IMG/VR virus record: IMGVR_UViG_3300045988_001146
Coordinates: 1 to 6,078 of that record
DNA length: 6,078 nt
Reading direction: 5' to 3' (one strand)
DNA from: a virus
Below are positions 1 to 6,078 of this stretch, piece by piece. Position numbers and translations under genes: made by a program. Under the pieces are notes generated by a model. It worked only from the letters and a program-made list of their open reading frames with translations, did not search any database and had not been told where the DNA came from. Positions within the stretch are counted from its first letter, which is position 1, and each line of letters starts with the position of its first letter.

Positions 1-99
1 AAACTGGGCAGCCATCTGATCCGAATAATCCTTAGAACTAAATTGTACTACTTCTTTCCAGCGCTGGAGATATTCAGTGGCACGAAGTGAAAGGGCAGA
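1..99. repeat. Terminal redundancy, copy 1. It is identical to 5980-6078 and marks a circular genome of 5,979 nt.
   Basis: Base-by-base comparison shows 1-99 and 5980-6078 are identical (aaactgggcagccatctgatccgaataatcc...gaagtgaaagggcaga). The repeat lies inside one continuous reading frame. Confidence 0.97.
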
Positions 100-1071
100 G
101 AGATCAGAATTTAAAGTTGCATAACGAGCAGAAGTAGAGGTATTATTAGTAGTAATAGCAGTAGAAGAAGCAGAATTAATAATAGAACCAACAGAACCAG
201 TACCCGAAGTATAAGCATAGACGCGAGAAGGGTTTTCAGTAGGAGATAATACACTCGGCAAAACAGCTACCGAACCATACTGAGAAGAGGGAAGCATACC
301 CATAAAATAATCCTTCGGATAGTTGGCATAACGGAGTTTAAGCATATTCACAGCCAAGGAAATTTTGCCAGTACCAGACCAATAATCAACATTATAAGCA
401 TAAGCTAAATGCTTTTCCCATTGAGAATTACTAAAGAAATCGAAATAGATCTTCTGGTAAGCCAACAGAGGAAGAATGTTAACAAGTTGGCTAGACGAAT
501 AAACCAAAGGGTTATCAGCATCACCAAGATTATCAACACCTAGATACTTCTTAGTAATAGCAGCCTTGCCTGTATTGGTAGATGAAATCATAGAACCATA
601 ACCAAGCAGATCAAGCAACTTACAAGTACCATAAACGATAGGGAGACCTGCGTCATCACGAGAATTAGTTTGGTCACTAGCATTAGCTAACTGAAGAAAC
701 ACACTAAAATCACTCTGAGCAACGTTAGGAACAGAAGTAAGCGCAGAGGTATTTTCAGAAGAACTAGAAGCGCTAGTCACATAGTCCGTCATCTGAGTAA
801 ATGCCTGTGGAAGCGCACGAGAAATCAGACGCAATGGCACAGCATAGAAATCATAGTACTCCTTGATACGGGTATAGGCAGCCGTATTCACCGGGACAGT
901 ACGGGTAAACCAGTCAGACGAAATACGATACTTGTTACCTGGAATAGCAATCTGCCAATAACAAGGAAGAATTTCACCAACTTTAGCTGTAAACAATTTT
1001 TTCGAACTCAAGTCGAAAGAAGACCGATGGGTAGAAATCCTAGCTCGGTCTAAAGGATTAAAATCACTCAT
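1..1071 (-). CDS. VP1: Major capsid protein VP1 (F-like), N-terminal 357 codons. It continues in frame across the circular junction into 5979..5311.
   Basis: This frame is absent from the ORF track because it has no stop inside the window. I hand-translated the minus strand from the ATG at 1071-1069 down to position 1 and found no stop. The translation reads MSDFNPLDRARISTHRSSFDLSSKKLFTAKVGEILPCYWQIAIPGNKYRISSDWFTRTVPVNTAAYTRIKEYYDFYAVPLRLISRALPQ...LPLLAYQKIYFDFFSNSQWEK...NYPKDYFMGMLPSSQYG...SLRATEYLQRWKEVVQFSSKDYSDQMAAQF. The N-terminal FDLS..FTAKVGEL-P block, AYQKIY.DFF, DYF.G.LP..Q.G and LQRW.E are characteristic of Microviridae capsid proteins. Arithmetic check: 1071 + 669 nt = 1740 nt = 579 aa plus stop, so the two segments join in frame. 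About 55% of third codon positions are T. Confidence 0.95.
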   Translation of the reverse strand, partial: MSDFNPLDRARISTHRSSFDLSSKKLFTAKVGEILPCYWQIAIPGNKYRISSDWFTRTVPVNTAAYTRIKEYYDFYAVPLRLISRALPQAFTQMTDYVTSASSSSENTSALTSVPNVAQSDFSVFLQLANASDQTNSRDDAGLPIVYGTCKLLDLLGYGSMISSTNTGKAAITKKYLGVDNLGDADNPLVYSSSQLVNILPLLAYQKIYFDFFSNSQWEKHLAYAYNVDYWSGTGKISLAVNMLKLRYANYPKDYFMGMLPSSQYGSVAVLPSVLSPTENPSRVYAYTSGTGSVGSIINSASSTAITTNNTSTSARYATLNSDLSALSLRATEYLQRWKEVVQFSSKDYSDQMAAQF

Positions 1072-1083
1072 AATCAATTAAAA

Positions 1084-2763
1084 TTAAACCATACGATTAA
1101 ATATATTATTAGCATCATTAAGTTGCTTATGCTTAATCATATCACGACAGAATGTCGAACTACGGTACCGGAGTTGCTCAAGAAGTTGAATCGTTTCACG
1201 TGAAATATTCGACAAGACATCAACCTCTTGCCCGTTCTGAGGCAACGCAAACATACAATCCGATATGTCTGGGTATCGGGAACGGAGGTCATATGCATTT
1301 CGTAAACTTTCATAATTCGCTTTCTGTTCATATTCTATGCCTGTTTTAATGATAAACATAATACGACCGGAGTAAGCACTAACATCAGAGCCGAAGAGAG
1401 GGAGATGCCAGTTACGGAAGAACTTATGGACATATAGGAACAACCGATACAGTTTATTAATATAAGACTCAATATCGACATCACTAGAACTGTTGCAGAA
1501 CCTAGTAAGACACCGAGAAGCATGTAATATAATCTTGTCATCATCAGTAAGAATAGAATTAGCCTTAAGATATTGATAATAAGTACGAACAAGACTCAAA
1601 ACCGAGTCCTGTTCATAGCCAACGAATCCGAACCTTGCAATTCTCTTTGGCGTTGAATGCACAGCGCAAAGAATTCGAGCAATCGTAGTACTATCGTCAT
1701 TGCGAGCAGACGAGAATCGGGGCAATAAGGTACGGATATACGACATGGGTGGAGTTGACCGAACACTGACACCATTGAAATTATAGACTCTTCCGTTAAC
1801 GACAGAATCGATTTTTTGCTCAATTTGCGCATAAGGGTCTTCGTCTTCAACGAAATTGCAACCCTTCTCAAAGAATCCGACAGACGCTCGAGACCTGGGT
1901 CTAAACGCGCGGCATGAGCGATATAACAAGGGAGAAGCACACAAGCAGTTAACGTAACTCGCAACGTACGAGCCAGCGCCACCAACGGAACGTTGGAAAT
2001 CTGAACGACCGAGTTTCCAACTCTTATCGTGACAGTATCGTAAAACCTCGGAGACTTTGTCCGAGTTTGTGAATAATAGGAGATGATAATGCGGGCGGAA
2101 ATGCACGGGTCCATACTCACCCACAGCGTAGAAATGTAACGTTTCATAAGAACCTAATTTCAAAGACAAATGTTTACGTAAACGTTTAATATAATTCTGA
2201 ACATCAACATAATTCAGAAAGGGAATAAGGTTATCACGACCGTATTGTGCAGAAGCGGGATAATCCGTCTTGTCAACGGCCTGCGTCTTATTGATAAAAC
2301 TACGAATAGCATCCATACTAAGAAACCAATTATCCTTAACAGGGAGATATTCCTTAATTTCACGGTCAAACGGCACAGTGCCTTGAACCTGTTCGAAAAA
2401 TATATGACGCAACATGGAGTTATCATCACATTGATACTCGGAAACAGGGATATACTGATGATGTTCATTACCAAAATGAATATCTCCTGAAATACCTAAG
2501 GCATCCTCATAATCACTATGGAGAACACTGCAATTCATAAGAGGAAGATGTTCATTGTCATAAGTAAGAGTTACAAAATAAGAATACTTGAAAGCACTTC
2601 CTGCGGTCTTCACACGCATAGACGCCTTTTTAGCTTTCTTATGGATACAATAATCACATTGACCACAATCTACAGCAATGCGCGCACCAGTGTACTTGTT
2701 CGTAATAAACGAACGATGCTGACAATGATCAACAGTCTTAAGTAAATCAGGAGAAAATTTCAT
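1084..2763 (-). CDS. VP4: Replication initiation protein VP4 (HUH rolling-circle endonuclease, phiX174 A-like).
   Basis: 559-aa ORF. Motif I is FVTLTY (aa 63-68, nt 2560-2577). The DVQNYIKRLRK...FYAVGEYG block precedes motif II HYHLLLF (aa 225-231, nt 2071-2091, checked by reverse-complementing the DNA). Motif III is the two-tyrosine YVASYVNC (Y266/Y270, nt 1954-1968), close to phiX174 A YVAKYVNK as I recall it. There is an N-terminal Cys/His cluster (CQH...CGQCDYC). Confidence 0.93.
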   Translation of the reverse strand: MKFSPDLLKTVDHCQHRSFITNKYTGARIAVDCGQCDYCIHKKAKKASMRVKTAGSAFKYSYFVTLTYDNEHLPLMNCSVLHSDYEDALGISGDIHFGNEHHQYIPVSEYQCDDNSMLRHIFFEQVQGTVPFDREIKEYLPVKDNWFLSMDAIRSFINKTQAVDKTDYPASAQYGRDNLIPFLNYVDVQNYIKRLRKHLSLKLGSYETLHFYAVGEYGPVHFRPHYHLLLFTNSDKVSEVLRYCHDKSWKLGRSDFQRSVGGAGSYVASYVNCLCASPLLYRSCRAFRPRSRASVGFFEKGCNFVEDEDPYAQIEQKIDSVVNGRVYNFNGVSVRSTPPMSYIRTLLPRFSSARNDDSTTIARILCAVHSTPKRIARFGFVGYEQDSVLSLVRTYYQYLKANSILTDDDKIILHASRCLTRFCNSSSDVDIESYINKLYRLFLYVHKFFRNWHLPLFGSDVSAYSGRIMFIIKTGIEYEQKANYESLRNAYDLRSRYPDISDCMFALPQNGQEVDVLSNISRETIQLLEQLRYRSSTFCRDMIKHKQLNDANNIFNRMV

Positions 2764-2765
2764 AA

Positions 2766-3074
2766 CTATTTGCGTTTATAAATTACCTGATGACGATTAC
2801 GGCCACCAAACGAAATATGAATAAACGTAGGATATAATATCAGCTGGTCAAATACATGAATATTGTCCGAATAACTATGGATATGCTCAAGCAACCGACT
2901 ATAAGAAGTAGAACCATAAGGCTTAATATCAATAGCCTCTCCAAACAGATGCTGCGAATTAGGGACACCACCGGCAGCCTTATTTTCAGCAATAGAGCGT
3001 TTAGCACTTGTTATCGTAAAATGCAAGTTAAAAGACAACAGATGCTCAAGAAAATCCATAAGAGCACTATTCAT
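2766..3074 (-). CDS. Small zinc peptidase of the M15 family (Peptidase_M15_3/VanY-like fold); candidate peptidoglycan hydrolase (endolysin).
   Basis: 102-aa ORF containing ITSAKRS (conserved Arg26), NKAAGGVPNSQH, H42-x6-D49 (SQHLFGEAIDI) and a distal His in FIHISF (H86). This matches the S.R...N..GG...S.H..G.A.DI...H zinc-binding layout of M15 peptidases. No signal peptide or TM segment is present. Third codon positions are T-rich, as in the core genes. Its start overlaps the stop of the upstream small ORF (ATGA), and it ends 2 nt before the VP4 start. Confidence 0.78.
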   Translation of the reverse strand: MNSALMDFLEHLLSFNLHFTITSAKRSIAENKAAGGVPNSQHLFGEAIDIKPYGSTSYSRLLEHIHSYSDNIHVFDQLILYPTFIHISFGGRNRHQVIYKRK

Positions 3075-3154
3075 AATCCAATAGCATTAAGAATATAACC
3101 AAGAGCCGCCGAAACAGCGCCAATCACAATTTTCCAAATATTACTACTTTTCAT
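3071..3154 (-). CDS. 27-aa single-pass membrane peptide (MKSSNIWKIVIGAVSAALGYILNAIGL); candidate holin-like or lysis accessory protein.
   Basis: This is the downstream part of the 75-aa track ORF (3071..3298), starting from the internal ATG at 3154. It has a short polar N-terminus followed by a 22-residue hydrophobic helix. By hand count, T occupies 17/27 third codon positions (about 63%), matching bona fide genes. The upstream 48 codons of the same frame have only 13/48 T3 and 21/48 G3. The stop overlaps the peptidase start (ATGA at 3071-3074). The start lies 8 nt upstream of the stop codon of the 65-aa ORF (the two ORFs overlap by 11 nt). Confidence 0.4.
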   Translation of the reverse strand: MKSSNIWKIVIGAVSAALGYILNAIGL

Positions 3155-3341
3155 TACCGTTCTGATTTTTAAATTCAACAAAATCATCTTCCTCTTTAAT
3201 CGAGTCCACAACAACAATAAAACCCAATGGACAAAAACGTTCGCAATAGCGTCCAAGACCATCGAGAGAACTAACGACATAAGGCGAAAAAGCATCACGA
3301 CCAGTGTTTCTGTCTTTAACTGAAATAATAAATCTTTGCAT
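3144..3341 (-). CDS. Hypothetical 65-aa soluble protein with an acidic C-terminus; first gene after the promoter.
   Basis: The ORF is MQRFIISVKDRNTGRDAFSPYVVSSLDGLGRYCERFCPLGFIVVVDSIKEEDDFVEFKNQNGNEK. T3 is 36/65 (about 55%) by hand count, equal to VP1, which favours this frame over the overlapping 75-aa frame. It lies directly downstream of the predicted promoter and AT-rich leader. It has a faint resemblance to small non-structural (VP5-type) proteins of gokushovirus-like phages, which I cannot verify here. Confidence 0.55.
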   Translation of the reverse strand: MQRFIISVKDRNTGRDAFSPYVVSSLDGLGRYCERFCPLGFIVVVDSIKEEDDFVEFKNQNGNEK

Positions 3342-3390
3342 AACTGTAATAATTTAAATAATTAATAATAATTGTAACTTCTACACAGTG

Positions 3391-3421
3391 CAAAGATACG
3401 AACTATTTTCATAAATCCAAA
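3391..3421 (-). promoter_or_regulatory. Bacteroides-type sigma-A promoter: -33 TTTG (3421-3418), 19-nt spacer, -7 TATCTTTG (3398-3391).
   Basis: The minus strand reads TTTG-GATTTATGAAAATAGTTCG-TATCTTTG, matching the published Bacteroides consensus TTTG / TAnnTTTG. An A8 tract lies just upstream (3438-3431 on the minus strand). A leader of about 45 nt, AT-rich and without a Shine-Dalgarno sequence, runs to the ATG at 3341. This is the only sizeable non-coding region in the genome. Confidence 0.6.
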
Positions 3422-3572
3422 GAAAAACTATTTTTTTTAGATTATACCATAGAGTGTGAGTTGTGCGTTTATAGACAAGAAACGGGAGAATCCGAGAGGA
3501 TAACTCGAATTTGCTTCGCACACAACTAGGGGCTTCGCTTAATTAACAAGTGGATGTATACAAAGGTGTATA

Positions 3573-3727
3573 GGCACGGCAAGGCAGGGACTGTCTTGCC
3601 TTTGCGCACTCCGTGCTAAAATACCGGAGCGGGGCGCTCCTATAAAGAGGTCGCTCCGCTCCATTTTTCGATCAGGCCCTACGCGGGCGGCGGGTGTATA
3701 TCGCTCAAACGCCGCGATGGGCTCCTA
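3573..3727 (-). other. GC-rich hairpin cluster in the single intergenic region; candidate complementary-strand origin, terminator or regulatory structure.
   Basis: Hand count gives 95/155 G+C (61%) against roughly 40% elsewhere. Hairpin 1 is GGCAAGGC (3578-3585) / GTCTTGCC (3593-3600), with outer GCACGG (3574-3579) / CCGTGC (3611-3616) as an alternative. Hairpin 2 is GGAGCG (3626-3631) / CGCTCC (3635-3640); CGCTCC occurs again at 3652-3657 and 3657-3662. Hairpin 3 is GCCC..CGCGG (3676-3686) / CCGCG..GGGC (3711-3722) with a 2x2 internal loop. Confidence 0.5.
3616..3640 (-). terminator. Possible intrinsic terminator of the genome-length operon.
   Basis: The minus strand reads GGAGCG-CCC-CGCTCC followed by GGTATTTTAG, about 100 nt downstream of the VP2 stop. 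The stem is only 6 bp and the T tract is short and interrupted. On the plus strand, GGAGCGG (3626-3632) / CCGCTCC (3656-3662) followed by ATTTTT would act in the opposite direction. Confidence 0.35.
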
Positions 3728-3743
3728 GTCCTAAAGAATGTAT

Positions 3744-4859
3744 TTATTTACGGCCAACAGCATTACTAATTCCTTGGAATATACGGGTACCGTAATCAAT
3801 AGCATTACGCAATTCATAAGAATTGACATCCTTCTGCTTCTGTTTAGATGACCATTTATAATAATCACGCAAGGCCTTATCTTTAGAATACTCCATATTC
3901 TTAAGGACATTAATATTCTTCGAATCCCATAATGAACCTAAGCCACGAGCACGATTAGACTGAATATTAGCATAGATAAGAGAGTCAGCAGTCTGAGAAG
4001 CAATCCTATTATTAATACGAATGCCGTTCGTTTCGGCAGCTGTCTTAATAGCTAGAGCCATCTGATTCTTATATTGCGCCTCGGTCAAAGAACCTTGTGC
4101 ATACAGATTAGCAAGTGTCTGGCCTTTAATAAACAAATCAGCCTGTTGTTGCTCATCAAGATATTTATTAAGTACCTGTTGAGCCTCAGAATCAAGCAGA
4201 ATCTGCGCCTCTTGGGCAGAAGTCAAACGACCGGCAAACTCCATATTCTTAAGTTCCTGATACTCCTTGGACTGGTCCAATAAAGCGGAACGTCTACCAG
4301 TAGAAGCATTCCAATAACCTGACTGACCAACACCAATGTTACGATAATTGGTATCGCCCAAGATCTGTTGCATCTTATACGGAGTAAGAGCAGCGTTCTG
4401 TTCAGCATTAAGCATAGCAGCACGAGCCTGTGCCATAGAAGCAAGAGCAGTACCGACATCAGAGAAATCGGGACGGAAAGCCTGTAAACTAGGAGCGGAG
4501 GAGGCAGAAGCAGCAGCACCACCAGAAGCAGGAGATCTAGAACCAGCCATAGCAGCAGAACCTTGGACAAATGGATTAAGACCACGAGAAATCATTGCAT
4601 TGGGGGAATTATAAGAATTATTCATTCCCCACATCTTTTCCTGCCAGTCACGCTGAATCTGTGCCTGCTGAGCATTAAACGCATTATTCTCGCGGTTAAT
4701 ATCAATACTGGTCTGATTGGTCTTATTCTGCGAAGAAGCACCAATAGCATTACCGGCAAGTGAAGCACCGGCAGCAATAATACCTCCAAGAACAAGCGGA
4801 GCAATATGCTTTTCGGAGTGTCCCATTAAGGGACTTTCTCCAATATCATAGAACCTCAT
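3744..4859 (-). CDS. VP2: Minor capsid / DNA pilot protein VP2 (H-like).
   Basis: 371-aa ORF. It has an N-terminal Gly/Ala-rich hydrophobic segment (IAPLVLGGIIAAGASLAGNAIGA). This is followed by a Q/N/A-rich region and WQEKMWGMNNSYNSPNAMISRGLNPF, which fits the YNSP...GLNP signature I associate with VP2 of gokusho/alpavirus-like phages. The remainder is long, helical and Q/A/L-rich. The start overlaps the stop of the upstream gene (ATGA at 4856-4859). Confidence 0.8.
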   Translation of the reverse strand: MRFYDIGESPLMGHSEKHIAPLVLGGIIAAGASLAGNAIGASSQNKTNQTSIDINRENNAFNAQQAQIQRDWQEKMWGMNNSYNSPNAMISRGLNPFVQGSAAMAGSRSPASGGAAASASSAPSLQAFRPDFSDVGTALASMAQARAAMLNAEQNAALTPYKMQQILGDTNYRNIGVGQSGYWNASTGRRSALLDQSKEYQELKNMEFAGRLTSAQEAQILLDSEAQQVLNKYLDEQQQADLFIKGQTLANLYAQGSLTEAQYKNQMALAIKTAAETNGIRINNRIASQTADSLIYANIQSNRARGLGSLWDSKNINVLKNMEYSKDKALRDYYKWSSKQKQKDVNSYELRNAIDYGTRIFQGISNAVGRK

Positions 4860-5299
4860 TGAGCACCGGCGTCAGGGGCGGGCGACTCATCGGGCGCTGA
4901 CTGTTGCTCTGCCAACATTTCCTGTGCGTACTTGGTAATTTCAGACTTTTCACTAGCCAGCTGCTGCAAAACAGCCTGTCGTTCCGACATAGTCTGACAA
5001 TGACGGGAAATAACACAATTAAAACGTTGCTCATCAGTCATACCATCCATAACAGTAGACTGGGTAGGATGCATCCGGGCAAGAATATTCTGAACATTCA
5101 TGTCACCAAGAAGACGGCGATACTTCTCCTGATTAAGAAGAATCTGCGTCATATCGCATTGAATCAAATCACCGTCAAGAGACTCATCATACATAACAGT
5201 ATCGTATACAGACTGTTGATAGCAAGGATGTTCTTCAACCAACTCGGGAATAACCTCATTCTTAATATAATCGGGGTTCTTATAAGCAAAATTTCTCAT
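4856..5299 (-). CDS. Putative internal scaffolding protein (VP3-like); assignment by position and character only.
   Basis: 147-aa acidic ORF lying between VP1 and VP2. It starts 11 nt after the VP1 stop and is coupled to VP2 by an ATGA overlap. The C-terminal tail is Q/E/A/P-rich. I recognise no diagnostic motif. Confidence 0.45.
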   Translation of the reverse strand: MRNFAYKNPDYIKNEVIPELVEEHPCYQQSVYDTVMYDESLDGDLIQCDMTQILLNQEKYRRLLGDMNVQNILARMHPTQSTVMDGMTDEQRFNCVISRHCQTMSERQAVLQQLASEKSEITKYAQEMLAEQQSAPDESPAPDAGAQ

Positions 5300-5310
5300 A
5301 ACAAAAACAA

Positions 5311-6078
5311 TTAATAAGGTAAACCATTTCTATCCAAATTCTGAACAGCATATACTTGAAAATTAACATTACACAATAACTGATCAAATGCAACGGAACA
5401 ATTGGCAGCATCAATCTGGGGAACAAAAATAGAGTTCAGCTGTTGAGGACGAACTTTCATAGACTGATAAGACCAAGCACCGGCGGAAGTCAACACCTGC
5501 CAACCGTCAAGAGGAGCAGCCCAAGACTGATAGGCAGCACCAGCACGGAATCCGGCATGAACAGTATCAATATTAGATTTCCATTGCCAATAACGAAGGT
5601 TATAACCGAGAGAACCTGCAACGTTACGTCCGGGATTATTCTGAAGATTAAGAGCGGGAACAGCCTGCATGCCAAGTTGATCAAATGCAGGTTGCGGAAA
5701 ATCAGATACAGAAGTCACAGTCAGCTGGGGAGCCTGACCAGTCAATTCCCAATCCAACATAGGTACGGCATGATAGACACACATAATAACTTGATGTTCA
5801 GCACCACAATCATAAGTAAGAACATGACCAGAATTACTAGATACACCTTTGCCGGCAATAGAAGCCTGAGAAGAATCAGTATCAAGATTGGTATTAACCA
5901 CTTCGTTGATATTAATAACACTGGACCAACCTCCAATATAATGAGCATGATTACCCATATACTCGGGGGCTTTAATACCAAACTGGGCAGCCATCTGATC
6001 CGAATAATCCTTAGAACTAAATTGTACTACTTCTTTCCAGCGCTGGAGATATTCAGTGGCACGAAGTGAAAGGGCAGA
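5311..6078 (-). CDS. VP1: Major capsid protein VP1, C-terminal segment (unique part 5311-5979; 5980-6078 duplicates 1-99).
   Basis: The track ORF 5311..5994 starts at an internal Met. The frame stays open to the window edge and joins 1..1071 in frame. It contains FGIKAPEYMGNHAHYIGG, the conserved FG(V/I)...PE(Y)(L/I)GG block that follows LQRW.E, and ends ...NLDRNGLPY with a TAA stop at 5313-5311. Confidence 0.95.
   Translation of the reverse strand, partial: SALSLRATEYLQRWKEVVQFSSKDYSDQMAAQFGIKAPEYMGNHAHYIGGWSSVININEVVNTNLDTDSSQASIAGKGVSSNSGHVLTYDCGAEHQVIMCVYHAVPMLDWELTGQAPQLTVTSVSDFPQPAFDQLGMQAVPALNLQNNPGRNVAGSLGYNLRYWQWKSNIDTVHAGFRAGAAYQSWAAPLDGWQVLTSAGAWSYQSMKVRPQQLNSIFVPQIDAANCSVAFDQLLCNVNFQVYAVQNLDRNGLPY
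5901..5930 (+). other. phiX174-origin-like sequence on the strand antisense to the genes.
   Basis: Plus-strand 5906-5922, TTGATATTAATAACACT, is identical to 17 consecutive nt of the 30-nt phiX174 viral-strand origin as I recall it (CAACTTGATATTAATAACACTATAGACCAC). The flanks are partly similar (C..C.TTG upstream, GACCA.C downstream). Confidence 0.4.
5980..6078. repeat. Terminal redundancy, copy 2 (identical to 1-99).
   Basis: Exact 99/99 identity with the window start. Most likely the overlap left when a circular contig is written out as linear sequence. Confidence 0.97.

What the first reader, a model, noticed from the sequence alone, without database searches (positions are those of the whole stretch)
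2766..3154. Possible two-component lysis module (mini-TM peptide plus M15 zinc peptidase) in a microvirus
Characterised Microviridae lyse with a single-gene amurin (phiX174 E blocks MraY), and gokushovirus-like phages generally have no recognised lysis gene. This genome encodes a 102-aa protein with the M15 zinc-peptidase signature (R26, GG..S.H42-x6-D49, H86). That is a catalytic domain only, with no cell-wall-binding domain and no export signal. A 27-aa ORF that is essentially one transmembrane helix lies immediately upstream and is translationally coupled to it by an ATGA overlap. This arrangement resembles a miniature holin-endolysin pair, or a membrane tether for the peptidase. Both ORFs share the strong T3 codon bias of VP1 and VP4, so they look like resident genes rather than an assembly chimera or very recent capture. 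Alternatively, the peptidase could help penetrate peptidoglycan at entry.
Basis: partly seen in the sequence, partly recalled or inferred. Interest (0 to 1): 0.82.

Follow-up and report, generated by a model that had tools for sequence, protein, structure and literature searches.

The report
Tiny membrane peptide beside microvirus endolysin
A gut microvirus carries a cell-wall-cutting enzyme gene of a kind already reported in such viruses, and just upstream a strongly conserved 27-codon gene for a single membrane helix that nobody has characterised, which is most likely the membrane half of a minimal two-part lysis system.

Summary
Window 2766-3074(-) encodes a 102-aa Peptidase_M15_3 protein: it scores above Pfam's gathering threshold, H42/D49/H86, R26 and S40 are invariant, and the AF2 model has pLDDT 90. 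Window 3071-3154(-) is a 27-codon ORF that overlaps it by ATGA.

The peptidase is not new. M15_3 genes in microviruses were reported in 2012 and proposed as endolysins, and GenBank relatives are annotated 'peptidase'.

What is new is the evidence that the mini-ORF is a real gene.
- A single open 27-codon frame is unremarkable (about 20% by chance).
- Across 108 distinct sequences it never has a stop or an indel.
- pN/pS is 0.10 in its own frame and above 1 in the other two frames.
- Its amino acids are more conserved than the peptidase's.

In a sample chosen without regard to the peptide, all 41 microvirus loci with a roughly 100-aa peptidase have a 26-31-aa membrane-helix ORF just upstream. 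These fall into three sequence families. Microviruses with full-length (131-153 aa) M15 enzymes lack such an ORF.

Function is inferred, not shown. A holin-like partner is the best reading (about 0.45). Alternatives are an independent lysis peptide or a function unrelated to lysis. Public records list the ORF only as 'hypothetical protein'. I found no paper that describes it.

The parts
2766..3074 (-). 102-aa M15_3 (LAS-type zinc) peptidase, candidate endolysin. It is shorter at the N-terminus than the 131-153-aa homologues.
   Evidence: Pfam PF08291 at 39.6 bits against a cut-off of 23.2. PHROG 894 'endolysin', E 6.6e-16. H42, D49, H86, R26 and S40 invariant. pN/pS 0.27. AF2 pLDDT 90.4. Best PDB fold match is 1LBU, a Zn DD-peptidase (probability 1.0, TM 0.48). 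38 BFVD matches at E<=1e-3; of the 24 of these that carry a name, 23 are M15-type or generically named peptidases or other cell-wall hydrolases.
3071..3154 (-). 27-codon gene for a single-helix membrane peptide, MKSSNIWKIVIGAVSAALGYILNAIGL.
   Evidence: Intact in every relative examined. There are 108 distinct 27-codon nucleotide versions with no stop or indel. pN/pS is 0.10 in frame against 1.45 and 8.8 out of frame. Kyte-Doolittle 19-residue mean is 2.0. Small and polar residues K8, G12, S15, A16, G19, N23 and G26 lie on one helical face.
3071..3074 (-). ATGA overlap: the stop of the peptide gene shares bases with the start of the peptidase gene.
   Evidence: NTGA overlap in 122 of 123 distinct family-A regions (ATGA in 120, GTGA in 2).
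3144..3341 (-). ORF65, a conserved upstream gene of unknown function. Its last 11 nt overlap the start of the peptide gene.
   Evidence: Present in all 33 relatives. pN/pS 0.40. 421 homologues, none with a Pfam domain, nearly all on microvirus-sized (about 6 kb) contigs. No Pfam or PHROG hit. AF2 pLDDT 70 and no fold match. The same 11-nt overlap is seen in family B.
3144..3154 (-). 11-nt overlap between the ORF65 stop and the peptide-gene start (ATGAAAAGTAG).
   Evidence: The ORF65 stop codon begins 8 nt after the peptide ATG in 28 of 33 relatives (5 or 11 nt in the rest). The same arrangement occurs in family B loci L149-L151.

Best explanation
The locus is a compact, translationally coupled cassette on the minus strand: ORF65, then a 27-aa membrane peptide, then a 102-aa M15 zinc peptidase, followed two bases later by the replication gene VP4.

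The peptidase is the peptidoglycan-cleaving enzyme of the lysis system. It is a soluble catalytic domain with no recognisable export signal.

The 27-aa product is a separate, strongly constrained single-pass membrane peptide. Proposed mechanism:
- It inserts into the cytoplasmic membrane with its lysine-bearing N-terminus inside.
- It self-associates through the small/polar face of its helix (G12, S15, A16, G19, N23, G26).
- At a critical level it damages or depolarises the membrane, which lets the peptidase reach the cell wall and sets the time of lysis. In short, it works like a minimal holin.

Shown here: both genes are real, under purifying selection and co-resident, and they are coupled by a stop-start overlap in family A, with a short spacer instead in families B and C. 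The enzyme family is established, and the peptide has helix and membrane-like properties.

Inferred: membrane insertion, oligomerisation, membrane permeabilisation, release of the enzyme, and any role in lysis at all.
For: 1. Enzyme. Pfam M15_3 above threshold and PHROG 'endolysin'. Invariant H-x6-D...H triad plus R26 and S40. Confident model with M15 fold matches. pN/pS 0.27.

2. Homologues in tailed phages are endolysins in canonical cassettes, with the holin gene directly upstream. Burkholderia phage KS9 has holin gp22, endolysin gp23, then Rz/Rz1, and gp22 is Phage_holin_3_2. In the 38-kb contig L257, an 84-aa single-TMD ORF overlaps the M15 gene by ATGA and spanin-like ORFs lie downstream.

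3. The peptide is a real gene. pN/pS is 0.10-0.11 in frame and above 1 out of frame. Invariant residues use two to five synonymous codons, and Ser15 uses both TCN and AGT codons. Family B gives 0.046.

4. Association. In a sample drawn through the peptidase only, 40 of 41 microvirus loci with a 98-104-aa enzyme have a complete 26-31-aa hydrophobic ORF ending between 4 nt inside and 24 nt before the peptidase start. The 41st is cut by the locus end. This holds across genomes whose VP4 proteins are only 26-28% identical.

5. Peptide properties. Kyte-Doolittle 19-residue mean about 2.0, net charge +1 to +3 located at the N-terminus, 8-9 of 19 core residues are G/A/S/T, and one helical face is small/polar.

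6. Faint holin similarity that depends on residue order. Family C matches phrog_443 'holin' at E 0.011 and Pfam Phage_holin_3_3 at E 0.033. Family B matches phrog_443 at E 0.13. Ten shuffled controls gave no holin hit.
Against: - No experiment exists.
- No family match reaches a curated threshold. Family A, the one in the window, hits nothing.
- A profile of all the peptides finds nothing among ORFs next to tailed-phage M15 endolysins.
- The peptide lacks the charged hydrophilic C-terminal tail typical of holins, and it is far shorter than any holin I know of (own knowledge).
- How a 27-residue single helix could make holes large enough for an 11.5-kDa enzyme is unexplained.
- The association with the 102-aa enzyme may reflect one ancestral event inherited by descent, with the same gene order throughout. 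Its many occurrences are therefore not independent evidence of functional linkage.
- One metagenomic genome (L106) keeps the peptide gene intact but has no peptidase gene.
- Sequence conservation higher than the enzyme's (pN 0.044 against 0.118) fits a specific protein target at least as well as generic pore formation.
Confidence: 0.45

Rival explanations
1. The peptide is itself the lysis effector, of the single-gene-lysis ('protein antibiotic') type. As a single transmembrane helix it binds and blocks a conserved membrane enzyme of cell-wall synthesis, as phiX174 E does with MraY and levivirus LysM does with MurJ. The peptidase is an accessory that speeds or completes wall breakdown.
For: - Sequence constraint is extreme and position-specific. 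W7, K8, I11, G12, A13, S15, A16, A17, G19, Y20, L22, N23 and G26 are invariant in 108 sequences, although residues 12-23 were partly fixed by the search pattern.
- pN is lower than for the enzyme.
- The peptide gene is kept intact in a genome without the peptidase (L106).
- Microviruses are the classic users of this strategy, and a 37-aa example (LysM) exists (own knowledge).
Against: - No similarity to E or any other known lysis protein.
- No proline in the helix, whereas E requires one (own knowledge).
- The gene is not overprinted inside another gene.
- The peptidase is retained under purifying selection in all but one of about 170 genomes. That would be unnecessary if the peptide sufficed.
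- L106 is a single incomplete metagenomic contig.
Confidence: 0.2
2. The peptide is a membrane protein with a role unrelated to lysis, for example superinfection exclusion, membrane anchoring of replication or assembly, or modulation of a host transporter. It sits next to the peptidase only because microvirus genomes are compact and gene order is inherited.
For: - All carriers share one gene order (VP2, conserved non-coding stretch, ORF65, peptide, peptidase, VP4). Co-occurrence can therefore be explained by descent.
- phiX174 also has a small membrane protein (K) that is not a lysis protein (own knowledge).
- L106 keeps the peptide without the enzyme.
- No holin family is matched at threshold.
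Against: - Stop-start overlap with the peptidase in 122 of 123 family-A regions.
- The peptide ORF occurs only in the lineage with the truncated 98-104-aa enzyme and is absent from microviruses with full-length M15 enzymes, including Bacteroides phage phiHBP1, whose VP4 is as distant from the window's as family B's is.
- Small membrane proteins directly upstream of endolysin genes are holins in the tailed-phage relatives.
Confidence: 0.17
3. The peptidase does not act as a classical endolysin from the periplasmic side. Either it works in the cytoplasm on peptidoglycan precursors (an enzymatic block of wall synthesis, like VanX/VanY-type M15 enzymes), with the peptide holding it at the membrane. 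Or it is a virion or entry enzyme that opens the wall for DNA delivery.
For: - The enzyme has no recognisable export signal and lacks the N-terminal 30-45 residues of its full-length relatives.
- The M15 clan includes cytoplasmic dipeptidases (own knowledge).
- M15 domains also occur in tail-associated lysins, for example Gp5-like proteins among the BFVD matches.
Against: - The nearest families are PF08291 and PHROG 894 'endolysin' rather than VanX or VanY (PF13539 only 16.3 bits, below its cut-off of 25).
- The closest tailed-phage homologues lie in lysis cassettes.
- No structural role for a 102-aa enzyme is known in T=1 microvirus capsids (own knowledge).
- There is no evidence of peptide-enzyme binding.
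Confidence: 0.1
4. Peptide and peptidase are made as one polypeptide, by frameshifting or stop-codon read-through. That would give a signal-anchored (SAR-like) endolysin whose weakly hydrophobic G/A/S-rich N-terminal helix carries it across the membrane.
For: - The helix composition resembles signal-anchor-release domains: 8-9 of 19 residues are G/A/S/T, and the summed insertion energy is marginal at about +1.4 to +2.4 kcal/mol (scale values recalled from Hessa 2005).
- In most family-B genomes the two ORFs are in the same frame, separated by one stop and one sense codon.
Against: - The frame relation is not conserved. Family A has a 4-nt NTGA overlap (shift of -1), family B has a stop plus 3 to 57 nt, sometimes with several in-frame stops, and family C has a 2-nt gap.
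- No slippery heptamer precedes the overlap.
- In the window, the peptidase frame has a TAA 12 nt upstream of its ATG.
Confidence: 0.04
5. The 27-codon ORF is not a gene. It is a chance open frame made hydrophobic by the genome's T-rich codon bias, or a stretch conserved as DNA or RNA rather than as protein.
For: - A 27-codon open frame has about a 20% chance in this composition.
- Many spurious leucine-rich ORFs occur in the +1 frame of real genes in this genome.
- Most GenBank records do not annotate it.
Against: - The substitution pattern is that of a protein. pS is 0.42 and pN 0.044 in frame, and the ratio exceeds 1 in both other frames.
- Length is invariant in 108 distinct versions.
- Both other frames contain stops here.
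- A second and a third family show the same architecture with different sequences.
Confidence: 0.02

Closest known systems
M15_3 peptidases of Microviridae (Roux et al. 2012, PMC3394797; Kirchberger et al. 2022, PMC9239249)
   Same: Same enzyme family (PF08291), same kind of virus and the same proposed endolysin role. GenBank relatives of this genome (Dulem viruses, MG945488) already carry 'peptidase' annotations.
   Different: Those papers describe the enzyme alone. Roux et al. mention adjacent 'unknown' ORFs in 5 of 11 genomes, one of them 153 codons long on the opposite strand, but no small membrane partner. The word 'holin' does not occur in the 2022 paper. The enzyme here is the truncated 102-aa form, not the 131-153-aa form.
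Holin-endolysin(-spanin) cassettes of tailed phages, e.g. Burkholderia phage KS9 gp22-gp23-Rz/Rz1
   Same: The endolysin is a homologue (39% identity over residues 21-98). A small membrane protein gene lies immediately upstream, and there are tight or overlapping gene junctions.
   Different: KS9 holin is 112 aa and belongs to Phage_holin_3_2. The peptide here is 27 aa, has one helix and no charged C-terminal tail, matches no holin family at threshold, and no spanin candidates were seen. The virus has an ssDNA genome of 5,979 nt.
phiX174 E and other single-gene lysis proteins (levivirus LysM, MS2 L)
   Same: Small single-helix membrane proteins of very small phages. E also lies in the +1 frame of a T3-rich gene region, which may be how such helices arise (own knowledge, together with the +1-frame effect seen).
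   Different: No sequence similarity. The peptide gene is not embedded in another gene, has no proline in its helix, and is accompanied by a muralytic enzyme, which single-gene lysis systems lack.
Pinholin / SAR-endolysin systems (phage 21 S21-R21, P1 Lyz) and small pore-forming toxins such as TisB (29 aa)
   Same: A weakly hydrophobic helix rich in small residues with a small/polar stripe, suited to helix packing or to lining a narrow channel. The size is comparable to type I toxins (comparison from own knowledge).
   Different: Pinholes only depolarise the membrane and need an endolysin that is exported on its own. The peptidase here has no recognisable signal, and the helix is a separate product.

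Membership tests
Peptidase M15 / LAS zinc peptidases (Pfam PF08291 Peptidase_M15_3) | Profile match above the curated threshold | tested here: met
   39.6 bits against a gathering score of 23.2, E 6.5e-10, profile positions 29-107 of 108. Precomputed PF08291 is listed for all homologues shown.
Peptidase M15 / LAS zinc peptidases (Pfam PF08291 Peptidase_M15_3) | Zinc-ligand signature H-x6-D ... H, conserved among homologues | tested here: met
   H42, D49 and H86, together with R26 and S40, are invariant in 10 homologues at 39-61% identity and in 52 at 60-94%. The alignment to 1LBU covers the S-x-H...D stretch.
Peptidase M15 / LAS zinc peptidases (Pfam PF08291 Peptidase_M15_3) | M15 fold | tested here: met
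   AF2 pLDDT 90.4. Top PDB match is 1LBU, a Zn DD-peptidase (probability 1.0, E 2e-3, TM 0.48, 77 columns); VanY and LdcB match weakly. 38 BFVD matches at E<=1e-3; of the 24 of these that carry a name, 23 are M15-type or generically named peptidases or other cell-wall hydrolases. The PDB match is modest.
Peptidase M15 / LAS zinc peptidases (Pfam PF08291 Peptidase_M15_3) | Ligand geometry around zinc, and hydrolytic activity on peptidoglycan peptides | not testable with these tools
Phage endolysin (functional class) | Phage-encoded muralytic enzyme homologous to enzymes located in lysis cassettes | tested here: met
   PHROG 894 'endolysin'. Homologues KS9 gp23 and Yut4 'endolysin' lie beside holin genes.
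Phage endolysin (functional class) | Required for, and acting at, host lysis | not testable with these tools
   No isolate of this clade and no expression data. One metagenomic relative lacks the gene (L106).
Holin | Small phage membrane protein with at least one transmembrane helix | tested here: met
   19-residue Kyte-Doolittle mean 2.0. The summed Hessa-scale value is about +1.6 kcal/mol, so insertion is marginal. No dedicated TM predictor was available.
Holin | Gene adjacent to, or overlapping, the endolysin gene | tested here: met
   NTGA overlap in 122 of 123 family-A regions. In family B the gap is 0-9 nt in 45 of 48 and larger in the rest, up to 57 nt. In family C the gap is 2 nt.
Holin | Hydrophilic, charged C-terminal domain after the last helix | tested here: not met
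   All three peptide families end within or right after the hydrophobic stretch (...NAIGL...AQIFS...LSNLA).
Holin | Membership of a described holin sequence family | tested here: not met
   Family A has no hit in Pfam, PHROGs or NCBIfam. Families B and C give only sub-threshold hits: phrog_443 at E 0.13 and 0.011, and Phage_holin_3_3 at 14.8 bits against a cut-off of 28.4. Shuffled controls gave no holin hits, so this is a hint only.
Holin | Forms membrane lesions at a set time and releases or activates the endolysin | not testable with these tools
   Needs expression and physiology experiments.
Single-gene lysis protein of the phiX174 E type | Overprinted within another gene; E-like sequence with an essential proline in the helix; no accompanying muralytic enzyme | tested here: not met
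   Only 11-nt and 4-nt terminal overlaps. No proline in the helix. No similarity to other phage proteins outside this microvirus clade. An M15 enzyme is encoded next to it.
SAR (signal-anchor-release) endolysin | Weakly hydrophobic N-terminal helix that is part of the enzyme polypeptide | tested here: not met
   The two ORFs are separate in all genomes. The frame relation differs between families A, B and C, and several in-frame stops occur in some family-B genomes.

The most novel reading that the evidence does not exclude
The 27-31-aa peptides are a new class of minimal holin-like lysis peptides, the smallest known membrane partner of an endolysin. Together with a 102-aa catalytic-only M15 enzyme they form about 390 nt of DNA that is sufficient for timed lysis.

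The peptide gene may have been born by overprinting. The ancestral full-length enzyme had 30-45 extra N-terminal codons, about the size of the present peptide gene. In this T3-biased genome the +1 frame of any coding stretch is automatically hydrophobic and free of stops. This is the same route thought to have produced phiX174 E.
Probability: 0.3. Interest if true: 0.8.

Novelty: new variant of a known kind. Interest (0 to 1): 0.6.

Why it matters
Microviruses are among the most abundant phages of the mammalian gut, and how most of them lyse their hosts is not known. Many carry an M15 peptidase with no export signal, and the papers I could search name no partner that would let it reach the cell wall.

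A conserved 27-31-residue membrane peptide encoded directly upstream is a concrete, testable candidate for that partner. If confirmed, four things would follow.
- It would show that very small ssDNA phages can run a two-component (membrane protein plus enzyme) lysis system as well as the classic single-gene route.
- It would define the lower size limit of a holin-like protein.
- It would give a very small synthetic lysis module.
- It would show that gene callers and GenBank records routinely miss a conserved microvirus gene, or absorb it into a mis-extended peptidase CDS.

If the peptide instead blocks a cell-wall synthesis enzyme, it would point to a drug-like target in gut Bacteroidota or other gut bacteria.

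Tried and rejected
1. The 75-aa GTG-started extension of the peptide ORF (3071..3298), which would give a two-helix protein. Rejected for four reasons:
- It lies in the +1 frame of ORF65, where the T3 bias makes any sequence hydrophobic and stop-free.
- pN/pS there is 0.82-0.90, against 0.40 for ORF65.
- One relative (L015) has a stop 10 codons upstream of the peptide ATG.
- Family-B loci L149 and L151 have no extension.

2. Fusion of peptide and enzyme by frameshift or read-through. Rejected because the frame relation is inconsistent.

3. Peptide as a truncated copy of a holin found next to tailed-phage M15 endolysins. An HMM of 62 peptides against 2,566 ORFs from 41 such loci gave nothing better than E 1.4. 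KS9 and Yut4 holins belong to other families than the faint hits.

4. Host identification.
- A degenerate-pattern scan of 185,579 species genomes gave two chance hits in unrelated long proteins.
- The 12-17-kb contigs carrying the genes are concatemers of related microviruses.
- Contig L343 (27 kb) joins a truncated VP1 to a bacterial ABC-permease gene. Contig L359 (88 kb) has no intact VP1. Both look chimeric or degraded, and the held stretches are too short to decide.
- Similarity to Bacteroides fragilis phage phiHBP1 is low (VP4 28%, VP1 C-terminus 35%) and does not fix the host.

5. ORF65 function. No Pfam or PHROG hit, AF2 pLDDT 70, and no PDB fold match better than E 0.86.

It was redone with database homologues.

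7. Checking the zinc-site geometry in the model was not possible, because coordinates are not exposed.

8. The Rfam scan of the window gave no hit. The sigma-70 promoter scan was at chance level (2 found, about 3.3 expected). The terminator scan found 3 sites against about 1.0 expected, but the two inside the peptide gene are weak 5-pair stems that I disregarded.
Full report
**What is in the window.** The window is a complete circular microvirus genome. Bases 1-99 repeat at 5980-6078, so the true length is 5,979 nt. All genes are on the minus strand:
- VP1 major capsid protein, which runs across the junction.
- A 147-aa ORF at 4856-5299.
- VP2 pilot protein at 3744-4859.
- An ORF-less stretch of about 400 nt.
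- ORF65 at 3144-3341.
- The 27-codon ORF at 3071-3154.
- The 102-aa peptidase at 2766-3074.
- VP4 replication initiator at 1084-2763.

G+C is 41%. T at the third codon position is 47-63% in every gene.

**The peptidase.** The 102-aa protein matches Pfam Peptidase_M15_3 above the curated threshold (39.6 against 23.2 bits) and PHROG 894 'endolysin' at E 6.6e-16. The only PDB sequence match is the Streptomyces albus zinc DD-peptidase 1LBU, across the S-x-H...D stretch.

pN/pS is 0.27.

An AlphaFold2 model built on 52 sequences has mean pLDDT 90.4. Its best PDB match is again 1LBU (probability 1.0, TM 0.48), followed weakly by VanY and LdcB. In the viral structure library it has 38 matches at E<=1e-3. 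Of the 24 of these that carry a name, 23 are M15-type or generically named peptidases or other cell-wall hydrolases from microviruses and tailed phages. I could not inspect the zinc-site geometry because coordinates are not exposed.

Compared with the 131-153-aa M15 enzymes of other microviruses, this protein lacks the first 30-45 residues.

**The peptidase is not new.**
- Roux et al. 2012 reported M15_3 genes in 11 gokusho- and alpavirus-like genomes, argued for horizontal acquisition and proposed an endolysin role.
- Kirchberger et al. 2022 list peptidases as lysis-associated accessory genes of microviruses.
- A 2024 study of marine microviruses says the same.
- GenBank relatives of this genome (Dulem viruses; MG945488 at 86% nucleotide identity) are annotated 'peptidase'.
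- The family is very large: 7,953 database proteins at E<=1e-5, mostly on contigs of about 6 kb.

**The 27-codon ORF is a real gene.** A stop-free 27-codon frame has about a 20% chance in this base composition. Also, in a genome with T-rich third positions, the +1 frame of any gene has T at codon position 2. That makes it hydrophobic and free of stops, and the window is full of such spurious leucine-rich ORFs.

The comparative evidence settles the matter.
- In 33 relatives retrieved through the peptidase alone (71-97% peptidase identity), the ORF is always present, always 27 codons, and always ends in NTGA over the peptidase start.
- Nucleotide differences are overwhelmingly synonymous. Pooled Nei-Gojobori values are pS 0.39, pN 0.044 and ratio 0.11 in its own frame, against ratios of 1.4 and 22 in the other two frames.
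- A degenerate-pattern scan of IMG/VR for the core motif found 116 stretches, nearly all on microvirus-sized (about 6 kb) contigs.
- Among 108 distinct 27-codon versions the ratio is 0.10. Invariant residues use two to five different codons, and Ser15 is encoded by both TCN and AGT.
- Both other frames contain stops in this interval.

The 75-aa GTG-started extension that the ORF listing reports is not supported. It is the +1 frame of ORF65, its pN/pS is 0.82-0.90, and it is interrupted or absent in some relatives.

**Distribution.** I drew a sample through the peptidase only, with a profile of ten diverse enzymes against IMG/VR.
- All 41 microvirus loci with a 98-104-aa enzyme have a 26-31-aa hydrophobic ORF just upstream. 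Forty are complete and one is cut by the locus end.
- The 39 loci with longer M15 homologues, mostly from tailed-phage-sized contigs, have nothing comparable. The exception is an 84-aa single-helix ORF overlapping the enzyme gene in L257, in what looks like a canonical cassette with spanins.

The peptides fall into three families:
- Family A (the window's): MKSNNIWKIVIGAVSAALGYILNAIGL.
- Family B: MKSETKSKIWSAIIAAAVSLLTSIAQIFS. There are 48 distinct regions, pN/pS is 0.046, and all sit next to a peptidase.
- Family C: MSTENNKKTNWITAVISAIVAALTSLLSNLA.

They align without internal gaps from the tryptophan onward and share one plan: a short lysine-bearing N-terminus, a Trp, then about 20 small or hydrophobic residues with a polar N, Q or S four to five residues from the end.

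Genomes of families A and B are very distant (VP4 26-28% and VP2 31% identity), while their peptidases are 47-50% identical. Microviruses with full-length M15 enzymes have no such ORF. These include the isolated Bacteroides fragilis phage phiHBP1, whose VP4 is equally distant from the window's.

The start of the peptide gene overlaps the stop of ORF65 by 11 nt in both families A and B. The three-gene coupling is therefore old.

**Properties of the peptide.**
- Net charge is +2, from K2 and K8.
- The 19-residue hydrophobic core I9-L27 has a Kyte-Doolittle mean of 2.0 and a marginal summed insertion energy of about +1.6 kcal/mol (scale values recalled from Hessa et al. 2005).
- 8 of 19 core residues are G, A, S or T.
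- On a helical wheel, K8, G12, S15, A16, G19, N23 and G26 fall within a 100-degree arc, with G12, G19 and G26 at heptad spacing. The rest of the surface is aliphatic.
- The corresponding positions are small in families B and C.

This is the pattern of a helix that packs against other helices or lines a narrow channel. That reading is an inference from sequence.

**What it most likely does.** Three observations point to a lysis partner.
1. Tailed-phage homologues of the enzyme are endolysins with the holin gene directly upstream. In KS9 the order is holin gp22 (Phage_holin_3_2), endolysin gp23, then Rz/Rz1. L257 shows the same layout.
2. The enzyme has no recognisable export signal, so something must let it through the membrane.
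3. Families B and C give faint sub-threshold matches to holin profiles: phrog_443 at E 0.011 and 0.13, and Pfam Phage_holin_3_3 at 14.8 bits against a cut-off of 28.4. Ten order-shuffled controls gave no holin match.

Several observations count against it.
- Family A matches nothing.
- A profile of all the peptides finds nothing among ORFs next to tailed-phage M15 endolysins.
- The peptide has no charged C-terminal tail.
- It is hard to see how 27 residues could make holes large enough for a folded enzyme.
- The many co-occurrences probably trace back to a single ancestor, so they are not independent evidence.
- The peptide is more conserved than the enzyme (pN 0.044 against 0.118).
- One incomplete metagenomic genome, L106, keeps the peptide gene intact but has VP4 starting 56 nt after it and no peptidase.

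The last two points fit a peptide that acts on its own against a specific host membrane protein, in the manner of phiX174 E or levivirus LysM.

My estimates are: holin-like partner about 0.45; independent lysis peptide about 0.2; function unrelated to lysis about 0.17; non-classical role of the enzyme about 0.1; fusion protein about 0.04; not a gene about 0.02.

**Is it known?** Automated pipelines have sometimes called these ORFs. Exact 27-, 29- and 37-aa products exist in IMG, MGnify and NCBI third-party annotations, all as 'hypothetical protein', with one automatic 'HdeD/DUF308' label. Most GenBank records omit the ORF. In Dulem viruses 226, 238 and 243 the peptidase CDS is instead extended 21 codons upstream in its own frame, across the peptide gene. 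Full-text searches found no paper that mentions a membrane partner or holin for microvirus peptidases. The library does not cover subscription journals.

**Verdict.** The enzyme half of the finding is already known. The peptide half is a well-supported, uncharacterised, very small conserved gene whose position and properties make it a testable candidate for the missing membrane component of microvirus lysis. I rate it a new variant of a known kind, with interest 0.6.

Noticed in passing
window 3352-3731: The ORF-less stretch between VP2 and ORF65 is the most conserved DNA in the genome among 30 relatives. Per-column majority is 0.67-0.98 in 20-nt bins (17 of 19 bins at 0.82 or above), against 0.44-0.59 in the adjacent VP2 3' end. 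As single-stranded DNA of the coding (packaged) strand it folds far better than shuffles (-59.1 kcal/mol, z = -4.1), with G+C-rich hairpins in its first 190 nt. There is no Rfam match. It is a candidate origin, priming site or promoter region.
   Followed up: partly
window 1-99 and 5980-6078: A 99-nt direct terminal repeat. The window is a circular genome of 5,979 nt, and VP1 reads through the junction.
   Followed up: yes
L106 (IMGVR_UViG_3300045988_000047), about 2915-3260 in the orientation used: A relative with ORF68 and an intact peptide gene (MKRNNIWKIVIGAVSAALGYILNAIGV, TAA stop) but no peptidase gene. VP4 starts 56 nt downstream. The contig is incomplete at 5,400 nt, and this is a single case.
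   Followed up: partly
L035, L036, L037 (Dulem viruses 226, 238, 243), locus 1438-1812: The deposited peptidase CDS is 124 aa because it starts 21 codons upstream in the peptidase frame, running across the unannotated peptide gene. The extension (e.g. MENHHWCCLCCPRLCLKFSWT) is not conserved and is closed by a stop in the window's clade, so it is probably a mis-called start.
   Followed up: yes
window minus strand, e.g. 111-254, 4223-4585, 3071-3298: Long leucine-rich 'transmembrane-looking' ORFs in the +1 frame of real genes are a by-product of the T-rich third codon position (T at position 2 of the shifted frame, hence no stops). Any hydrophobic small ORF in such genomes needs comparative support before it is believed.
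   Followed up: yes
L159, L171, L202 (family B), between the peptide stop and the peptidase start: The spacer is expanded from 3 nt to 18-24 nt by short repeats of the type CGTAA/TCGTAA (e.g. TAATTGTAATCGTAATCGTAAGCT), which add in-frame stops. L174 and L178 have 36-57-nt spacers of other sequence. Overlap-type coupling is therefore not obligatory in family B.
   Followed up: partly
L343 (27-kb contig) and L359 (88-kb contig): Family-B microvirus sequence lies at the end of long metagenomic contigs. In L343, VP1 is cut at residue 480 and abuts a bacterial sugar-ABC-permease gene on the other strand. In L359 the VP1 region has no long ORF. These could be degraded prophages or assembly chimeras. 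A 367-kb contig carrying the exact family-B peptide is also on record but could not be fetched.
   Followed up: partly
window 3144-3341; L033 2876-3040 (phiHBP1); L149 945-1118: ORF65 has counterparts in the same position upstream of the peptidase in family-B genomes (57 aa) and in Bacteroides phage phiHBP1 (54 aa). They share a pattern of beta-strand-like motifs (FIISVK / GFIVVVDS against YYFAVL / GYIIEILDS). No known family or fold matched, so its function is unknown.
   Followed up: partly
L155-L158 (JGI contigs of 14-17.6 kb): Contigs that hold two or three non-identical microvirus genomes head to tail. They are concatemeric assemblies of co-occurring relatives, not prophages.
   Followed up: yes

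What the first reader, a model, noticed from the sequence alone, without database searches (positions are those of the whole stretch)
3573..3727. 61% GC hairpin island inside the only intergenic region of a roughly 40% GC genome
About 155 nt of sharply different composition lie between the VP2 stop and the promoter. The island contains at least three stable stem-loops with mutually exclusive alternative pairings, because CGCTCC occurs three times against a single GGAGCG(G). The octamer GGTGTATA occurs at 3565-3572, immediately flanking the island, and again at 3693-3700 in the loop of hairpin 3; a related GGATGTATAC is at 3552-3561. In phiX174 and G4, hairpin clusters in intergenic DNA are the complementary-strand origins (PriA n-prime site, DnaG primase site). 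By analogy this island is a candidate ssDNA-to-dsDNA conversion origin. It could additionally act as a bidirectional terminator, an iteron-like Rep or host-factor binding site, or a small structured RNA. On the coding-sense strand the loop of hairpin 3 reads TTTGAGCGATATACACC, which contains G/ATAT as at the phiX nick site, so it is an alternative viral-strand nick candidate. The composition jump also raises the possibility of host-derived DNA.
Basis: partly seen in the sequence, partly recalled or inferred. Interest (0 to 1): 0.65.

Follow-up and report, generated by a model that had tools for sequence, protein, structure and literature searches.

The report
Conserved DNA hairpin cluster, gut microvirus
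The GC-rich island is real and forms the larger part of a roughly 290-base non-coding element conserved in over 200 gut microvirus genomes, which folds into many short DNA hairpins on the packaged strand and most likely marks where the host starts copying the incoming single strand, though this has not been tested experimentally.

Summary

The island is about 60% of a larger conserved element, window 3449-3737. This element occurs in 206 distinct sequences, all from microvirus-sized contigs. It is absent from 185,579 bacterial and archaeal genomes, from plasmids and from Rfam.

Comparative analysis gives 11 short helices: 47 pairs, 99% Watson-Crick, 24 with compensatory changes and only 0.5% wobble pairs. 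The single-sequence "hairpin 3" is replaced by three small helices.

On the T-rich packaged strand the element carries three GCGNAGC "mini-hairpins". These are a DNA-specific motif known from the priming sites of phage G4, St-1/alpha3 and RSF1010 ssiA. It also carries two hairpin-plus-TATACACC units. One such unit is shared at 95% identity with otherwise unrelated microviruses.

The element is modular, and some relatives place a canonical terminator upstream of it.

Best reading: a single-stranded-DNA initiation signal (complementary-strand origin), possibly doubling as a terminator. The nick-site and host-DNA ideas are not supported. No function has been tested.

The parts
3700..3718 (-). hp3': 5-bp helix ATCGC/GCGAT with a 9-nt loop, the first hairpin after the VP2 stop. 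On the viral strand it is immediately followed by box A.
   Evidence: Pair 3703-3715 covaries (G-C 139, A-T 15, C-G 6, no mismatch class above 1) and the other pairs are invariant. Helix 1 is 100% paired.
3693..3700 (-). Box A: TATACACC on the viral strand (GGTGTATA on +), directly 3' of hp3'.
   Evidence: GATATACACC(C/T/G)G is found in 162 of 164 sequences. TATACACC occurs 393 times on the viral strand and 3 times on the complement in 217 genomes. The same box follows a GNA-capped hairpin in viruses whose Rep is about 28% identical.
3676..3692 (-). hpA (3676-3679/3685-3688) and hpB (3682-3684/3690-3692): two overlapping mini-helices. They form either a very compact pseudoknot or mutually exclusive hairpins.
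   Evidence: 3677-3687 (C-G 161, G-C 2, A-T 1), 3679-3685 (C-G 160, T-A 4) and 3682-3692 (C-G 151, T-A 7, G-C 5) show no unpaired cells. The competing MFE pairs break whenever these positions vary.
3653..3659 (-).
   Evidence: GCGGAGC 150, GCGAAGC 13, GCGTAGC 1 of 164: only the N of the GNA loop varies. The motif family is described in PMC13037366.
3626..3640 (-). hp2: 6-bp helix GGAGCG/CGCTCC with a 3-4 nt loop. On the viral strand it is followed by the conserved GGTATTTTA (3625-3617). It is a terminator-like site, and a longer alternative pairing with 3652-3662 is possible.
   Evidence: 3627-3639 covaries (G-C 104, A-T 53). The terminator scan finds it on the - strand (same site in L004). 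A subgroup of relatives replaces it with GCGAAGC or GCGTAGC. The 11-nt inverted repeat 3626-3636/3652-3662 is 91% complementary.
3606..3616 (-). hpX: GCAC-GGA-GTGC on the viral strand, a 4-bp helix with a C-GGA-G triloop in this genome.
   Evidence: 3608-3614 covaries (A-T 120, G-C 44) and the other pairs are invariant. Loops are GGA, GAAG, GTAG, GACG or AGA in relatives.
3574..3605 (-). hp1: a 10-bp GC-rich hairpin (3578-3587/3591-3600) plus a 3-bp outer extension (3574-3576/3603-3605). On the viral strand it is followed by box B after 5 nt.
   Evidence: 3582-3596 covaries (A-T 103, G-C 61) and 3583-3595 covaries (G-C 158, A-T 2). It is present in the MFE folds of both strands.
3565..3572 (-). 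Box B: second TATACACC on the viral strand.
   Evidence: (C/T)CTATAC(A/C)CC is seen in all sequences listed. The direct repeat with box A is 128 nt away.
3548..3564 (-). Variable spacer and insertion/deletion hot spot. It holds a third, degenerate box (GTATACATCC, 3561-3552) and the palindrome TGTATACA.
   Evidence: The spacer is deleted in Dulem 242/255/239/254. MG945572 carries a 31-nt insertion, and other relatives carry longer ones (total element length up to about 440 nt).
3449..3547 (-). Left module, outside the reported coordinates. P1 (3459-3465/3521-3527) encloses P2 (3489-3496/3504-3511, loop TTATCCT), mini-hairpin M1 (3513-3519, GCGAAGC) and a conserved single-stranded CTTGTCYATAAACG (3466-3488). 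Then come CCCCTAG and mini-hairpin M2 (3532-3538, GCGAAGC).
   Evidence: P1 has three covarying pairs and P2 has five. M1's outer pair is G-C 90, C-G 56, A-T 15. Variants are GCGAAGC, CCGAAGG, GCGAAAGC and CCGGAGG. The module is kept in relatives that lack the island. The same architecture is kept in viruses with about 28% identical Rep.
3391..3421 (-). Bacteroidota-type promoter TTTG-N19-TATCTTTG with an upstream A-tract. It bounds the element on its 3' side (viral sense).
   Evidence: It is the only full match to TTTG-N17-23-TAnnTTTG on either strand of the genome.
3744..3746 (-). Stop codon of the VP2 (pilot protein) gene. It bounds the element on its 5' side (viral sense).
   Evidence: ORF 3744..4859 on the - strand. 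Its homologues are annotated as VP2 / DNA pilot protein in related records.

Best explanation
Proposal: the island is the larger part of a non-coding control element (window 3449-3737) that works as folded single-stranded DNA on the packaged strand, which is the window's - strand.

Inferred mechanism: after injection the viral strand is coated by host SSB. The short GC-rich hairpins of the element (hp3', hpA/hpB, M3, hp2, hpX, hp1, M2, M1, P2/P1) stay folded. Several of them are capped by extra-stable GNA loops. They expose two hairpin-plus-TATACACC units at which a host enzyme lays down the RNA primer for complementary-strand synthesis. That enzyme could be primase, the PriA primosome or RNA polymerase; which one is unknown. 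In this sense the element is a single-strand initiation signal, working like the G4 complementary-strand origin, RSF1010 ssiA or the sso of rolling-circle plasmids.

In this genome there is no separate terminator after VP2. Hairpin hp2 (or its longer alternative) plus GGTATTTTA probably also ends the genome-length transcript.

The adjacent left module holds CTTGTCYATAAACG in a loop closed by a covarying helix. It is the better candidate for the Rep (viral-strand) origin.

What is shown: the conservation, the helices, the motif content, the strand bias and the modularity.

What is inferred: priming, the enzyme involved, termination, and the division of roles between the modules.
For: (1) Distribution. 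There are 206 distinct copies, all on contigs of 9.6 kb or less and mostly about 6 kb. There are none in 185,579 genomes or in plasmids.

(2) Conservation. Against Dulem 238 the island is 72% identical and the left module 79%. VP1 and Rep are 69% and VP2 is 59%.

(3) Structure.
- 47 pairs are 98.96% Watson-Crick, and 24 pairs carry compensatory changes. Slid controls give 21-35%.
- On 30 diverse sequences 95.9% of cells are paired, against 22-43% in controls. 17 pairs change on both sides, and 0 of 500 shuffles reach this.

(4) DNA rather than RNA.
- Only 38 of 7671 cells (0.5%) are G.T or A.C.
- Three 2-bp GCGNAGC hairpins lie on the viral strand within about 290 nt. Their variants (GCGAAGC, CCGAAGG, GCGAAAGC, CCGGAGG, GCGGAGC, GCGTAGC) are exactly the DNA mini-hairpin family. 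That family is reported at the priming sites of G4, St-1/alpha3 and RSF1010 ssiA and in N4 hairpin promoters (PMC13037366).
- In a subgroup the 6-bp hp2 is replaced by GCGAAGC or GCGTAGC.

(5) Strand.
- The - strand is 34% T overall and 53% T at third codon positions.
- TATACACC occurs 393 times on the viral strand and 3 times on the complement.

(6) Portable unit. A 41-nt GNA-capped hairpin plus TATACACC is 95% identical between bajarodmic 410 / Dulem 257 and Dulem 262. Their non-coding regions otherwise differ, and their Reps are about 28% identical to this one.

(7) Modularity. Relatives with 84-86% identical Rep lack the island. They carry a terminator plus a TTCCGAAAGTA box instead.

(8) Terminators upstream. 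Dulem 226/243/238/241 have a stem-plus-T-run terminator between the VP2 stop and the island, so the island there lies between terminator and promoter.

(9) Literature. Conserved hairpins with compensatory changes in other microvirus clades were tentatively linked to complementary-strand synthesis (PMC9865509).
Against: - No experiment bears on this element, and no primer start site, host or host enzyme is known.
- Wobble counts do not pick a strand (21 G.T against 17 A.C on +). The strand call rests on GNA loops, the TATACACC bias and base composition.
- A few candidate long-range pairs (3525-3533/3721-3729, 3699-3719) would be G.T-rich on the + strand, not on the viral strand.
- Relatives without the island and without any TATACACC show that the island is dispensable for the clade. 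The essential priming signal may therefore lie in the shared left module, with the island only an accessory.
- In this genome the island starts 7 nt after the VP2 stop, so it is probably transcribed and an RNA-level role cannot be excluded.
- There is no sequence similarity to G4 or phiX origins or to plasmid sso.
Confidence: 0.55

Rival explanations
1. RNA-level element only. The island is the 3' untranslated end of the single long transcript. Its hairpins terminate transcription and protect the mRNA from 3' exonucleases, and it has no role in DNA replication.
For: - It lies between the last gene (VP2) and the only Bacteroidota-type promoter.
- hp2 plus GGTATTTTA is called terminator-like on the - strand.
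- Relatives lacking the island have canonical terminators at this position.
- The hybrid L122 keeps just the hp2/long-hairpin segment with a T6 run.
- On the viral strand the A3627 variants keep a G.U in the long alternative hairpin.
Against: - A terminator does not need six further conserved helices, invariant linkers and two TATACACC boxes.
- 2-bp GCGNAGC hairpins whose outer pair covaries are stable as DNA, not as RNA.
- hp2 itself is replaced by such a mini-hairpin in a subgroup.
- G.U pairs are almost absent, whereas the genuine terminators of relatives appear to contain several on manual inspection.
- Four relatives have a separate terminator upstream of the island.
- The RNA fold z-score is only -2.3.
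Confidence: 0.2
2. Double-stranded or cruciform DNA site for a protein. The TATACACC boxes act as iterons and the inverted repeats as binding or extrusion sites for Rep or a host factor. The island would then be an accessory to the viral-strand origin or a transcriptional control region.
For: - There are three copies of TATACAYC, two of them 11 nt apart (3572-3565 and 3561-3552).
- Strict Watson-Crick pairing without wobble on either strand is what cruciforms or symmetric duplex sites would need.
- The element adjoins the promoter and the left module.
Against: - Relatives with 84-86% identical Rep lack the island and every TATACACC, so Rep does not need it.
- The box is shared between viruses whose Reps are only about 28% identical. 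That fits a host factor acting on ssDNA better than Rep specificity.
- The third box is deleted in several relatives.
- The GNA-loop bias is strand-specific.
Confidence: 0.12
3. A free-standing non-coding RNA gene on either strand, for example an antisense or regulatory RNA or an anti-defence decoy.
For: There are multiple covarying helices with conserved linkers. Some candidate long-range pairs are G.U-compatible only on the + strand.
Against: - No Rfam family matches at E<=10.
- No Bacteroidota-type promoter faces the element on either strand.
- Wobble pairs are almost absent.
- The helices are very short (2-8 bp) with DNA-type loops.
Confidence: 0.06
4. An artefact or foreign DNA: a misassembled chimera, or a piece of host chromosome captured by this genome.
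For: Only the composition jump (61% against 41% GC).
Against: - The same element, in the same place and orientation, is in 264 loci from many independent studies and animal hosts.
- It evolves with compensatory changes.
- There were 0 matches in 185,579 bacterial and archaeal genomes for either of two motifs, and none in plasmids.
Confidence: 0.01

Closest known systems
Complementary-strand origin (oric) of phage G4 and of St-1/alpha3, the primase (DnaG)-dependent origins
   Same: - A cluster of stable hairpins in a non-coding stretch of a microvirus, acting on the packaged strand.
- It contains a GCG(N)NAGC mini-hairpin. 16 relatives even carry G4's own GCGAAAGC at M1.
- A conserved short sequence sits just 3' of a hairpin, where G4 has its CTG start site.
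   Different: - No sequence similarity. A blastn search of the phage collection found only this clade.
- There are more and shorter hairpins, 11 helices of 2-10 bp.
- The box is TATACACC rather than CTG, and it is duplicated.
- The host is presumably Bacteroidota.
- Neither the primer nor the enzyme has been mapped.
Single-strand initiation signals ssiA/ssiB of RSF1010 and related plasmid ssi sites
   Same: A short hairpin capped by CCGAAGG, with the recognised bases next to the stem. CCGAAGG is the second most common M1 variant here (46 of 164).
   Different: ssiA is a 40-nt site read by a plasmid-encoded primase (RepB'). This genome has no primase gene among its ORFs, and the element is about 290 nt long.
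Single-strand origins (ssoA, ssoU, ssoT, ssoW) of rolling-circle plasmids
   Same: - 150-300 nt, non-coding and heavily structured, with function expected to be strand-specific.
- Cassette-like: close relatives carry different, unrelated versions next to the same Rep system, as seen here.
   Different: There is no similarity to any plasmid. The sso consensus elements (RS-B, CS-6) were not looked for systematically. The sso types are read by host RNA polymerase, and no promoter mimic was found here.
phiX174 primosome assembly site (n'/PriA site) and the hairpins reported in reekeekee- and roodoodoo-microviruses (PMC9865509)
   Same: A conserved hairpin or hairpins with compensatory substitutions in a microvirus intergenic region, proposed to start minus-strand synthesis.
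   Different: Those are one or two hairpins. Here there is a multi-hairpin element with mini-hairpins and a repeated box. None of these sites outside phiX174 has been tested.
Rho-independent transcription terminators
   Same: hp2 (GC-rich 6-bp stem) followed by GGTATTTTA on the mRNA strand, at the end of the transcription unit.
   Different: The T run is only 4 long. The hairpin is one of many. It can be replaced by a 2-bp DNA mini-hairpin, and some relatives have a separate, stronger terminator upstream.

Membership tests
G4-type primase-dependent complementary-strand origin | Cluster of stable hairpins in non-coding DNA of the packaged strand | tested here: met
   There are 11 helices with covariation. 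DNA fold z-scores are -4.5 and -4.8. The viral strand is identified by T-richness.
G4-type primase-dependent complementary-strand origin | Mini-hairpin motif (GCGAAAGC / GCGTTAGC) at the priming hairpin | tested here: met
   GCGAAGC occurs twice and GCGGAGC once on the viral strand. M1 variants include GCGAAAGC in 16 sequences. The motif definition comes from PMC13037366.
G4-type primase-dependent complementary-strand origin | Sequence homology to G4/St-1/alpha3 oric | tested here: not met
   A blastn (word 11, E<=0.1) search of 3340-3745 against 50,697 phage records matched only 34 records of this clade.
G4-type primase-dependent complementary-strand origin | Primer made by DnaG starting at a defined trinucleotide 3' of the hairpin, on SSB-coated DNA | not testable with these tools
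   This needs in vitro priming with host proteins. Only the position of TATACACC 3' of hp3' and hp1 is known.
Rolling-circle plasmid sso (ssoA/U/T/W) | Non-coding structured cassette of 150-300 nt, exchangeable between related replicons | tested here: met
   The island is present in 133 of 139 distinct relatives. It is replaced by unrelated sequence in 4, is partial in 1 and differs in 1. Rep is 84-86% identical in those without it.
Rolling-circle plasmid sso (ssoA/U/T/W) | Sequence similarity to known sso or consensus elements RS-B / CS-6 | tested here: not met
   There is no plasmid match beyond two chance hits at E about 0.9. The consensus motifs themselves were not searched one by one.
Filamentous-phage (f1/M13) minus-strand origin | Hairpins that mimic a host promoter read by RNA polymerase | tested here: not met
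   No TTTG-N17-23-TAnnTTTG match lies in the element on either strand. No sigma-70-like site falls within 3449-3737; the three promoter-like matches found in 3000-4000 all lie outside it.
DNA mini-hairpin motif (GCGNAGC / GCGNNAGC; CC..GG stems allowed) | Sequence rule: two G-C pairs closing a GNA or GNNA loop, with the inner pair C-G | tested here: met
   M1, M2 and M3 obey the rule on the viral strand. Variation is confined to the loop N and to swaps of the outer pair, G-C/C-G and less often A-T. The + strand reading (GCTTCGC) does not fit the rule.
DNA mini-hairpin motif (GCGNAGC / GCGNNAGC; CC..GG stems allowed) | Extraordinary thermal and nuclease stability of the folded DNA | not testable with these tools
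   Stability is known for the synthetic oligomers (PMC13037366). It has not been measured in this context.
Rho-independent terminator | GC-rich stem-loop followed by a T run on the transcribed strand | tested here: inconclusive
   hp2 plus GGTATTTTAG passes the simple scan, but the run is T4 and interrupted. A stronger long form (3662-3652/3636-3626) is possible.
Rolling-circle (Rep) viral-strand origin of phiX174 type | Unique nick sequence of the CAACTTG/ATATTAATAAC type on the viral strand | tested here: not met
There is no such sequence in the island. TATACACC is duplicated. The only 14/15 match to the phiX core is on the wrong strand inside VP1 and varies at synonymous sites.
Any Rfam RNA family | Covariance-model match | tested here: not met
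   cmscan of the whole window at E<=10 gave two weak hits elsewhere (145-212 and 5278-5332) and none in 3342-3743. No tRNA or tmRNA was found.

The most novel reading that the evidence does not exclude
The GNA-capped hairpin followed by TATACACC may be a portable priming signal specific to the hosts of gut microviruses, presumably Bacteroidales. It would be the counterpart in that phylum of G4 oric or ssiA, read by a host primase or primosome whose recognition sequence is still unknown. On this reading the signal is shuffled as a cassette among microviruses whose replication proteins are only about 28% identical. The neighbouring P1-enclosed CTTGTCYATAAACG loop would be the Rep nick site. Together they would define the first complete set of replication signals for this very abundant group of human-gut phages.
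Probability: 0.35. Interest if true: 0.7.

Novelty: new variant of a known kind. Interest (0 to 1): 0.55.

Why it matters
Microviruses of this type are among the commonest DNA viruses in the guts of humans and other mammals. Almost none are cultured, and nothing is known about how their single strand is converted to duplex DNA in hosts other than E. coli.

A sharply defined, strongly conserved element gives concrete, testable parts for that question:
- mapped helices;
- a strand assignment;
- a candidate recognition box (TATACACC);
- natural "knock-out" relatives that lack the island.

It could also supply origin parts for single-stranded-DNA vectors in Bacteroidales. It adds natural examples, with evolutionary covariation, to the debated biological role of DNA mini-hairpins. 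Finally, it shows why automatic annotation calls spurious "hypothetical proteins" across this region in several deposited genomes.

Tried and rejected
- Known RNAs. tRNA/tmRNA and Rfam scans found nothing in the region.
- Protein coding. Some records annotate hypothetical proteins over the region. However, loop lengths differ by 1, 2 or 4 nt between relatives, and substitutions follow base pairing rather than codons. Rejected.
- Host origin or prophage. Two exact-motif scans of 185,579 genomes gave 0 hits, so no prophage junction could be examined. The plasmid search gave only chance hits.
- Strand assignment from wobble pairs. Inconclusive: 21 G.T against 17 A.C.
- Single-sequence MFE folds. 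They are right for hp1 and hpX but wrong for the hairpin-3 region, and they choose the long alternative for hp2.
- RNAalifold on 83 sequences gave different long-range helices on the two strands, which covariation did not support.
- Long-range pairings. 3525-3533/3721-3729 shows only one-sided C/T variation and overlaps P1 and M2. 3674-3679/3719-3724 is broken by the 3677 variants. Neither was accepted.
- A phiX-origin-like GTTGATATTAATAAC at + 5905-5919. It is antisense inside VP1 and varies freely at synonymous sites in relatives, so it is a chance match.
- A promoter mimic in the element. None was found.
- Literature searches for a prior description in Alpavirinae or Microviridae. None was found.
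- Not used: covariance-model building, protein homology searches and structure prediction. They were not needed for the question.
Full report
**Context**

The window is a complete circular microvirus genome of 5979 nt with a 99-nt terminal overlap. All genes are on the - strand:
- Rep, 2763-1084 (Pfam REP_ORF2-G2P);
- the major capsid protein, 1071 through the junction to 5311 (Pfam Phage_F);
- a 147-aa protein;
- VP2, 4859-3744;
- small ORFs and an M15 peptidase.

The - strand is 34% T, and 53% T at third codon positions. This is the usual signature of the packaged strand of microviruses, so "viral strand" below means the window's - strand.

The only long non-coding stretch is 3342-3743. The only full Bacteroidota-type promoter in the genome (TTTG-N19-TATCTTTG) lies at 3421-3391 on the - strand. 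The non-coding region therefore sits between the end of the last gene and the start of the single transcription unit.

**The observation**

It is correct. Positions 3573-3727 are 61.3% GC, the maximum of all 155-nt windows (mean 41.0%, sd 6.1%). The cited repeats are all present. Positions 3545-3745 fold much better than shuffled sequences as DNA on either strand (z = -4.5 and -4.8) and less so as RNA (z = -2.3). There is no tRNA, tmRNA or Rfam match in the region.

**Relatives**

- The non-coding region matches 34 GenBank microviruses from dog, human and lemur samples at 75-89% identity.
- All contigs carrying the element are 9.6 kb or shorter, and most are about 6 kb. Two larger contigs matched the left-module motif by chance only and do not carry the element.
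- In total 264 loci give 206 distinct sequences.
- Two motifs gave no match in one genome for each of 185,579 bacterial and archaeal species. Plasmids gave only chance hits.

Misassembly and recent host origin are therefore excluded.

The conserved block is larger than the island, about 3449-3737. Against Dulem virus 238 (overall identity 67%) the island is 72% identical and the left part 79%. VP1 and Rep are 69% and VP2 is 59%.

**Structure**

On 164 sequences I tested ten helices defined by covariation:
- 47 pairs are 98.96% Watson-Crick;
- 24 pairs show compensatory double changes (460 cells);
- partners slid by 1-3 columns give 21-35%.

On an independent alignment of 30 diverse sequences in viral orientation (A2), the counting tool gave 95.9% of cells paired, against 22-43% for slid partners. 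17 pairs had changes on both sides, and 0 of 500 shuffles reached the observed values.

In window coordinates the helices are:
- P1: 3459-3465/3521-3527
- P2: 3489-3496/3504-3511
- M1: 3513-3514/3518-3519
- M2: 3532-3533/3537-3538
- hp1: 3578-3587/3591-3600, with an outer 3-bp extension
- hpX: 3606-3609/3613-3616
- hp2: 3626-3631/3635-3640
- M3: 3653-3654/3658-3659
- hpA: 3676-3679/3685-3688
- hpB: 3682-3684/3690-3692
- hp3': 3700-3704/3714-3718

Wherever its positions vary the pairs break (G.G, C.C, G.A). The same positions covary perfectly in hpA, hpB and hp3'. hpA and hpB overlap, so they form either a very compact pseudoknot or alternative hairpins.

GGAGCG pairs with the first CGCTCC (3627-3639: G-C 104, A-T 53). 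A longer alternative with 3652-3662 remains thermodynamically possible.

**DNA or RNA, and which strand**

G.T plus A.C cells make up only 0.5% of paired cells and are balanced between strands, so wobble pairs do not pick a strand. From general knowledge of RNA families, such a low wobble frequency is unusual for a structured RNA.

Three helices have only 2 bp around a 3-nt loop. On the viral strand they read GCGAAGC (M1, M2) and GCGGAGC (M3). Across relatives:
- M1 is GCGAAGC (63), CCGAAGG (46), GCGAAAGC (16), ACGAAGT (15) or CCGGAGG (6);
- M2 is GCGAAGC (155) or GCGGAGC (8);
- M3 is GCGGAGC (150), GCGAAGC (13) or GCGTAGC (1).

This is exactly the family of extraordinarily stable DNA mini-hairpins. 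d(GCGAAGC) has a Tm of 76.5 C, and CC..GG stems are tolerated. A 2026 review reports this family at the priming site of G4 (GCGAAAGC), of St-1/alpha3 (GCGTTAGC) and of RSF1010 ssiA (CCGAAGG), and in the hairpin promoters of phage N4 (GCGGAGC) (PMC13037366).

Further points:
- hpX reads GCAC-GGA-GTGC.
- In a subgroup of relatives the 6-bp hp2 is replaced by GCGAAGC or GCGTAGC. That swap makes sense for DNA stability but not for an RNA terminator.
- TATACACC occurs 393 times on the viral strand and 3 times on the complement in 217 genomes.

**Modularity and depth**

Of 139 distinct relatives that carry the left module, 133 have the whole island. Four replace it with unrelated sequence. One hybrid (L122) keeps only the hp2 segment, and one is divergent. 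Those without the island have Rep 84-86% identical to this one.

Their replacement consists of a canonical terminator (a 16-17 bp stem plus a T run) followed by a conserved TTCCGAAAGTA box. They have no TATACACC anywhere.

Beyond a sharp gap in Rep identity (58% or more within the clade, below 30% outside), Dulem 257 and bajarodmic 410 still show two features:
- the left-module architecture, GAGTTTGC - CCGAAGG - hairpin - CTTCTTGTCTTATATAC - GCAAACTC;
- a hairpin AACCGCGC-GTA-GCGTGGTT followed directly by ATACACC.

That 41-nt hairpin-plus-box unit is 95% identical in Dulem 262, whose non-coding region otherwise differs.

In this window the unit occurs twice: hp3' plus box A (3718-3693), and hp1 plus box B (3600-3565). 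A degenerate third box lies at 3561-3552, in a spacer that is an insertion/deletion hot spot.

**Transcription**

In this genome the island begins 7 nt after the VP2 stop, and hp2 plus GGTATTTTA is the only terminator-like site. In Dulem 226, 243, 238 and 241 a separate stem-plus-T-run terminator lies between the VP2 stop and the island. There the island sits downstream of a terminator and upstream of the promoter.

**Interpretation**

The best-supported reading is a single-stranded-DNA element on the packaged strand that directs the start of complementary-strand synthesis. It would work like G4 oric, plasmid ssi sites or sso cassettes. One hairpin probably doubles as the terminator in genomes such as this one.

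The left module is more widely conserved. It holds CTTGTCYATAAACG in a loop closed by a covarying helix, which makes it the better candidate for the Rep origin. It also carries two of the three mini-hairpins, so the division of labour between the modules is open.

- G/ATAT lies in the hp3' stem;
- the box is duplicated in direct orientation, which would yield subgenomic circles if Rep cut there;
- close relatives with nearly the same Rep lack it.

Priming, the enzyme involved, termination and the host are all inferences. Nothing has been tested experimentally.

**Prior knowledge**

I found no description of this element. One paper reports conserved hairpins with compensatory substitutions in other microvirus clades. 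It links them only tentatively to minus-strand synthesis (PMC9865509).

**Verdict**

The finding is real and the element is well defined. It is a new variant of a known kind of signal. Interest is moderate, mainly because it makes the replication start of a very abundant but uncultured phage group testable.

Noticed in passing
window 3449-3547 (- strand): The 100 nt next to the island form a separate, more widely conserved structured module. P1 encloses P2, a GCGAAGC mini-hairpin and a single-stranded CTTGTCYATAAACG, followed by CCCCTAG and a second GCGAAGC. The same architecture, with fully different helix sequences, occurs in viruses whose Rep is only about 28% identical (L305, L306, L308). 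This makes it a candidate viral-strand (Rep) origin.
   Followed up: partly
window 3391-3421 (- strand), A-tract 3431-3438: The only full match in the genome to the Bacteroidota promoter consensus TTTG-N19-TAnnTTTG, preceded by an A-run. It suggests a single transcription unit running once round the circle and a Bacteroidota host.
   Followed up: partly
window 3676-3692: Two mini-helices (hpA, hpB), each with compensatory changes, overlap so that they must form either a 17-nt pseudoknot or two exclusive hairpins. Loop lengths fit a pseudoknot slightly better on the viral strand.
   Followed up: partly
window 3548-3564; relatives L002, L012 and others: The spacer between the island and the left module is an insertion/deletion hot spot. 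It is deleted in several Dulem viruses. MG945572 carries a 31-nt insertion, and other relatives carry longer insertions that bring the element to about 440 nt.
   Followed up: no
L125, L129, L130, L134, L122 (non-coding region after VP2): Relatives without the island share a different conserved box, TTCCGAAAGTA (a C-GAAA-G core), between a strong terminator and the left module. It may be an alternative signal of the same function.
   Followed up: partly
window 5905-5919 (+ strand): GTTGATATTAATAAC matches the phiX174 origin core CTTGATATTAATAAC at 14 of 15 positions. However, it is antisense inside VP1 (it encodes VININ) and varies at synonymous sites in relatives, so it is judged a chance match.
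   Followed up: yes
L308 (Dulem virus 262) 600-625: The non-coding region of this distant relative contains CTACTTGATATTATATG on the viral strand, close to the phiX174 nick sequence AACTTGATATTAATA, just after a GC hairpin. It may be a Rep nick site in that lineage.
   Followed up: no
window 1084-2763 (- strand): Rep is long (559 aa). It has an HUH motif (PHYHLLL) and a two-tyrosine motif (SYVASYV) like the phiX174 A protein, yet Pfam matches only residues 185-271. Rep identity among database relatives drops sharply from 58% or more to below 30%.
   Followed up: partly
GenBank records PP511392, PP511799, PP511485, OP549867 (loci L004, L005, L009, L003): Several deposited genomes annotate 'hypothetical protein' ORFs across this structured non-coding element. 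Indels and base-pair-driven substitutions suggest these annotations are spurious.
   Followed up: partly
window 2766-3074 (- strand): A peptidase M15 gene lies between the small ORFs and Rep, as reported for some gut microviruses (PMC3394797).
   Followed up: no
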